A stretch of DNA of 64,000 nucleotides from a virus (Duplodnaviria; Caudoviricetes): IMG/VR virus record IMGVR_UViG_3300049988_000286, positions 128,001 to 192,000 of that record; one strand, given 5' to 3'. Shown piece by piece: positions 1 through 64,000 of the stretch (position 1 is the first letter of the stretch; each line of letters begins with the position of its first letter). The notes under the pieces were generated by a model. The model did not search any database. It saw only the letters and a list, made by a program, of their open reading frames with translations, and was not told where the DNA came from. The translations under genes and the position numbers were made by a program.

Positions 1-555
1 AAGGTCTTCGGCTCGGAAGAGATCGAGAACGCTCGCCGCGTTGATGCCATCTGGAAGGCGATCGATCGCGAGTCGAAGGACTGGTGGGCGTCGCGCAAGA
101 TCGGCGAGACCCTCCACTACCACAACGCCTTCGGGCAGTATATTCGCGGCACGGTCATCAATCAGCAGGGGAAGAACATGCTCCTCCCGCTCGCTCTGGT
201 GGGTTCGTGGGCGGCTCATGATCTGCCTTCGCGAGGGCGCGACGGCGAGGTTCGTCTCTCCTACACGGTGCGCAAGATTCGCGCCGGTGAGGCGTGGCAG
301 CCCAACGAGGGCTCCGTGTTCGAGTCGCCGTCGTTCTCGCGCCCCATGGGGCCAAACAACAGCTTCGATCCCCGCCGGGCCAATCCCCTCGACATCAGCG
401 ATCCCGAGCCGCTGACCGGCGATGCCGCCGTGGAGGCCCGGTATGAGCATCTCCGGATGCGCCTTACGGGCATCCTCGGCGACGGTCACCGCGATCCCAA
501 GGCGGCGCTCACCGAGGCGGCGCGGATGATTGCCGAATTGGGTATTGGCGCGTAA
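1..555 (+). CDS. hypothetical protein, 5' truncated by window edge
   Basis: Frame 1 is open from base 1 (KVFGSEEIENARRVDAIW...) to TAA at 553-555. Confidence 0.7.
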   Translation, partial: KVFGSEEIENARRVDAIWKAIDRESKDWWASRKIGETLHYHNAFGQYIRGTVINQQGKNMLLPLALVGSWAAHDLPSRGRDGEVRLSYTVRKIRAGEAWQPNEGSVFESPSFSRPMGPNNSFDPRRANPLDISDPEPLTGDAAVEARYEHLRMRLTGILGDGHRDPKAALTEAARMIAELGIGA

Positions 556-596
556 ACGAACTCGACACTACCGTAATACCTGCTAGGGAGGGTCGT

Positions 597-1052
597 ATGA
601 TCCTGATCACCATCATTTCGACTCTCGTTGCGGTCTTTGCTATCCAGAAATTCACCGTTTGGCTGGTGGTGGGTGTGACCCTTGCCCCATATCCGAGCGA
701 GACTTGGCTGCATCGGCTTTCCTTTCGCGCATACGAACTATGCGAGCTATTGGGCTGGGCATTACCCGAGAGCGAACGGAGCGAAGTCGAGGGACTGGAT
801 CGTTATCCCGAAGACGGCAGCGATCCTCGCATACAGTTCATAACCCGCATCGTCGTGCCATCCGAATATGCGCGTGATCAGGTAGTTAAGGCGATCCGCT
901 ATCTTCACGATAGCGATATCGACACCGAGTACATGGCGGTTAACTGGCTCGTTCATGCATACACGGGCTATGATGGTGAGCCTACCGATTATCCACCTGC
1001 TATCGTGGTAGAGCCGGAGATCGACGGGCCAGATCAGAGGAGCATTTCATGA
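597..1052 (+). CDS. hypothetical protein with N-terminal hydrophobic segment
   Basis: GGAGGG RBS; stop overlaps prs start (ATGA). Confidence 0.65.
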
Positions 1053-1978
1053 AACTCATTACCGGCAATTCGAACCCCAGCCTCGCACAGTCGATCGCCC
1101 TCTATCTCGACAAACCGTTGACCAAGGTGGCCGCGCGGCGCTTTGCCGATGACGAAATCTTCGTCGAGATTGAGGAGAACGTGCGGGGCGAGGATGTCTT
1201 CATCATCCAGTCCACGGGCTTCCCCACGAACGACAACCTGATGGAACTCCTCATCATGATCGATGCGCTCAAGCGCGCATCCGCGAAGAGGATCACGGCG
1301 GTGATGCCCTATTACGGCTACGCGAGGCAGGATCGAAAGCCCGGCCCCCGCACACCCATCTCGGCCAAACTGGTCGCCGATCTCATCCACACGGCGGGCG
1401 CTGACCGCGCCCTGTGCGTCGATCTGCACGCCGGGCAGATTCAGGGGTTCTTCGACATCCCGATGGACAACCTCTACGCCGCGCCGGTGATCGCCAGCGA
1501 CGTTCGTGCCCGATACGGCAAGCGCAACCTCATGGTGGTGTCGCCGGATGTGGGTGGTGTCGTTCGTGCCCGAGCACTCTCAACTCGCCTCGACCACGCG
1601 CCGCTCGCTATCGTGGACAAGCGCCGCGAGCGTGCGGGTGTCTCGGAAGTCATGAACATCATCGGCGACGTACGGGGGCAATTCTGCGTGTTGATCGATG
1701 ACATCATCGATTCGGCGGGAACGCTATGCAACGCCGCCAAGGCGCTCCGGGAAGCCGGGGCGGAGGGTGTCGTCGCCTATTGCACGCATGGGGTTTTCTC
1801 CGGCGAGGCTATCGCGCGCATCGATGCTTCGGACTTCCTCGAAGTCGTGGTGACCGATACCCTGATGCCCCGTGGCGGCGACGGATCGAAGGTGCGTCGC
1901 ATGACGATTGCACCGCTACTCGGGGAGGCGATCAAGCGGATCAGTGACGAGACCTCCGTTTCATCGTTGTTCGACTGA
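1049..1978 (+). CDS. prs: ribose-phosphate pyrophosphokinase (PRPP synthetase), alphaproteobacterial type
   Basis: Motifs [37 protein letters not shown]; [14 protein letters not shown] is typical of alphaproteobacteria. Confidence 0.97.
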
Positions 1979-2148
1979 TGCACACTGTCGATATGATGAG
2001 GGTAGCGGCGAGCATTGACTCGATTAAAGAGCTATCCAGACTGGCAGACATCTTGGTTCGCCGGATGAACGAAGTCTCTGATTTAACCGGACACGATTGT
2101 GTTTACGAGCTTCAGAGTTTATCGAGGATTAGATCATGGAAGAAGTAG
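1978..2148 (+). CDS. small hypothetical protein (56 aa)
   Basis: ATG overlaps the prs stop; fills the gap. Confidence 0.35.
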   Translation: MHTVDMMRVAASIDSIKELSRLADILVRRMNEVSDLTGHDCVYELQSLSRIRSWKK

Positions 2149-2309
2149 AACGCATCGCTCGCCTCCTCTGTCGCGATAAGGGCATCGATCCAGATGGTCG
2201 TGGCTACGCGATGACCAAGCAGACCGAGCAGCGGCTAGGTAAGGAATACCCGCTATGGCGCTATCAGGCCATGTCGGTTGAACTCGTCCTGCGCGAGCAT
2301 CAGTCGTGA
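2136..2309 (+). CDS. small hypothetical protein (MEEVERIARLLC...)
   Basis: Read manually; overlaps start of next ORF. Confidence 0.55.
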   Translation: MEEVERIARLLCRDKGIDPDGRGYAMTKQTEQRLGKEYPLWRYQAMSVELVLREHQS

Positions 2310-2515
2310 GCATCGCGCAGAAGATCGCCGCAACACCCGAGCACGGCTACACAGTCGTGTCACTTTCGGGCGACCGCGCGAAAATGTATCGGTTCCGGGG
2401 CCTCGCCCTTACGATGCGCGAGGATGGTATCCATGTGCCTATCTTCTTCTCCGCCGGGGTGCTGACTATCCACTTCCCCACCAGCGACATCGACAACTAC
2501 GAGGTCTTTGCCTGA
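2306..2515 (+). CDS. hypothetical protein
   Basis: ORF track; GTGA coupling. Confidence 0.6.
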   Translation: MSIAQKIAATPEHGYTVVSLSGDRAKMYRFRGLALTMREDGIHVPIFFSAGVLTIHFPTSDIDNYEVFA

Positions 2516-2905
2516 TCAGGAGTAGTACCGCACCATGATGGACCAATCTCTCTCCTGCTTGGCAATCATCGTGGAATGGAGATAGCCGATCTGGTCTGGG
2601 AGATTGTCCGCAACGAGACCGACGAAATCGTTGAAGTCCTCGGTGTTGAGCGCCACGGTATCCTCGACAGTGATGAGGAAGGAGATGCTCGACGACTTGG
2701 TGCTGATGTGGGCGGGGTCTAGGCGGTTCTGCGCCCGCAGGAGATCAAACAGCGCGTCGCGGAGGCGTAGTTCGAAAAACTTGTCCTCTGGTCCAGTGCG
2801 GAGAACATCCCGATCAAGGGTTTCGAAAAGGGCGCGGAGGTCAGCTTTGCGGGCCTCGTCCGCTTTGTTTGCTCGGATAACCGAGAGATCAACGACGTTG
2901 CTCAT
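2516..2905 (-). CDS. hypothetical late protein
   Basis: TAAATA-ccac-ATG directly upstream. Confidence 0.7.
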   Translation of the reverse strand: MSNVVDLSVIRANKADEARKADLRALFETLDRDVLRTGPEDKFFELRLRDALFDLLRAQNRLDPAHISTKSSSISFLITVEDTVALNTEDFNDFVGLVADNLPDQIGYLHSTMIAKQERDWSIMVRYYS

Positions 2906-2954
2906 GTGGTATTTAGTGTAGAGTTATTACCGATCTTCGTGATATATTGCTGGA

Positions 2955-3185
2955 ATGATAACTCCGATAGTTGATCTTTATGCGACGTGTTGGTTGCCGG
3001 GCGATCAACACTTACCAGAACCGTGGTTCAAGACTCATTGTTGGTGGCAAGATGAAGCCGTGGGCTGGATGAAGCGCCTTGATGGTCTGACGGAAACCGA
3101 GAAAAATAAAGCGATGGGCTTGTTCTCGCTTGCGTGCGACCGTTTAATCTTGGCAGCGCCGCGACTTGATGGCATAAACCCGTGA
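2955..3185 (+). CDS. hypothetical protein
   Basis: ORF track; coupled to next ORF. Confidence 0.55.
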   Translation: MITPIVDLYATCWLPGDQHLPEPWFKTHCWWQDEAVGWMKRLDGLTETEKNKAMGLFSLACDRLILAAPRLDGINP

Positions 3186-3997
3186 TGCACTTCATCGTAA
3201 ACACGAATCTACAACGCGAGGGCGGCTACTACGCTCTGATCGAACAATTGGAGCGGCAGGGCGTGGGATACACGCTCGTCCGCAAGCCGCCATTCGCGGA
3301 TTACCTTGTGGCGATGGAGGACGACTTTGACGCAGATGGGCACCAGAAACCCATTATGCTTGAAGGGATCGACGGACCGGTGTTCGTCACCGGCACCACT
3401 TCGATGAAGGCGGTGAGCGAGGCTCATGGGTGGCAACCCGGCTACATCGACGCGCCATCGCAGGACGAGTGCTTCGCGGCATGGGACACCCACATGCTCA
3501 ACCGAGATGCCGTCTTTGGGACGATCGCGGATATCGTGCCGCCGGAGGGTGAGTTCTTCATCCGCCCCGACCTCGATAGCAAGGCCTTCTCGGGCACCAC
3601 GATGCACGCGTCGGCATTCGAGGATTGGCGTCGCGACATCATGACGATCGACACTTGGACAACAGTGCCGCGTGATCTGCGGGTTATGATTGCGCCGCTG
3701 AAAACCATTTGGGCAGAGTATCGGTGCATCATGGTGCGGGGCCGCTACGTGACGGGATCGCGCTACAAGACAGGCGAGACGGTGGCGTACAGTCCCGATG
3801 TCGGTGACCGGATCATCCGCTACGCGAATGAGCGAGTGGCAGAATGGTGCCCCCGTGTCGCTATGTGCCTTGATATCGCCGACACGCCGGAAGGGTTGAA
3901 GGTCATTGAGACCAACGCGATATCGTCGGCGGGCTTCTACTCGATCGACATGAACATCTTTGTTGGTGAGATCGCCGCGCTGGGAGAATACTCGTGA
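3182..3997 (+). CDS. ATP-grasp domain protein (R2K/DUF4343-like)
   Basis: FFIRPDLDSKAFSG, EYRC, DIADTPEGLKVIETNAISSAGFY (E-x-N) pattern. Confidence 0.75.
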   Translation: MMHFIVNTNLQREGGYYALIEQLERQGVGYTLVRKPPFADYLVAMEDDFDADGHQKPIMLEGIDGPVFVTGTTSMKAVSEAHGWQPGYIDAPSQDECFAAWDTHMLNRDAVFGTIADIVPPEGEFFIRPDLDSKAFSGTTMHASAFEDWRRDIMTIDTWTTVPRDLRVMIAPLKTIWAEYRCIMVRGRYVTGSRYKTGETVAYSPDVGDRIIRYANERVAEWCPRVAMCLDIADTPEGLKVIETNAISSAGFYSIDMNIFVGEIAALGEYS

Positions 3998-4296
3998 GAA
4001 ATTGGTTTGCGATGGCGGGATTACTCACCATCACGGTAGGATTAGGACTCCTCGTCGGATGCGACGTGGACGAGCAACGAGCACGGGCGCGAGTAGGTAA
4101 TCTCACCACGGTTCAACGGCTCATGGGCGATAGTGTAGTGACTTGCGCGGACGGGAATCAGATTCGGACGTTGGTCTATGACTTCGGCGGCAACTCTACT
4201 GCTTTCTCATCCTTCACGATCCTCAACGCTGATGGAACACCGAAGCGTTGCGTACGGCGGGAGAGGGCGGTGGAGACCGTTGAGGTGCCGGAGTGA
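3994..4296 (+). CDS. putative lipoprotein
   Basis: Hydrophobic leader with LLVGC lipobox. Confidence 0.55.
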   Translation: MRNWFAMAGLLTITVGLGLLVGCDVDEQRARARVGNLTTVQRLMGDSVVTCADGNQIRTLVYDFGGNSTAFSSFTILNADGTPKRCVRRERAVETVEVPE

Positions 4297-4610
4297 GCCG
4301 CCCTTACACGGAAGAAGAGTCTGTTGAGGCGCTCCTCTCCCATATCGCGGCACTGGCTCATTTCTGGGGCACGACGGAGGGCAGGGATGGCCCGAAAACG
4401 CCACTGGAACGCTGCAACGGTTTGGCGTTCTCGATCTTGTCGATGATTGATGGCTCCACGCTTGATCTTCCCGCGATCGATCTCTCCATGTCTCCGCACC
4501 CCGACGATCGCGCCTACCATGTTGATAATGACGAAAACTATTGGCAACCCGGTGTGTTCAACAACGAGATGCTCCACGAGCGCTGGCACGCGATTGAGCG
4601 CAAGTCATGA
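4293..4610 (+). CDS. hypothetical protein
   Basis: ORF track; coupled overlaps. Confidence 0.7.
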   Translation: MSRPYTEEESVEALLSHIAALAHFWGTTEGRDGPKTPLERCNGLAFSILSMIDGSTLDLPAIDLSMSPHPDDRAYHVDNDENYWQPGVFNNEMLHERWHAIERKS

Positions 4611-4951
4611 CCGACTACGAGGCTCTGTTCTGGCAACACCACGATACCGCAATGGATGTGCGAGAAGCCGTCTCGCGCGCCATTGAGATGATGCAGGACG
4701 AGGGCTTCGATCCCGCCGTTGATCGTCGAATCGAGGATGCCCAACAGGCAATGATCGATACGCAGCCGAGTTGGGGTTGGCGACTGGCTCGCGTCTGGTC
4801 CGCCCTTGGTGTTGATTTCGGTGATGCCGACAGTTTCGACTGGTCGATGCAGCGTGAGTTTATCCGGTTGTTCATGCACGATGAGGGTGCTAGACGGGCA
4901 ATCCAAGAACGCGATTGTTCATATCCTGCATTGGGTGAAGTGATCCGATGA
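4607..4951 (+). CDS. hypothetical protein
   Basis: ORF track; ATGA overlaps. Confidence 0.65.
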   Translation: MTDYEALFWQHHDTAMDVREAVSRAIEMMQDEGFDPAVDRRIEDAQQAMIDTQPSWGWRLARVWSALGVDFGDADSFDWSMQREFIRLFMHDEGARRAIQERDCSYPALGEVIR

Positions 4952-5100
4952 CGATCCGCATTACTACCTCATTGGAAACGCAACGCCTTATCGGTAGCGC
5001 TGCTCGGGCTGCCGGGGGATATTTCGCACTCGCGAGGAAAATCGCCGACACGCGCAAACGCGTGATCGATGAGGCGAAGTCGGAACGGAAACAATCATGA
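4948..5100 (+). CDS. small hypothetical protein (50 aa)
   Basis: Read manually; ATGA overlaps at both ends. Confidence 0.55.
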   Translation: MTIRITTSLETQRLIGSAARAAGGYFALARKIADTRKRVIDEAKSERKQS

Positions 5101-5282
5101 TCTACTATCTCATCTTCTGCACCATGTCGATGTCCGCTGGTGATCAAGTCTGTATCGCGCCGACGCCAACGCCATCCCAGCGAGCGTGTCGCTTTATGCT
5201 GCGGGAGTATCTCGCTCTCGCTGGTACAACGATGGGCGGCGAGGCTCGCGCCAAGGGGCGGTGTCTCGGCGTCGTCAAGTGA
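5097..5282 (+). CDS. small hypothetical protein
   Basis: ORF track; coupled. Confidence 0.55.
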   Translation: MIYYLIFCTMSMSAGDQVCIAPTPTPSQRACRFMLREYLALAGTTMGGEARAKGRCLGVVK

Positions 5283-5560
5283 CCTATACGCATTGTTCTC
5301 GCATCCCCTCGTTGTTGTTCGGTGATCTCCCTCCTAGCATCAAGGAAGCGATGTTGCGCAATTCAGTGCGGCTTCCTGATTTGCGATCCGAGTATCAAGC
5401 AAAACTCATGAAAATCATCGACGAGTGGTGCACAGAGCATTGCGCGGGCCTGTTCGTCATCAACTTGAAAATAGGTCGCGTCATGTTCGAGAAGGAAGAC
5501 GATCGCTTCCTCTTCCAGACTGCCACGCCGGGAAAGGATTACAGTGATGATAAACGGTGA
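5279..5560 (+). CDS. hypothetical protein (F-x-x-E-x-D-x-x-x-F family)
   Basis: GTG start coupled to previous stop; VMFEKEDDRFLF. Confidence 0.55.
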   Translation: MTYTHCSRIPSLLFGDLPPSIKEAMLRNSVRLPDLRSEYQAKLMKIIDEWCTEHCAGLFVINLKIGRVMFEKEDDRFLFQTATPGKDYSDDKR

Positions 5561-5924
5561 CACTGAAGTCAAAGTGCGAAGCGAGGGTGACTTTCACCTC
5601 GGACTCGCCCTTGATCTCTGTATGATCTATCATACGGGATCGCGCGACGGTGGCGTGACTCACTGGCGCACCGATGGCGACGTGCTGTATTTCGGATGGC
5701 ACGAATCGATGCAGGGCACGCCCCTTCCCGCGAAGATGAACCGCGATATGCTCGTTCCGCTCATCAACGCTTGGCTGAAGGACGCCGAATACGGTGAGGA
5801 GCCCGACATCGACGGTTCTACGGTCAAGGGTTGGACGATCTCCAACCGGATCAAATACGAGGTCAAGGGGCAGTTCTACATTACCTTCGCGGTCTACCCG
5901 ACATGGCTCGAATACGGGAAATAG
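5544..5924 (+). CDS. hypothetical protein
   Basis: ORF track. Confidence 0.65.
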   Translation: MMINGDTEVKVRSEGDFHLGLALDLCMIYHTGSRDGGVTHWRTDGDVLYFGWHESMQGTPLPAKMNRDMLVPLINAWLKDAEYGEEPDIDGSTVKGWTISNRIKYEVKGQFYITFAVYPTWLEYGK

Positions 5925-5939
5925 CCTAATCGATTTATG

Positions 5940-5968
5940 TTGCGATCCTGACCGAACTCTCCTATAGG
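5940..5968 (+). promoter_or_regulatory. sigma70-type promoter
   Basis: TTGCGA-N17-TATAGG upstream of 5990. Confidence 0.5.
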
Positions 5969-5989
5969 CGGGGGATATCGGAGGATCGT

Positions 5990-7090
5990 ATGGTCGAATA
6001 TCTGTTGTTGTTGGTTCCGCCGCTGCTCGTCGTCATCGGCATGAAGTATTTCTGTCATGCGGAGATCACGTGGCAGGAGGCGGGAGCACAGGCCCTGATC
6101 GCGATCATCCTCGTCACCACCGTCTACTCGGTGTCGAGGTATTCGCAGATGGCCGATACCGAAATCCTCAATGGTCAGGTGACTGCCAAGAGCAAGGAGT
6201 GGACCTCCTGCTCGCATAGCTACTCGTGCAATTGCCGCACCGTCACGTCGGGCTCGGGTCCAAACGCCACGACCTCGACGCAGTGCGATACCTGCTATGA
6301 GCACCTCAACGACTGGGACTGGACGGTCAAGTCCACGGTGGGGCGCTTCGACATCGATCGGATCGATAGCCGTGGGTCGGAAGAGCCGCCGCGCTGGACC
6401 AAGGTGGCGGTAGGTCAGCCGGTGGCGCGCGAACACCGCTATACCAACTACATTCGTGGTGCGAAGGACAGCCTCTTCAATGAGGAATTCCTCAAGAAGA
6501 ACTATCGCGGCCCGCTCCCCGACTATCCCTCCACCTACGACTACCAATACGCCGATCGGGTTATCGCCACGCCGGGCACCCGTGTCGCCGATCTTCGTGG
6601 ATGGAACGAACGGCTCGCCATGATGCTGCGTGCGATCGGCCCGGCGAAACAGGCCAATATCGTCATGGTGATGACCCATGAGGGGCCGGGGTTCGCGGAA
6701 GCGCTGCGGGGCCATTGGCTGGGTGGTAAGAAGAACGACATCATCGTTGTCGTAGGGACCAATTATCCTGCGATTACTTGGGTGCGCGTCTTCTCATGGG
6801 CGCAGCAGGACATAATCAACGTCATGCTTCGAAATGAACTCACCGAATCGAAGACGCTTGACATTGGCCGAACTATGGATATCATCGGCCGCAATGTGGT
6901 GACCTACTACCAGCGCAAGCCAATGAAGGAGTTCGAGTATCTGGCCAATGATGTAAGCCCGCCAATGTGGGTGCTCGTCATGGCGCTGATCCTCGGGACC
7001 GGAGCATCGATCGGCGCTGGTGTGTACTTCATGCAGAACGAATGTTTCGGACAGAAGAGCAGCTTCGGTCGCTCGCCTTTCCGTCGCTGA
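5990..7090 (+). CDS. membrane protein with Cys/His-rich extracytoplasmic region and possible TPM-like domain
   Basis: Two N-terminal and one C-terminal TM segments; CSHSYSCNC...CDTCYEH; lies next to a LemA-like gene. Confidence 0.7.
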   Translation: MVEYLLLLVPPLLVVIGMKYFCHAEITWQEAGAQALIAIILVTTVYSVSRYSQMADTEILNGQVTAKSKEWTSCSHSYSCNCRTVTSGSGPNATTSTQCDTCYEHLNDWDWTVKSTVGRFDIDRIDSRGSEEPPRWTKVAVGQPVAREHRYTNYIRGAKDSLFNEEFLKKNYRGPLPDYPSTYDYQYADRVIATPGTRVADLRGWNERLAMMLRAIGPAKQANIVMVMTHEGPGFAEALRGHWLGGKKNDIIVVVGTNYPAITWVRVFSWAQQDIINVMLRNELTESKTLDIGRTMDIIGRNVVTYYQRKPMKEFEYLANDVSPPMWVLVMALILGTGASIGAGVYFMQNECFGQKSSFGRSPFRR

Positions 7091-7112
7091 AACCTCTATC
7101 AAGGAATAATCA

Positions 7113-7679
7113 ATGAATAAGATTTCCCCCATCTTCGTCGCCCTTGGCGTCATTGGCCTCGCCATCGTGGTGCTGGTAGGCGGCTACATTTCGGGCAACA
7201 ACACCGCTGCGCGTTACGAGGCGAACATCAACGCCTCCTACAAGGACAGCCAGAACGTGCTCGGCCAACTCGCCCCCAAGCTGCGCGAGTCGGTGAGCAT
7301 CACCAAGGTGCAGGAGGCGGCGCTTCGCAACATCATCACCGGCGCGAACACCTCGCGGTACGGCCCCAATGGCACCGCAGCCGCCGTGCAGGTGATTCAG
7401 GAGTCGAACCCGACGCTCGACCAGTCCAGCTACGCGCGGATCGTCGCCATGATCGAGGCGACGCGCAATGACTTCGCGACCAAGCAGCGCCGCACCGCCG
7501 ACGAGATGCGGGGCTACAAGACCGCGCTCACGACGCTGCCGGGCAGCATGTTCATCAAGATGGCGGGCTACCCCACGGCGGGCTTCATCGAGAAGTACGA
7601 TGTCGTCGTCCAGTCGAGCCACTCCGACAATGCCTTCAAGACCGGCATCGACGACGGCGTGGACATCAACAGCTTCTAA
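7113..7679 (+). CDS. LemA-like protein
   Basis: Single N-terminal TM, helical body, late 'IEATRNDF...YKTALTTLPGSMF' resembling LemA C-terminus. Confidence 0.6.
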   Translation: MNKISPIFVALGVIGLAIVVLVGGYISGNNTAARYEANINASYKDSQNVLGQLAPKLRESVSITKVQEAALRNIITGANTSRYGPNGTAAAVQVIQESNPTLDQSSYARIVAMIEATRNDFATKQRRTADEMRGYKTALTTLPGSMFIKMAGYPTAGFIEKYDVVVQSSHSDNAFKTGIDDGVDINSF

Positions 7680-7681
7680 CC

Positions 7682-7706
7682 GGGTGGGGGCCTCGTGCCC
7701 CCATCC
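7682..7706 (+). terminator. GC-rich hairpin after LemA-like gene
   Basis: GGGTGGGGGC-ctcgt-GCCCCCATCC; weak U tract. Confidence 0.45.
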
Positions 7707-7720
7707 TCTATTGGAGAATC

Positions 7721-8056
7721 GTGATGCCCAATCCCCCTACCCTCAACACACCCTTCGACTGGGCGCTCCGGGTCGCCTCCTCGGTGATCAGCTACCTCTA
7801 CATGTACGCCTTGGCGCTGATCGTCTTCGTGATCTTCCCCGGCTGGTTCATCAAGATCGTGTGGATGACGGGGGGCGCGACATTCCTCGCCTTGGTGGCG
7901 ATCGTCATCATCGGGAACGTGGTGCTCCGTAGGGAGGGGCGACTGACGCCGAAGCAATACGCCATCGCGGCGATGCTCGCGGTGGTCTGGCCCATTGCCC
8001 TGATGGTCGGCCTCTCCAACGACGTTGAGCGCTACATGAACGGAGAACCGCTGTGA
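7721..8056 (+). CDS. multi-pass membrane protein
   Basis: Three hydrophobic segments; GGAG RBS. Confidence 0.65.
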   Translation: MMPNPPTLNTPFDWALRVASSVISYLYMYALALIVFVIFPGWFIKIVWMTGGATFLALVAIVIIGNVVLRREGRLTPKQYAIAAMLAVVWPIALMVGLSNDVERYMNGEPL

Positions 8057-8352
8057 CGACACTCGAACGCGCCATGCGGGCACGAGATAAGGTGCGCCAG
8101 TCGCCCACCGCGATCAACATCATGGCGTTCTTCGCCGTGATCGACGACATTCCTATTACCCGCTTCGATCCCTCGGTGAAGGAATTCGGTGAGCGCACCT
8201 TCACCGACGAAGAGATCACCGCGATGCCGCAGGAGCGTCAGGCCTTCGCCCTCTTGGCGCAAGTCGCCGGGGTGGCGGGTTCGGAGCGTCTCGGTGAGGA
8301 GTTGGTGAAGTGGACGCGGGCGCGGTTCCAAGCCATGCGGGAAAACACTTGA
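8053..8352 (+). CDS. hypothetical protein
   Basis: ORF track; GTGA coupling. Confidence 0.65.
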   Translation: MTTLERAMRARDKVRQSPTAINIMAFFAVIDDIPITRFDPSVKEFGERTFTDEEITAMPQERQAFALLAQVAGVAGSERLGEELVKWTRARFQAMRENT

Positions 8353-8376
8353 CCCGCTAAACAATTATGCTAATAG
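8349..8376 (+). promoter_or_regulatory. sigma70-type promoter
   Basis: TTGACC ... TGCTAATAG followed by AAGGAG RBS. Confidence 0.5.
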
Positions 8377-8396
8377 TTCGGTCAAGGAGATCGAAC

Positions 8397-9845
8397 ATGG
8401 CATCAGCGGCGCAGCAGGTTCATTTCAGCATCGATGGCGAGTGGCTCACGGGTCATGTGCGCGATCTCGTCATCGAAGGCCGCTGGGATCACGCCATGCG
8501 GACTCTCAAGGAACTTGAGGGCATGACCGCCGACATCGCGATCACGATCCTGCGCGGCGATAAGAAGCTCGTCGGCGTCAACGATCTCTCGCTCGCCGAC
8601 GATGATGCGACCGAGTATCGCGCCACGCTCGATCAGATGTTCTCCGGCGTCTTCGTCGATCAGTGGGGGACTTATCTGCGCCCCTACGCGGTAGTGACGG
8701 CATGGGGGCAGCGCGATCTCTGTGACGGTGATCTCCCGACGCTGACGCGCGGCAGCACCTTCGCGGATTTCGCCACCTATCGCGGCGGCACGCGCCGCTC
8801 TTACCGCAACCCGCTCATCTACGCCGACCACCCCACCGACGTGTCGGTCAAGGTCAGGGTTCCGGAGGGGCAGACGAGCACCTCGCGCGGCGGCAGTCTC
8901 GGTGACGAGATCGTCCTGTGCCGTGTCGTCGATGGTTTCCCGCATCTCATCCGGGACTCGCACGGGAACGGTAATGCCGCCGGGGCGATCCGGGAGTTGT
9001 TCGAGCGCGGTATCCTTCTGCGCGAGGTTGGTGCCTTCGAGGGTAGCGCAGAGGACGCGGCGGCGATCGTGGAGAAGGGTACCCGCGCCGATGCCGACAA
9101 GGTGCTCGATGATGCGCGCAGCGATCCGGTGCGTCTCAAGGCCGTGCTGGAAATCACCCAGCGGATGCAGGACAACAAGCTGGCTGATTATCGCACGCGC
9201 ATCATCGAGCAAGCCGGTGACGACTTCTTCGATCTCCCCTACCGGGACGGTGACGAGGAGAAGGTAGCGCGTGTCCCCACCGCACCGTTCGAGAACTGGG
9301 CGCTGTGGCGCACCGCTGGTGCTGGTTTGGCCAAGCCGTGGCAGACCATCTGCCCTTCGGGCATGAAGATGTATGGCGACGATCCCTATCACACTGACTG
9401 GATGGTCGGTGCCGGGCTGCCGCTCGATAAGATGAACGACGACAACTCCACGCTGTCGAAAGTCGCCTTCCAGCGCAACTGGGATATACAGGAGAGCCTG
9501 ATGTCCTTCGAGGCGGCGGTGCTCTGCGGTGACGGGGACGCCTATGGCGAAGTCGTGCACCCCAAGGCGGGCGAGGAAGTTGAGCCGGATCAGATCGCGG
9601 TTATCCCCGCCGCATCGGCGCGGTATCTCGCTGCCGCGATCACGGCACGGGCCGTGATTGTTGAACAGGGCGGCGCGATGGCGCATCTCGTCACCGTGGC
9701 ACGGGAACAGGGCGTGACCATCATGCGAATGGAGGGTGCTCGCACCAAGTATCCGGTGGGCTCGCGCGTCACCATGCGTCCCTCGGAGGGCGTCATCCGA
9801 ATGGCAAGCATCCCGGTCCGCGATGCCTTCGGGGACATCGACTAA
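8397..9845 (+). CDS. unknown N-terminal region fused to C-terminal PEP-utilising swivelling phosphohistidine domain
   Basis: C-terminal AVIVEQGGAMAHLVTVARE matches the mobile-domain GG-x-x-x-H-x-x-x-VARE motif; start chosen from AAGGAG RBS. Confidence 0.7.
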   Translation: MASAAQQVHFSIDGEWLTGHVRDLVIEGRWDHAMRTLKELEGMTADIAITILRGDKKLVGVNDLSLADDDATEYRATLDQMFSGVFVDQWGTYLRPYAVVTAWGQRDLCDGDLPTLTRGSTFADFATYRGGTRRSYRNPLIYADHPTDVSVKVRVPEGQTSTSRGGSLGDEIVLCRVVDGFPHLIRDSHGNGNAAGAIRELFERGILLREVGAFEGSAEDAAAIVEKGTRADADKVLDDARSDPVRLKAVLEITQRMQDNKLADYRTRIIEQAGDDFFDLPYRDGDEEKVARVPTAPFENWALWRTAGAGLAKPWQTICPSGMKMYGDDPYHTDWMVGAGLPLDKMNDDNSTLSKVAFQRNWDIQESLMSFEAAVLCGDGDAYGEVVHPKAGEEVEPDQIAVIPAASARYLAAAITARAVIVEQGGAMAHLVTVAREQGVTIMRMEGARTKYPVGSRVTMRPSEGVIRMASIPVRDAFGDID

Positions 9846-9901
9846 TAATGACATCACGGCTGTCGCGAGGTAGTCTCTTCCCTCATATCAGAGAGGTGAA
9901 G

Positions 9902-10168
9902 ATGTTCGAGACTGCACGCGACAGCAAGGTGTATAAGCGCGCCGTTGATCGCGCCATGGAGAAAGTCACCCTGCCGAGTGCGGAGGAGACCTTCCTGACC
10001 TTCATGCGCCGGGTCGCCATTGCGGGGATTGAGGCGTTCGAGGACGAGATCGATCAGGGGCGTTACGCGCGTTCACGGGACTTGCGCGATGCGCTATCTG
10101 GACTATACTTCCGAACAGACCTCGATCCGGAATTGAAGACGATGATCGGGACGGTTCTCAAGCTTTAA
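9902..10168 (+). CDS. hypothetical protein
   Basis: GAGGTG RBS before ATG 9902. Confidence 0.6.
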   Translation: MFETARDSKVYKRAVDRAMEKVTLPSAEETFLTFMRRVAIAGIEAFEDEIDQGRYARSRDLRDALSGLYFRTDLDPELKTMIGTVLKL

Positions 10169-10176
10169 GGAACGAC

Positions 10177-11100
10177 ATGGGCAGCACCGACGCCGTATGC
10201 GGTATTTCAGGCATGGCTATTCCCGAAGGCGGCGAAGTCGTCACGATGATCATCCAGCGCAATCCGCGCCAAGGTGATCTGCCCCTCTACTCATTTTCCT
10301 CGTGGTACCCCGCCTCTCCGCTGGTTCGGGGCACCTATGACGACTACCTCTCGGTGGCTATCGACGATGATGCAACGGCGGCATGGCGGGCCACGCAGGA
10401 AAGTGCTCGCCGGACATGGCGGATCAAGACTTTTCCGGCGACGGACCAGCATGGCGAGCGCACCGTGCATGTGCCGCATCGGCTCGACTACACATATACG
10501 ATTGACGGCCAGAGACAAGAGATTGGTGATTCAACAGACGATGATACGAAGCTCTGCGACTTCGCCCTCTGGATGGCGCACGCCGAAGTATTCGATTATC
10601 TCGCCGCCACCGTGGAGATCGACTTCGATTATCTCGGGAACCAGCGCTACACCGAAGGCGTGATCGCAGATGCGATCGAGGACGCGAAGGCGAAGGGGCT
10701 GGCGCAGATGCGTGGGGAGGAACTCCCCTTCTTCGTCACCGATTATCTCGCGCGCTTTCCCGACGACACGGCGAGTATTCCTCGGCTGATCCGTTCTCGT
10801 TCACCTTGGGCGCACCCCTCGACGGGATGCTACTCGCCCCTGTTCGACTTTTACGACGAGCACATCTGGGATGCCTTTGAGGCCGGAAAGATGGAGGAGG
10901 TGGCGCGCCTGATCTCGTGGTGGGGTGGCTCCTCTACGATCATGCTCATCCTGCAAAATCTGCGGAAACAGCTTTGTGACCCCGGCGCGGTAGGGCAGCA
11001 GCACGGGCACGATCAGCCCTTCGAAGCCTTGGCGCGGGCGATCGGCCGTCAGGCCGAAGCGCACCGCTACCGTTTCGGCAATGGTGAGGACGAGGCGTGA
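10177..11100 (+). CDS. hypothetical protein
   Basis: 307 aa; AAGGA RBS. Confidence 0.75.
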   Translation: MGSTDAVCGISGMAIPEGGEVVTMIIQRNPRQGDLPLYSFSSWYPASPLVRGTYDDYLSVAIDDDATAAWRATQESARRTWRIKTFPATDQHGERTVHVPHRLDYTYTIDGQRQEIGDSTDDDTKLCDFALWMAHAEVFDYLAATVEIDFDYLGNQRYTEGVIADAIEDAKAKGLAQMRGEELPFFVTDYLARFPDDTASIPRLIRSRSPWAHPSTGCYSPLFDFYDEHIWDAFEAGKMEEVARLISWWGGSSTIMLILQNLRKQLCDPGAVGQQHGHDQPFEALARAIGRQAEAHRYRFGNGEDEA

Positions 11101-11258
11101 CCGCTCGCCCCTCCACAGTAAAGCGCCAGTCCTGCACCTGTCAGAAATGCCAGCGTTCGTGGGAGGACTTCCCCGGCCAGTGGGCGGATTACTACAATGG
11201 CTGCCCGTTCTGCGGTCATCTCTACTGGACGGTAAAGGCGGAGACAAGAGATGATTGA
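11097..11258 (+). CDS. small zinc-ribbon protein
   Basis: Read manually: CQKC...CPFC; coupled at both ends. Confidence 0.55.
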   Translation: MTARPSTVKRQSCTCQKCQRSWEDFPGQWADYYNGCPFCGHLYWTVKAETRDD

Positions 11259-11376
11259 ACAGGCGATACCCGGCTTCTTCGCTCTGGCTCTAGCGGGTTT
11301 GGGGTATGTCGCGTATCTACGCGACAAGGCACAGACCAAGAAGCGTCAGGCTAGTGATGAGACGAGAGAACAATGA
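11251..11376 (+). CDS. small membrane protein (41 aa)
   Basis: One TM plus basic tail; stop overlaps coaD start. Confidence 0.5.
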   Translation: MIEQAIPGFFALALAGLGYVAYLRDKAQTKKRQASDETREQ

Positions 11377-11885
11377 AGGTAGGTTTCTACGCGGGATCAT
11401 TTGATCCCATTACACTCGGTCACCTCGACATCATTGAGCAAGCCGCTCGCGTGTTCGATCGCCTCCACGTCGAGATTGGCATCAACCCGCGCAAGACGCC
11501 GATGTTCAGCATCAGTGAACGCGCGGACATGATCGAGGAAACGCTGGCAGAACGCCGCCAGCGGAGCGTTCCCGGTCAGCATCACTGCACGATCGAGGTC
11601 GGGACGTATTCGGGGGCGCTGATGGATCGTGCCGACGCTTTAGAGGCTACCGCAATCGTGCGCGGCCTTCGTCAGATCAGCGACTTCAACGATGAGTTTA
11701 CGATCAATGGTATGGTGTCTCGACTCCTGCCTGAAGTCCCGATGGTCTATTTCATCTGCCATCACGAGTTCCTTCATGTCTCGTCATCGAGCGCGAAAGA
11801 ACTGGCTCGCTACGGCTACCACGCCGAGATCGACTGGATGGTAGGTCGGGCAGTTCGAGACAAGCTACGCGCCCAATTTGAATAA
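11373..11885 (+). CDS. coaD: phosphopantetheine adenylyltransferase
   Basis: YAGSFDPITLGHLDII, IVRGLR..SDF..E, VSSS motifs. Confidence 0.92.
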   Translation: MKVGFYAGSFDPITLGHLDIIEQAARVFDRLHVEIGINPRKTPMFSISERADMIEETLAERRQRSVPGQHHCTIEVGTYSGALMDRADALEATAIVRGLRQISDFNDEFTINGMVSRLLPEVPMVYFICHHEFLHVSSSSAKELARYGYHAEIDWMVGRAVRDKLRAQFE

Positions 11886-11919
11886 TGCGCCACCGCAGTG
11901 GTCTCGATAGTATCTGGGT

Positions 11920-14028
11920 ATGGAAGAAGAATATCCCGAGTTCCTCCACCAGACGCTATCGAATGGAACCACTATGGAAGACGTTTTTCATATCAAGACT
12001 GCGATGAATGTCCTTGCGACGTGGAAGGGCAGCTTCTCCGACGAATCGTTCCTGCGACTCCTCATTGATCGCTTCCCCGGCCAGATCGCTGGTCCGACCG
12101 GCTGGGTGAACGAGATCAAGCGCCGCGAGAAAGAGTATTTCGACGCTAACCCCGACGCTTCTTCGGTCTTCGTGCCTTATGCGAAGTTCCTCACAGAGAC
12201 CGACATCGCCACGATCATCATCGATCCCGTCCTCGACTTCGTTGAGGGTGCTCGCGGTCCGATGCCCATCACTACCACGTGCCGCACCCTCGCAACCGTG
12301 CTCGAATTGTCCGAGCCGGAAACGATTTTGCTCCAACTCGCCATCGACATGAAGAGCATGAACTATCCCTACGAGGCCTTCTACCCTCGTATGCTCAACA
12401 TCTTCGACAATCGTGAGAACGGATTGGCGGCGATCCTCGGCCTCACCCGCGAACAGGTCCGACAAGCGACGACCGGATTCTTGGTCAAGAGCGGCTTCAT
12501 CGTGCCCACCGCCTATCCCGAGGGCTATTACCAGATCGCTGCCGTGTTCGAGGACAGCTTCGACAATGCCAACATCGAGATCGGCGACCTCGACGATCTT
12601 CTCTTCCCGCAGACGATCTCCACCGATCTCACCGTGGAGGATTATGCCCACGTGGAGGTCGATGTCACTCGCACCGAGAAGATCGTCAACAACGCGCTTT
12701 CGTCGCGCGTGCCGGGCACCAACATCCTCCTGTGGGGACCGGCGGGGACGGGTAAAACCGAACTAGCCCTTGCCTTGGCGGCGAAGAACGGCTGGAAGCT
12801 GAAGTCGATCGGCGACATCTCGGCAAGCGACGATGGTGAGAAATCGCGTGCACAGCGGTTGGGAAGCCTCAAGATCGCTCTGAAGTTGTTCAACACCGAC
12901 ACCAACACGGTGCTGCTCTTCGATGAGATCGAGGATTTGTTCAAGGTTGATAACAACGCTACCTTCTCCAAGGCATTCATCAACCGGATCATCGAGACCA
13001 CCACGGTGCCGATCATCTGGACGACCAACTCGCTCCTCGCCTTGGGGTCGCCGGTGCTGCGCCGCATGACCTACAACATCCACTGCACCACACCCTCGAA
13101 GAAGGCCCGGCGCGCTATGTGGGAGAAGTATGCGACCAACTACGGGGTCAAGCTGGACGCCGACACCAAGACGATGCTCGACGCGTTCGACATCTCTCCG
13201 GCACTGATCCGCAATTCGATGCGGGTGACCGCATCGGCACTCGCCGCCGACGCAGAGGCGAGCCAGAAGGACGTGCGCGAGATCGTCTCCTCGCTCGATC
13301 GTCTCGTCAACTTCGGCGAGAAGCGTAAGTTCGATCTTGGTGAGCCCGAAGACCCGTTCTACGACGCCTCATGTGCCAACACGGAGATCGACCTCGATAA
13401 CTTCACCGCGCGCCTCATGGATGCCAAACCGGGCTTCTCCCTGTGCCTCTACGGTCCCCCCGGAACCGGCAAGTCCAAGTATGGGCGCTATCTCGCTGCC
13501 AAGATGGGCAAGCAGGTGCTCTTCAAGCGCGCCAGCGATCTTCAGTCGATGTGGGTCGGTGAATGCGAGAAGAACATCGCCCGCGCCTTCGAGGAGGCTC
13601 GTGAGGACGGCAAGGTGTTGATCATCGACGAGGGCGATACCTTCCTGCGCAATCGCGAGCGCGCCAAACAGTCGTGGGAGGTTAGTCAGGTCAACGAGAT
13701 GCTCTCCCAGATGGAGTCGCATCCCCAGCCCTTCGTTCTGACCACGAACCTGATGGACGACCTCGACCCCGCATCGCTGCGTCGCTTCACCTTCAAGATG
13801 AAGTTCGACTTCATGACGCCCGCACAAGCATCACGCCTGTTCGAGCGCTACTTCAAGGTCAGGGCACCGGCGGCGATCATGCGTAACCATATCCTCGCGC
13901 CCGGCGACTTCGCCAACGTGAAGAAGCAGGTGGAGATTCTGGGCCTTCACGACGCCGATGCGATTTACAAGATCGTCATGGACGAGTGCGCGCAGAAGCC
14001 GAATTACCGCCGCGATATCGGTTTCTGA
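11920..14028 (+). CDS. tandem AAA+ ATPase (two ATPase modules)
   Basis: Walker A GPAGTGKT and GPPGTGKS; Walker B LLFDE and LIIDE; SRH LTTNLMDDLDPASLRRF. Confidence 0.88.
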   Translation: MEEEYPEFLHQTLSNGTTMEDVFHIKTAMNVLATWKGSFSDESFLRLLIDRFPGQIAGPTGWVNEIKRREKEYFDANPDASSVFVPYAKFLTETDIATIIIDPVLDFVEGARGPMPITTTCRTLATVLELSEPETILLQLAIDMKSMNYPYEAFYPRMLNIFDNRENGLAAILGLTREQVRQATTGFLVKSGFIVPTAYPEGYYQIAAVFEDSFDNANIEIGDLDDLLFPQTISTDLTVEDYAHVEVDVTRTEKIVNNALSSRVPGTNILLWGPAGTGKTELALALAAKNGWKLKSIGDISASDDGEKSRAQRLGSLKIALKLFNTDTNTVLLFDEIEDLFKVDNNATFSKAFINRIIETTTVPIIWTTNSLLALGSPVLRRMTYNIHCTTPSKKARRAMWEKYATNYGVKLDADTKTMLDAFDISPALIRNSMRVTASALAADAEASQKDVREIVSSLDRLVNFGEKRKFDLGEPEDPFYDASCANTEIDLDNFTARLMDAKPGFSLCLYGPPGTGKSKYGRYLAAKMGKQVLFKRASDLQSMWVGECEKNIARAFEEAREDGKVLIIDEGDTFLRNRERAKQSWEVSQVNEMLSQMESHPQPFVLTTNLMDDLDPASLRRFTFKMKFDFMTPAQASRLFERYFKVRAPAAIMRNHILAPGDFANVKKQVEILGLHDADAIYKIVMDECAQKPNYRRDIGF

Positions 14029-14272
14029 TCCGATCCTCCATTCCGGGACCAAGCCTTACCGGCTGGTCCCGGAGAATGGGCTGGCATGATCCCGCCAACT
14101 GCTCATTGGCGGCGATCTCCACGATGAGCATCGAGATCGCACCGCCGATCGCCCACCGCTCCCGCAAGCGCCACCACGGAGTTTTGCGAAGGTGTGCCCT
14201 TAGGGCATCTCGCTCTCGGGTCTGACGGTCGATGACAAGCGAGATCGGGATTACGGGTTCGGCGCAGTTCAT
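13976..14272 (-). CDS. hypothetical protein
   Basis: ATG overlaps stop of 14269 ORF; 3' end overlaps AAA gene. Confidence 0.45.
   Translation of the reverse strand: MNCAEPVIPISLVIDRQTRERDALRAHLRKTPWWRLRERWAIGGAISMLIVEIAANEQLAGSCQPILRDQPVRLGPGMEDRIRNRYRGGNSASARTRP
14043..14072. terminator. strong hairpin just after the AAA gene, in the convergent region
   Basis: CCGGGACC-A-AGCC-ttacc-GGCT-GGTCCCGG. Confidence 0.45.
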
Positions 14273-14589
14273 GCGAACATCTCCGCCAAGGCAGCATCCC
14301 ACTGGCGCGGTGCGAAGCGACCTCTGGGATAATCGTGTAGTTCCGTGGTGCGGGCACGGAGATGGATGGTGGAGGCGGCGATATCGGCCAATGCCCCCAT
14401 CTCCTCCACGGTTGTCTTGGCCACGACGGTGAGGAATTTACGCCGCTGACCTCGCGGCGGGAGGCGGACTAGGCCGCTGTCGCTCGATAGAATCTTGACG
14501 CTGGTGCTCGACAGTTTCACGAGCAGGGCTTCGATGTCGCTCTTCGGCGTCATCATCGAGAAGAACATCTGATGTTCGAAGGTTGTCAT
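14269..14589 (-). CDS. hypothetical protein
   Basis: ORF track. Confidence 0.6.
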   Translation of the reverse strand: MTTFEHQMFFSMMTPKSDIEALLVKLSSTSVKILSSDSGLVRLPPRGQRRKFLTVVAKTTVEEMGALADIAASTIHLRARTTELHDYPRGRFAPRQWDAALAEMFA

Positions 14590-14630
14590 ACCGCCCCGAT
14601 AGCAGAACCAAGGCGGTATGACAATCCGAA

Positions 14631-14894
14631 CTAGGCGGGCTCGGCTTCGAGTTCGTTCTTATCCTCGATCTCATTGCCGTCGCGATCGTCGTCGCGATGA
14701 TCGCTTGCGTGGGAAACCCGCTTGTCTTCCGAAGACGCAGAGGCGTCCGAAGGACTACCCGTAGCGATAGGCCGATCCTCCGGAATGGAGTCGTAGGTCA
14801 TCTTTACCAACGCGGGAACATCCTCGGGAAGGATCGACCGATTGTTCACGAAATATGCTTCGAGGATTTGCACCGTCTGCTCGATTCTACTCAT
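14631..14894 (-). CDS. MucR/Ros N-terminal-domain-like protein with acidic tail, no zinc finger
   Basis: QTVQILEAYFVNNRSILPEDVPALVKMTYDSI resembles the MucR LTADIVSAYVSNN...ELPALI..VH.AL segment. Confidence 0.6.
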   Translation of the reverse strand: MSRIEQTVQILEAYFVNNRSILPEDVPALVKMTYDSIPEDRPIATGSPSDASASSEDKRVSHASDHRDDDRDGNEIEDKNELEAEPA

Positions 14895-15534
14895 TGCTGG
14901 GTTCCCTATGCTTGAGGATTGTAAGAATCTCACGGGCGATCTCGCCCATCTGTTTCGTCGCGTCAACGACAAAATAGGTATCGCCGTGATAGTGTGCCAT
15001 CACGGCCTCGGTCTGATTGTGGTAGCGAGATAGCCGCGCCCGAAGGGCATGGGGGTTGTCCTCCTCCCGGCGTTCCAACCCGGTTGAACAACGATCGCAT
15101 ACCATCTCGGTCAGGGGCGGCTTGAACACCACATGGTAACCGGTGCCGCAATGGGGGCAGACGAGCCGACCCGCAATGCGTTCGATGAGTAGTTGATCAG
15201 CGATTCGCAGTTCTACCACGTGGTCGATCGTCATCCCCATAGAGGCGAGTAGAGCATCGAAGACTCTGGCTTGCGCCACCGTGCGGGGGAAGCCATCGAA
15301 GACATAGTGGAGTGCTGGATCGAGGTTCGTGCGGATCAGCGCGATGGCGGTCTCGTCGGACACGAGGTGGCCCGCGTTCATATCAGCGGTGATGTTCTGC
15401 CCGAGTGGTGTCCCGGCCCTCATCTCGGCACGGAGCAACTCGCCAGTCGATAACGGCACGTAGCCGTGATCGACTAGGAGGTGGGCTTGTGTTCCTTTGC
15501 CCGAGCCGGGCGGACCAAATAGAATGATGCTCAC
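14887..15534 (-). CDS. adk: adenylate kinase
   Basis: GPPGSGKGTQA, STGELLR, FDGFPRT, LID CPHC..CDRC; GTG start chosen. Confidence 0.95.
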   Translation of the reverse strand: MSIILFGPPGSGKGTQAHLLVDHGYVPLSTGELLRAEMRAGTPLGQNITADMNAGHLVSDETAIALIRTNLDPALHYVFDGFPRTVAQARVFDALLASMGMTIDHVVELRIADQLLIERIAGRLVCPHCGTGYHVVFKPPLTEMVCDRCSTGLERREEDNPHALRARLSRYHNQTEAVMAHYHGDTYFVVDATKQMGEIAREILTILKHREPSNE

Positions 15535-15565
15535 CGCCCCCGTATGCGTAGGGGTGGGCGCGCCG

Positions 15566-16000
15566 TCAATGGGGGCGGGTAAACCCACGCAGCTTGATTG
15601 GCGGATTGGGATCGCGCTTCATCCGAAAGCCGTTTTTCGCATCGCCGAAACCGGTCACGAAACCGAAGCGCTGATACCACTCGACCAGTTTCTTGGTCGG
15701 AGTATCCGCGTACCCGTAAGCCAGCAGTGACAGGGGGACATTGAGTTCATCAGCGATCTCACATATCGCCTTGAGCGCCACGGTGCCGCTACCCTTGGTC
15801 AGCGAGTCCATGGAGTTGATGTGCACCTCCTGATTGCCCCGACTGGGCTGGCAGTGGACCGAACAGTCATGCACGATGAAGGCTTTGGGATCGAGGGGGT
15901 GATCGCGTGAAATAGCCTCAAGGCGCTTGAAGAAGTTTTCGACGGGTGATCCCTCAATTGGCACGCCGCTCAACTTGAGGATTGTCTCTAGCAAATCCAT
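15566..16000 (-). CDS. GNAT-fold protein, late
   Basis: KGSGTVALKAICEIAD...LVEWYQRFGF acetyl-CoA motif A/B pattern; TAAATA-ccac-ATG. Confidence 0.6.
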   Translation of the reverse strand: MDLLETILKLSGVPIEGSPVENFFKRLEAISRDHPLDPKAFIVHDCSVHCQPSRGNQEVHINSMDSLTKGSGTVALKAICEIADELNVPLSLLAYGYADTPTKKLVEWYQRFGFVTGFGDAKNGFRMKRDPNPPIKLRGFTRPH

Positions 16001-16015
16001 GTGGTATTTAGTGTT

Positions 16016-16558
16016 ATGGAGTCACCCCGTTTCACGCTTGTCGATCCAGTGACAGGTCTGTACTGGACCCAGAATCTCCCGGCTGATGTTTTCTGGGGTA
16101 AAGACGCAGCGGCCGATTGGATACCACGTTTCCAAGGTAACCCTCACTTCGAATATAGCGAAGGACGAATCAAACTTCTGTGGAACCGATACGAGCATGT
16201 GCGCCGCCGTCGCGGTGATTCCACAATCCCGGAACTCATGCTGGAACCCCACGTCGTCATCGTGAAAGCGATGCCCCGCCGCGCGCTGGTACTCGAACCC
16301 TTTGAATCATTCTGCCTCACCGTCAATCGCGCGCATGGGCATGTGCTCACTACCGCGATCACGAAAGTGTGCGAGCACGCTCCCCTGTACGCGATCAAGC
16401 GCCGAGGGAGGACCAAAGCTGTCGCCGATGTGCTCCCTGACACAATCCTCCACGAAGGCATGTATCTCTTCTGCTTCAACGAAGACGATCTCGCGTTGGC
16501 CAAGATCGCGCTTGGGGCTAACATCGCACAGACTTATGATTTGCGGGACTATCGATGA
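16016..16558 (+). CDS. hypothetical protein
   Basis: ORF track; ATG 16016 preferred. Confidence 0.65.
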   Translation: MESPRFTLVDPVTGLYWTQNLPADVFWGKDAAADWIPRFQGNPHFEYSEGRIKLLWNRYEHVRRRRGDSTIPELMLEPHVVIVKAMPRRALVLEPFESFCLTVNRAHGHVLTTAITKVCEHAPLYAIKRRGRTKAVADVLPDTILHEGMYLFCFNEDDLALAKIALGANIAQTYDLRDYR

Positions 16559-16965
16559 TCATCTCTTTGCGTGAGACGCCCTTCCGTTATGTGAATTGGG
16601 GCAAGACCATGGGCGAGAGTATGGCTCGCTCTTGGATGCATACTCGCGCCCGCGATGCCCTGTATGATCTTGGCATCTATTATCGCTTCATCGGTTATGG
16701 CTTCCATTCGTTTGGGGGTACGGTTGTAAATCCATACTGTCTATACTTCGTTGATATCATTGATCCCGATGAGACTACATTGACGCTCCTCGCGCTCTCG
16801 ATAAAGATCGAGACTAATGTAGCGCTTGATTCGTCGCAAGCGGTTTGTCAGCTTTCCGAATTTGCTTATCGCCAGCGTTCCGGCGTTGGAGCCGACGAGC
16901 GGGAATGGGAAGCCGCTCTATCCAATCCTCCAGTTCGCAAAGTGATTAAGCATTGTTGTGAATAA
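16555..16965 (+). CDS. hypothetical protein
   Basis: ORF track; coupled. Confidence 0.6.
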   Translation: MIISLRETPFRYVNWGKTMGESMARSWMHTRARDALYDLGIYYRFIGYGFHSFGGTVVNPYCLYFVDIIDPDETTLTLLALSIKIETNVALDSSQAVCQLSEFAYRQRSGVGADEREWEAALSNPPVRKVIKHCCE

Positions 16966-17000
16966 TGCGGTGATGGTGAGGGCGGGGTTATCCTGCCTCC

Positions 17001-17906
17001 ATGATATCGTTGATTGAACAGATGAACCGCCTCTCCGATCGCGACAAGAAGTCGCTGTCGCAGAAAGGTCTAAAGGCCGGTGAAGAGGTGGGGGAACTCG
17101 CCAAGGCTATCCTCCCCTACGAGGGTGCGCACGGCACTCATCACCGCGTCCCGAGTGCGGACAAGATCGCCGAAGAGTGCGCGGACGTGATCTTGGTCGC
17201 ATATTCGATTATGCGACAGGTCGGCTATGACGCGGATGCCATGATGGCGATGCTACAGCGCAAGACCGATGTCTGGGAGTTGATCCTCGACAACGAGGAC
17301 CGCACTGACTGTGATAATCTCGACTTCGAGATGCACATCACCGTCGAGAGCGCCACGAGCATCGACGACTTTTCGGCAAGCTGCCGCGAAATCGGAGTTA
17401 AGCCGATCGTGCTCGATCTCTACGGCCACGGTGAGGTCAACGATGTCATGACCTCTTCTACTTTCCGGGGTTCGACCAAGCAAGCGGTTGACCATTGCCG
17501 CGATCTCGCCGCACGCTTGCGTGAGATGGGGTATCGTGTGCTTCGAGAGAAGATCGAGACGGTGCCGTGGCATCCCGCTGCGCAAACTAAATCGGCGCGC
17601 CCCTCCGCCTATTTCGAAGCCCACTTCGCTTTCGATACCCCCTACCCGGCACTCCTGCGGGAGTTCTGCCGCAACGCTGACATTCATCTATCCCGCAACA
17701 TGATGAAGAAGGGTGGGGCGAGCGTCTCAATGGGGACTTACCGCGTTGATGCTACGGAGACCACCGCATCGCAGTTTCAGGCCAGCGTTCGCAACATCCG
17801 TGACATGGCTGATGCGGCGGGGCACCGCGTCACCAAGATACCCCATACGGAATACGCCCTCCATGATACTAACGAGCGTCACGACAAGGAATGGATCAAC
17901 GCATGA
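17001..17906 (+). CDS. MazG-like NTP pyrophosphohydrolase fused to an unknown C-terminal domain
   Basis: LKAGEEVGELAKAI...AEECADVILV (EExxE...ExxD). Confidence 0.75.
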   Translation: MISLIEQMNRLSDRDKKSLSQKGLKAGEEVGELAKAILPYEGAHGTHHRVPSADKIAEECADVILVAYSIMRQVGYDADAMMAMLQRKTDVWELILDNEDRTDCDNLDFEMHITVESATSIDDFSASCREIGVKPIVLDLYGHGEVNDVMTSSTFRGSTKQAVDHCRDLAARLREMGYRVLREKIETVPWHPAAQTKSARPSAYFEAHFAFDTPYPALLREFCRNADIHLSRNMMKKGGASVSMGTYRVDATETTASQFQASVRNIRDMADAAGHRVTKIPHTEYALHDTNERHDKEWINA

Positions 17907-18133
17907 ATGTCCTTCAGCGCGTGCGGGAAGCACGAAGTCAACTCAAGGCACGGGGCCAGTCCGAACACGCTAACGCGGACGCAATCGAAGAATTGTTCGC
18001 TCGCGCACAGGAGATCATCACAGAGATGAACGCAAAGAAGCTTGCGGCGATCCGCGAGGCAGAGAAGCCGTTCCTCGACGAGTTGGAACAGATCGATCGA
18101 GAGATGTCCATGTTCATCACGTTGTCGGCATGA
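17903..18133 (+). CDS. small coiled-coil protein
   Basis: ATGA overlaps. Confidence 0.6.
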   Translation: MNVLQRVREARSQLKARGQSEHANADAIEELFARAQEIITEMNAKKLAAIREAEKPFLDELEQIDREMSMFITLSA

Positions 18134-18573
18134 GCGTCGTTTGGTGGAACCCCCTCAAGAGGTGCATGACAAGCGACAGCTATTGCACCTCTGATAGTGA
18201 ATTCGTCGATCTTCGATCAAAGGTCACTGACAACGGTCAGTTTCTGATTGGCACGACGGGTGACGCGCGCCTTCGTTCCTATCTCGCCACGCATGTGCGA
18301 CGCGGAGAAAGCGTTAAAAGGCCTGATTTTGACTGCGCGAATTCTTCCGCTCTGCTGTTCGACAATACAATGAACCACCTGTTGCTCCTGACTGTTACTG
18401 CTGATGACTTTCGGTTGTATGAACTCAATCATGAGCAGTATTACGCAATCGGTTACGGAGCCTCTGTGGTTATGGTCTTGAGCGATCTTGGATACGACGA
18501 TGCTGCAATTGGCGAGGCGCTGGTCAAACGGATCGCCTTCGTTGCTGCCCCCTTTCACACCATGGATGCTTGA
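18130..18573 (+). CDS. possible HslV/proteasome-subunit-like (Ntn) protein
   Basis: MTSDS..., KV, IGTTG, YAIGYGA pattern; lacks the N-terminal Thr. Confidence 0.4.
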   Translation: MSVVWWNPLKRCMTSDSYCTSDSEFVDLRSKVTDNGQFLIGTTGDARLRSYLATHVRRGESVKRPDFDCANSSALLFDNTMNHLLLLTVTADDFRLYELNHEQYYAIGYGASVVMVLSDLGYDDAAIGEALVKRIAFVAAPFHTMDA

Positions 18574-19697
18574 TGTCACAGTCGATCAAATTCCCCCCTG
18601 CCCACTATGTTGGCATGATCACCAACCGCAACGGTGACGATCTCCCCCTTGGCTTCATGACCCCCGATGGCGACGACGCTGCCGCAAAGAACCGCCGCGC
18701 TAGTGTCGATGCGTGGGTGGCTCAGAACCACGGGCACCGTTCCAACCACCCCAAGGCGGTGGTGATGCCCAACACTGCGATGGCGGGTTTCCGGCTGCTC
18801 GACGATGTGCGTCGAGATTCCAGTTGGGGGTCGGGTAACGTGAAGTGGCGCGTAGAAGACCCGCGTGGCTTCGAGTTGGAGATATCATCCCCAAACCTCA
18901 TGAACATCCTCGCCTCCACTGTGGTGGATCAGGGTGAAGTCCTCGATCGATGTATCTGGGCACGGGAGGGCAAGGAGAACATTCTCGTGCCGCTATCGAG
19001 CGAGGTCTATCAGACCGCTGTTGCCAACACTGCGCGTGAGGCAAAGACCGCCTCGATCAAGGATACTCGCCCCGGTGACGCTGTAGTGCTTCGCAACGGC
19101 GACACGGGCATCTATCTCGGTCGAATGAACATGATCGATTGGGATTATACCGGTGGGTATAATCGGACACCCGCGCAGCCTATTACAGTCAAGCTGTTGC
19201 CTCGACACGTCTTTGTCTCTGTGGTTGATCGCAACATCTTTTATGTTTCGGCGACGCCGAAGCTGTCAGAAGTCACTCCGGGAACGCCGATCTCGCCCGA
19301 CGAGGCGGAAAACAACATCGCGGCGTGGATCGCCGATGGCTTCAAGCGTAACGGATCGAGCTACGGATCGCTCGGCTTCACGTTCAGCAAAACCCTCCCC
19401 ACTGTGACGAGGGAGAAAGTCGTGGAGACGTGGGACAAACAGAGAGGCCATTGCGTCTTCGAAGTCAACGGAGAGTTCTGGTCACCCTCCTACCTCTGGG
19501 AGTCATCTGATGAATTCAGCGCGAAGTTGATCGCTCGTGAAGACTGGGTGGATGGCAGCTTTATCCGACCGATAGGGTGGCGTAGTGTCGATCAGGACTT
19601 CAAGAAGAGCGATCTCATCGCAGCCGGGGTCACGCCCACGCGTGTCGTCTCGGTGATCACGACTGATGCGGGCGCGAGGTTCATTGTCGGGCATTGA
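18570..19697 (+). CDS. phage hypothetical protein
   Basis: 375 aa with PLGFMTP and EDPRGFELEISSPNL motifs. Confidence 0.75.
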   Translation: MMSQSIKFPPAHYVGMITNRNGDDLPLGFMTPDGDDAAAKNRRASVDAWVAQNHGHRSNHPKAVVMPNTAMAGFRLLDDVRRDSSWGSGNVKWRVEDPRGFELEISSPNLMNILASTVVDQGEVLDRCIWAREGKENILVPLSSEVYQTAVANTAREAKTASIKDTRPGDAVVLRNGDTGIYLGRMNMIDWDYTGGYNRTPAQPITVKLLPRHVFVSVVDRNIFYVSATPKLSEVTPGTPISPDEAENNIAAWIADGFKRNGSSYGSLGFTFSKTLPTVTREKVVETWDKQRGHCVFEVNGEFWSPSYLWESSDEFSAKLIAREDWVDGSFIRPIGWRSVDQDFKKSDLIAAGVTPTRVVSVITTDAGARFIVGH

Positions 19698-19700
19698 GGA

Positions 19701-19729
19701 TTGACTGGAGGGTGGGGGTGCGCTATACC
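19701..19729 (+). promoter_or_regulatory. sigma70-type promoter
   Basis: TTGACT-N17-TATACC (GCTATA context), then AAGGAG RBS. Confidence 0.65.
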
Positions 19730-19748
19730 GAACTGTAAGGAGCAGTTT

Positions 19749-20813
19749 ATGGCCACCACCACCCAGTATAATCCGCAGCGCGATATCGATGCGCGCCTCC
19801 GCGAGGCAGGGGCGTCGAAAACCGTTTACGCGCTCATCACCCCAGAGACGGAGGAGATGAAGGCGGAGGCGATGGGCTTCAATAGCCCGGAAGGCCGCGC
19901 CGCTTTTTTCGACCAGTTTCGTCGCGCGTGGACGGGCCAGCAGGATGCCCTGCACGAGGATTTCTTCGACACTTGGGAACAGTGGGCGGATCGTGCGGTC
20001 AAGTTCAACCGCGACGCCTACCCCTACCACTACCCCACCGCTGGTGCGAGCGAGGGGCTACGGCACCTCATCTACGATTTCGCAGCACGCGGCGGACGAA
20101 CCGTTCACGTCTTCCGTGGCGAGTATGAGGGGTACAAGTCGCTCGCTGAAGCCGCCGGGCTCACTGTCGAGGAGCACGATCGCGACAACTGGCGATACGA
20201 CCTGATCGAGAACGATCGGCTACAAGCCGAGTTTACCGGATCGGACGAGCGGATGTTCTTCATCAGCCAGCCGAGCGCCATCGACGGGATGGTATGGCAG
20301 GACTTCAACGAGTTCGTCGCCGATATGGCGCAGTCGAGCGTGGTAGCCGATGTCACCTATGTGGGGGCGGTGCCGGAGTGTGCCCTGACAACCCGCATCG
20401 ACCTCGACGCGATCTCGATTCGCAACATCGTGTTCAGCCTCTCCAAGCCGTTCGGCCTCTACTATGATCGCGTCGGCGGCATCTTCTGCCGCGACGAGGA
20501 TGGTGGACTGTTCGGCAACAAATGGTTCAAGTCTCTGACCGCACTGATGATCGGCACCGAGATGATGCGTCGCTTCGGTGTGTTCGATTTCCCCAATGCC
20601 CTCGCACCCGTGCAAGAGCGGATGATCGAGAAGGTCAACCGGACCCTTGGGCTCACGTTGCGCGCCGCCGATGTCTTTCTTCTCGGCACCAGCGACGAAG
20701 GCGGTGACGATCCTCTGCGCACCTATCTGCGTCGCGCGGGCAAGCTGCGTGTCTGCCTGACGCCCGGCATGGCGCAGGAGATCGGCACGGCCGGTTTCGT
20801 GGGGGACGAGTGA
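19749..20813 (+). CDS. PLP-dependent fold-type I enzyme (aminotransferase/decarboxylase-like)
   Basis: TAGASEGL, ISQPSAIDG, VADVTYVG, FSLSKPFGL..RVG (PLP-lysine motif). Confidence 0.75.
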   Translation: MATTTQYNPQRDIDARLREAGASKTVYALITPETEEMKAEAMGFNSPEGRAAFFDQFRRAWTGQQDALHEDFFDTWEQWADRAVKFNRDAYPYHYPTAGASEGLRHLIYDFAARGGRTVHVFRGEYEGYKSLAEAAGLTVEEHDRDNWRYDLIENDRLQAEFTGSDERMFFISQPSAIDGMVWQDFNEFVADMAQSSVVADVTYVGAVPECALTTRIDLDAISIRNIVFSLSKPFGLYYDRVGGIFCRDEDGGLFGNKWFKSLTALMIGTEMMRRFGVFDFPNALAPVQERMIEKVNRTLGLTLRAADVFLLGTSDEGGDDPLRTYLRRAGKLRVCLTPGMAQEIGTAGFVGDE

Positions 20814-21085
20814 TGGCGACCTTCTACGTCATCCGCTTCGCACGAACCGTTTCCGCGAGCGAGTTGTTCGGTCACATCAAGCCGGGCGTCCATGGCGATT
20901 ACGCTATCATCGAAGCGGGGTGTTACTGGGGCTCGGGCATCGATCCGAGTACCTTCAACGTTTCGTTTGATAAAGCCCGATTTTTCACCAAGGCCGAAGC
21001 GGAGCGTCGCTTTGCAAACCTTGCTATCGACTATCCCGCCGATGTTGCGGCGATCCTTCCCGTGCAGGTGGAGGAACCGGCATGA
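20810..21085 (+). CDS. hypothetical protein
   Basis: Coupled between the PLP enzyme and the HExxH ORF. Confidence 0.6.
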   Translation: MMATFYVIRFARTVSASELFGHIKPGVHGDYAIIEAGCYWGSGIDPSTFNVSFDKARFFTKAEAERRFANLAIDYPADVAAILPVQVEEPA

Positions 21086-21915
21086 AGATCGCTGCCGTCC
21101 TCGTCGAGCGCGATGATATCCACGACTACATGATGGGCCTGTGGCAGTCCGATGTCTTTCGAGCGTCGCACCTCGCGGGCACTTTCGTGCATGAACAGGT
21201 GGAGCGGTTCGCGTGGCTGCCGCGTGTCTTCGCAACAACCACGAACGACTACCTTGAGCGCAGTCATTTCTGCACGTGGTGGAATGTCGTGATGCTTCGC
21301 GACGGCTACACCAATCCGATCATCCACGACCTCTACTACCTGCATGAGATGGCTCATGCGGCGACGATGCCGTATCTGCGCGATATCTCCATGACTGCGT
21401 GGTCGGAGAAGATGCAGCGCAACGAACTCGAAGCTAGCGTCTTGTCCGAGATCGCGGTCTACTTCGAGATGCCCGGCCTTCGCGAGTGCAGCTTCCCGCA
21501 TCCCATCTACGCCGATCGCTTCCTGCTCGATCCCGACATGCGCGATCTGTGGTCGGCCAACCCCGCAGCGGCGATCGACACGCTGCGCACCATGCGGCGC
21601 GAGGTCATGACCGGGCGGAACGATCTGCTGCTCGATGATGCGGAGCGCTGGATCAGACGGTTCGCCGACCAGAACGCCGCATGGGCGGTGTCGTGGTCGC
21701 ACCGCTACCTCGATGTCGAGAACTTCATGGCGGCATTCCGCCCTTTGGCGGCGCGCAACCGGGCAGAGGCGGCGGCGCAACACGTTGCGTGGATCGGCGC
21801 AGAAGCGGCGCGAGACCCCGTGGACCTCATTCCCTTCCGGGATGAGGCAGAATTGTTTTCGCCCTTCTACTGGACGAATAAGCGGCGTTATGAGGCTGCG
21901 ATGCAGGAAAGGTGA
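21082..21915 (+). CDS. putative gluzincin-type metalloprotein
   Basis: YLHEMAH followed by RNELEAS (third-ligand Glu). Confidence 0.55.
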   Translation: MKIAAVLVERDDIHDYMMGLWQSDVFRASHLAGTFVHEQVERFAWLPRVFATTTNDYLERSHFCTWWNVVMLRDGYTNPIIHDLYYLHEMAHAATMPYLRDISMTAWSEKMQRNELEASVLSEIAVYFEMPGLRECSFPHPIYADRFLLDPDMRDLWSANPAAAIDTLRTMRREVMTGRNDLLLDDAERWIRRFADQNAAWAVSWSHRYLDVENFMAAFRPLAARNRAEAAAQHVAWIGAEAARDPVDLIPFRDEAELFSPFYWTNKRRYEAAMQER

Positions 21916-21930
21916 TCCGCTAAATACGGG

Positions 21931-23631
21931 ATGCGCGATCTCCTCAATATCCTGAACGAAACCTCCCTCCTCACCGAGTCCCGCAAGGACTATGAATCGA
22001 TGATCAACCCGGTGCTGGATGCACTGGGGAAGCCCACGGGCGAGGGGAGCAAGATCGCTGTTGATGTCAACGCGACGCTTCGTGACAAGATCATCAAGCG
22101 TTGGGGGGAGATCGTTGCGGAGGCGATGAAGACGCTCAAGAAGGCGGATCGTGTCACATGGTTCCTCCGCGCCATGCGCATCGGTATGGTGGGATCATAT
22201 GCGAAGCATCTTGATCCGGTCCGAACAAGTAAGATGGTGCGCGACTTCGAGGCTCGCTCTGGCACGCCGTTCGATCAGGATCACTTCCCCCTGATGGCAG
22301 CCCTGCCGGAATTGGAGCACTTCCTCTCCCTCCCCATCCCAGAGATCGCCAACTACCAGTTTCGCTTTCAGTCATGGACTGAAATCCACTCCACCTTCGT
22401 GGCGGCGGAGAGCCGGTGGAAGTCCACGGTCGAGAACAGCTTCGTCGATGATGATTGCAAGACGATCATCGATTTCAAGAACGGCTGGTTCTGGGTCAAC
22501 ACCGAGCGGGCATCCTGCGACAAAGAGTCACAGGCGATGGGGCATTGTGGCAACTCACCGCGCTCACGCAGCGATGATCAGCTATTGAGCCTTCGCAAGA
22601 AGATCATGGTGGGAGATCAGGCTCGCTGGGAGCCGCACCTGACGTTCATCCTCGCCCGTGATGGGTTCCTGACCGAGATGAAGGGTCGGAACAACGACAA
22701 GCCAGTCGAGAAATACCATAAGATGATCGTCGCCCTGTTGGCCGATCCGATCATCAAAGGTATTCGTGGTGGAGGTTATTTGCCGCAAAACAACTTCTCG
22801 ATGGATGATCTGGACGCTGGTCTGCGGAACAAGCTGATCGAAGAGAAACCCGAACTCGGCTCAACATGGAACCTGTATGAGAAGTACGGTCTCACTGATG
22901 CGGTCTTTGATCGCGTTTGTGAACGACTGCGGACCCACGGGTTGGAGGAGCCGCACGAATTCGATGCCGACACGGGAACCATCGTAATATTCGATGGGAC
23001 GCTTGCAAAATTTGCTGTGGGCGAACTTGATCTCGACTCCGATGTCGTCAATCTCGCGACCGGTGATCGTGACGAGATCGAATGGCTGGACACCAGCCCA
23101 GCGGAGGGTTTGCGCATCATCGAGGGGTTGGACGAAGACCCCGACACCGAGCACGACATCATCGGTCTCATTGCCAGCCTGATCCACCTCGACAAGGACC
23201 AAGCCATCGACGGTCTCCTCCACACATTCCCGAAGTCGGTCGCATCGATCTGGGACGAGGTGTGGGAACAGGTTCGCACCACGGCGCACGATCAACTCGT
23301 CTCATTCGTTGATAATCAGTCGTTTGACTACCGCGCCCTGATGGTCACGGTCACCGGTGACAACGTTCGCGTCACGGTAGACGCAGAGACTCTGATCAAC
23401 GATATCGCGTCTGTCATCGACAAGGACGAGAACATCGATGACGACAACAACTTCGAAGCGTCGGTACGATCAGGGCTGTGGTTTGAAAAGGACAGCTACG
23501 GCTATGACGCCGACCCGGAGGAGGCTAATGAGCCGAAGCTAGACGAGTACGAGGCAGAAGCGTTCCGCGCATTGTCTCGGCACATCCGAGGCCTGTTCGA
23601 CCACTCCGACCAGTTGGAATTCGGTTTCTGA
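21931..23631 (+). CDS. late protein with PcfJ-like domain
   Basis: ESQAMGHCG...LSLR...PHLT...EMKGRNN pattern; TAAATA-cggg-ATG; ends QLEFGF. Confidence 0.6.
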   Translation: MRDLLNILNETSLLTESRKDYESMINPVLDALGKPTGEGSKIAVDVNATLRDKIIKRWGEIVAEAMKTLKKADRVTWFLRAMRIGMVGSYAKHLDPVRTSKMVRDFEARSGTPFDQDHFPLMAALPELEHFLSLPIPEIANYQFRFQSWTEIHSTFVAAESRWKSTVENSFVDDDCKTIIDFKNGWFWVNTERASCDKESQAMGHCGNSPRSRSDDQLLSLRKKIMVGDQARWEPHLTFILARDGFLTEMKGRNNDKPVEKYHKMIVALLADPIIKGIRGGGYLPQNNFSMDDLDAGLRNKLIEEKPELGSTWNLYEKYGLTDAVFDRVCERLRTHGLEEPHEFDADTGTIVIFDGTLAKFAVGELDLDSDVVNLATGDRDEIEWLDTSPAEGLRIIEGLDEDPDTEHDIIGLIASLIHLDKDQAIDGLLHTFPKSVASIWDEVWEQVRTTAHDQLVSFVDNQSFDYRALMVTVTGDNVRVTVDAETLINDIASVIDKDENIDDDNNFEASVRSGLWFEKDSYGYDADPEEANEPKLDEYEAEAFRALSRHIRGLFDHSDQLEFGF

Positions 23632-24192
23632 TCAGGCACGTGGCAAGGAGGGCTTTGTATCCTCCTCGCCCGCGAAGGGATCGGTGGGGTTCTTCCGGGA
23701 TTGCTCCGCTGCACAAGCGCGCAGTCCCGCGACCGCTTGGCCGCTACCCTTGAGGCTGAAGCTCTTCAACAGCACATCCCCATAGAAGAAGGCCAGCATG
23801 TCGTATCGTGCGACATCGACGAGGAATTCGGCGCTCATCTTGCGGGTGAAATGGATGCGACCATCGACCTCGAAGGTCTTGAAATCCTTTTCGCCCCAGC
23901 CTTCATCGAGCGAACCGCTCACCCCGCGATTGGCAAAATACGTGTTCAGCTTTCGCGACTCGCCGCCCTTGAGCGCCTTGACGCTCGGATCACTGAACGC
24001 GACCGCTACCTCGTTGGTGCGATCGTCGTAAGTGATCATCAGCGAGGAGTTGTTGTCGAACTCTCCGTAGAGCGCGCAGTCGTTCGTATTACGAGCCACG
24101 TTCCAGTGGTCGTAGTGGCGATACGGCTGCAACTCTCCGACCGCCGGGGTGGCAATCAACAGGGCCGTCATGCAGAGAAGGCGAGCGAACAT
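23632..24192 (-). CDS. putative secreted/periplasmic protein
   Basis: Signal-peptide-like N-terminus. Confidence 0.65.
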   Translation of the reverse strand: MFARLLCMTALLIATPAVGELQPYRHYDHWNVARNTNDCALYGEFDNNSSLMITYDDRTNEVAVAFSDPSVKALKGGESRKLNTYFANRGVSGSLDEGWGEKDFKTFEVDGRIHFTRKMSAEFLVDVARYDMLAFFYGDVLLKSFSLKGSGQAVAGLRACAAEQSRKNPTDPFAGEEDTKPSLPRA

Positions 24193-24236
24193 TTGAATTC
24201 CTTTCGTGATCGTGATGCCGAACTATCCCCTGCGGG

Positions 24237-24698
24237 TCAAGCGACAAAATCATCCGCTCGCCGATACACGCCCTGTATCAACTCCTTACAGGTAAGGAGG
24301 TAGTTCATCATCGTGACATCGAAGCCCTCGAAGCACGGCAGTGAGAGATCGTTGGAACGGATGCGGTCGATGCGACTGCGCGGAATATTCTTGCGGTTGA
24401 GCGCCTCTCGCCACGCCGTCACCGAGGCCGGGTAATCGACATCGTGACGCTCGGTGCAGAATAGAAGCTCTCGCTCCACCGCTGCGAGGAGGGCGTGGTA
24501 ATCCGGAAGGGCGACGATCTCGAAACCATGCACCCCATCGCGCTCCTCAACCGGCTGCATGACGGTCACGCCGAAGTGCTCGACCAATGCCGTGTAGCTG
24601 GCCAACAAGGACTGGCTGCTCGGCAAACTGGGCTCCCAATAGAGGGAAACCCATTGCGGCTTGATGATCTGTCTGGCGTTCAGACTATTGAGCAGCAC
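24237..24698 (-). CDS. hypothetical protein
   Basis: ORF track. Confidence 0.55.
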   Translation of the reverse strand: MLLNSLNARQIIKPQWVSLYWEPSLPSSQSLLASYTALVEHFGVTVMQPVEERDGVHGFEIVALPDYHALLAAVERELLFCTERHDVDYPASVTAWREALNRKNIPRSRIDRIRSNDLSLPCFEGFDVTMMNYLLTCKELIQGVYRRADDFVA

Positions 24699-25200
24699 CG
24701 AACCACTCGGGCTTTAGTTCACGAAGCTGACGCAGCGACGATTCCGCCGATGTGTGGGTGATCCACAGACCACCAGCCTCCTCCCACGCCGCACGATGCT
24801 TCTCGCGATCGTCGATCAGGACATCGCCGGGCTGCATGTGGAGGCGCTTGTCCTTCGCCATGCAGGTGATCATTTTCGTATCCGGGAAGTGATGCTTCGC
24901 CCACGCCAGCTTGTCCGCTGGTGCCCAATCACCAAAGGGACAACCGGTCAGGATGATTGGATCGAGATGGCGCACACCCTCGTAGAGGACCATCGCATCG
25001 GGCATCAGCGGCAGGGCGCGGAAGAACCCCTGCCCCTCCGGGCAGCGATAGTGCCGAAGCTCTCGCCAGAACGCCTTCGACTTGAACTTGGCCTCGTACT
25101 CACCCGAGGGCATTCCGAGGATTTGCTCTGCGAGTGTATCGAAATCGGCGAGGACACCATCGCAATCGATGAAGATTTGAGGAGGGTGGGTAGTAGTCAT
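24685..25200 (-). CDS. 5'(3')-deoxyribonucleotidase-like HAD phosphatase
   Basis: IFIDCDGVLADF, KLAWAKHHF, GDVLIDDR; GGAG RBS. Confidence 0.85.
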   Translation of the reverse strand: MTTTHPPQIFIDCDGVLADFDTLAEQILGMPSGEYEAKFKSKAFWRELRHYRCPEGQGFFRALPLMPDAMVLYEGVRHLDPIILTGCPFGDWAPADKLAWAKHHFPDTKMITCMAKDKRLHMQPGDVLIDDREKHRAAWEEAGGLWITHTSAESSLRQLRELKPEWFGAAQ

Positions 25201-25279
25201 GTGGTCTCCTTTACAGTAATGATTTCGTTTGTCAACGCTACAATATAGCGAAGCCGTGCAGCGTTCAGTATGATTGTGC

Positions 25280-26080
25280 ATGACCGGAACAGAAGTCCAG
25301 ATTGGCGATCACCGAATAACGCACGGCGAGTGCCTCGCCGTGATGGCCAAGATACCAGATCACAGCATCGACTTCGTTCTCTGCGATCCCCCTTTTGGAA
25401 CCATCAATTGGAAGTGCCCAGAGAAGTGGGACAATGTGATTCCTTTCTCTGATATGTGGTCTGCTTATTGGCGCGTCCTGAAGCCCAAGGGCGTTATCGC
25501 GCTATTCGGCAACGAACCCTTCTCTACGCTGCTCAAGGCGAGCCAACTCACCCGATACAAATACGACTACGTTTGGCGCAAGTCTCGTCCCGGTGGATTC
25601 GCGAACGCGAAGGTAAAACCTTTGAAGCAATATGAGTTGATTTCGATCTTCTCCGAGGGGACGACTTCACCGGGTCGGCCCAACAACATGCCCTATTACC
25701 CGCAAGGTTTGGTCCGCTGCGAAAAGAAGGTCAAGAACAGCGGCAACTCCCGTATCGGCTTCACCGTTCGTAACGGTAATCCGGCCGAGTACGTGCAGGA
25801 GTGGACCAACTATCCCGGCGATGTATTGGAATACGCGAACGAAAACGGCTTTCATCCCACGCAGAAGCCAGTCCCGTTGCTCGAACATCTGATCCGCACT
25901 TACTCAACGGAGGGCGGCATCGTCCTCGACAACACGATGGGGAGTGGCTCAACCGGCGTGGCGGCAGCAAAGAGTGGTAGGCGCTTCATCGGCATCGAGC
26001 AAGAGGAGAAGTATTTCGCCATCGCGGAGCAGAGGATCAGGGAGGCGTGCCCCGATCCCGATGATCTCATTCAGCTTTAG
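25280..26080 (+). CDS. DNA N6-adenine/N4-cytosine methyltransferase (beta class), orphan
   Basis: DPPFG, HPTQKP, VLDNTMGSGSTG, FIGIE. Confidence 0.92.
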   Translation: MTGTEVQIGDHRITHGECLAVMAKIPDHSIDFVLCDPPFGTINWKCPEKWDNVIPFSDMWSAYWRVLKPKGVIALFGNEPFSTLLKASQLTRYKYDYVWRKSRPGGFANAKVKPLKQYELISIFSEGTTSPGRPNNMPYYPQGLVRCEKKVKNSGNSRIGFTVRNGNPAEYVQEWTNYPGDVLEYANENGFHPTQKPVPLLEHLIRTYSTEGGIVLDNTMGSGSTGVAAAKSGRRFIGIEQEEKYFAIAEQRIREACPDPDDLIQL

Positions 26081-26589
26081 ACGATCTTGAGTAATGGGTG
26101 TTCGATCAAGTCGGTGAAGGGTCGCGCACCCTCCTCGGTCATGGCAATCGCGTGAGCGGCCTCGAAGGCCTCGCTCGTCATCTCGATCGAGGCGAGGAAG
26201 CGCGACAGCGGCGTGATCCCGCGATCGGTGATACAAAACTCTTCGGCCTCGGTTCTCACGGATACTGGGCGGGAACCTTCGCGCGATAGCGGCTGGTAGA
26301 AGTCGAATGGGCGGATGAAGAATCGCTGACGCAGCTTCTGCTGATCGATGACGAACACTACACCGCCCTTGGCCCACGTGCGAGCGAAGCGGGGGTTGCG
26401 GGTCAGCGATACACCACTGATGAGATTAGGGCGACCGGGCGCGAAATCGAAGCCGAGCCGTCGATAATTGTGCATCGTATGGGGGCGGAGCGTATCGGAG
26501 GCCAGAATCTGAACAGCGGTGGCGAGGGGAGCGCCATGATAGAGGTGAGCATCCCGCACCCCCTCTTCGATAATCTCGCTCCAACGCAT
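26077..26589 (-). CDS. putative ADP-ribosyltransferase-fold late protein
   Basis: LYHG ... GVSLTR ... EAEE triad; TAAATA-gtgg-ATG. Confidence 0.6.
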   Translation of the reverse strand: MRWSEIIEEGVRDAHLYHGAPLATAVQILASDTLRPHTMHNYRRLGFDFAPGRPNLISGVSLTRNPRFARTWAKGGVVFVIDQQKLRQRFFIRPFDFYQPLSREGSRPVSVRTEAEEFCITDRGITPLSRFLASIEMTSEAFEAAHAIAMTEEGARPFTDLIEHPLLKIV

Positions 26590-26747
26590 CCACTATTTAG
26601 GAATACTCGGAACGCACTCGCTCCACTTCATCCGCGATCCGGATCAAGGCGGATCGCCATCTCGCGTCCTCCACCTCGAACGCCACCAGACGGAGACGCG
26701 TCGGATCGAAGGTCTCCGTCCAGTAATCGTGCAAGTGGGAGGGGGCG

Positions 26748-26948
26748 TTAGTCGGCGGCGTATTCGACACGGAGCCGGGCATTGAAACCGCTGCGCTGGA
26801 CGATCTCCGCGTCGCGGATGTGGTCGCAAATCAGAACGGGCTGGACACCACCACCGAGCATCGGCTCGAAAACGAGGTCGAGCGGTCCGAAGCCGTTTGC
26901 GTCAACGGCGTTCTTGGCCGCGTCGGCGCTCTGGTACTGATTAAACAT
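26748..26948 (-). CDS. small hypothetical protein
   Basis: GAGGAG RBS before ATG 26948. Confidence 0.55.
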   Translation of the reverse strand: MFNQYQSADAAKNAVDANGFGPLDLVFEPMLGGGVQPVLICDHIRDAEIVQRSGFNARLRVEYAAD

Positions 26949-27004
26949 ATGTGTCTCCTCGGCACCAGCTACGCGGCGTCCACCCATGTGGTCAACGGGA
27001 ACAA

Positions 27005-27529
27005 TCAAAGAACATTGGTCAAAAATCGCTCGATCGTCCTTTCTAGCGAACTGACATGGATAAAGCCGTATCGTGGCGGATTGGGCCAAGTCAGCGCACG
27101 GATGTTCAGGTCTGGATAGAGCGACACTACCGTGCCACCGCGTTGAAAGTTGAGCATCGCGTCGGTGGGGGCAACCTGCCAATCGGAGAGGTGATCGGCC
27201 AGCCGGGCAGCGACTCGTTCCCAGCCCATTAGACTATCCCCCTGATGATCGCTTTCCGCCGCGCAGTATCGATCTCCGGAAGCGCATCGCCATAGCGATT
27301 GCTGTTCTTCGTCCATCGCGAATATGGCTTCATCCGTCAAATGCCCGTCGCCCCCGATAACGTAGGGGATACCGATCTGGTCAAGGATTTCGCACGCCCG
27401 AGTGGATGCGAAAAACGCCTCTGCTTTGTCTTTGCGGGTTCCGGGAAGGTAGCCCCGCGATGCATGTTCAACTCCGACGACATCTAGGAGGACGTTGATC
27501 CGATAGGTGCGGAACGTCAGCCCCACCAT
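27005..27529 (-). CDS. hypothetical protein
   Basis: ORF track. Confidence 0.6.
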   Translation of the reverse strand: MVGLTFRTYRINVLLDVVGVEHASRGYLPGTRKDKAEAFFASTRACEILDQIGIPYVIGGDGHLTDEAIFAMDEEQQSLWRCASGDRYCAAESDHQGDSLMGWERVAARLADHLSDWQVAPTDAMLNFQRGGTVVSLYPDLNIRALTWPNPPRYGFIHVSSLERTIERFLTNVL

Positions 27530-28125
27530 TGTGCCCTCATCGGCCGAAGCTTACCCACGCCGGGTAGTGCGAGGATGTTGTACTCGGTGAGCCACCAGCG
27601 CAAGATGTCGGGAACGCCGTGTTGGAGACCATCTAATTTGACTTTGCTCATGACACGCACACCGTTCCCGTCCATGTACTCGTCCCAGAACGGGTTCAGG
27701 TTACCCCGTGGAAGGTAATCGATCTGTGACTGGAGTGTTTCTTCCTCATAATTCATAGCAAGATACCAATCGATGTCATCATCGAACCGGTACCACTTCT
27801 TTGCCAAATCACTGTTGGGGATGAACAACACATGGTCGCGGTCATCACCACTTCCGATAATGTGGATCAGGCTGGTAAGTCTAACACCGTCCGCGAGCAC
27901 CTTGCTGCTTGTGCCAAGTTCGTACTCGCGCAAGGGTCCGCCGTAGTAGATCGGCCCCTTATCGGGAAGGTGATCATCGAGCGCATCATGGAGGCAATCA
28001 TCGTCGGGGGTCATGTCGATCAAACACGACTCCACGAACTCCCCGTAGGGCATCGCGTAGCCGATCGCTCGATGGATGCGCGAAGGCATCAAAGCCCCGA
28101 GTAGAGCCAGCGAGAAGTGATCCAA
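27517..28125 (-). CDS. hypothetical protein
   Basis: ORF track. Confidence 0.65.
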   Translation of the reverse strand: MDHFSLALLGALMPSRIHRAIGYAMPYGEFVESCLIDMTPDDDCLHDALDDHLPDKGPIYYGGPLREYELGTSSKVLADGVRLTSLIHIIGSGDDRDHVLFIPNSDLAKKWYRFDDDIDWYLAMNYEEETLQSQIDYLPRGNLNPFWDEYMDGNGVRVMSKVKLDGLQHGVPDILRWWLTEYNILALPGVGKLRPMRAQWWG

Positions 28126-28430
28126 ATGAAGAGCACGACGAAGATGACGCCGTATATGCGCGTATAGATCGCCACATCATGCCGCCACTCCAGCGATTCG
28201 CCATGGACGATTTTCTGCACGGCACAATCCTGCACGTATGACCAGATCGAGAACAGCGCCGAGGCGAGCGTCAGAATGGCGAATGGCCAGATGCTCTTCG
28301 ACCAATGGGTGAGCCACACGCCGATCGCCGAGACGGGCGGGACGAACGTGATGACGTGCTCCCACCAGACAGCGCGGCTGTCGTGCTTGAGGGCGTGGTT
28401 GCGATACCAGTAGGTGAAATCGTGGATCAT
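28089..28430 (-). CDS. membrane protein
   Basis: Three hydrophobic segments. Confidence 0.6.
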   Translation of the reverse strand: MIHDFTYWYRNHALKHDSRAVWWEHVITFVPPVSAIGVWLTHWSKSIWPFAILTLASALFSIWSYVQDCAVQKIVHGESLEWRHDVAIYTRIYGVIFVVLFIWITSRWLYSGL

Positions 28431-28768
28431 GATATCGAATTCGCTGCTTCGTTGGAGACGGCAATAGAGAAGGCATCCGAGTAGGCGTGACGGACACGCT
28501 TCTCATCGGCGGGATCGTAGAAGGTCGCGCTCAAATCATCCCAGCCCGCCCTACCGCACAGTCGGCGAAGTCGGAACAACTGTCGCGCAACCTTGATCGA
28601 CCCCGCTTCGAACGGTTTGATCGCCCGCAGGAAATAGGGCGTTTGGAGAGTCAGGGTATGGCGATCCCACCCCAGATTCGGCATGTTGGCGAAGATGAAG
28701 TCGAGGGCTTCGCGGCCGATCTCGACTTCATCCCCGCTACGCTTCAGGCTAAACTTGGCTACCTTCAT
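28427..28768 (-). CDS. hypothetical protein
   Basis: GAGGG RBS before MKVAKF. Confidence 0.6.
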   Translation of the reverse strand: MKVAKFSLKRSGDEVEIGREALDFIFANMPNLGWDRHTLTLQTPYFLRAIKPFEAGSIKVARQLFRLRRLCGRAGWDDLSATFYDPADEKRVRHAYSDAFSIAVSNEAANSIS

Positions 28769-30476
28769 TGGCGATCCCTCGCAATAGATCAACTGTTTCT
28801 CTGATACCATACATGGCGGTGAAGGCACCGAAGCGCGGCCCCGACTCCTGACCCAAGACAGTCTCGTAGAGGGTCCGGAACCAATCACGCAAGCGTTCCT
28901 TGCCGAAATGTGCCTTCCCGACTTCGTAGACCTCGAACTGGATCATCTCCTCACCGGATCGTACACCCACCGCCCACTCGGGCAAGGGTTCAGCCAACAA
29001 CTGGAGGAACCGCGTGCCATCGGGATTAGCGCGATGCGCATAGGTGACATCCCCGAGAGACATACCATCAAGACGATCGGCGAGATCAAGCATCGCCACA
29101 CCTTCCTCCGGCGTGGGCAAGCGACGCGCCAGCTTCCCGGCGAGGAAATCCTCGTAATAGTTGAACGCGTGATCGATCAACCAACCGAGTTCCTCCTCCA
29201 AGGCATCGCTCATCACCGGAGTAACCCGCGACGCATAGGAGTGGAGACGCGCCTTACTGTCCACCGCCGCCGTCTGGGCGATGTTGAGCAGAAGCTGATA
29301 CGAGACCGGGAGACTTCCTTCGGGAACACCGGCGTGGACGTGGTGGACCGCATTGCCGAGACGCTGCTCCGAGGTCTGTTCCGCGTAGCGGCGACGCGCG
29401 TCGCGATAGTCCTCCTCCGCCTGAACGACGACGGCGGGATAGAGCTTCTTCGCCCGCTGCGGCTCACGGTAGAGGTAGGCGGCAAGGCTATCCTGCGAGC
29501 CGTAGCGGAGCCACTGCTCCATGGTGAGCCCATTGCCCTTCGACTTGCTGATCTTGCCGCCGTGCTCGTCGAGGAACATCTCGTAGATCATCGTCACCGG
29601 CGGGCGTCCCCCGATCGCACGGACGATCTTCGACGATAGCGTGACGCTATCGGTCAAGTCCTTGCCCGCCATCTCGTAATCGACGCCAAGGGCGAGCCAC
29701 CGCATCGCCCAGTCAGCCTTCCACTGACACTTCACGTTGCCGTTGCGAATGTCCCACATAACATCGCCAAGGCGATCGATGCCCCATTCAACGATCCGGA
29801 ACCGCCCGTCGTCCCGCACTGTCTTATACCAAGGCCCGCGACCGTAACTGACATCGATCACGCCAACATAGTTGGGGTTTGAGGTCACGCCCTCATTGAC
29901 GACATGGCCATCCTCCATGATGGGCATGAACGGCGAATAGGTGGCGCGACGCTCCTCCCCCAGCGTGGGAGCGATGATGCCGCGAACCTTGTCGTACTGG
30001 GCGTCGATGGCAAGCAGGGCGTCGTTGAAGCGGCCGGAGTTGTAGGTCTCCGTCGCAGACATGAACTCGTAGTCGAACCCGAAGCGATCGAGAAAGTCGC
30101 ACAGCATCGCGTTGTTGGCGTGAGCGAAACTCTGGTGGCGACCGCTGGGATCAGGGACGCGGGTGAGCGAGTATCCGAGCCACGGCGCGAGTGAGGCTTG
30201 TGCCTCCTCGGACAGATTTGTCGGGACACTCCGTAGAGCGTCCATGTCGTCGCTGAAGACGATCAGGCGCGTGCCGGCGTTGCGCGAGAAACCCATGAGG
30301 TCTTCGTAGGCACGGCGAACCATCGTGGTGCGCGCCACTTCGGCGAAGGTGCCGATGTGAGGCTGCCCCGATGGTCCATACCCGCACTCGAATACTACGT
30401 CGCGACCCGTGATGCCCCGCTGGGCGATCTTGCGGGCCTCAACGTACGGCCATGCCTTGCTCGACTGATAATCCAT
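28749..30476 (-). CDS. lysS: class I lysyl-tRNA synthetase
   Basis: GYGPSGQPHIGT (HIGH), DDMDALR, KCQWKADWAMRW, KISKSKGN (KMSKS), GPRFG. Confidence 0.93.
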   Translation of the reverse strand: MDYQSSKAWPYVEARKIAQRGITGRDVVFECGYGPSGQPHIGTFAEVARTTMVRRAYEDLMGFSRNAGTRLIVFSDDMDALRSVPTNLSEEAQASLAPWLGYSLTRVPDPSGRHQSFAHANNAMLCDFLDRFGFDYEFMSATETYNSGRFNDALLAIDAQYDKVRGIIAPTLGEERRATYSPFMPIMEDGHVVNEGVTSNPNYVGVIDVSYGRGPWYKTVRDDGRFRIVEWGIDRLGDVMWDIRNGNVKCQWKADWAMRWLALGVDYEMAGKDLTDSVTLSSKIVRAIGGRPPVTMIYEMFLDEHGGKISKSKGNGLTMEQWLRYGSQDSLAAYLYREPQRAKKLYPAVVVQAEEDYRDARRRYAEQTSEQRLGNAVHHVHAGVPEGSLPVSYQLLLNIAQTAAVDSKARLHSYASRVTPVMSDALEEELGWLIDHAFNYYEDFLAGKLARRLPTPEEGVAMLDLADRLDGMSLGDVTYAHRANPDGTRFLQLLAEPLPEWAVGVRSGEEMIQFEVYEVGKAHFGKERLRDWFRTLYETVLGQESGPRFGAFTAMYGIRETVDLLRGIANEGSQV

Positions 30477-30512
30477 TAATGACTTCCCCAATCGACCTTG
30501 GCCTTCAAGTTC

Positions 30513-30541
30513 GGTATGCCACGACGCGGAGGGTATGGCAA
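30513..30541 (-). promoter_or_regulatory. sigma70-type promoter of lysS
   Basis: TTGCCA-N17-CATACC on minus strand. Confidence 0.45.
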
Positions 30542-30544
30542 GCG

Positions 30545-31303
30545 TTACGCGAGGTGGTCGGAGTAGACGGAAACGACGTCGGTATCCGGCGAGAAGATGG
30601 AAGATCGTGCGGTTTTGCTCACGATGCCATCACGAATTTCATGAACGACCGCTCCTTTGAATAAGCCGATAATGTCGGTCTCGGTCACCGTGATCATGTC
30701 ATACTTCTTCTTCTTGCCCTTATCCCACTTCAGGGCCTTCTCCATCAGGATTGCGTTCAGCTTCGCGATCCGCTTGGGACAGCGGATATCGTAGATGCGA
30801 ACAGGCCGACCATCCCAATGTGCGTTAAGCACATAGTGCTGCTTGGGCGGGTCTTCGAGCACGGCGTGCGCGTGGTGGCCAAACCCGACAGTCGTGAACA
30901 GTGGATTTTTCTTGGTCTTGGACTGGCGCGGCACGAACACCTTACCGTTAGCGGCGACTTCCTTGTGCTTGGCCTCGCGCTTCTTTTTCCGCGCACGTTC
31001 TGTCGTCCGAACCTTCTTCGATACGCTACCGTTCTTTTCTTCGACCATCTTCACGATCCCGCGCTCGACCACGATTGCGTCTTCGTTGTTGCGCCCGTCG
31101 CTCGTGTTCTCATAGGACGGGTCAACCAACGCCATAAATTCGGCCAATGTCCAAGCATTGTAATTCTCGTTGTCAAGGATGTCGTATCCGAGTTTCCCCA
31201 ACAAGATACCGCGAATAGCGAGAATGACATTCACCAATTCCTTATTCGTAAGGTTAGGGAGAATGTCTTCGAGGTATTCTCTGTAGTCGATAGGCGTAGT
31301 CAA
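30545..31303 (-). CDS. hypothetical basic protein
   Basis: 252 aa; Lys/Arg-rich middle. Confidence 0.7.
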   Translation of the reverse strand: MTTPIDYREYLEDILPNLTNKELVNVILAIRGILLGKLGYDILDNENYNAWTLAEFMALVDPSYENTSDGRNNEDAIVVERGIVKMVEEKNGSVSKKVRTTERARKKKREAKHKEVAANGKVFVPRQSKTKKNPLFTTVGFGHHAHAVLEDPPKQHYVLNAHWDGRPVRIYDIRCPKRIAKLNAILMEKALKWDKGKKKKYDMITVTETDIIGLFKGAVVHEIRDGIVSKTARSSIFSPDTDVVSVYSDHLA

Positions 31304-31347
31304 AGTAACATCCAGTCATACTTGAAGTTAATATGACCGGATGGTAA

Positions 31348-32256
31348 CTAAATCTGTATCAGACCATCAATATTCTCATCACCGCCTATGATACTTTGAG
31401 AACTGTTGATACGATTACTCGCGATGTCAAAGTATTCGGAGTGACGCTCAATTCCAATGAAGTCGCGACCTGCTTCCACCGCTGCCACACCGTGTGAGCC
31501 GGAGCCAAGGAAGGGATCGAGCACGACCTGTCCCGGCGTTGAGAACAAACGGATCAGGTGGGCGATGAGAGGTACGGGTTTGACCGTGGGGTGGAAATTA
31601 CCCTCGCCCTTATCTGTTTTGCTGGGCTTCTTCACTTCCATGATGTTGCCGGGGAACATCCCGTCAAGCGTCTGCGTGACATCAACAAGGCCGGTGCGGT
31701 GCTGAAGCCAATTATCGACGAAGGTGCCATCGCGGGGTTTCTGCGCGAGGGTCATGGGTTCCATCTGCGGTTTGAGTTGCGGCGTCTTGCGCCCACCGAG
31801 ATCGGCGATGATTCGCGCCTTCTCCTCGTCGCTAATCTTCATCTTCCGGACGAAGTGATCTTGGGAGAAAGCTTTCGCTTGCCCCTCATACTTCCACGCC
31901 AACATGTCTCGAAGCTCGAATCCAGCGTCCTCAACCGCGACACCGAGGCGGTGATAAAGACGCGCTTGGGTGAAGCTGATGTAGAATGCACCGGGCACGA
32001 GCACGCGGTAAACTTCGCGGGAGATATCATGCATAAAGGTCTGGAACAAGCGACCCTGCTCTGGGTCGAACTTCATCCCTACTGGCAGACCGCCGATCAC
32101 TCCGGCTTTATTCTGGGAGTCTATTACTTTGTCGCCGTCCCATTCATCACCGAGACCATCAATGAAATAGGGCGGGTCGGTGACGCAGAGATGCACCGAA
32201 GAGTCTGGGATATTCTTGAGTGCGGTAAGGGCATCGCCATTTATTAGTTGAACCAT
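31348..32256 (-). CDS. DNA N6-adenine/N4-cytosine methyltransferase (beta class), orphan
   Basis: VTDPPY, HPTVKP, VLDPFLGSGS, FIGIE. Confidence 0.92.
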   Translation of the reverse strand: MVQLINGDALTALKNIPDSSVHLCVTDPPYFIDGLGDEWDGDKVIDSQNKAGVIGGLPVGMKFDPEQGRLFQTFMHDISREVYRVLVPGAFYISFTQARLYHRLGVAVEDAGFELRDMLAWKYEGQAKAFSQDHFVRKMKISDEEKARIIADLGGRKTPQLKPQMEPMTLAQKPRDGTFVDNWLQHRTGLVDVTQTLDGMFPGNIMEVKKPSKTDKGEGNFHPTVKPVPLIAHLIRLFSTPGQVVLDPFLGSGSHGVAAVEAGRDFIGIERHSEYFDIASNRINSSQSIIGGDENIDGLIQI

Positions 32257-32317
32257 GCCCTGTTATACTTGGCGGCGGGACGTGCTCGCAATATTGTCCC
32301 GCCGCCAAGGGCATGGT
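32252..32317. repeat. inverted repeat (14 bp perfect + 8 bp) between divergent MTase genes
   Basis: CTTGGCGGCGGGAC (32268-32281) / GTCCCGCCGCCAAG (32296-32309); ACCATGCC / GGCATGGT flanks. Confidence 0.8.
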
Positions 32318-32393
32318 GGTTGCTTGAAAGTGCTCGATCGTTGCGGCGAGCATGTTGTAGAAAGTTTCCCGAAAACTTTAGCCTAAATACATT

Positions 32394-33206
32394 ATGGACG
32401 ACTTTAATGACGGCTCGGTTCGCCTATTTCACGGCGATTGTTTAAGCAAGATGCAAGAGATCGCCGATCAGAGTGTTGAATTAATACTATGTGATCTCCC
32501 CTATGGGACAACTGCTTGTGCGTGGGACTCGATCATCGATCTCAATGCCATGTGGTCCGCGTATCGCCGCATCATCACACCAACGGGCGCGATCGTGTTG
32601 ACTGCCGCCCAACCATTTACTTCGGTGCTCGCAGTCTCAAACCTCGAATGGTTCAAATACACTTGGGTGTGGGAAAAGAATCGACCCACCAATTTCGCAC
32701 ATGCCAAGAACAAACCAATGAAGAAGCATGAGGACATTCTAGTATTCTCTCCCGGAACTACGGTTCACAAGAGCCAGAGCAAAACGCGGATGACATACAA
32801 CCCACAGGGAGTGCAGCAGATCACTCCGAAGAAGGTAACGAAGAAAGCGAGCGAGAAGACCGACGCTTTCTTCGCAGACCGCCCCGGTCACCGAGAGTTC
32901 GAAAGGAAGGAGGCGGGCTTCCCGCACTCTATCTTGACCTTTGCTACTGACCAGCTTGGTCTCCACCCCACGGCAAAGCCCATCGACCTCATGCGCTATC
33001 TGGTGCGGACCTACAGCAACCTCGGCGAGACTGTGCTCGATAACACGATGGGGAGTGGTTCCACCGGTATCGCGGCAGTCATGGAAGGACGCAAGTTCAT
33101 CGGGATCGAGCAGGATGACCACTACTTTGAAATGTCGCGACGACGGATAGTCGAGGTGAGTGAGCCCAACCCCGTCGAGGACGGGGATGGGATTATCATC
33201 GCCTGA
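32394..33206 (+). CDS. DNA N6-adenine/N4-cytosine methyltransferase (beta class), paralog of 25280
   Basis: DLPYG, HPTAKP, VLDNTMGSGSTG; TAAATA-catt-ATG. Confidence 0.92.
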   Translation: MDDFNDGSVRLFHGDCLSKMQEIADQSVELILCDLPYGTTACAWDSIIDLNAMWSAYRRIITPTGAIVLTAAQPFTSVLAVSNLEWFKYTWVWEKNRPTNFAHAKNKPMKKHEDILVFSPGTTVHKSQSKTRMTYNPQGVQQITPKKVTKKASEKTDAFFADRPGHREFERKEAGFPHSILTFATDQLGLHPTAKPIDLMRYLVRTYSNLGETVLDNTMGSGSTGIAAVMEGRKFIGIEQDDHYFEMSRRRIVEVSEPNPVEDGDGIIIA

Positions 33207-34110
33207 AGTCGCGCAGAGCATCTGGGAGAGACGAGTAGGTCTTGAGTTTAGTCACGCGGTCACGAAAATGATAAAGGTTCTCGTGACCCGCCTCGCGAAC
33301 CAGCGACATATGCGATTTCGCCAGCCATGTGTTGAACACCTCGCGATCGTCCGGAATAGCCTTGACATTGGTTTGCCTACGCAGCAGCGGCACTTCATCT
33401 TCGTAGCGTTTGATGATTTGGCTAAAACTCGGCCAGTCTGATGGCCCAGATAGCGTGATATTGTCCGCCCTGATCATTGTCATGCCGAAGTGATTACCGC
33501 TACCCGCATAACCGAGTAAGGGTATTTGATCGAAGTTGAAGCCGATCAGAGCACTCATTAACAGCATCACCCAAGCCTCTGCTTTCGTGTCGCGCTTATC
33601 ATAGTGGCTGACGATTTCCGCCATTGCCTCTGGATAGAGACGCGAAGCGTTGTCGTGGAACCACGCGCAGAACGTGCTACGAGACCATTGCGTGATGGTG
33701 ACCACGACCGTGGCACGCGGTGCAAGATGGCGCGAGAGTGTCCTCTCAATCCACAGACCAATATCTGGGGTGATCCCCGACATGAGATCGAGGTTGACTA
33801 GATCGTAGGGCTTTGTGGGAACGAAGCATTCAACGGGTGTATGGATGATTTCGATCCGGTCAGCACCGACCGAGCCGTTAAGATAAAGACGATCTCGGGT
33901 TTTGCCCATGTGAACAAGCTCGGAAGTTTCGTGTTCGATCCACGTCTGCTCGGTCTGCGCCGTGATAGCATCGAGGCGTAGCATGTCACGGACATCGAGC
34001 GCCTCTCGGCCCGGCAAGGTCAGGAGGCTCTTGTAGGGCATACGAGGAAGTGTACCAAACACGATCTCCCGCGCATCATTCTTGCCGTCATTATCGTAGT
34101 CGAGCATCAT
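33196..34110 (-). CDS. class I SAM-dependent methyltransferase-fold protein
   Basis: LLTLPGREALD (motif I-like), WIEHE, PYDLVNLDLM, HLAPRATVVVT. Confidence 0.6.
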   Translation of the reverse strand: MMLDYDNDGKNDAREIVFGTLPRMPYKSLLTLPGREALDVRDMLRLDAITAQTEQTWIEHETSELVHMGKTRDRLYLNGSVGADRIEIIHTPVECFVPTKPYDLVNLDLMSGITPDIGLWIERTLSRHLAPRATVVVTITQWSRSTFCAWFHDNASRLYPEAMAEIVSHYDKRDTKAEAWVMLLMSALIGFNFDQIPLLGYAGSGNHFGMTMIRADNITLSGPSDWPSFSQIIKRYEDEVPLLRRQTNVKAIPDDREVFNTWLAKSHMSLVREAGHENLYHFRDRVTKLKTYSSLPDALRDFRR

Positions 34111-36383
34111 GCCATTTTACTCTTGGAAATAGCGACCTGATGCGATTCGCGACGGTGTAGGCTGCGCGCGCTGGGGCCGACTTTAACCGGCACCACGACG
34201 TTCTCGGGAGTCTCCTCGAACTTGATATACTCCCTATCAACCAGCATGGTTACGAGGTGAACCACAGGGGTGCCGCTGCGTAGATCGAACGAAACGCGAA
34301 ACCGACGCTTTTTGGCATCGAGGAGCGTGGTGCGATTGTTGTGGCCGCTGGTCTTCCGGCCCCCCTTGCCGCCGTACTTGATGAAGTGATTACGGATGTC
34401 GATCTCGACGTGCTTCTGCTCGTTGACAGGATAGTGCACCCCATCTGGGCGCGTAGTGCCCGGACGCAACAGCTTCGCGCCAACACCAGCCTTCGTCATC
34501 GCATCTTGCAGATCACCCCAATACGGTCCCACAATAGCTTCGATGTCGAAGTTGAGGTAACGCGAGCGGGCAAGGTCGGACGGCGCGGACGTGACCGGAC
34601 CCTTCGCCCATGAGAGTTTGGGTACCGGGCCGTTTGTCTGGATAACCTTGGCTTCTCCAAACTGTTTGTGCCCCACGTTGACCTTCGCCTCTCGGTCGTC
34701 GCGCCTCACGACGTGTCCGAACACGTCGGTAAATCGCTGCCGAAGAGCCGTGAGGTGTTTGTATTCGGATTTGGTGAAATCGATGATAACTTGGTCTAGC
34801 GTCTGGCCGTTACGCGGCAAGAAGTTTTCCATGACAATCGAGTTACTGCCCGGATTCTTACGTGGAATCTTCTCGTGATACTTGTCATAGTCGCGGCGAA
34901 ACAGCCCGATCATCTTTTCGTTCTCGTCGCTCACGATCACCATAGTGGACCGCTGGTCGATAATCTTGAACCATCCACTCATGCGACCCATCGTGCCCTG
35001 CTCCATAGCGATGGTGTTGCTGAATGCGTCAGTGAAGTCGAACGCGAGGGTGCATTCGGCGGGAACGCGATCCTGTCGCCGAGCCGCCCCTTTCACGACG
35101 ATCAGGCAATAACCGTCGTTCTCTGCTAGCACGTCATCGATCTGCTTGTATCGCTTCTGCCCCGGCAGTAGCCGACCCTTGCGCTTCATATGCGTGTCGT
35201 AGAATGGGACCAGCTTGATCCCTTGCTTGCGCAGGATGGGTTCAACGTGCTTCTCGAAGTGGGCAGTCGTTGCCGCCGACCCCACGCGCACGATCCCTGC
35301 ACGACCGCCATTGAACTTTAGGCCGTTGAACCCACGGCGGGACGGTGGGTTCATGCAGCATTCGTAAAGCACCTCTGCGAGTAATTCCGCCTGAAGCCGA
35401 GCGTCCTTCTTGCGGTGCGTGTTGTTGCTCGACAGGTTCGCCGTATAGCTGGCCAAGGTGAAATCTGCGAAGGCAGGGTTACGAACGAGCTTCGACACGG
35501 TAGTGAACCCAAGCACGGGGGTTCGTTTACCCGCAACGGTACCGCAATATCCGCTGTTTGGATCGATGTGAACTTTGTAGTGTTTATAGTTCTCGATCTC
35601 CCTGTAGGGGTAGCTGGTCGCCGAGATGAGCAATAGGCGCACCTCATAACCACGGTTGCGAAGCTCGACCATCCAGCGATCAAGAACACTGTTGATACCG
35701 CTCGCGGCGTCACCCTCGTCGATGACTAAAGTGATGATTGTGGCTCCGATTTCCGTCGCGCCAGCATCGATCTCGTCGATAGGTGTTTCAGTCGAGCGTT
35801 TGAACGACTTGATCAGCCCGTTCTTGCAAGCGTCTTGGATGGTGTAGACCTCGCCATCGAGGTGCAGCGAGGCGTGCAGATCGACGAAATCTTCGAGGTC
35901 GTTGTTGGTTTGATCGGCACCGATATTTTTACCGGGGTTGACCAGTGCAATATACTCGGGGTTGCCGTCACGCTCGTTAAGCAACGCCCGAATACCGACA
36001 GCGAAAATCGAGGATACGGTCTTGCCGTATTGTGTCTCCGCCTCCAGCGCAATGTGGCTGGTGCTGTCAAGCAGAGACAGCATGTTTGCGACGACCTCGC
36101 CCTTATCGACATGGGGCATGGCACCGGGATAGGAACTGATAACCTCGAACGCCGTTTCGCTGCGCAACTGCATCTTGGCGTAGATTTCTCGCTGACGCTC
36201 CACCGAGAGCTTTATGTGCAGTGAGTGCGCAAGCTGGGCGTCAACGGCGACCTCTTGGAAGTCGTCGTTGAGGAAGGTGGTCAGGTGATCGAGGTATTGG
36301 CGATGGCCTTCGCCAACGATCCGCTGCATATCGCGAACGGTGAACGTCGCCTTGTCGTTCTTGATGCGAGATCGGATGGCCAT
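34107..36383 (-). CDS. SF2 helicase-like ATPase with Z1-domain-like motifs
   Basis: ETQYGKT (Walker A variant), VIDEGDAASGIN, ISAT, MEQGTMGRMSGW. Confidence 0.65.
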   Translation of the reverse strand: MAIRSRIKNDKATFTVRDMQRIVGEGHRQYLDHLTTFLNDDFQEVAVDAQLAHSLHIKLSVERQREIYAKMQLRSETAFEVISSYPGAMPHVDKGEVVANMLSLLDSTSHIALEAETQYGKTVSSIFAVGIRALLNERDGNPEYIALVNPGKNIGADQTNNDLEDFVDLHASLHLDGEVYTIQDACKNGLIKSFKRSTETPIDEIDAGATEIGATIITLVIDEGDAASGINSVLDRWMVELRNRGYEVRLLLISATSYPYREIENYKHYKVHIDPNSGYCGTVAGKRTPVLGFTTVSKLVRNPAFADFTLASYTANLSSNNTHRKKDARLQAELLAEVLYECCMNPPSRRGFNGLKFNGGRAGIVRVGSAATTAHFEKHVEPILRKQGIKLVPFYDTHMKRKGRLLPGQKRYKQIDDVLAENDGYCLIVVKGAARRQDRVPAECTLAFDFTDAFSNTIAMEQGTMGRMSGWFKIIDQRSTMVIVSDENEKMIGLFRRDYDKYHEKIPRKNPGSNSIVMENFLPRNGQTLDQVIIDFTKSEYKHLTALRQRFTDVFGHVVRRDDREAKVNVGHKQFGEAKVIQTNGPVPKLSWAKGPVTSAPSDLARSRYLNFDIEAIVGPYWGDLQDAMTKAGVGAKLLRPGTTRPDGVHYPVNEQKHVEIDIRNHFIKYGGKGGRKTSGHNNRTTLLDAKKRRFRVSFDLRSGTPVVHLVTMLVDREYIKFEETPENVVVPVKVGPSARSLHRRESHQVAISKSKMA

Positions 36384-36384
36384 C

Positions 36385-36753
36385 TTACTTCGTCGCCCGG
36401 AGAGAGTAAGTGCCATCGTCGTTCTTTACGAGGGGGCCAGTCTTGGGTAGGTTTTTGCCGCGACGCGAACCTTCGTTCTGCAACTCGACGAGAGCCCACG
36501 AAATGGTGTTCTTCGTCTCGGGAGTACCGCCGATACGCTCCCGAATCTGGTTAGCGGTAAGCGGCTTACGTGTGAGAGCCTTGAGGATGGGGGCGTGAAA
36601 ATCGGATGCCTTGGCATCCGACTTGGGGAGTGACTTTGGACCGCGTTTTGCGGGGCCGGAGATGGTAGAAAGGGTGACGGCGATCTCACCATCTGGCTGC
36701 ATCGCACCGAAATCGACGCGGAGCGCCTCACCTGCGTTCAACACCATGTGCAT
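36385..36753 (-). CDS. putative winged-helix DNA-binding protein
   Basis: AGGAG RBS; C-terminal ILKALTRKPLTANQIRERIG...ISWALVEL...DGTYSL. Confidence 0.5.
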   Translation of the reverse strand: MHMVLNAGEALRVDFGAMQPDGEIAVTLSTISGPAKRGPKSLPKSDAKASDFHAPILKALTRKPLTANQIRERIGGTPETKNTISWALVELQNEGSRRGKNLPKTGPLVKNDDGTYSLRATK

Positions 36754-36849
36754 AAAAGATTCTCCTCTTGAAACCGAGGGAACTATCATACTTTTGTGAG
36801 TTTGCAAGCGAAAACTCGCAACGACATAAGGTGCTGTGGGTGCCTTTCC

Positions 36850-36981
36850 TTACTTCTTGGAATGGTCACCTCCCCGACACCCGCACTCCGCTTCCTCGGG
36901 AGTGTCTCCCAACATCTCCCTGACCTCGCGGCACAGGGCCTCGTCCTTCTCCGGTGCTTTGTGCTTCTCACCCTTGCTCAT
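36850..36981 (-). CDS. small hypothetical protein (43 aa)
   Basis: GGAGG RBS; MSKGEKHKAPEK... Confidence 0.45.
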   Translation of the reverse strand: MSKGEKHKAPEKDEALCREVREMLGDTPEEAECGCRGGDHSKK

Positions 36982-37807
36982 GCTCTTTCCTCCAATGGAA
37001 TTTACCGGCAGTCTTTGCCTGACCGTTGACGCACATCTGGATGCTGGACGCTGCAATCCCAGTATTTTTAGATGCCTCTGTGCAAGTTCTAAACGAGGCT
37101 ACCTCGCTACCGTCCGGGTTCAACTGCACGATCCGGTAATCAGTCTTCTTTTGACGATGCACGATCGGTGGGATCACTTCCACGTTGTGGCCCATCTTTG
37201 CTTGGATCACCAAACCGTCTTCAGTCCGCGTAGTACGGCTTTTACCTAGAAGCACCTGATTGAGAAGGCGATAGTCGATACCAAGTTCCGTCGCCGCCGA
37301 CCTCTGTGAGGTGTATTGCCCAATCGGTACACCGTCAGCGCCGTAAATCGTTACAGGCTTCGAAAATCGATCTGTCATGTCAGGCCGCTTTCGGCCCACG
37401 TTGATTTTGTTGCCAATCTTCTTCTCGGACATGATCGCTTTGGTGGCTTCCGTGTGGCGAAGGCCGTTCGCACCCTCTCCACCAAGGGTCAGGTTCGCAA
37501 GAGGCCCGGTGCCGTCACAACGCCTTCCAATTTGACCGATAAGCGCAATCTCGATCGCTTGGGCCATCTTCTCGGTCTCAACCGTCGCAAGGACATCTTC
37601 TACGATCTTCAGCCCATTCCTCCACGCCTTCCTGATAATATGCGCTTTGATCGTCTTGGCATCCCGCTTTCGAGCATCACAGAGATGCTCATTGAGACGA
37701 CGAGAACCGACAAAAGAGATGCCGATGTAAAAGGGGACTTCTTGTCCCTCTACTCGCAATTGATAAACATAATGTGACACGATGCTAAACTCCGATAGAA
37801 AGATCAT
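36968..37807 (-). mobile_element. free-standing GIY-YIG homing endonuclease with NUMOD-type DNA-binding repeats
   Basis: YVYQL...FYIGIS, RLNEH, NLTLGGEG, NUMOD1-like 'F.S..EAS..TGI..SSI..C..G..KTAG.F.W'. Confidence 0.8.
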
Positions 37808-37837
37808 CTGTCGTTATTTAGCATCGTGTCCATTCAA

Positions 37838-39217
37838 CTACGCAGCCGCGCGATCCCTCACTTCGGCAAGCGTCGTCGAACCGACCGCAAGACCATCGAG
37901 GAAGCGTCGCTTGAGGAGGTCGCCTTCCGCGCCGTAAGCGACGGTGACGATTTGACCATCAATGCGCACCACCGAGAGGCGTCCGCGCTTCGAGCGCTTG
38001 CTGTGATCACCCACCGGGTCTTTGTAAACGTCGATCCACTCACCGTTGATGCGAGCCGCGCAGCACTTCATGGCGAACTTGAGATCATCGCGGTTGACGA
38101 TCTGGAGCAACCCGCCGCCCATGCCGAAGGCAATATTGTCGAGCGAGTAGCCAGCCGCCAAGACGTTCCGGATGAGGATCAGGAGCGTCTTGTGCGTGAT
38201 CCCATCTCCTTGGATGATCCGAACCGCCGGGTTGAGGACGCGAAAACCTTTGCTGTTGACGGTGTGGCCGAACGCCGCATCGAGGCGCTGTAGGATTTCC
38301 ACGGGCACCATTGTGGGGTCACCACTGTCAGGACGAACGACAACGACGGTGCCGCTATCGAGCACCTCTTGTTTGAGTTCGACGCCCCAGATGTTCGACA
38401 CCGCATTGTAGATGTCGTAGCTGTCCGAGACGGCGGAGATCATCACGCCGCGACCACCCAGCTTCGTCATCATGTTCCGATACGCTTGCGCCTCATGCGA
38501 GCGACCGAAGCTGGTGACCGTCGAGTGCTCCATCGCCGAAATCGAGTTGCCGGGCATCTCGTCAGCGTAGAAGCGACGCCCCGCCACGAGCGCTTCGAGG
38601 GTGTCGGTTCCACGGAAGTTGACGAGATGAGCGATCCCGCCGATTGCGGCGCTCTCGCCGCTTGACACGCCGCGTGCACCGAAATCGTGAAGCTTGAAGG
38701 GGATTTGACCCTGCGGATCGTCGGAACTCTCCACGAGGCCGTCCATGATCATCTGGCGGCACATGTAGGAATTTGTAGCTACCGTCGTGGGATACCAGAT
38801 GGCGCGAAGCAGCGCGGTTTCGAGGAACGAAGTCAGCCAGAAGAACTCCGGATCGGTGTTGACGATGGTGACGAGCGGGGTGCCGGTCGGCACAACCATG
38901 CCTTCGTCGATCGCGCGAATCTCCACCGGGAGCCTACCACCGTGCTTATCGACGAGAAGCCGCCATCCCTCTTCGAAGAAGGGCACGCCATAGAGGGGCG
39001 ACATCGCGACGGCCTCATCGACCATCGCGTGGGTTACGGGATTGGTGAGGATGCGATCTCGAAACATCTGAAGACCGAAGTAGCAGATACGATCCCAGAT
39101 GCCGCCACGGCTCTCGATGTAGGAGTAAACGTACTCCGTGCCTCCGGGGTATTGATATGCGTGCGACCACTTGTAGCCGTCGCTCATGATGCAGATGTTG
39201 TCGGTAAAGGTAGTCAT
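37838..39217 (-). CDS. nadV: nicotinamide phosphoribosyltransferase
   Basis: DGYKWSH, YIESRGG, HDFGARGVSS, AMEHS, VSDSYD, RPDSGDP, IQGDGI, FGMGGGLLQ. Confidence 0.93.
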   Translation of the reverse strand: MTTFTDNICIMSDGYKWSHAYQYPGGTEYVYSYIESRGGIWDRICYFGLQMFRDRILTNPVTHAMVDEAVAMSPLYGVPFFEEGWRLLVDKHGGRLPVEIRAIDEGMVVPTGTPLVTIVNTDPEFFWLTSFLETALLRAIWYPTTVATNSYMCRQMIMDGLVESSDDPQGQIPFKLHDFGARGVSSGESAAIGGIAHLVNFRGTDTLEALVAGRRFYADEMPGNSISAMEHSTVTSFGRSHEAQAYRNMMTKLGGRGVMISAVSDSYDIYNAVSNIWGVELKQEVLDSGTVVVVRPDSGDPTMVPVEILQRLDAAFGHTVNSKGFRVLNPAVRIIQGDGITHKTLLILIRNVLAAGYSLDNIAFGMGGGLLQIVNRDDLKFAMKCCAARINGEWIDVYKDPVGDHSKRSKRGRLSVVRIDGQIVTVAYGAEGDLLKRRFLDGLAVGSTTLAEVRDRAAA

Positions 39218-39238
39218 GATAATGGAATCCTCCATTAA

Positions 39239-39261
39239 GCCGCTCCATTCACCGGAGCGGC
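39239..39261 (-). promoter_or_regulatory. leader hairpin, loop GGUGAAU (nadV)
   Basis: GCCGCTCC-GGTGAAT-GGAGCGGC. Confidence 0.6.
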
Positions 39262-39271
39262 GGGGTTGATA

Positions 39272-40381
39272 TTACTTCTTCGGGGTCTTGAGCATTGCCT
39301 TGAGGGTTTCGATGATCGCGAAATGATCCTCGAACATCATCTCCGACTTGATGTCCGCGATAGGAACCCAGCGAGCCACCTTGGCATCGCTGCGACCCTT
39401 GACCTTCGGGAGGGGTCCATCTTCCAGCTTGATCAGGAAGACTTGCGAAACGACGCGGCCACGATCGCTGCGGTAGGGATAGTTGGCATTCATCTGGCCA
39501 ACCATCCCGCCCTTGAGGCGACTGTTATTCACGTCGATCTTGGTCTCTTCGCGAAGCTCGCGGATGAACGCATCTTCGTGCCATTCGCGGTTTTCGAGGA
39601 AGCCTCCGGGAAGCGCGAGCAGACCCTGCCCCGGAATGTTCTTTCGCTCGATGAGGAGCACGTGCCCGCTCTGAACCACCATGGCATCGACAGTGTTGTG
39701 AACGACCGTGGGGCGGAAACCGAGTTCCTTCTCCACCATGTCAGCAGCCTTCTCGAAGGCCCGGCGATAGTTCTGGTTGTAATCGACTTCGCGGAACAAG
39801 TGGGAAAGATCACCGCCACGCAAAAGATCACGGATGGTAGCGTTGGTGCCAAGCGGAACGCTCTTCGCCGATTCAGGTGACCACCGCTTTGATGCATACA
39901 AGGCGTCGCGCATGTTGGTAGCCGAGAGGTTATCGTGAAGGCTCTCAACCCCGATCGACTCCCACTGCGGGAACATATCGAGGAAGAAATGATTCCCCTT
40001 CTCGTCCTTGGCGTGCCCGATCAACGCGATCTTGGGCTTGTTTTCCCACGGACCGGTATCGTCGATGACGCGCGACATCGCGGACTGAACGTCCTCCTGC
40101 CATTGCAGATTGGAGTAAGGAGCGTCTCGAACAGCGGAGATCAGGATACGATCATGGAAGCGCGGATCGAACGATCCACGGATCATCTCCTTGACTTCGT
40201 TGAACGAGAAGGGAGAGCGCTCCGTGCGCGGCTGGAAGCACGAACCAACGATGACGTGGACGTACTTGGAGCGGGTGAGCGCAATTTCGATGATGCGATG
40301 GTGAGCGTTGTGGAAGGGGCGAAACCTGCCGATAAAAACGCAAAAATCGTACTGGCCCCCATCGGGGCGGTCGTCTGACAT
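39272..40381 (-). CDS. nadM: bifunctional NMN adenylyltransferase / Nudix (ADP-ribose) hydrolase
   Basis: FIGRFRPFHNAH, LIGHAKD, Nudix box LPGGFLENREWHEDAFIRELREET. Confidence 0.92.
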   Translation of the reverse strand: MSDDRPDGGQYDFCVFIGRFRPFHNAHHRIIEIALTRSKYVHVIVGSCFQPRTERSPFSFNEVKEMIRGSFDPRFHDRILISAVRDAPYSNLQWQEDVQSAMSRVIDDTGPWENKPKIALIGHAKDEKGNHFFLDMFPQWESIGVESLHDNLSATNMRDALYASKRWSPESAKSVPLGTNATIRDLLRGGDLSHLFREVDYNQNYRRAFEKAADMVEKELGFRPTVVHNTVDAMVVQSGHVLLIERKNIPGQGLLALPGGFLENREWHEDAFIRELREETKIDVNNSRLKGGMVGQMNANYPYRSDRGRVVSQVFLIKLEDGPLPKVKGRSDAKVARWVPIADIKSEMMFEDHFAIIETLKAMLKTPKK

Positions 40382-40405
40382 TATATCCTCCATCAGAAGG
40401 GTTGC

Positions 40406-40428
40406 TGCGACCCATTCACCGGATCACA
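40406..40428 (-). promoter_or_regulatory. leader hairpin, loop GGUGAAU (nadM-nudix)
   Basis: TGTGATCC-GGTGAAT-GGGTCGCA, 4 nt after TAAATA. Confidence 0.6.
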
Positions 40429-40470
40429 CTTCTATTTAGGCCAATGCGGCTCCCTCGGTCAATATAAATC

Positions 40471-40499
40471 TTGCACCGCCGAACTATATCCGCTATGCC
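40471..40499 (+). promoter_or_regulatory. sigma70-type promoter, ATG 6 nt after -10
   Basis: TTGCAC-N17-TATGCC. Confidence 0.45.
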
Positions 40500-40505
40500 A
40501 CGGTT

Positions 40506-40955
40506 ATGGATGCTCGCTACACCCGCACCTACTGGTACGATGCACCAGCGTACGATGTTGCACAGACCTTCAATCGTGGGCAACTCGCCGGTTTCTACCC
40601 CGATCAAGCGCCGCAGAAGCGGGGCCGCAATCAGGACGAAGACCTGTGTCTCTTCCTCGATCAACTCTGCGCTCGATGGTTCAACACCCCATTTACGCTA
40701 CAGACCGAGTTCATGGCGGAGTATCGCTTCCTCGATCTCGATTATCGCGCTGCGAAAATAAGGTCGTATAACGCGCATATGGATCGTTGCTTGATCGAGA
40801 GCACGGACGACCCGTCCATGTACGCGATCTTCGATATGCGGTTCAAGCGCGGGTTCGGTGGCGTGTCGAGCAACGTCCTGCATTGCCACACCTACGAGGT
40901 GCATGAGTGGAACATTCCTGACCACGAGATGACCCTCATGCGGTTGATCTTGTGA
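40506..40955 (+). CDS. hypothetical protein
   Basis: ORF track. Confidence 0.65.
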   Translation: MDARYTRTYWYDAPAYDVAQTFNRGQLAGFYPDQAPQKRGRNQDEDLCLFLDQLCARWFNTPFTLQTEFMAEYRFLDLDYRAAKIRSYNAHMDRCLIESTDDPSMYAIFDMRFKRGFGGVSSNVLHCHTYEVHEWNIPDHEMTLMRLIL

Positions 40956-41212
40956 AGACGATTACGGTAGAACTCGGGCAAGGGAAGAGTTACGACTTCA
41001 TCACCGCCGTCGAGGTAGCGAGAGCGGTCGTTGAGGGGGAGTTTCACCTCAAGCTGGGGTTGGCCTCCGTAGAGGCATCGTTGCCTTCATCGAGGCTGCG
41101 CTACTTCCTCCAAAATCATCTCTCGGGTATGTTCGCGCTCATCTTCACATCGCAGCATGACGCCACCATGTTCGTCCTCGCCTATCAGAGGAGCGACAAT
41201 CCCGATGTTTGA
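40952..41212 (+). CDS. hypothetical protein (F-x-x-x-x-D-A-x-x-F family)
   Basis: LIFTSQHDATMFVLAY. Confidence 0.6.
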   Translation: MKTITVELGQGKSYDFITAVEVARAVVEGEFHLKLGLASVEASLPSSRLRYFLQNHLSGMFALIFTSQHDATMFVLAYQRSDNPDV

Positions 41213-41456
41213 AGTCACTTTCCCACCCAGCGACTTCGACGGCATGGAACGCTTCTACGCGATTCGGCAAGCGCGCAAGCACGCGTTAGGGCCGTTCTCT
41301 TTGCGTGTGGGCGATAAGCGGATGTCAGCCATGAAGGGGATGCTTCCCGATGAGGCTTTTACCGCACATCTAGAGGATCGTTGGGGTCTCGTCTTCGAGA
41401 GCGAGGTGGACATGATGATGTTCAAGCTGGCGTTTCGCCCGATGGATCAGGCGTAA
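41205..41456 (+). CDS. hypothetical protein (same family)
   Basis: LVFESEVDMMMFKLAF; GAGGAG RBS. Confidence 0.6.
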   Translation: MFEVTFPPSDFDGMERFYAIRQARKHALGPFSLRVGDKRMSAMKGMLPDEAFTAHLEDRWGLVFESEVDMMMFKLAFRPMDQA

Positions 41457-41797
41457 GCGGCAAGCTTCTTGGCCGTCGCCTTCATCCGCTTGCCCTCGGT
41501 ATCAGCGTGCTGGCAGCAGAACAGCAGGTTGATCACTCTACCCTTGAGCGAGTAGACGAGAATGATGTCGGGGGCGAGGTGGCAGTGCTGAAACCCCTTG
41601 AGCGGTCCGGTGAACGGACGATCATGGGAGCCGAAGCGTTGCTGTAAGGGATCGGGTAGCTTGGCGGCAGTGAACTGCGCCAGCTTATCCTTGAGACGCG
41701 GGTTTGCGCGCAGCAAGACGGCGAAGCTTTCGGTGAAGAGCGGCTTGGGTGCGATCGTCCACGGAACATCTCGTCCCGCTTCAACGATGATCGCCAT
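41447..41797 (-). CDS. RelE/YafQ-like toxin (mRNA interferase fold)
   Basis: HDRPFTGPLKGFQHCHLAPDIILVY resembles YafQ DH.L.G..KG.RECH..PD.LLIY. Confidence 0.6.
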   Translation of the reverse strand: MAIIVEAGRDVPWTIAPKPLFTESFAVLLRANPRLKDKLAQFTAAKLPDPLQQRFGSHDRPFTGPLKGFQHCHLAPDIILVYSLKGRVINLLFCCQHADTEGKRMKATAKKLAAYA

Positions 41798-41805
41798 CCA
41801 CTCTC

Positions 41806-41946
41806 TTAAAGAGCGGCGAGCCACTTCGCGAATTCTTCCTGCGACATCGACTGGGTATCGTCCCCCTCGGCCGCGATGATGCGCGCGACGAGATCGGTAT
41901 CCTCGGTGATGATCTGCTCGATCAGCATGTCGGTGTCCTTTTCCAT
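41806..41946 (-). CDS. small acidic protein, putative antitoxin (46 aa)
   Basis: Read manually: MEKDTDMLIEQIITEDTDLVARIIAAEGDDTQSMSQEEFAKWLAAL; TAAATA 6 nt upstream. Confidence 0.55.
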   Translation of the reverse strand: MEKDTDMLIEQIITEDTDLVARIIAAEGDDTQSMSQEEFAKWLAAL

Positions 41947-41984
41947 GACCGGTATTTAGCACAGTTCTGCGGCAAGGCAAGCAC

Positions 41985-41995
41985 TAATTGATTAG
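41985..41995 (+). promoter_or_regulatory. TAATTGATTAG intergenic motif (copy 1 of 3)
   Basis: Exact copies at 46149 (+) and 48075 (-). Confidence 0.5.
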
Positions 41996-42019
41996 TGAGA
42001 CTTAGCGAACAAAGACAAA

Positions 42020-42049
42020 TTGCACCCTTGGTGCGCCAGAAGGTATAAC
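42020..42049 (+). promoter_or_regulatory. sigma70-type promoter
   Basis: TTGCAC-N18-TATAAC, ATG 6 nt later. Confidence 0.5.
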
Positions 42050-42055
42050 ACCGTG

Positions 42056-42727
42056 ATGGAAAGAAATCGTTTTTGCGGCTTTTGTGGCACTGAATTCAAC
42101 GATCTGTCGTGGCCGCGCCACTGCACGAATTGCTCACGAGTGACCTACCGTAACCCCCTCGCTGTAGCGATCTGCCTCCAGCCGATCACCCACGGGGAGC
42201 GGACCGGACTCGCTATTGCCCAACGCGCTATTCCACCCGTTGGTGGTTGGGCGTTGGTGGCAGGACACCTCGAAGTGTTCGATCATGGTAGCGAAACGGT
42301 TGAGGAAGGGGCGGCACGCGAGTTCTTCGAGGAGACAAGCGTGCGTTCGGGCGCGAACCCACGCCTCATCCGCAGCGAGAAGAACCATCTCGGTCACCTG
42401 TTGATCATCGTCGAAACCGATGCCATCCCTTGGTCGGACTGGACAAAGGCCAGACCCTGTTCGGAAAACCTCGCCCTCGACGTAATGTGGGAGCCACGTG
42501 ACCTCTGCTTCCCCATTCACACCAAGGCAGCCAAGGATTGGTTCGAGGGTAGACAGAAGCCAGCAGCGACGCTTATCTTCAGCACCATCAACGAATACGA
42601 TTCGTGGTGCGCGGTATGGTCGATCGATCGGAACGGTGACTACATCGATGTGATCTTCGAGGATGCCGACGCGGAGACTTGCGAAGATTGGTGTGCCGCG
42701 AATGGCTATCGTATCGTCATCGTCTAG
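42056..42727 (+). CDS. Nudix hydrolase with N-terminal zinc ribbon
   Basis: FCGFCG...CTNC, YRNP, Nudix box AGHLE...ETVEEGAAREFFEET. Confidence 0.85.
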   Translation: MERNRFCGFCGTEFNDLSWPRHCTNCSRVTYRNPLAVAICLQPITHGERTGLAIAQRAIPPVGGWALVAGHLEVFDHGSETVEEGAAREFFEETSVRSGANPRLIRSEKNHLGHLLIIVETDAIPWSDWTKARPCSENLALDVMWEPRDLCFPIHTKAAKDWFEGRQKPAATLIFSTINEYDSWCAVWSIDRNGDYIDVIFEDADAETCEDWCAANGYRIVIV

Positions 42728-42736
42728 GAGATATTC

Positions 42737-42889
42737 GTGACACGAGATGAAAAAGCGACGCTCATCGAGGATGCGCGTCAGCGCATGGTGGAGGCGTATC
42801 GCAACTATACTGATCAAGGCAGTGTGGCGAACCTGACAGCCGCCGCATCCTATGCTGCGGTCATGTCCGCGTTGATCGCTGATCTATGA
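42737..42889 (+). CDS. small hypothetical protein
   Basis: AGGAG RBS, GTG start, ATGA coupling. Confidence 0.5.
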   Translation: MTRDEKATLIEDARQRMVEAYRNYTDQGSVANLTAAASYAAVMSALIADL

Positions 42890-43212
42890 CCTTGCTTCCT
42901 CTCACGCCGGGGCTCCTTCTCTCGATGGCGCTTCGCTACGATCACAGCTTTGGCATTCATGGACCGTTTGATCCAGAACCCGATCTTGCTTCCAAGCAGA
43001 TGGCGATCTTCGATCAGGCGGTTGAGTATTGGCGCACTAGACACGACGAGCCCATTACTGTAACCGACCGTCAACTCCGGGAAGAAATGACCGGGGTTGG
43101 CTTCTTCGTCCCGGCCGTAGGTCAGGAGGATGTGAGCCTTCTTCGTGCATCAATGGATGCACGGGTGTTCGAGCACCTTGTGTGCTTGGTTGAGAGGTAT
43201 CGAGATGAGTGA
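42886..43212 (+). CDS. hypothetical protein
   Basis: ORF track. Confidence 0.6.
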   Translation: MTLLPLTPGLLLSMALRYDHSFGIHGPFDPEPDLASKQMAIFDQAVEYWRTRHDEPITVTDRQLREEMTGVGFFVPAVGQEDVSLLRASMDARVFEHLVCLVERYRDE

Positions 43213-43648
43213 AACGGGTTTGCAGAAGTTGAAGGCCGATGTCATCGTGGCAATGAAGGCTGGGGATCGCACGCGCCTTGACGTGCTTCGCCAGTTCGTC
43301 AACCGCACCACGATGACGGCGAAGAACGACGGCAACCGTGACGCCACCGACAAGGATGTGATCACCGCCGGTCTCAAGATCGTCAAAGAGGCGAATGAGA
43401 CCCGCTCGATCTACGTCGAGAAGGGCGTCGATACCTCGCCGCAGGACACCGAAATCGCGATCGTCTCCGAGTATCTGCCCCGGCAGATGAGCGAGGATGA
43501 TCTGCGCGCCGTCCTCGTCACTCTCTCTGCCTCGGCACCGGAGGGCAAGGCGGCGCGCGGCTATTACAACAAGGAGTTGAACGCGCGCCACAAGGGCGAG
43601 TTCGACAACGCGGTGGCGCAGCGCATGATCGCCGAGATGGTAGCGTGA
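43205..43648 (+). CDS. GatB/YqeY domain protein
   Basis: LKADVIVAMKAGD...EIAIVSEYLPRQMSEDDL. Confidence 0.8.
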   Translation: MSETGLQKLKADVIVAMKAGDRTRLDVLRQFVNRTTMTAKNDGNRDATDKDVITAGLKIVKEANETRSIYVEKGVDTSPQDTEIAIVSEYLPRQMSEDDLRAVLVTLSASAPEGKAARGYYNKELNARHKGEFDNAVAQRMIAEMVA

Positions 43649-43650
43649 AG

Positions 43651-43797
43651 ATGACCTTCTTCCGCGCGATCTCGGCCGTGTTGATCGGTGCTGCCGTGGG
43701 GACGCTGGGGGCCGCTGTGGAACACAGCATGGCGGAACCGGCGTCGAAGAAGAAAGCCAAGAAGAAAACTCGCAAAAAGAAGGGTAAGCATGGCTAA
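43651..43797 (+). CDS. small membrane-anchored basic protein
   Basis: TM plus KKKAKKKTRKKKGK tail. Confidence 0.5.
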   Translation: MTFFRAISAVLIGAAVGTLGAAVEHSMAEPASKKKAKKKTRKKKGKHG

Positions 43798-44053
43798 CAT
43801 CATCACACCAGACGAAGTGCGTGACTGGTTCGCCGATGCCGATGACGATGAGGTCACGGGCTTCCTCGAAGAGGGGCTCACGGATGTCATCGGCGGCGAG
43901 TCTCGTCCCCAGAAGGTCAAGGACATGATCATCGCGATGTCCGACCACACTATCCAGACGCTCCTCGACGACAATGGCCTTCAGCCTTTGATCGAGAACC
44001 TCGAAGAAGACGACTTCTTCGGTACCGAGGGCTTTGCCAAGCGCTTCGCATGA
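43790..44053 (+). CDS. acidic hypothetical protein
   Basis: MANIITPDEVRDWF...; coupled. Confidence 0.6.
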   Translation: MANIITPDEVRDWFADADDDEVTGFLEEGLTDVIGGESRPQKVKDMIIAMSDHTIQTLLDDNGLQPLIENLEEDDFFGTEGFAKRFA

Positions 44054-44101
44054 ATGATCGCCGGTGGGATCGAGTGTCCCACCGGTTGACATAAATAGAT
44101 C

Positions 44102-44614
44102 ATGGTTTGCACGCATGATCATCCCCTCGTCGAGACGCAGCAACTCGATGAGATGTATTACAAAACGATGATGCAGAAGATTGTGCCCGGCTACCTGCCG
44201 ACGCGTGACTACGCCCCGTTGATTAAATTCGTCAAGTATCAGAAGACTGTGGGCAACACGATTCAGTTCTTCGTGCCCAACCGCTACAACGGCTTCATGG
44301 TTTATATCCGCTTCGATGAATGGGCGGAGAATGTCCGCGATCTCGAATACACGCCAGTAGAAGCAGCAAGGCTTCTATTCTGGGGCGCGAACCTGCGCAT
44401 CCACTGCAACTGCCCAAGCTTTGCCTTCCACGGCTATCAATATATCCTTTCCCAAACCGAATCCGCTATCGTGCCGGAAGTGCGCTTCCCCCATGTCCGC
44501 AACCCTCACCTCAAGGGTCTCTTGTGTAAGCATGGACGCCGGGTGATGAAGACCTTGCCGTTCCACCTCGGTGACATGGCGAAGGCTATCAAGGAACAGC
44601 GCGCGGCGCTCTAG
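44102..44614 (+). CDS. late protein with SWIM-like Zn finger
   Basis: HCNCPSF...LCKH; TAAATA-gatc-ATG. Confidence 0.65.
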   Translation: MVCTHDHPLVETQQLDEMYYKTMMQKIVPGYLPTRDYAPLIKFVKYQKTVGNTIQFFVPNRYNGFMVYIRFDEWAENVRDLEYTPVEAARLLFWGANLRIHCNCPSFAFHGYQYILSQTESAIVPEVRFPHVRNPHLKGLLCKHGRRVMKTLPFHLGDMAKAIKEQRAAL

Positions 44615-45177
44615 TCGCTGAACAGCACCTCGTCCGCTGTGGCCGATCCTTCGAAGTCGTAACGCTCTCCGGCTGGAAACCCGACGATGAGTTTCGTGCA
44701 GCGTTGACCACCAATCATGCGGTCGTATTTGAACCGACCATGCTTTGCTAGAATTTCTTTACCGAGTAGTTCTTCCGCATGATCGTTCGGAACTGGCGGC
44801 AGCCCGAGATTGAGCGCGACATTCGCCGCTTTACCGCTGGCCTCCGACCAGCCACGATGAAGCTTGATGTCATCGGCGACAATCCGCCGCAAATCAATCT
44901 TCGACTGTCGAGAGTCGTCGGTAGCAACACAGACGCGCTTCGCACCATACTTCTTCTTGAATATAGCAACGACGACGATCTTCCCTTTACGGCGGACAAG
45001 CTTCCACCAAGTATTGGGTTCATTGATAAGATCGTCAACACTCCGATAATTGAGGTTGCCGCCGATGTATTGATATGCTTTCTCTATCAGGTCGAATACC
45101 TCTGGCGCGTACTGCGCCTTCTGCTCGCGGTCAAAGAGGTTGACGTAAGTCTCTGTAAGAATCTCATGGAGGCGCAT
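44611..45177 (-). CDS. late protein, possible GNAT-like fold
   Basis: TAAATA-tcca-ATG; N-terminus MRLHEILTE. Confidence 0.65.
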   Translation of the reverse strand: MRLHEILTETYVNLFDREQKAQYAPEVFDLIEKAYQYIGGNLNYRSVDDLINEPNTWWKLVRRKGKIVVVAIFKKKYGAKRVCVATDDSRQSKIDLRRIVADDIKLHRGWSEASGKAANVALNLGLPPVPNDHAEELLGKEILAKHGRFKYDRMIGGQRCTKLIVGFPAGERYDFEGSATADEVLFSD

Positions 45178-45222
45178 TGGATATTTATTACGGTGCGGTG
45201 ATGGTTTGGGGTAAATACTCCC

Positions 45223-45873
45223 ATGCGCCACCACATCGACCTCATCAACTCTGTCCTCGTCGAGGCACAGAACACCAACGAGATTTTCCAGCAGACGCGC
45301 ACCGCGCTCACCCGCGCATGGACGAGCAAGAAGCGCCTCTCCTATCAGACCGCCCAGCGCGAGATCGTCACCACGCTGACGAAGATAGCCCAGCAGATGC
45401 AGGACGATTCGCACCCCATCACCGTCTTGGTCGATCTCTACCCCGATGATCCCAAGCCGGGTCGCCTGACCGCGCACCACGGTGGTGCATGGATGGTAAT
45501 CAACTTCGAGCGCACGCTTCCTGATGACTGGGACAAACTGTCGAACGAAGACATCACCACCGTGGTGTTCAAGGTCAGTCAGGTGTTCGCGCACGAGATG
45601 CAGCACTATGCACAGTATCTGCGCAACTGGTCGTATTTCGAGCAGCGGGGTGGTGACGCCCCCGAGAGTCAGGTGCGTTCCGACGCCGCCAGTGCGTGCC
45701 GGGAACTCATCGCCCACTACGGCGACGCCAAAACGGTAATCGGCGCGCTGAAGTCGAGCGTCGCTGACGTAATTGAGGCCTCCGAGGCAATGGCGAAGAA
45801 CCTTCGCAACACCACCAAGGAGGCCTCCAAGCGTTTCCTCACCGCCCTCTACACGCAGCTACAGACTAGCTAG
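45223..45873 (+). CDS. late protein with HExxH zincin motif
   Basis: FAHEMQHYAQY; TAAATA-ctccc-ATG. Confidence 0.65.
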   Translation: MRHHIDLINSVLVEAQNTNEIFQQTRTALTRAWTSKKRLSYQTAQREIVTTLTKIAQQMQDDSHPITVLVDLYPDDPKPGRLTAHHGGAWMVINFERTLPDDWDKLSNEDITTVVFKVSQVFAHEMQHYAQYLRNWSYFEQRGGDAPESQVRSDAASACRELIAHYGDAKTVIGALKSSVADVIEASEAMAKNLRNTTKEASKRFLTALYTQLQTS

Positions 45874-46042
45874 TCGAGCGGCATACCGCGCAATAGGGGA
45901 GAAGGTTGAGGACTTCGAGCAACTCGTCGAAGTCGTGGTCGTTGGTGACCTCGCACTCGCGCAGCGCCGCTCCCACCCCGGCCAGCGTGGGGTCGATCGT
46001 CACAACTACAATGATTCCGTCCTCCATCATTCGAGCCTCCAT
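45866..46042 (-). CDS. small hypothetical protein
   Basis: Read manually, 58 aa. Confidence 0.35.
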   Translation of the reverse strand: MEARMMEDGIIVVVTIDPTLAGVGAALRECEVTNDHDFDELLEVLNLLPYCAVCRSTS

Positions 46043-46118
46043 GGTGGTTGAGCCTAGTTAATCGATCAACCGTCCTGTGGTTCCACAGTTCACGGGAATA
46101 TTTATTCCATTATCGCTG

Positions 46119-46147
46119 TTGACAGTTCGCTGCCTTTCCCGTATTCG
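46119..46147 (+). promoter_or_regulatory. sigma70-type promoter followed by TAATTGATTAG motif
   Basis: TTGACA-N17-TATTCG; motif at 46149-46159; AGGAG RBS. Confidence 0.6.
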
Positions 46148-46168
46148 GTAATTGATTAGGAGAAAGCC

Positions 46169-47503
46169 ATGCTCGACCGTAACGATCCTGCCCGCACCGT
46201 TTTCCTCATCCCGGAGGCTCACATGCCCCGCTTGGAGCGCGAGGTAGCCAAGCTTTCCAAGAAGGCGGAGAAGTGGCACGGCTGGGCATTCGACGTGCTC
46301 GTCTTCGGTTTTCAGTTTCGCGACGAGCGGGATGGCACCAAGACCAAGCTGATCGAAGTTTCGCTCGATGTCGAGACTATCAAGCTTGACGGCTGGGAGT
46401 TTCTCGCGCGCCTCGATCACGCGCAGGATACGGGCAACATCGTCCGGTCGGTCCCCAACGCCGTCGTGGATGTCGCGGAGCGTTTCCGCCACTCCGCTCC
46501 GGACTGCGAGCACTGCAATCATCGTCGGCTGCGTCGCGACACCTTCGTGCTCTATGATGCCGAAAGCGGTGAGTACAAGCAGGTGGGCTCGACCTGTCTG
46601 GCCGATTTCCTCGGGCACGAGGCCACCAAGCTGGGCCGCATCGCCGAACTCGCCGGTTACGCGACGGAACTCGCCCGCGCTCTCGAAAAGGAGCCGGTGA
46701 GCAATGACCCTCGTGTCTTGCAGGAGCGTCGCTACATCGATCTCGCCGACTATCTCGTCCATTGCGCGACGATGATCCGCGTTAACGGCTGGGTCTCGGG
46801 CAAGGCCGCATACGAGAACAAGTCCCTGACCGCAACGCGCTGGGTGGCGCTCGACAACATGCTCACCGCGAGCATGACCTTCGTTGTGGAGCCCACGGAC
46901 GAGGATCAGGCACTGGCCGAGAAGGCTCGCGCTTGGGTGCAGGGCTTCGCCGATCTGCCGAGCCTCGACGAGTATCAGCACAACGTCCTGACCCTCGCCA
47001 ACGCGGTCGTGATCGATACCCGCGCGTGCGGCCTCGCGGCGTCGATCGTCGGCGTCTATTGGCTGAAGCACACGCCGAAGCGCGGCAAGGCGCAACTCGG
47101 TGACCTGACCGAAGTCCTGACGCTGTTCGGCCGCGCGGCGCGCCTCCGCAATCCCAAGATCAACCTCGACTTCCCCGACACGGGCAAGATCGTGCTCTCG
47201 GTCGCGGGTCCGCGCTCCAAGGCTCCGGGGACGATCAACGTCGCCACGCCGGGCGGATACGAGGCCAACACATGGTATGGCCGGGTCAATCTCGATGGTA
47301 GCTTCACGCCCACTCGTCAGGCTCCGGCAGCGCTGGAGGCTAGGCTGGCTTTGTTCGCCGCCGATCCCGCCAAGGTGGCGGGCGAGCATGGTCACCGCAC
47401 CGGCCAGTGCTGTTTCTGTAACCGTCCCCTCACGGACGAGCGTTCGACGGAAGTCGGATATGGCCCGGTCTGCGCGGACACTTTCGCCCTACCGTGGGGT
47501 TGA
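46169..47503 (+). CDS. phage protein with internal Zn-binding motif and C-terminal DUF6011-like domain
   Basis: CEHCNHRRLRRDT, QVGSTCLADF; C-terminal CCFCNRPLTDERSTEVGYGPVC. Confidence 0.75.
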   Translation: MLDRNDPARTVFLIPEAHMPRLEREVAKLSKKAEKWHGWAFDVLVFGFQFRDERDGTKTKLIEVSLDVETIKLDGWEFLARLDHAQDTGNIVRSVPNAVVDVAERFRHSAPDCEHCNHRRLRRDTFVLYDAESGEYKQVGSTCLADFLGHEATKLGRIAELAGYATELARALEKEPVSNDPRVLQERRYIDLADYLVHCATMIRVNGWVSGKAAYENKSLTATRWVALDNMLTASMTFVVEPTDEDQALAEKARAWVQGFADLPSLDEYQHNVLTLANAVVIDTRACGLAASIVGVYWLKHTPKRGKAQLGDLTEVLTLFGRAARLRNPKINLDFPDTGKIVLSVAGPRSKAPGTINVATPGGYEANTWYGRVNLDGSFTPTRQAPAALEARLALFAADPAKVAGEHGHRTGQCCFCNRPLTDERSTEVGYGPVCADTFALPWG

Positions 47504-47603
47504 CAGTTCACCAAATGATCGGCTTGCGGAGAAGCCGCTGGACAAGCGCCCGCAAGTAGATCACGCCATCTGGAGCGGTCAGGGGATCGCCGGGGGTGCG
47601 ACA

Positions 47604-47819
47604 ATGGCTTGGATGATCCCAAAGGATGCGCTGCTGCTGATTATCAACCATCGCATCGACTGTCTGCGGCAAGACGCCCGTATGGGCCAAATCGCTGCTC
47701 GGCAGAAGATCGACGTGTTGGAAGATTTATTGGTGATGATCGACTTTATTCAGCCGATATCGATCGGATCAGTCGAGCCAGTAAATCTTGCGGAAACTAT
47801 CCGCATCACGCCCGCTTAA
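47604..47819 (+). CDS. hypothetical protein
   Basis: GGGGG RBS-like stretch; ATG 47604. Confidence 0.45.
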   Translation: MAWMIPKDALLLIINHRIDCLRQDARMGQIAARQKIDVLEDLLVMIDFIQPISIGSVEPVNLAETIRITPA

Positions 47820-48056
47820 CGCCAACACGGCGTCGCGCTCGTCGATGGTGATGTAACGATCATCGTTACCGAGATGCCAGTCATCCTTGGCGTTCATGAA
47901 GAGGAAATCCATCAGGGCACCACGGAAGACGATCGCCTCGAACGCGGAGTGCTCACTCAACGCGACGCGGAAGATGTGACGATCACCCATGACACCAATC
48001 GGCTTGATGGTGAAGGAGTCGAGGTCAACGGCCTCGTAGGGGTTAGTCGCCAGCAT
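47769..48056 (-). CDS. hypothetical protein
   Basis: ORF track; preceded by TTGACT-N17-TAGAGC. Confidence 0.55.
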   Translation of the reverse strand: MLATNPYEAVDLDSFTIKPIGVMGDRHIFRVALSEHSAFEAIVFRGALMDFLFMNAKDDWHLGNDDRYITIDERDAVLALSGRDADSFRKIYWLD

Positions 48057-48087
48057 AGATGCGCTCTACACCGGCTAATCAATTAAG

Positions 48088-48354
48088 TCAACTGATTGCG
48101 GCTGACTTGTAGCCCGAGAACGCATGGTCGAGAAATGATTCGCTGCACAGCATGTGGAGTAGTTCCATAAAGGAGTAGTCGGAACTGTCCCGGATCAGGC
48201 AGGTGAACATATCATGACAATAGCAATCCACTGCTACTACGGAAACGCCCTGATTGAAGCACTGATTGTAGATGTAACGACGAACCTCGTCCACAAATGC
48301 ACGAAGCCGATCAGCGCGTCGATTAAACAGGTCGTCCCTTGAAACGATATTCAT
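48088..48354 (-). CDS. hypothetical late protein
   Basis: TAAATA then GGAGG RBS. Confidence 0.6.
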   Translation of the reverse strand: MNIVSRDDLFNRRADRLRAFVDEVRRYIYNQCFNQGVSVVAVDCYCHDMFTCLIRDSSDYSFMELLHMLCSESFLDHAFSGYKSAAIS

Positions 48355-48396
48355 GTTGTTGAACCTCCACGAGTATTTATCGATAGAGGGGCGATT

Positions 48397-49083
48397 TTAC
48401 ACGCGAGGGAAGGCCTCTCCACTGCGATAATGTGGGTCGCCTTTGAGGTGATCGTTTATCAGCATAACGACGACGCGGCAGTTGGCTTTGCTCAACAACA
48501 GGGCCTGACAGGGCTCGTTGGGATGAATGACTGCGTTGCCGCGATCAACGAAACCCGCGTAACCGAGGCGACGCAGCATGGAGTTCCAGATGATGTGCTC
48601 CTCCCGACCGAGCAGCCTTTCCGCCCGCTTGGCGATGCGGTGAGTGAGGTTCCAGAATACCTCACCGGTAGTGTTGTAGTTGTGGTAGAGATCACCGGTC
48701 CAACCCTCGATCATCGATAGGGCGAATTGTTCGTTGTTGGCATCAACGAGCCGCCACAACTGGGTGCAGATACCGTCGTAGTCGTGCTCGAACTGGCTAT
48801 CGTCATACTCGCCGATATCGCAAATTTCTCCCCGTCCCTCGAACAAGCAGACGTATTTTCGATCGGAGGCGAATGGGATCGTGGATTCGCGCATCATCTC
48901 ATAGGCTTCCCGCAAGGGGTAGGCGTAGATACCGATCGGCGTTGAGGTATGCTGCGTCGATGGATTGATCCCCAGCTTCTCAATATCGACGAAGGATACG
49001 AACATGTTGGGTCGATTGAGGTATTGGGCGAGCACCGACATCGCGGTTTCGGAGCGACGCTCCATGAGGTCAAGGAGGATCAT
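48397..49083 (-). CDS. late protein, paralog of 49080-50297, possible ART-like fold
   Basis: FVSF..KLGINP..TPIGIYAYP..LRRLGYAG..IHPNEPCQA. Confidence 0.7.
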   Translation of the reverse strand: MILLDLMERRSETAMSVLAQYLNRPNMFVSFVDIEKLGINPSTQHTSTPIGIYAYPLREAYEMMRESTIPFASDRKYVCLFEGRGEICDIGEYDDSQFEHDYDGICTQLWRLVDANNEQFALSMIEGWTGDLYHNYNTTGEVFWNLTHRIAKRAERLLGREEHIIWNSMLRRLGYAGFVDRGNAVIHPNEPCQALLLSKANCRVVVMLINDHLKGDPHYRSGEAFPRV

Positions 49084-50297
49084 CCCTCCACCCCGTGCGC
49101 GATCACGTCGGCGACTTGAGGGATTTTGGTGAATGCCTCGAAATTGTCGATGCGGGACGGGTTATGGAGCAAACCTTGTATATTTCCACGATCAAGGCCG
49201 CTCGCCAACAGTTCTCGCAATACATCGGAGTCGATCTTGCCTTTGGCGAAGGCGATGAGGTGTTCCTTCATCGAACGAAATTTCATCAATCGTCGGATAT
49301 GGTTCATCCTGTCGGGGAAGTCAGAATGACCAAGGATATAATCGATGATGTCAAATTCATGATTGCTGATGCAGAAGAAAACAACTTGGCTCTTTTGCTC
49401 ATCCGTGCATTTATCGAGGAAGCGGTACTTCATTGCTTGCTTCAAATTCGAATCGGCGTAGGAGTCGATGAAGCGGATCGTGTCATCGACGTTCGCAACA
49501 GTGAGGCGCTGGACGCGCGCCGCAGGGATGTTGTTGATCTCGCCGGTGGTGATCATCTTGACCATCGATGACTTCCACGTGTTCTGGACACGCTCGTGGC
49601 CGATCGATCGGTTGATGATCGTGATGGGCTTGATCACGCCGGGGTTGAAGATCACCGCCTGTGTGGGCTCATTCTCGTGGATGAAGCCATCGCCGCGGGC
49701 ATCGAAGGCGAGGTCGAAACCGATTTTGCGCAGGAGGGATGTCCACATACCGATCGAGGCCTTGCCCGGCTTGAGAGCGATCGAGAGAAGCCGGGTGGTA
49801 TTCCACAGCCATGCGACGGGCATCATCGCGTAAGCGGTGCGCCGTCCCTCTTCAGAAATCGTGTCGAGAGTCTCCACATCGATCAGGCGCAACTCCTCCA
49901 AGATGCGCATCTTCTCGCGCCACTCCGCCATGGTGAGGTCGCCGGTAAGTTCGCGCTTCAGCGGCGCAGTGACGCGGAAAACCCACGCATGGTCCCAAGG
50001 CGATTCGCCACTAAAGGGCACTTCGAGACCACCATTATAGTCACGCCCGTCGTCACCGAACTGCTCGGTATATTCGATGACATAATCAACCGGGTAGCAG
50101 TAAACACCTAGAGGTGTCTCGAAACCAGAGCGAGGATTGATACCAAGCTTGGCGGCTTTGTTCTTGCCAAACCCTTGTGTAAAACTGACGAAAACATCGT
50201 CCTCTCCGCGAAACTTTTCTAGCTGCTCAAGCGGAGTACCGGCGCGAGGATTACGCGCTGGATTAGACCGACGTTCAAAAAGGTCTTGGAGGAACAT
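49080..50297 (-). CDS. late protein, possible ART-like fold plus C-terminal helical region
   Basis: TATAAATA-cccgc-ATG; FVSF..KLGINP..TPLGVYCYP..IHENEPTQAVIFNP. Confidence 0.72.
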   Translation of the reverse strand: MFLQDLFERRSNPARNPRAGTPLEQLEKFRGEDDVFVSFTQGFGKNKAAKLGINPRSGFETPLGVYCYPVDYVIEYTEQFGDDGRDYNGGLEVPFSGESPWDHAWVFRVTAPLKRELTGDLTMAEWREKMRILEELRLIDVETLDTISEEGRRTAYAMMPVAWLWNTTRLLSIALKPGKASIGMWTSLLRKIGFDLAFDARGDGFIHENEPTQAVIFNPGVIKPITIINRSIGHERVQNTWKSSMVKMITTGEINNIPAARVQRLTVANVDDTIRFIDSYADSNLKQAMKYRFLDKCTDEQKSQVVFFCISNHEFDIIDYILGHSDFPDRMNHIRRLMKFRSMKEHLIAFAKGKIDSDVLRELLASGLDRGNIQGLLHNPSRIDNFEAFTKIPQVADVIAHGVEG

Positions 50298-50319
50298 GCG
50301 GGTATTTATACCCACAAGG

Positions 50320-50712
50320 TCAGACGCTTGGGCGCATCCGCATCGAGGGGACGGCGCACACCTTCTTCGCATCGAGGAGCGCCACCAATGCGTGATCACG
50401 GCTCGGCTGGGTCGCCACTGCGGCATCAAAGTCGTCGCGGCGAACGATAAAGGCCCCGGCGTCCTTCATACCAATGAGGTAGAAGGCATCACCGTAGTGC
50501 CATGACACCGAGCACGCACCAACAAGGAGATCAGCGGCAGCGGCAGGGAGGGACGCGGTAACAATGCGGAGTTCGGGCTCGCCTCGCGGTAGCGACACCG
50601 TGATGGGGATGATCTGGAGCGGAATGTCGGTCGGCGAGGGCTTGGGCGGCAACGGAGCCGCCGTGGTGAGAAGGCTGCTGATTAGACCAATGAGAACCGA
50701 CGTTTTGAACAC
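50320..50712 (-). CDS. putative exported protein
   Basis: Signal-like N-terminus, Pro-rich linker; GGGAG RBS. Confidence 0.55.
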   Translation of the reverse strand: MFKTSVLIGLISSLLTTAAPLPPKPSPTDIPLQIIPITVSLPRGEPELRIVTASLPAAAADLLVGACSVSWHYGDAFYLIGMKDAGAFIVRRDDFDAAVATQPSRDHALVALLDAKKVCAVPSMRMRPSV

Positions 50713-50772
50713 TCCCTAGACTCCTCGATACATTTTACTAATCATGCATCAAGGAGCCCCGTGGAGCAATAA

Positions 50773-51243
50773 TCAATTTGTCGGCACGAAACCATCGAAT
50801 AGATATACCACCGGTTGGTAGTTGGTCGAATACCGCTCGACGATCGATGAGAGGACCGCCCACGATCCTCCGGCGAGCGCGGAGCCCATAGTGGGCATGA
50901 AGAGTTTGTCGATGCCCAAATCTCGCGCTAGCACATCGATGGCTTCCAGCCCTTCAGCGATGGCATCGTAGGAGACATAGCGTCTGCCATCGTAGCCGTA
51001 GAAGCGCTGGCCGATCAGGTTGAAGATGGTGCGGCCATCATCGGCCCGGTAGGGGATGATCTGGCCGGGCTTGAGACCCTCTAGGTGATGCACCTCTGTA
51101 TAGACCTCGTAGGCACCGGGGTAACGCTCTCGTAGTTCTTTGGCGAAACCGCTCCCCATGCGACCCTGTGCATTGCAGCAATGGACGAGAAAACGCACAT
51201 CTTCGCCTTCGAACAGATTGCCGGTTCGATACTCGATTTTCAA
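50773..51243 (-). CDS. macrodomain protein (T4 Tk.4/Poa1p/DarG-like ADP-ribose-processing)
   Basis: GNLF, LVHCCNAQGRMGSGFAK, MPTMGSALAGGSW. Confidence 0.88.
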   Translation of the reverse strand: MKIEYRTGNLFEGEDVRFLVHCCNAQGRMGSGFAKELRERYPGAYEVYTEVHHLEGLKPGQIIPYRADDGRTIFNLIGQRFYGYDGRRYVSYDAIAEGLEAIDVLARDLGIDKLFMPTMGSALAGGSWAVLSSIVERYSTNYQPVVYLFDGFVPTN

Positions 51244-51725
51244 AACAAATCCTCCGGTTGATGATCAGATGCTTCCGCGTCCCAATCGACGTAGCTGGTC
51301 ACTACCGGAGCATCGAGAGCCTCAATCGCAAAGTGGTAGAAATCCCCGCCCGTCCAAAGCTGCACAATGGTGAAGCCTCGTTCGCGCAAGGCTTCGTCCG
51401 CGCCTTGGAACACCGCCAGCGTGCCATAGTCGCTACCATGCGCTAGCTTAAGCCGGGACACAAGACCGTTGATACGAAGATCGATGCCCCGAGCATCAAC
51501 CAGTTGCTGCAAACCCTCGATGGCTTCACAAACTCCCTTCCAGTCACAGCCAGCGGAGGCTTCTGGAACATGGGCATCCCTTTCGATGAAGATCATCGCA
51601 TCAACAGCAGCACGGTTGGTAAGAACCCAACCATGAACAGGAACAGGCTCGCGCGCATCAGATATCCGCCCCCTGTGCATCACTGACGAGATGACCGGCG
51701 CGCAGCCGAAACGAGAAAGCATCAC
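51240..51725 (-). CDS. hypothetical protein (start uncertain)
   Basis: ORF track. Confidence 0.55.
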   Translation of the reverse strand: MMLSRFGCAPVISSVMHRGRISDAREPVPVHGWVLTNRAAVDAMIFIERDAHVPEASAGCDWKGVCEAIEGLQQLVDARGIDLRINGLVSRLKLAHGSDYGTLAVFQGADEALRERGFTIVQLWTGGDFYHFAIEALDAPVVTSYVDWDAEASDHQPEDLF

Positions 51726-51873
51726 TGAACTTCGTCATGTAGATGGCATCACGGCGCAGCACGACCCTTCCGTCAGCCTCGCCCGCCGTTTCGGCCACCA
51801 TTGAACGGACCTCCTCTGGGGAAAACTCGTCCATGTTGTTCAGATAATCGATAGCAAATTTCCAAGCCTTCAC
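51658..51873 (-). CDS. hypothetical protein
   Basis: GAGGA RBS before GTG 51873. Confidence 0.5.
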   Translation of the reverse strand: MKAWKFAIDYLNNMDEFSPEEVRSMVAETAGEADGRVVLRRDAIYMTKFSDAFSFRLRAGHLVSDAQGADI

Positions 51874-51886
51874 GTCTCGTTCCTCT

Positions 51887-53944
51887 TTATACTTCTTCGC
51901 TGATACTCGTAAAACCGTTCTCTTTCGAGACCCGAAGAATTCGATCAATGCGACCGACCAATTCATCTCGGTGGCTAACGAGAAACACGTTCCTACCAGC
52001 CCGGCCCATCGCCTTCAATATTTGCAGACCCGATTCCGCACCAGCACCATCAAGGCCAGAATCGAGAAGTTCGTCGATCCAGATCAGGTTGACACTGTGG
52101 TTCAACGACTCCCAGACATCACGGAACGCCCACGACGTGGCCATGATAAGCCGATTGCCCTCGCCACGAGAAAGCTGTGCGAAGTCCATGCTACGACCGA
52201 GAAGCACAATATCGACATCGAGGTCCGACTTGAACCGAATCTCGTGCGGGAGACCCAGTTTATTCAGATAGCCGTTGAGGCGCTGATTGAGATGAACGAG
52301 GTTCTGCTCGACGATCTTGCGGCGGATGAAGCTGTCTTTATTCGTGAGCATCTTGAGCACATACTCCTGATGGAGCAATGTATCGGTGAGTTCATTCATC
52401 GCAGTGAGATCAATCTCCTGCAAGGTCTGCTGCAATCCCGCGATTTGTCCCTCGAACGGATTCTCGGCAGCGGCCTCTCGTGCCAGATCGGTAGCGAGGA
52501 TGTCACGGGCGTGCTTCACCGTGTAGATTTCATCGCGAGACTCGAACAAGGGCTGGGGCTGCTCGCCCAATGTGTTCAACTCGTCAGCGAGAGCGGTGAG
52601 ATGCCCAGCCTTCTCTACCAAAGCTGTATCGAGCGCCGTCAACGATTGTGTGATCTCCTCTACCACCACGGCGGCATCAAGAGCAGCCTGTTCGCTCTCT
52701 TCGATCCGAACGGCAATCTCCGAGCGCGCTTCCTCGATCTCTTCCATCATGCGGGCATGATCGGCCTCCTTGCTGACCACGGCCTTGTCGCGGGCCGCGA
52801 GGTCACGCTCCAACCGTGCAATCACGGCGGCGAGGTGATCAGTGCCCGCAAGGGCTTGGCCGCATGTCGCGCATTCTTGCTCGCCGGGATTGGCGAGAAG
52901 ACCCATGACACGATCGCGCTCCGCCGTGGCGGTAACGATATCGGCCTGTAGCGCATCACTGTTCGCCAAGGCGCGCACGAGGTCACGCTCCAGCCGATCA
53001 ACGGCTGCCCTACCGGCCGTTCCTTGGATGATGGTTTGAGCAGCGGCGAGGCGACCGTTGAGCGATGTCCGGTCTCGTTGTAGCTGGGTGACATCGCGCT
53101 CGACGAACTGCTTGTCGCTGACGAGGACGCGGTGTCGCTTTCGCCAAGCATCGAGGGCATCGAACGCCGCAATCTCCGCGTCGAAGTCGATCGCCTCTGT
53201 GGCGGCAATCTGTTCCGCGAGGTCGATCATGGTGGCGTCATGGGTGTTCTGCCAACGATCGCGCTCCATCTCGGCGCTCTTCACCGCGAGGTTGATACGC
53301 CGGTTAGCCGCTTCGGTGGCTTTGTTCGAGGCGTCCTCGATCTTGATGCTGTCCTTGGTGAAGCCGATCATGCCCTTCAGCGTTTCCGCCCGCGCGCTGA
53401 TCTGGGTGACGCCAAGTAGCTCCTCGATGATCTCGCGCTGCTTCGCCGCCCCCTCTTTGAGGAAGGGCTCCGTATAGGTATTGAGGGCACAGATGTGCTT
53501 GAACATCGTGTGCGACATTCCAATCAATTCGGAGATGTCGATCTGCGTCTGGGCGTTCTCACCCTTCGCGTTGTTGTCGTCCTGCTCCTCTGGGAGCAAC
53601 TCCTGACCATTCTTGTAGAACTTGAGGACGTTGGGGCGACGACCACGCTCGACCCGGTAAGCCACCCCATCCTTCTCGAAGTCAACGACGACAAACATGC
53701 CCTTGCCATTGATGTTGTTGATCAGATTGTCGATCTTGATCTTGGTCAGCGGCTGTCCGTATAAACCAAAGGAGAGGGCTTGGAGGAGGGCTGTCTTTCC
53801 CGCGCCATTGCGGGTCACGCCGCCATTGGCGTCGTTGTTGCTACCAAGGATCAAGGATAGGCCATGATCGGAAAGTCTTACCGCCTGTGTAGCGTTACCG
53901 ATCGAGAGGAAGTTCTTCAATGATACTGAATTGATTTTGAACAT
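51887..53944 (-). CDS. recombination endonuclease ATPase subunit (T4 gp46/Rad50/SbcC)
   Basis: NGAGKT Walker A, CATC zinc hook, LSRGE signature, IWIDELLDSGLD. Confidence 0.95.
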   Translation of the reverse strand: MFKINSVSLKNFLSIGNATQAVRLSDHGLSLILGSNNDANGGVTRNGAGKTALLQALSFGLYGQPLTKIKIDNLINNINGKGMFVVVDFEKDGVAYRVERGRRPNVLKFYKNGQELLPEEQDDNNAKGENAQTQIDISELIGMSHTMFKHICALNTYTEPFLKEGAAKQREIIEELLGVTQISARAETLKGMIGFTKDSIKIEDASNKATEAANRRINLAVKSAEMERDRWQNTHDATMIDLAEQIAATEAIDFDAEIAAFDALDAWRKRHRVLVSDKQFVERDVTQLQRDRTSLNGRLAAAQTIIQGTAGRAAVDRLERDLVRALANSDALQADIVTATAERDRVMGLLANPGEQECATCGQALAGTDHLAAVIARLERDLAARDKAVVSKEADHARMMEEIEEARSEIAVRIEESEQAALDAAVVVEEITQSLTALDTALVEKAGHLTALADELNTLGEQPQPLFESRDEIYTVKHARDILATDLAREAAAENPFEGQIAGLQQTLQEIDLTAMNELTDTLLHQEYVLKMLTNKDSFIRRKIVEQNLVHLNQRLNGYLNKLGLPHEIRFKSDLDVDIVLLGRSMDFAQLSRGEGNRLIMATSWAFRDVWESLNHSVNLIWIDELLDSGLDGAGAESGLQILKAMGRAGRNVFLVSHRDELVGRIDRILRVSKENGFTSISEEV

Positions 53945-53956
53945 ATGGGATTTTAC

Positions 53957-54340
53957 TCAATTGATCACTGGGTTGCAATTTGCAAACCAAGGGAAACGAT
54001 CTTGCGATGATAGGGTGAGGAGCGTTAGATCGTGATCGATCAACTCCTCTGTGTTGATCCACTGCGACAGCGAGCCACCGTTTGTCTCCGCACGGACGAC
54101 TACCGCCTCATAGGCGATGTCACCCATTGGTTCGAGCATCGTGGCATGAAAGTGAATCATCTGGTTGAGACGCTTGGTCTCAAACCAGAAAATGAACGTT
54201 CCATTGTCGCAAGATATGCTGGCACAATTAGCCATCCGGAGTTGGTATTCGGCAACGAGGAAACTGTCCTCCGAGACCGTGAGCGCATGATGCCTCGCGA
54301 TCACATCAAGGCATCGTGAACAGAACTCCTCTGCGGTCAT
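53957..54340 (-). CDS. hypothetical protein between gp47 and gp46
   Basis: ATGA coupling to gp47. Confidence 0.6.
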   Translation of the reverse strand: MTAEEFCSRCLDVIARHHALTVSEDSFLVAEYQLRMANCASISCDNGTFIFWFETKRLNQMIHFHATMLEPMGDIAYEAVVVRAETNGGSLSQWINTEELIDHDLTLLTLSSQDRFPWFANCNPVIN

Positions 54341-55374
54341 GATCCGAGACTGTTGTAGATTTCCACCAATTTGGCGGGTCGATAGGTTGAACCAAGCACC
54401 GACTGAAGACCCTCGACGACAATCTGGTCCACTGATTGGAAGGTTACCTCGCCATCGAACTCCTGATCCATCGACCCCTTATTGGGGTGGACGAGTTCGA
54501 TCTTCCGCATCCCGTAGCGGTTGATGTATTCCTCGCGGACAACCTGTGCCTCCTCAAAGGTGACCTCAATGTCGAGCGTCACCCTTGCGGTCAGCTTGGG
54601 GCAGAGCATTCGATCCGGCTCTTGCAGAAGCTGGGAGAGGGTCATCGTGCGGAATTGCGGCGCATCCGGCCATGCCTCGAATACAGGCTCGCCGCCCCAT
54701 TCAAGGAACATCATGCCGCGATCGGAGTCCCACGCGTCGGCGAAATCGAAGGGGAAGGGATTACCGATGTAGATGACGTTCTGCTTGGCCTGACGAAAAT
54801 GGAAGTGGCCCGAGAACGCGTATTCGCAGTTGGCGAAATCATCCACCGTGACACCACCCTCGTGATCCGGCATCGGCACCTTGGCGTTCATCAGGAAGCC
54901 ACCGTTGAGTTCACCGTGCATGAAGACATAGCGGGACTTGATACTCTTGAGCGTCTTCTTCTCATCTTTGACCAGCCATGGCAGGAAGGTCATCGACTCG
55001 CGACCGGTGCCGAAGGTGGTGGGTTCGGAGATCAGCGTCAGGTTGGTGAGGTGCTTCGAGAAAGCCATCGACGACATGTCGCGTTTGTCCCGATACAGGA
55101 GGTCGTGGTTGCCGACGATGAAGTAGATGTCCGTGAAGGCATCGTTGAGCATCTCCAAACCCTGCAAACCATAGTTGAGGGTTGAGACGGCAACCTGATG
55201 GCGATTGTCAAAATAATCACCGAGGAAGGCGATGGCGTCACAATTCTCGGCCTTGGCGCGTTCGATGAACCACGCGATGAACTCAAGGTTGTCGAGATTT
55301 GCTTGCTCGTTGTTGGATCGCCTACCGAAATGGATATCTGTGAAACAGGCTAGTTTCTTGAATGGAGTGGTCAT
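54337..55374 (-). CDS. recombination endonuclease nuclease subunit (T4 gp47/Mre11/SbcD)
   Basis: TDIHFG, LGDYFD, VGNHD, MHGE, SGHFH. Confidence 0.95.
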   Translation of the reverse strand: MTTPFKKLACFTDIHFGRRSNNEQANLDNLEFIAWFIERAKAENCDAIAFLGDYFDNRHQVAVSTLNYGLQGLEMLNDAFTDIYFIVGNHDLLYRDKRDMSSMAFSKHLTNLTLISEPTTFGTGRESMTFLPWLVKDEKKTLKSIKSRYVFMHGELNGGFLMNAKVPMPDHEGGVTVDDFANCEYAFSGHFHFRQAKQNVIYIGNPFPFDFADAWDSDRGMMFLEWGGEPVFEAWPDAPQFRTMTLSQLLQEPDRMLCPKLTARVTLDIEVTFEEAQVVREEYINRYGMRKIELVHPNKGSMDQEFDGEVTFQSVDQIVVEGLQSVLGSTYRPAKLVEIYNSLGS

Positions 55375-55413
55375 CGGTTGAAATTACATCACCGACAACC
55401 CCGCCGCTATATT

Positions 55414-56286
55414 TCAATGATCGTGCTTTTTATCAGCCTCTGCCTTTGCCATCGCGGCGATCTGCGCGGCTGATTTGCGCCCGCGCTTCGCCGGTAGAGG
55501 CTTGGGTTCCACGACGCCGCTCTGTGCGAGTTCGTTCTCGATCTGGCGCGTGTGGCTCGGTGACATTCCCATATGGATCAGGAGGTCATCCCGGATATTC
55601 TGTGCCTTCTTCTCCAAGTTGATGACGCGCACGAAGCAGTGGGTCAGCGTTGTGGTAAAGAATGCGAAGGGGTTGTTAGACTTCGACTCGTCAAACTGTA
55701 GGCCCACCTGTGCGAGATGGGTCAGCGCCAGTCCCTTCATATCATCGCGGTAGCTGTAGTTACGGAAGTTGCTCTTGCCGCTATACTTATCGACCAGCAT
55801 GACGAACATCAGCCCAAGCCGTTCCGACATTCGTCCCTTCTCGATCGTGAACTCACCGGTCTCGAAATCACCACGCCAATGCGATCGGCCGACTTCGGTC
55901 CACACCTGTTCACCGTCCTCATCGAAGGACAGTAGATAGTGCTTGAAGGGAGGAAAGTTAGTGCGGGCGTGGCTCTGATTAGTGGCACGAGACTTGCGCT
56001 TACGATCGGGGTCAAGGGGGACGTGATCATAGGTCATTACCCGGAATACCAGTCCATCAGCAGTATGGGGCTCCTGATCGTCTTCCAGCTTCGAATTTAG
56101 CTTGGACAGAAGCTCAAGGAGGTAAATGTCGGTCACCGAAGCGAGGCTACTCACAATGGCGTCGTATTCCGAATATTCCGGATCGATAAAGGTGCAAAAG
56201 GTCTTTTTGCAACGAGCGATCTCGGCCAGCAATTCTTTATTGGACAGATACTTAATGGCGCGGGGGCGAGTTACGGTTTTGGTCAT
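55414..56286 (-). CDS. late transcription sigma factor (T4 gp55-like)
   Basis: YLSNKELLAEI, NFRNYSYRDDM, FDESKSNNPFAFFT match T4 gp55; gp55-gp47-gp46 order as in T4. Confidence 0.88.
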   Translation of the reverse strand: MTKTVTRPRAIKYLSNKELLAEIARCKKTFCTFIDPEYSEYDAIVSSLASVTDIYLLELLSKLNSKLEDDQEPHTADGLVFRVMTYDHVPLDPDRKRKSRATNQSHARTNFPPFKHYLLSFDEDGEQVWTEVGRSHWRGDFETGEFTIEKGRMSERLGLMFVMLVDKYSGKSNFRNYSYRDDMKGLALTHLAQVGLQFDESKSNNPFAFFTTTLTHCFVRVINLEKKAQNIRDDLLIHMGMSPSHTRQIENELAQSGVVEPKPLPAKRGRKSAAQIAAMAKAEADKKHDH

Positions 56287-56407
56287 CTAATCCTTTGCTA
56301 CACAAGGACGATGGCCTTGATTCCTCAATATAGCGTAGACCGAACTGTTGTTGCAATAAATACTACTATAATAGTCCCGCTAAATATTTGGCAATGAGGG
56401 AAAGATC

Positions 56408-57274
56408 ATGAACCTACTCAAGACTCCGGTGTTCACCGCCGCCACAGTGCCTTTCGTGCCCGACGACACTGCGGCTGTGCAGTCGTTCGACCCCCGCGAC
56501 TCGATGCTTGCCGCAGAGGGAATCGATGTGTCCAACTTCCATTCCACGGAGGACGAGCCCGATGAGATCGTGGTATCAGGCAAGCGCGATGGTGCGGTAG
56601 CGGCAGCGGATGCTCCGGTGGACAATCGTCTCCGTTTGTCGGCCCTGTCGGGGCGAGAGAACGATGTCTATGGTGCCTCGGATCGCAGTACCAACATCTT
56701 GACCCCCCTTCACCGCACCGGGGGGCTTCTCTTCCCCTACACGCCGTCAGTATCTGTGAACGGGGAGACTTCGTGGTCGAGCCACGATCTCGTTCACACC
56801 AACTACGACGTGCTCTCGTATCAGCGCACTGCCTCTGCGGTGATCGGCATCACTGGCAAGTTCACGGTGCAGAATCAGCGCGAGGGTGAATACGCACTGG
56901 CGGTTCTCCATTTTCTCCGCGTTGCGGGAAAGATGTATTACGGTGATTTCGATTCACAGCAGTATGACGCGAAGAACCGCGATACTACAAACACCTTGGC
57001 GGGTTTGCCCCCACCGGTGCTACGACTGCGCGGATACGGCACCTACATGTTCAATGATCTCAAGTGCGTGCTCAAATCCTACAGCTATTCCTTCGAGGAA
57101 GGAGCCGATCTCGTGACAATCAAGTCACCCACGGGTGGCACGGTGATGATCCCACCGATGTTCTCGATCACGCTCGGTATCGGTCTGCAACAGAACCCCT
57201 CCAAGGTCCGTAAGCAATTTGCCCTCAACCAGTTTCGCACTGGTGCACTGATGAAGAACGGAGGATGGTTCTAA
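56408..57274 (+). CDS. baseplate tail-tube cap/initiator (gp48/gp54-like)
   Basis: LFPYTPSV, GLPPPVLRLRGYG motifs; heads the baseplate cluster; two TAAATA upstream (56357, 56381). Confidence 0.7.
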   Translation: MNLLKTPVFTAATVPFVPDDTAAVQSFDPRDSMLAAEGIDVSNFHSTEDEPDEIVVSGKRDGAVAAADAPVDNRLRLSALSGRENDVYGASDRSTNILTPLHRTGGLLFPYTPSVSVNGETSWSSHDLVHTNYDVLSYQRTASAVIGITGKFTVQNQREGEYALAVLHFLRVAGKMYYGDFDSQQYDAKNRDTTNTLAGLPPPVLRLRGYGTYMFNDLKCVLKSYSYSFEEGADLVTIKSPTGGTVMIPPMFSITLGIGLQQNPSKVRKQFALNQFRTGALMKNGGWF

Positions 57275-57576
57275 TGCCTCGTATCACCTACCCGGCAAGC
57301 TCACCCTATGCGGCAACGCCGCAGAGTGCGTTCTCGATTGGTCGTTATCAGCATCGCAACATTCCGTCGAGTGATCAGGACAGCTTCTTCACAATAACAG
57401 AGAAGTACAATCTCCGTCCTGATCTTCTCGCCTATGATCTTTATGGCAATCCGAACTACTGGTGGGTATTCTGTTCACGGAATATCTCCCTGATCCGTGA
57501 TCCCATCTGGGATTTCACTACCGGAAAGGTGATCACGGTTCCTAGCAACACCCATTTGAAGGCGACCATCGGTTGA
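57274..57576 (+). CDS. baseplate wedge subunit (gp53-like, LysM-like)
   Basis: RPDLLAYDLYGNPNYWWVF. Confidence 0.85.
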   Translation: MPRITYPASSPYAATPQSAFSIGRYQHRNIPSSDQDSFFTITEKYNLRPDLLAYDLYGNPNYWWVFCSRNISLIRDPIWDFTTGKVITVPSNTHLKATIG

Positions 57577-60311
57577 CAACTCCTAAACGCCCCCCTGACG
57601 CCAAGCCTATCGCGCAGAACGATACTGGCTTGCGCGAAAAACTGATTAAGCCCGTGAACGGTCCTATCTCTTCCGGGTTTGGAGCGCGCGAGCGGCCCGG
57701 CGGCGTGGGATCAAAGGATCACAAAGGGATCGACTATGCGGTTCCTGCCGGGACGCCCGTCCATGCTGCGGCTTCGGGCACGGTAACATTCGCGGGAACA
57801 CGAGGCGGATATGGCAACTATGTCATCATTGATCACGCCGACAAGACGCAGACCGCTTACGCGCACTTGAGCGATATCGGTGTGCAAGTCGGCACGCGTG
57901 TCGCTGCCGGTGAGGAGATCGGGAAGTCCGGTGGTGTCAAGGGCGCGGCCGGTTCGGGTAATTCACAGGGCGCTCACCTCCACTTCGAGGTGGCGAAGAA
58001 TGGCGTCAAGGTCAATCCCAAGACGGTCACCGATGTCGCGAAGACCGACAAGGCCGCAGAAGCGAAGCAGACTGCTAACGATGCCGAATTGTCTCGTCAG
58101 CAGATCGTAATCAATCAGGATCAGGATGCCATCATTGAGAAGCTGATCTCGGGCGATCACTTCAAGGAAAATGCCGCTAACACCTATGACAATCTCACCT
58201 ATCATTGGCGGCTCTACATGACCGCCGACAGTGAGGTTACGTCAGCGGCGACAACGACAGCCGAGTCCACCATCCAGAAGTTCTACGAGGAGTTGAACAG
58301 CTTCACGCAAGTCACGATCGCAGAGACGGGTGTGACCACCTACTCGATCGATGAAGTCACCATGGAAGCCGCTGTCGGAACAGAGTTCCGGACAGAAAGC
58401 ACTCTGTTCACCTCGATGGAGATGAAGATCACCGAGCCTAACGGTGTCAACTTCCTAGATGCTCTTCGCTCTGCGGGTATTCGAACCGGTACGCGTAACT
58501 ACATGAAGACGTTCTACTATCTCGAACTATCCTTCAAGAGCTACAACCTCGATGGCACCATGAACCTCGCCCCGTTTGCCGATCTCCCCAACGGGGGCAA
58601 GTGGGTGTGGACCGTGCAGATCACCAACATCGATGTAGCCCTCGACGCCGGTGGGGGCAGCTACACCTTGCAGATGATCCCGCTCACGGACTCGCTCCTG
58701 ACCGGAAGCTACAATCTCATCCCGTCGAGCATCCACGTCAACGGCGGAACCGTGGGTGAGTTCTTTGACGATCTCTGCTCTCGCCTCAACAACGTCTGGT
58801 CGCGCTTCAAGGGCGGACCCGGTATTATCAAATACAAACCAGCATTCCATCCTGTCAAGGATGTGATGACCGCTGAACAGGTCAGAGCCTTGCCGGTCAT
58901 CCCCAAGGATCAAGACTTCAATTCCGAGCGCGACATCGCCTTCGATGCTAACAAGACTGGTCACATCGCGCAGGGGTTTACAATCTCGCGCGTGCTCGAC
59001 TCCCTGATGTCATCGTGCGAGGAAGCGCAGAAACTCGCTATGGACAGCCTTACACCCGGCTCCGTGGATGGCGAGAAGGCGAAGGCGCGAGGCTACCGCC
59101 AGTCGATCATTTGGCGCATCGAGCCAGAGGTCAAGCTGCCTAACTACGATCCGATCTTCAACGAATACTACCAAGACATCACGCTGCACATCTATGGCTT
59201 TCGCCACCATACTGCCGTGCTGTCGCCGCAGGATACAACGAGCGATGAGGCGGCGCAGAAGGCAATCTTGACCGAGATGGTGACGCGTAACTTCCTGCTG
59301 AAGAAGTACGACTATCTTTTCACCGGCCAGAACCAAGAGGTGCTCGATCTTGACCTCAATTTCAACCTTGCATGGCAGGCATATTTGCCGCGCCTTGTTG
59401 AAGCGAATCAAGATCAAGTAGCCACGCACGCGAAGGCGAACCCCAATACGCCCACCACCGATGCGGAGAAGAAGCGCGCAGAGGATGAGCGCAAGAAGAA
59501 CGATCCGCAATCGATCGGTTCTGCACAGGGCGAGAGCGCGCAAACCGCCAACTCCTTGTACGAACAGGTCAGGGCTTTGGAAGCGACGAACCCGCGTTCA
59601 GAGGAAGACGAGAAGAAATTGCAGGAATTGCGCGTCAAATACAAGGAGGCGATTGCCGCCAACGACGCGCAGTCTCGGATCACCAGTGCCAAGCGGGCGG
59701 AGAAACAAGCAGAGCGACCCGCACAGACACCGGGTCGGGATTTTCAGCGTGAATACGCGGACGATTTCGCATTCGAGTACCGCAAGCTTTCCGATCAGCA
59801 GAAGAAGGAAGCCTTCCCGATCACGATTCAGACCTACGACCCCGCCGACAACTCGGGCCTTTCGGGCCAATACCATGCGGGTAAGTCACTCTACGGCGCA
59901 GTCTTGAATCAGGCCTATGGCCCATTGGCGACGCAATTCTTCCGCATCTCCATGACAGTCATCGGCGATCCTTTCTGGATTGGACCGGGATCGTTCGAGC
60001 AAGCCATTGCACGCAAGTCCGAGACGTTCAGTGGTTCCTATCCCAACCATTCCGAGGGCGCGAACGCGTTCCTGTTCCGGATGCGCTATCCCTTGGGTCA
60101 GGACGACAATGGCGACATTGTTCTAAACACCAACGAGACGGTGACGGGTGTTTATCAGGTCAACAAAATCACGCACAAGTTTATCGATGGTAAATTTACG
60201 CAAGTCCTGCAAGCTAACCGCATACCGATCGTCGATCTCTACACCAGTTTGTATAAATCGATTTATCCCGACACGGAAAATAATCCCAATGACAATAACG
60301 GGGGCGGCTGA
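57573..60311 (+). CDS. baseplate hub protein with N-terminal M23 peptidase
   Basis: HKGIDY, YAHL, HLHFEV; hub-type IGDPFW and GVYQVNKITHKF. Confidence 0.8.
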   Translation: MTTPKRPPDAKPIAQNDTGLREKLIKPVNGPISSGFGARERPGGVGSKDHKGIDYAVPAGTPVHAAASGTVTFAGTRGGYGNYVIIDHADKTQTAYAHLSDIGVQVGTRVAAGEEIGKSGGVKGAAGSGNSQGAHLHFEVAKNGVKVNPKTVTDVAKTDKAAEAKQTANDAELSRQQIVINQDQDAIIEKLISGDHFKENAANTYDNLTYHWRLYMTADSEVTSAATTTAESTIQKFYEELNSFTQVTIAETGVTTYSIDEVTMEAAVGTEFRTESTLFTSMEMKITEPNGVNFLDALRSAGIRTGTRNYMKTFYYLELSFKSYNLDGTMNLAPFADLPNGGKWVWTVQITNIDVALDAGGGSYTLQMIPLTDSLLTGSYNLIPSSIHVNGGTVGEFFDDLCSRLNNVWSRFKGGPGIIKYKPAFHPVKDVMTAEQVRALPVIPKDQDFNSERDIAFDANKTGHIAQGFTISRVLDSLMSSCEEAQKLAMDSLTPGSVDGEKAKARGYRQSIIWRIEPEVKLPNYDPIFNEYYQDITLHIYGFRHHTAVLSPQDTTSDEAAQKAILTEMVTRNFLLKKYDYLFTGQNQEVLDLDLNFNLAWQAYLPRLVEANQDQVATHAKANPNTPTTDAEKKRAEDERKKNDPQSIGSAQGESAQTANSLYEQVRALEATNPRSEEDEKKLQELRVKYKEAIAANDAQSRITSAKRAEKQAERPAQTPGRDFQREYADDFAFEYRKLSDQQKKEAFPITIQTYDPADNSGLSGQYHAGKSLYGAVLNQAYGPLATQFFRISMTVIGDPFWIGPGSFEQAIARKSETFSGSYPNHSEGANAFLFRMRYPLGQDDNGDIVLNTNETVTGVYQVNKITHKFIDGKFTQVLQANRIPIVDLYTSLYKSIYPDTENNPNDNNGGG

Positions 60312-62275
60312 TGACTACCATTAACACAGGGCGTAAGCGCACGCGCGCGCAGCGTGGTATCGATGATTTGCGGGCATCGAGCAACATCCATCTCGCATTC
60401 GTGAAGAACACCGCTGATCCCCAGCGCATGGGTCGTTTGCAGGTCTGGATTCCTGAACTCGGTCCCGACGATCCCGCTACGTGGATCACCGTCTCCTATG
60501 CGGCTCCCTTTGCGGGTGCGTCGCCGGTCACGGACAATGTGGTGGATGATCGCTCGGAGGCGGGTTCACAGTCCAGCTACGGGATTTGGGCCACTCACGT
60601 CGATGTGGGCAATCAGGTGTTGGTCTGCTTCGTCAATGGCGATGCTGCACGAGGTTATTGGTTCGGATCGGTCTATGCCCAGAACATGAACCACATGGTG
60701 CCCGGCGTGGGGATGAACGTCTCCACTGATCCGCAACTCAACGAGGCATTTGCGCCCTATAGTCCGCCGGTGGCCGAGTACAACAAGAAGGACACATCGA
60801 TCAATCCCGCGAGCCCCGTCCGGCCCGCCGCCTCCGCTCTTGCGACCGCATTGCTCGCTCAAGGTCTCTCGCACGATCAGGAACGCGGCGTCTCCAATAC
60901 CTCGGCGCGGCGCGAAGATACCTCGCGGGTGCAGGGTTGGCTCACCCCCGGTGGCAATTCGATCAGCTTCGACGATGATCCCGCCAACGCCTTTATTCGG
61001 TTCCGTACCAAGCACGGCGCGCAAATCATGATTTCCGACACGTCGGGCTACATCTACGCTATCACAAAAGAGGGAAAGTCTTGGGTTGAGATTTCCGATG
61101 GTGCGGTGGAGATTTACAGTAGCGCACCGGTGTCGATCCGGTCGGAAGACGACGTGAATATCCAAGCCGACAAAGACTTGAACCTCGATGCGCGCGGAGA
61201 TATCAATCTCAATGCCGGAGGTGCTATCCGGGCTCATAGCGGAGGTGCGACCGAGATCGCCGCTGGCGGTGCTCTCAACACTCAAGCGGGCGGCAACGCT
61301 TCGCATAGTGCGGGAGGTAGTCTCGCACTTGGTGGCGGCGGCGCGGTGGGAATTTCCGCTGGTGGCGCGCTGGTCTCCGAAAGCGGCGGGGCGAACGTTC
61401 GCAATGGTTCGGAGATACTTGACAACTCCGGTGGAGGCAGCGCCGTCGCCCCGGCGGAGGCAAGCTTCAAGGAAGCATCGTCAATCGGTGACAGCACGGG
61501 TCGGGCTACCATCTGCTCACGCTCTCCCGCGCATGAACCGTATCACCATCCCATCAACGCCACCGTCTCAACTGCGCCAGCGGGAAGCGGCGCTGGTGCG
61601 GGAGGCGCTGGCACGATCAAACGCGCGGACGGCACGCTCGTGCAAGGCGTCACCGAGCCTGACAATACACCGGTCCAGAAGATCGGTGGGTATAAGGTCA
61701 GCGATCGTGTCAACGGCTGTATCTATCAGGCGAGCCGCCGCACCGGTGTTCCCTACACCACGATGATGGCCATGGCGGCAGCGGAAAGCAGTTTCAACCC
61801 TAATGCGGGTGCGTCGAGTTCATCAGCGAAGGGCTTGTATCAGTTCGTTGGCGGAACATGGGACACCATGCAGAAGCGCTACGGGCCGAATGGTACCGTG
61901 GTGAAGAACCCCGGCGTCTCGACGAACATCTTCGATCCCTGCGGGAACGCGTTGATGGGAGCCTACTACATCAAGGAGAACGCTGCGGCATTGTCGGCAG
62001 CCGGGTTGGGAACGAGCCCGACAGAACTCTACTGCTGCCATTTCCTCGGCACCGGTGGCGGTCGTCGCTTCCTGCGTGCCGTCAAGGCGAACCCCAATGC
62101 ATTGTCGAACCAGTCCGTTGACGGACGTGCGTTCCGGGCCAATCGGAGCATCTTTGTGAAGCAGAATGGTCAGACGCGCACCAATCAGGAAGTCTACAAC
62201 ATCCTTCATGCGAAGACGGGCGCGACAGTGCCCCAGTGGGCGGCTTATCAGAAGTCTCACAGCACTAATAAATAA
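60311..62275 (+). CDS. baseplate spike (gp5-like): OB fold, Gly-rich beta-helix, C-terminal lytic transglycosylase
   Basis: DPQRMGRLQVWIP, VGNQVLVCFVNGD; AESSFNP, AKGLYQF..TW, Y..HFLG.GG. Confidence 0.85.
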   Translation: MTTINTGRKRTRAQRGIDDLRASSNIHLAFVKNTADPQRMGRLQVWIPELGPDDPATWITVSYAAPFAGASPVTDNVVDDRSEAGSQSSYGIWATHVDVGNQVLVCFVNGDAARGYWFGSVYAQNMNHMVPGVGMNVSTDPQLNEAFAPYSPPVAEYNKKDTSINPASPVRPAASALATALLAQGLSHDQERGVSNTSARREDTSRVQGWLTPGGNSISFDDDPANAFIRFRTKHGAQIMISDTSGYIYAITKEGKSWVEISDGAVEIYSSAPVSIRSEDDVNIQADKDLNLDARGDINLNAGGAIRAHSGGATEIAAGGALNTQAGGNASHSAGGSLALGGGGAVGISAGGALVSESGGANVRNGSEILDNSGGGSAVAPAEASFKEASSIGDSTGRATICSRSPAHEPYHHPINATVSTAPAGSGAGAGGAGTIKRADGTLVQGVTEPDNTPVQKIGGYKVSDRVNGCIYQASRRTGVPYTTMMAMAAAESSFNPNAGASSSSAKGLYQFVGGTWDTMQKRYGPNGTVVKNPGVSTNIFDPCGNALMGAYYIKENAAALSAAGLGTSPTELYCCHFLGTGGGRRFLRAVKANPNALSNQSVDGRAFRANRSIFVKQNGQTRTNQEVYNILHAKTGATVPQWAAYQKSHSTNK

Positions 62276-62278
62276 CTG

Positions 62279-62647
62279 ATGACGGATAGAACATTTGTAG
62301 GCTTCTCGACTGTGGGTGCGAGTGATTCGAGGTCTTGGGCCTTGTATGACCGCGATCTCATCAAACAGGATTTGAGAAACCATTTTCACACTCGCAAGGG
62401 CGAGCGGCGGATGCGACCCACCTATGGGTGTTCGATCTGGGACTACATCGGTGAACAGATGTCTGCTGATATCAACGAATCTATTCGTCTCGAAGCCGAG
62501 CGTATTGTAGAGTTGGATACCCGGCTAGAGGCTGAAAACATTTATGTCGATGCTAAGGATCACACGATCGTGCTCGTGATGGACCTCATCTATCGGCTCG
62601 ACGGAACAGCAGAGCGGTTCAAGATTATCTTTGATGCTCGTCAGTAA
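62279..62647 (+). CDS. baseplate wedge subunit (gp25-like)
   Basis: TRKGERRMRPTYGC, DTRL; TAAATA-actg-ATG. Confidence 0.88.
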   Translation: MTDRTFVGFSTVGASDSRSWALYDRDLIKQDLRNHFHTRKGERRMRPTYGCSIWDYIGEQMSADINESIRLEAERIVELDTRLEAENIYVDAKDHTIVLVMDLIYRLDGTAERFKIIFDARQ

Positions 62648-62662
62648 TATTGAGAGGAAGTA

Positions 62663-64000
62663 ATGCAGAACAATCGGCAATCAGAGCTATTCTTGAGCAA
62701 GGACTGGCTTGTCCTCTATCAGGCATTCACGCAGGTAAACTTCAACGCCAGCGACCCTAACTCGATCAATCAGTCACTGCGCGATTATATCGCAGTCAAC
62801 TATCCCGAGGATTTCAACGACTGGATCGAGTCGAGCGAATTCGTTGCGATCATCGATCTCCTCTCGTGGCTCGCGGGTACCCTTGCGTTCAAGATGGACA
62901 TCAACTCGCGCGAGAACTTCCTCGAAACCGCAGAAGCACGCGAGTCGGTGCTTCGGCTTGCGCGTTTCCTCTCCTACAACCCTCGCCGCAACCGCCCCGC
63001 CACCGGTATGGTGAAGCTGGTCGAGGTATCGACCGATGATGACATCCGCGATTCCACGGGCACCAACCTCGCAGGGGTGAAGGTTCAGTGGAACAACGCT
63101 GACGATCCCGATTGGTTTGAACGCTTCACCACGGTGATGTCGTCGGCATTCACGAACACCAACCCGTTCGGCACCCCGTTGAAGACTGGCCTCCTGACTG
63201 GCATCCCCACCCAGCTTTACCGCGTCAACTGTCTGATGGGGGCGAACAACTTCGCCTTCTCGACGAGCGTAGGCGGCGAGGGGATGGACTTTGAACTCTG
63301 CAACGGAGACTTCAACGATCTCGGTAGCTTCAACGAGCGTGCCCCCGATGCGAGCGCGGCGTTCAACCTCTTCTATCGCAACGATGGTAATGGGAACAAC
63401 TCTGCCCGCACCGGCTTCTTCATGCTCTTCAAACAGGGATCAACGGTTCGTCAGACTTTCCGCATCGATACGCCGGTTGAGAACCAGTTGCTCGATCTCG
63501 ATGTCGGTGGTGTGAACGAGAACGACGTGTGGGTGCAGACCGTGGATGAGAACAGCCAAGTCCTCATCGACTGGACCAAGGTTCCCGCGATCTTCTCCGA
63601 AAACATCACCTACAACAACGTCAACGCTGACAATCGCAACATCTTCTCTGTGTTGACGCGTGATCAGGATCGTGTCTCGATCCGCTTCTCCGATGGTATC
63701 TTTGGAACCGCGCCGGTGGGCAACATCATGGTCTCGCACCGCGTGTCCAACGGTCGCCAATATCAGGTTCGTCCGACCGATATCAACCGCATTACCCAAT
63801 CGATCCGCTACTTCAATCGCGCGGGCATCTTGCGCACCCTCAAGCTGACCTTCAGTTTGCAGGAGCCGGTCCTCAACGCAGCGCCGCGTGAGACCGACGA
63901 GCAAATTCGCCAGCGCGCTCCCGGCACCTATGCGGCCCAGAACCGCATGGTATCGGGCGAGGATTATAATAGCTTTCCGCTGTCGTCGAACCTCGCCACC
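62663..64000 (+). CDS. baseplate wedge subunit (gp6-like), 3' truncated by window edge
   Basis: Read manually from ATG 62663: NYPEDFNDWIESSEF, ENFLETAEARESVLRLARFLSYNP; frame appears open to the end. Confidence 0.88.
   Translation, partial: MQNNRQSELFLSKDWLVLYQAFTQVNFNASDPNSINQSLRDYIAVNYPEDFNDWIESSEFVAIIDLLSWLAGTLAFKMDINSRENFLETAEARESVLRLARFLSYNPRRNRPATGMVKLVEVSTDDDIRDSTGTNLAGVKVQWNNADDPDWFERFTTVMSSAFTNTNPFGTPLKTGLLTGIPTQLYRVNCLMGANNFAFSTSVGGEGMDFELCNGDFNDLGSFNERAPDASAAFNLFYRNDGNGNNSARTGFFMLFKQGSTVRQTFRIDTPVENQLLDLDVGGVNENDVWVQTVDENSQVLIDWTKVPAIFSENITYNNVNADNRNIFSVLTRDQDRVSIRFSDGIFGTAPVGNIMVSHRVSNGRQYQVRPTDINRITQSIRYFNRAGILRTLKLTFSLQEPVLNAAPRETDEQIRQRAPGTYAAQNRMVSGEDYNSFPLSSNLAT

Follow-up and report, generated by a model that had tools for sequence, protein, structure and literature searches.

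An 87-residue phage protein that joins a MucR-like N-terminal domain to an acidic tail: a possible H-NST-like partner of MucR-family silencers

In alphaproteobacteria, the H-NS-like silencer MucR controls genes of symbiosis, virulence and the cell cycle; its N-terminal domain makes dimers and rings, while its C-terminal part contacts DNA. The N-terminal domain carries a signature of Ile, Val or Leu at positions 20, 21, 25, 30, 35, 39, 42 and 46 together with Tyr or His at position 24, does not tolerate insertions or deletions within the 35-39-42-46 spacing, and self-associates in MucR1 as a minimal fragment spanning residues 17-47 (PMC9410896). Full-length MucR proteins are already known from phages (PMC7710501, PMC9410896). 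Truncated derivatives or phage inhibitors exist for the silencers H-NS, MvaT and Rok, and both were unknown for MucR according to a 2020 review, which gives unrelated partners of MucR as unknown too (PMC7710501); a 2025 paper likewise described the mechanisms of MucR anti-silencing as unknown before its own c-di-GMP result (PMC12560781). In the literature that we searched, including these two papers, no truncated MucR and no protein antagonist of MucR were found, in agreement with the first-pass annotation of the locus considered here, which knew of no described phage anti-MucR protein.

Three kinds of described systems bear on this locus. In pathogenic E. coli, the genomic islands serU and EARL encode H-NST, a truncated H-NS (Williamson and Free 2005; PMC7074111). 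H-NST assembles with H-NS into heteromers and lifts silencing, and its islands encode a full-length homologue of H-NS as well (PMC7074111); in the form of H-NST, truncated H-NS is a sound precedent for the anti-silencing role that the first-pass annotation had in mind. In S. fredii, the DNA-binding domain of MucR2 has been destroyed by a frameshift and the protein binds MucR1 through its N-terminal domain, yet its deletion has no phenotype and it is reported to be a promoter of MucR1 bridging, not a blocker (PMC9410896, PMC12560781). Finally, phages encode inhibitors of H-NS-type silencers, namely T7 gp5.5, which targets the oligomerization region, T4 Arn, an acidic DNA mimic, and LUZ24 Mip (PMC7710501). 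These are small silencer-neutralizing proteins, none of which is derived from a silencer and none of which acts on MucR.

The protein described here, P0001, is encoded by a phage represented by a 499,572-bp virus record from a leaf metagenome, of which a stretch of 64,000 nucleotides (the window; record bases 128001-192000) was analyzed. The features of its operon, in the order of transcription, are as follows.

16005-16010, minus strand: TAAATA, a late-type leaderless promoter motif that precedes the ATG of the first gene by 4 nt (genome-wide motif layout)
15566-16000, minus strand: 144-aa gene that opens the operon and belongs to no known family (ORF list; family searches)
14887-15588, minus strand: adenylate kinase gene (adk), whose TAG stop (14887-14889) falls within the first codons of the P0001 gene (Pfam ADK 1.7e-41, ADK_lid 3.3e-12)
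14631-14894, minus strand: P0001 gene, TAG stop included (ATG and 87 codons; best codon-usage frame of six; gapless cover by contigs from other studies)
14781-14885, minus strand: look-alike of the MucR-type N-terminal oligomerization domain, P0001 residues 4-38, with predicted helices at 3-17 and 25-35 (Pfam, hhalign, rank and shuffle tests, AF2, synonymous variants)
14634-14780, minus strand: acidic tail, P0001 residues 39-87, predicted disordered, net charge -10, no Cys (AF2, composition, no residual similarity to either the linker or the DNA-binding domain of MucR)
14583-14624, minus strand: hairpin of 18 bp located after the P0001 stop and containing the ATG of the following gene (folding, z -6.4)
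14269-14589, minus strand: downstream gene of 106 aa, possibly the last of the operon (best coding frame; six of six variants synonymous)

The first-pass annotation had reported an 87-aa ORF coupled to adk, and this description was borne out: the gene reads from 14894 to 14631 on the minus strand, it shares 8 nt, its ATG among them, with the final codons and TAG stop of adk, and an AGGGA lies 8 nt 5′ of its start. The annotated frame has the top codon-usage score among the six frames, which is true for both halves of the gene, and this score lies among those obtained for genuine coding chunks of the phage genome, with only 3.9% of false-frame chunks scoring higher. The protein as a whole has a pI of 4.3 and contains no Cys. 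TAG is the stop codon of both adk (14887-14889) and P0001 (14631-14633), as it is of 50 of the 309 long ORFs of the phage, and two tRNAs with a CUA anticodon (amber readers; genome 102238-102314 and 106351-106425) are found among the 41 phage tRNAs. Read-through of the P0001 TAG would extend the protein by 14 residues, ending at a TGA.

In the phage genome, the TAAATA layout precedes 102 ORFs of at least 50 aa, many of them with a capsid-tag N-terminus, and neither another TAAATA nor a sigma-70-like site was found on the minus strand between 16005-16010 and P0001. With a late-type motif as the sole promoter-like element of its operon, P0001 is probably expressed late, insofar as timing can be read from motifs. 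The 144-aa gene stands directly behind TAAATA-CCAC-ATG and begins with a sequence loosely like the phage capsid-tag peptides; no convincing family was found for it, its TrbA match (E 1e-3) being far under the cut-off. P0001 lacks a TAAATA of its own, unlike the capsid-tag proteins of the phage, and the idea that its N-terminus is a capsid-targeting tag (of the type Met-Arg-Asn-Trp-Ile-Asn-Leu-Val-Glu) was discarded, as there was no fit in register. Downstream of P0001, an 81-nt stretch that includes the hairpin folds at -41.3 kcal/mol (z -6.4); the hairpin is unique in the phage genome, is unchanged in a variant contig (X2, see below), lacks a U tract, and may act as a terminator or a translational block. 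The 106-aa gene that follows belongs to no family, and its population variants are synonymous at all six sites; the ACT-like fold suggested by a low-confidence Atlas model (TM 0.6-0.7) is only a lead.

Residues 4-38 of P0001 resemble the MucR/Ros N-terminal oligomerization domain beyond what chance would produce. In a search against all of Pfam, ROS_MUCR was the sole match of P0001 (E 0.04, 14.4 bits), and residues 4-42 aligned with positions 3-40 of the 123 positions of the profile, i.e. with the corresponding N-terminal end; the score is below the Pfam gathering cut-off for PF05443 (14.4 versus 25.4 bits). Alignment by hhalign to 47 MucR proteins gave a P value of 9.4e-4, with 34% identity over 35 columns. 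When an HMM of the N-terminal domain, built from 119 MucR proteins, was run on the 7379 six-frame, stop-to-stop ORFs of at least 40 aa of the phage, P0001 ranked second of 7379 and first of the 7378 non-MucR ORFs, the sole ORF above it being the full-length MucR of the phage. Not one of 5000 shuffles of residues 1-45 reached the real score (10.8 bits, versus a shuffle maximum of 7.4). The statement of the first-pass annotation that the first ~35 residues are MucR/Ros-like has therefore withstood the Pfam, hhalign, HMM rank and shuffle tests.

The likeness extends to the individual positions on which MucR self-association is known to depend. MAFFT placed P0001 in register with 29 MucR N-terminal domains, such that the counterparts of the signature positions are I10, L11, Y14, F15, I21, V26, V30, T33 and I37. 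Six of the eight hydrophobic positions match (I10, L11, I21, V26, V30 and I37), as does Y14, which corresponds to position 24; the two departures are Phe at position 25 and Thr at position 42, the latter being common to P0001 and the full-length MucRs of the phage clade. The 4-3-4 spacing of the last four signature positions is kept, one extra residue is accommodated between the helices in the spacer that was found to be tolerant (PMC9410896), and residues 8-38 span the counterpart of the MucR1 minimal fragment 17-47. Also retained are the family-specific Tyr24 and the turn motif Asp-Val-Pro-x-Leu-Val. We infer that the domain is probably homologous to that of MucR, as opposed to convergent with it.

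Predicted structures give a less uniform picture. AF2, run without an alignment, placed helices at residues 3-17 and 25-35 of P0001 with a pLDDT of about 80 and nothing regular beyond residue 40, so that in the two-helix test for MucR proteins P0001 shows the N-terminal domain and then a region without regular structure. A model of a host-type MucR (47 sequences) has helices at 5-26 and 31-49 followed by a low-confidence linker, and in the aligned register both P0001 helices lie inside the MucR helices, being shorter at their outer ends. The structural match to MucR anticipated by the first-pass annotation was found in one search and failed in another: an ESM Atlas search with residues 1-45 returned solely a PF05443 cluster (TM 0.75 by query), whereas a search of the Atlas with the AF2 model returned generic helical hairpins alone, with MucR absent. 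The structural evidence for a MucR fold is thus mixed, and the two-helix unit is too small to discriminate. In the PDB, the family is represented only by the Ros DNA-binding domain (2jsp), and a structure of the MucR N-terminal domain is absent. Complex prediction for P0001 residues 1-45 with the first 56 residues of a host-type MucR, run without controls, gave 0.30 relative to a mark of 0.32, a value that speaks neither for nor against contact.

The remainder of P0001 bears no detectable resemblance to MucR. Its 49-residue tail contains 16 Asp or Glu versus 6 Lys or Arg, and neither the first Cys ligand nor the DYPMVAP box nor the basic regions of a zinc-finger-type DNA-binding domain were found in P0001, confirming that the protein ends in an acidic tail free of a zinc finger, as had been reported. 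No remnant of the MucR C-terminal part was found in the other frames of the region. An ungapped BLAST had hinted that the tail might be a decayed MucR linker and zinc finger; this origin was rejected, as 2970 of 3000 shuffled tails scored at least as well as the real one against the full-length MucR HMM. Set against the folded carboxylate surface of proteins of the Arn/Ocr type, the tail is strongly acidic and without regular structure in the AF2 model (pLDDT 57-71). Whether by repulsion or by mimicry, an effect of the tail on DNA interactions would be pure conjecture.

Population variants indicate that P0001 is a real gene under purifying selection. The locus is present at about 97% identity in contigs from two other studies, one of which (X2, 553 nt) aligns gap-free to 14457-15009 and differs there at 14 positions, while another (X4) covers 14773-14923. 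Within residues 1-40, all six variant sites (22, 25, 26, 29, 30 and 36) are synonymous, an outcome that a neutral model restricted to transitions would produce with P of about 1e-3. The tail variants consist of the replacements D50E, D72G and K79E and one synonymous change; together the replacements shift the net charge from -10 to -11, such that the acidity is kept. The variant contigs have a low depth (2-5), and single differences may be errors, but errors would not favor synonymous sites. Selection is strongest on the MucR-like segment, and the sequence of the tail is less constrained.

P0001 is an orphan beyond these close variants. Among 5.8 billion proteins its only homologue was itself, and among 1.84 billion representative proteins the matches consisted of P0001 and two low-complexity matches in giant proteins. 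No match was found in a phage collection by DNA or by protein, no paralogue was found elsewhere in the phage genome, no relative of the adk beside P0001 was found in viral contigs, and none of the public runs of RNA type carried the locus. PHROGs and NCBIfam were uninformative, because neither recognizes even the full-length MucR of the phage. A profile search for stand-alone N-terminal domains among proteins of at most 81 aa gave 106 matches, nearly all of them singletons (clusters of 1-3); several of the short MucR matches are labelled partial, and of 12 that were inspected, most go out of frame after the domain and continue as unrelated sequence. Such out-of-frame entries (e.g. P0130, P0168 and P0181) may be assembly errors or pseudogenes, and could wrongly pass for stand-alone domains. 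Stand-alone MucR N-terminal-domain proteins thus form no conserved family. Five other large phages that carry MucR (168-517 kb) all lack a copy reduced to the N-terminal domain. Full-length MucR, by contrast, is common on phages, with 174 relatives in IMG/VR; an N-terminal-domain-only MucR on a phage is not common. A 516,805-bp IMG/VR phage with terminal repeats (L120, L124) has two full-length MucR paralogues 225 kb apart.

The phage that encodes P0001 possesses a full-length MucR as well. This protein of 188 aa (genome 299135-299701; L001:1465-2031) is encoded 107 kb past the end of the window and matches PF05443 at 2.2e-38. The first Cys is the sole zinc ligand that it retains (C..D..R..R); it has a long basic C-terminal extension and finds its nearest cellular relatives among the MucRs of Sphingomonadales. 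Its gene stands as its own unit, with TTGACA-N16-TATTTG upstream (a perfect -35) and a strong 15-bp terminator after it. A gene for an SMC/AAA-type ATPase lies upstream of the phage mucR, as it does in a 547-kb relative (L038). Among cellular genomes, MucR is present in 69 of 91 sampled alphaproteobacteria (a sample that includes one unpublished genome, G042).

We tentatively favor the view that P0001, which lacks a DNA-binding domain, would behave like H-NST and co-assemble as a subunit with MucR-family proteins, the host MucR being its main target. P0001 would join MucR-family oligomers, most likely those of the host MucR, through its N-terminal domain, and each subunit would contribute no DNA binding and a net charge of about -10. 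The smaller number of DNA-binding domains per particle would then weaken DNA-MucR-DNA bridging, as H-NST does with H-NS; both the contact with MucR and its consequence for silencing are what we infer. The structural features that define H-NST are present in P0001, i.e. the oligomerization domain is kept, the DNA-binding domain is absent, and the gene resides on a mobile element, here a 499,572-bp virus. The context also fits co-assembly: MucR was found in most of the sampled alphaproteobacterial genomes, the phage MucR is nearest to those of Sphingomonadales, the P0001 domain is closer to cellular MucRs than to the phage MucR, and the phage carries both forms. Against it, the absolute strength of the match is low (14.4 versus 25.4 bits; about 30% identity over 35 residues), P0001 has no homologue and hence no family that would reveal conservation beyond one phage species, the Atlas search with the AF2 model was devoid of MucR, and the stub is absent from the five other large MucR phages. 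Moreover, co-assembly need not antagonize MucR, because S. fredii MucR2, the only natural paralogue deficient in DNA binding to have been studied, promotes MucR1 bridging (PMC12560781). The first-pass annotation had suggested that silencing of phage promoters is relieved; relief early in infection fits poorly, because an anti-silencer would be expected early and the sole promoter-like site ahead of the operon belongs to the late class.

Comparison with the described systems defines how far each of them can serve as a guide. Like P0001, H-NST is a short protein of a mobile element that consists of only the oligomerization end of a silencer and is accompanied by a full-length homologue on the same element; unlike P0001, it resides on an island instead of a lytic-type phage and has no long acidic tail. 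The heteromers and anti-silencing activity of H-NST have been demonstrated, whereas those of P0001 are hypothetical, and since MucR and H-NS are unrelated in both sequence and fold, H-NST is an analogue only. With the N-terminal domain of S. fredii MucR1, P0001 shares the two predicted helices, the Ile/Val/Leu pattern, Tyr24 and the 35-39-42-46 spacing (PMC9410896); it differs from Ros/MucR proteins in having neither linker nor zinc-finger domain, in its sub-threshold score, in carrying Phe and Thr where two of the eight signature positions call for Ile, Val or Leu, and in its one extra residue. The full-length phage MucRs, to which P0001 bears a family likeness, likewise retain the DNA-binding domain that it lacks. 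MucR2 is chromosomal and of full-length origin, whereas the P0001 gene is phage-borne, compact and under selection, and its product ends in an acidic tail. Lastly, gp5.5, Arn and Mip are early proteins, whereas P0001 lies behind a late-type promoter.

Among the alternative explanations, the one that survives best concerns the identity of the partner. The phage MucR is an equally plausible partner of P0001, and P0001, made late, might switch off or remodel a silencer that the phage itself makes early, e.g. before late transcription or packaging, a proposal to which as a whole we assign a rather low probability. The self-contained phage mucR unit, with its upstream TTGACA-N16-TATTTG and 15-bp terminator, and the late-type promoter of the P0001 operon would be consistent with such a sequence of events, and the H-NST islands likewise hold a full-length homologue of their truncated protein (PMC7074111). 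In addition, Thr-Tyr at signature positions 42-43 occurs in both P0001 and the phage MucR and is absent from the cellular MucRs of the set. In opposition to this, the local alignment score of the P0001 domain is 31 against the phage MucR and 34-60 against cellular MucRs, and the timing of both genes is deduced solely from motifs.

It is improbable, in our estimation, that the helices serve merely as a self-association module with no specific link to MucR and that the tail is the active part, either as a multimeric DNA-mimic polyanion that titrates nucleoid proteins or restriction enzymes or as a late helper of assembly or packaging. The net charge of -10, the maintenance of acidity across variants and the late operon context would agree with a tail-centered role, and the acidic phage proteins T4 Arn and T7 Ocr do act on DNA-binding proteins (cited in PMC7710501). 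However, the tail is predicted to be disordered instead of forming a folded DNA mimic, and it is less constrained than the N-terminal part, the strongest selection being on the MucR-like segment. Similarly improbable is a chance or convergent likeness of two amphipathic helices in an unrelated small late protein, which would accord with the sub-threshold Pfam score, the orphan status, the many unrelated helical hairpins returned by the fold search with the AF2 model, and the absence of a BLASTP match between P0001 and the phage MucR, but is opposed by ROS_MUCR being the sole Pfam family and matching at the corresponding profile end, by the top rank among 7378 non-MucR ORFs and the failure of all 5000 shuffles to reach the score, by the retention of Tyr24 and the Asp-Val-Pro-x-Leu-Val turn motif, and by the Atlas search with residues 1-45, which gave MucR alone.

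Taken to its full extent, the co-assembly model would make P0001 the first natural protein antagonist of MucR, one that is itself derived from MucR and enters the MucR rings of the host, and perhaps those of the phage, with a polyanionic tail in place of the DNA-binding domain. Being made late, it might act ahead of late transcription and packaging, stripping the silencer from the 500-kb phage DNA or weakening its hold there. This complete scenario we consider doubtful. If it is true, an 87-aa antagonist would offer a genetic tool for turning MucR off without deletion as well as a probe of the assembly of MucR N-terminal rings, and P0001 would be the first indication that alphaproteobacterial phages counter or exploit the MucR silencer.
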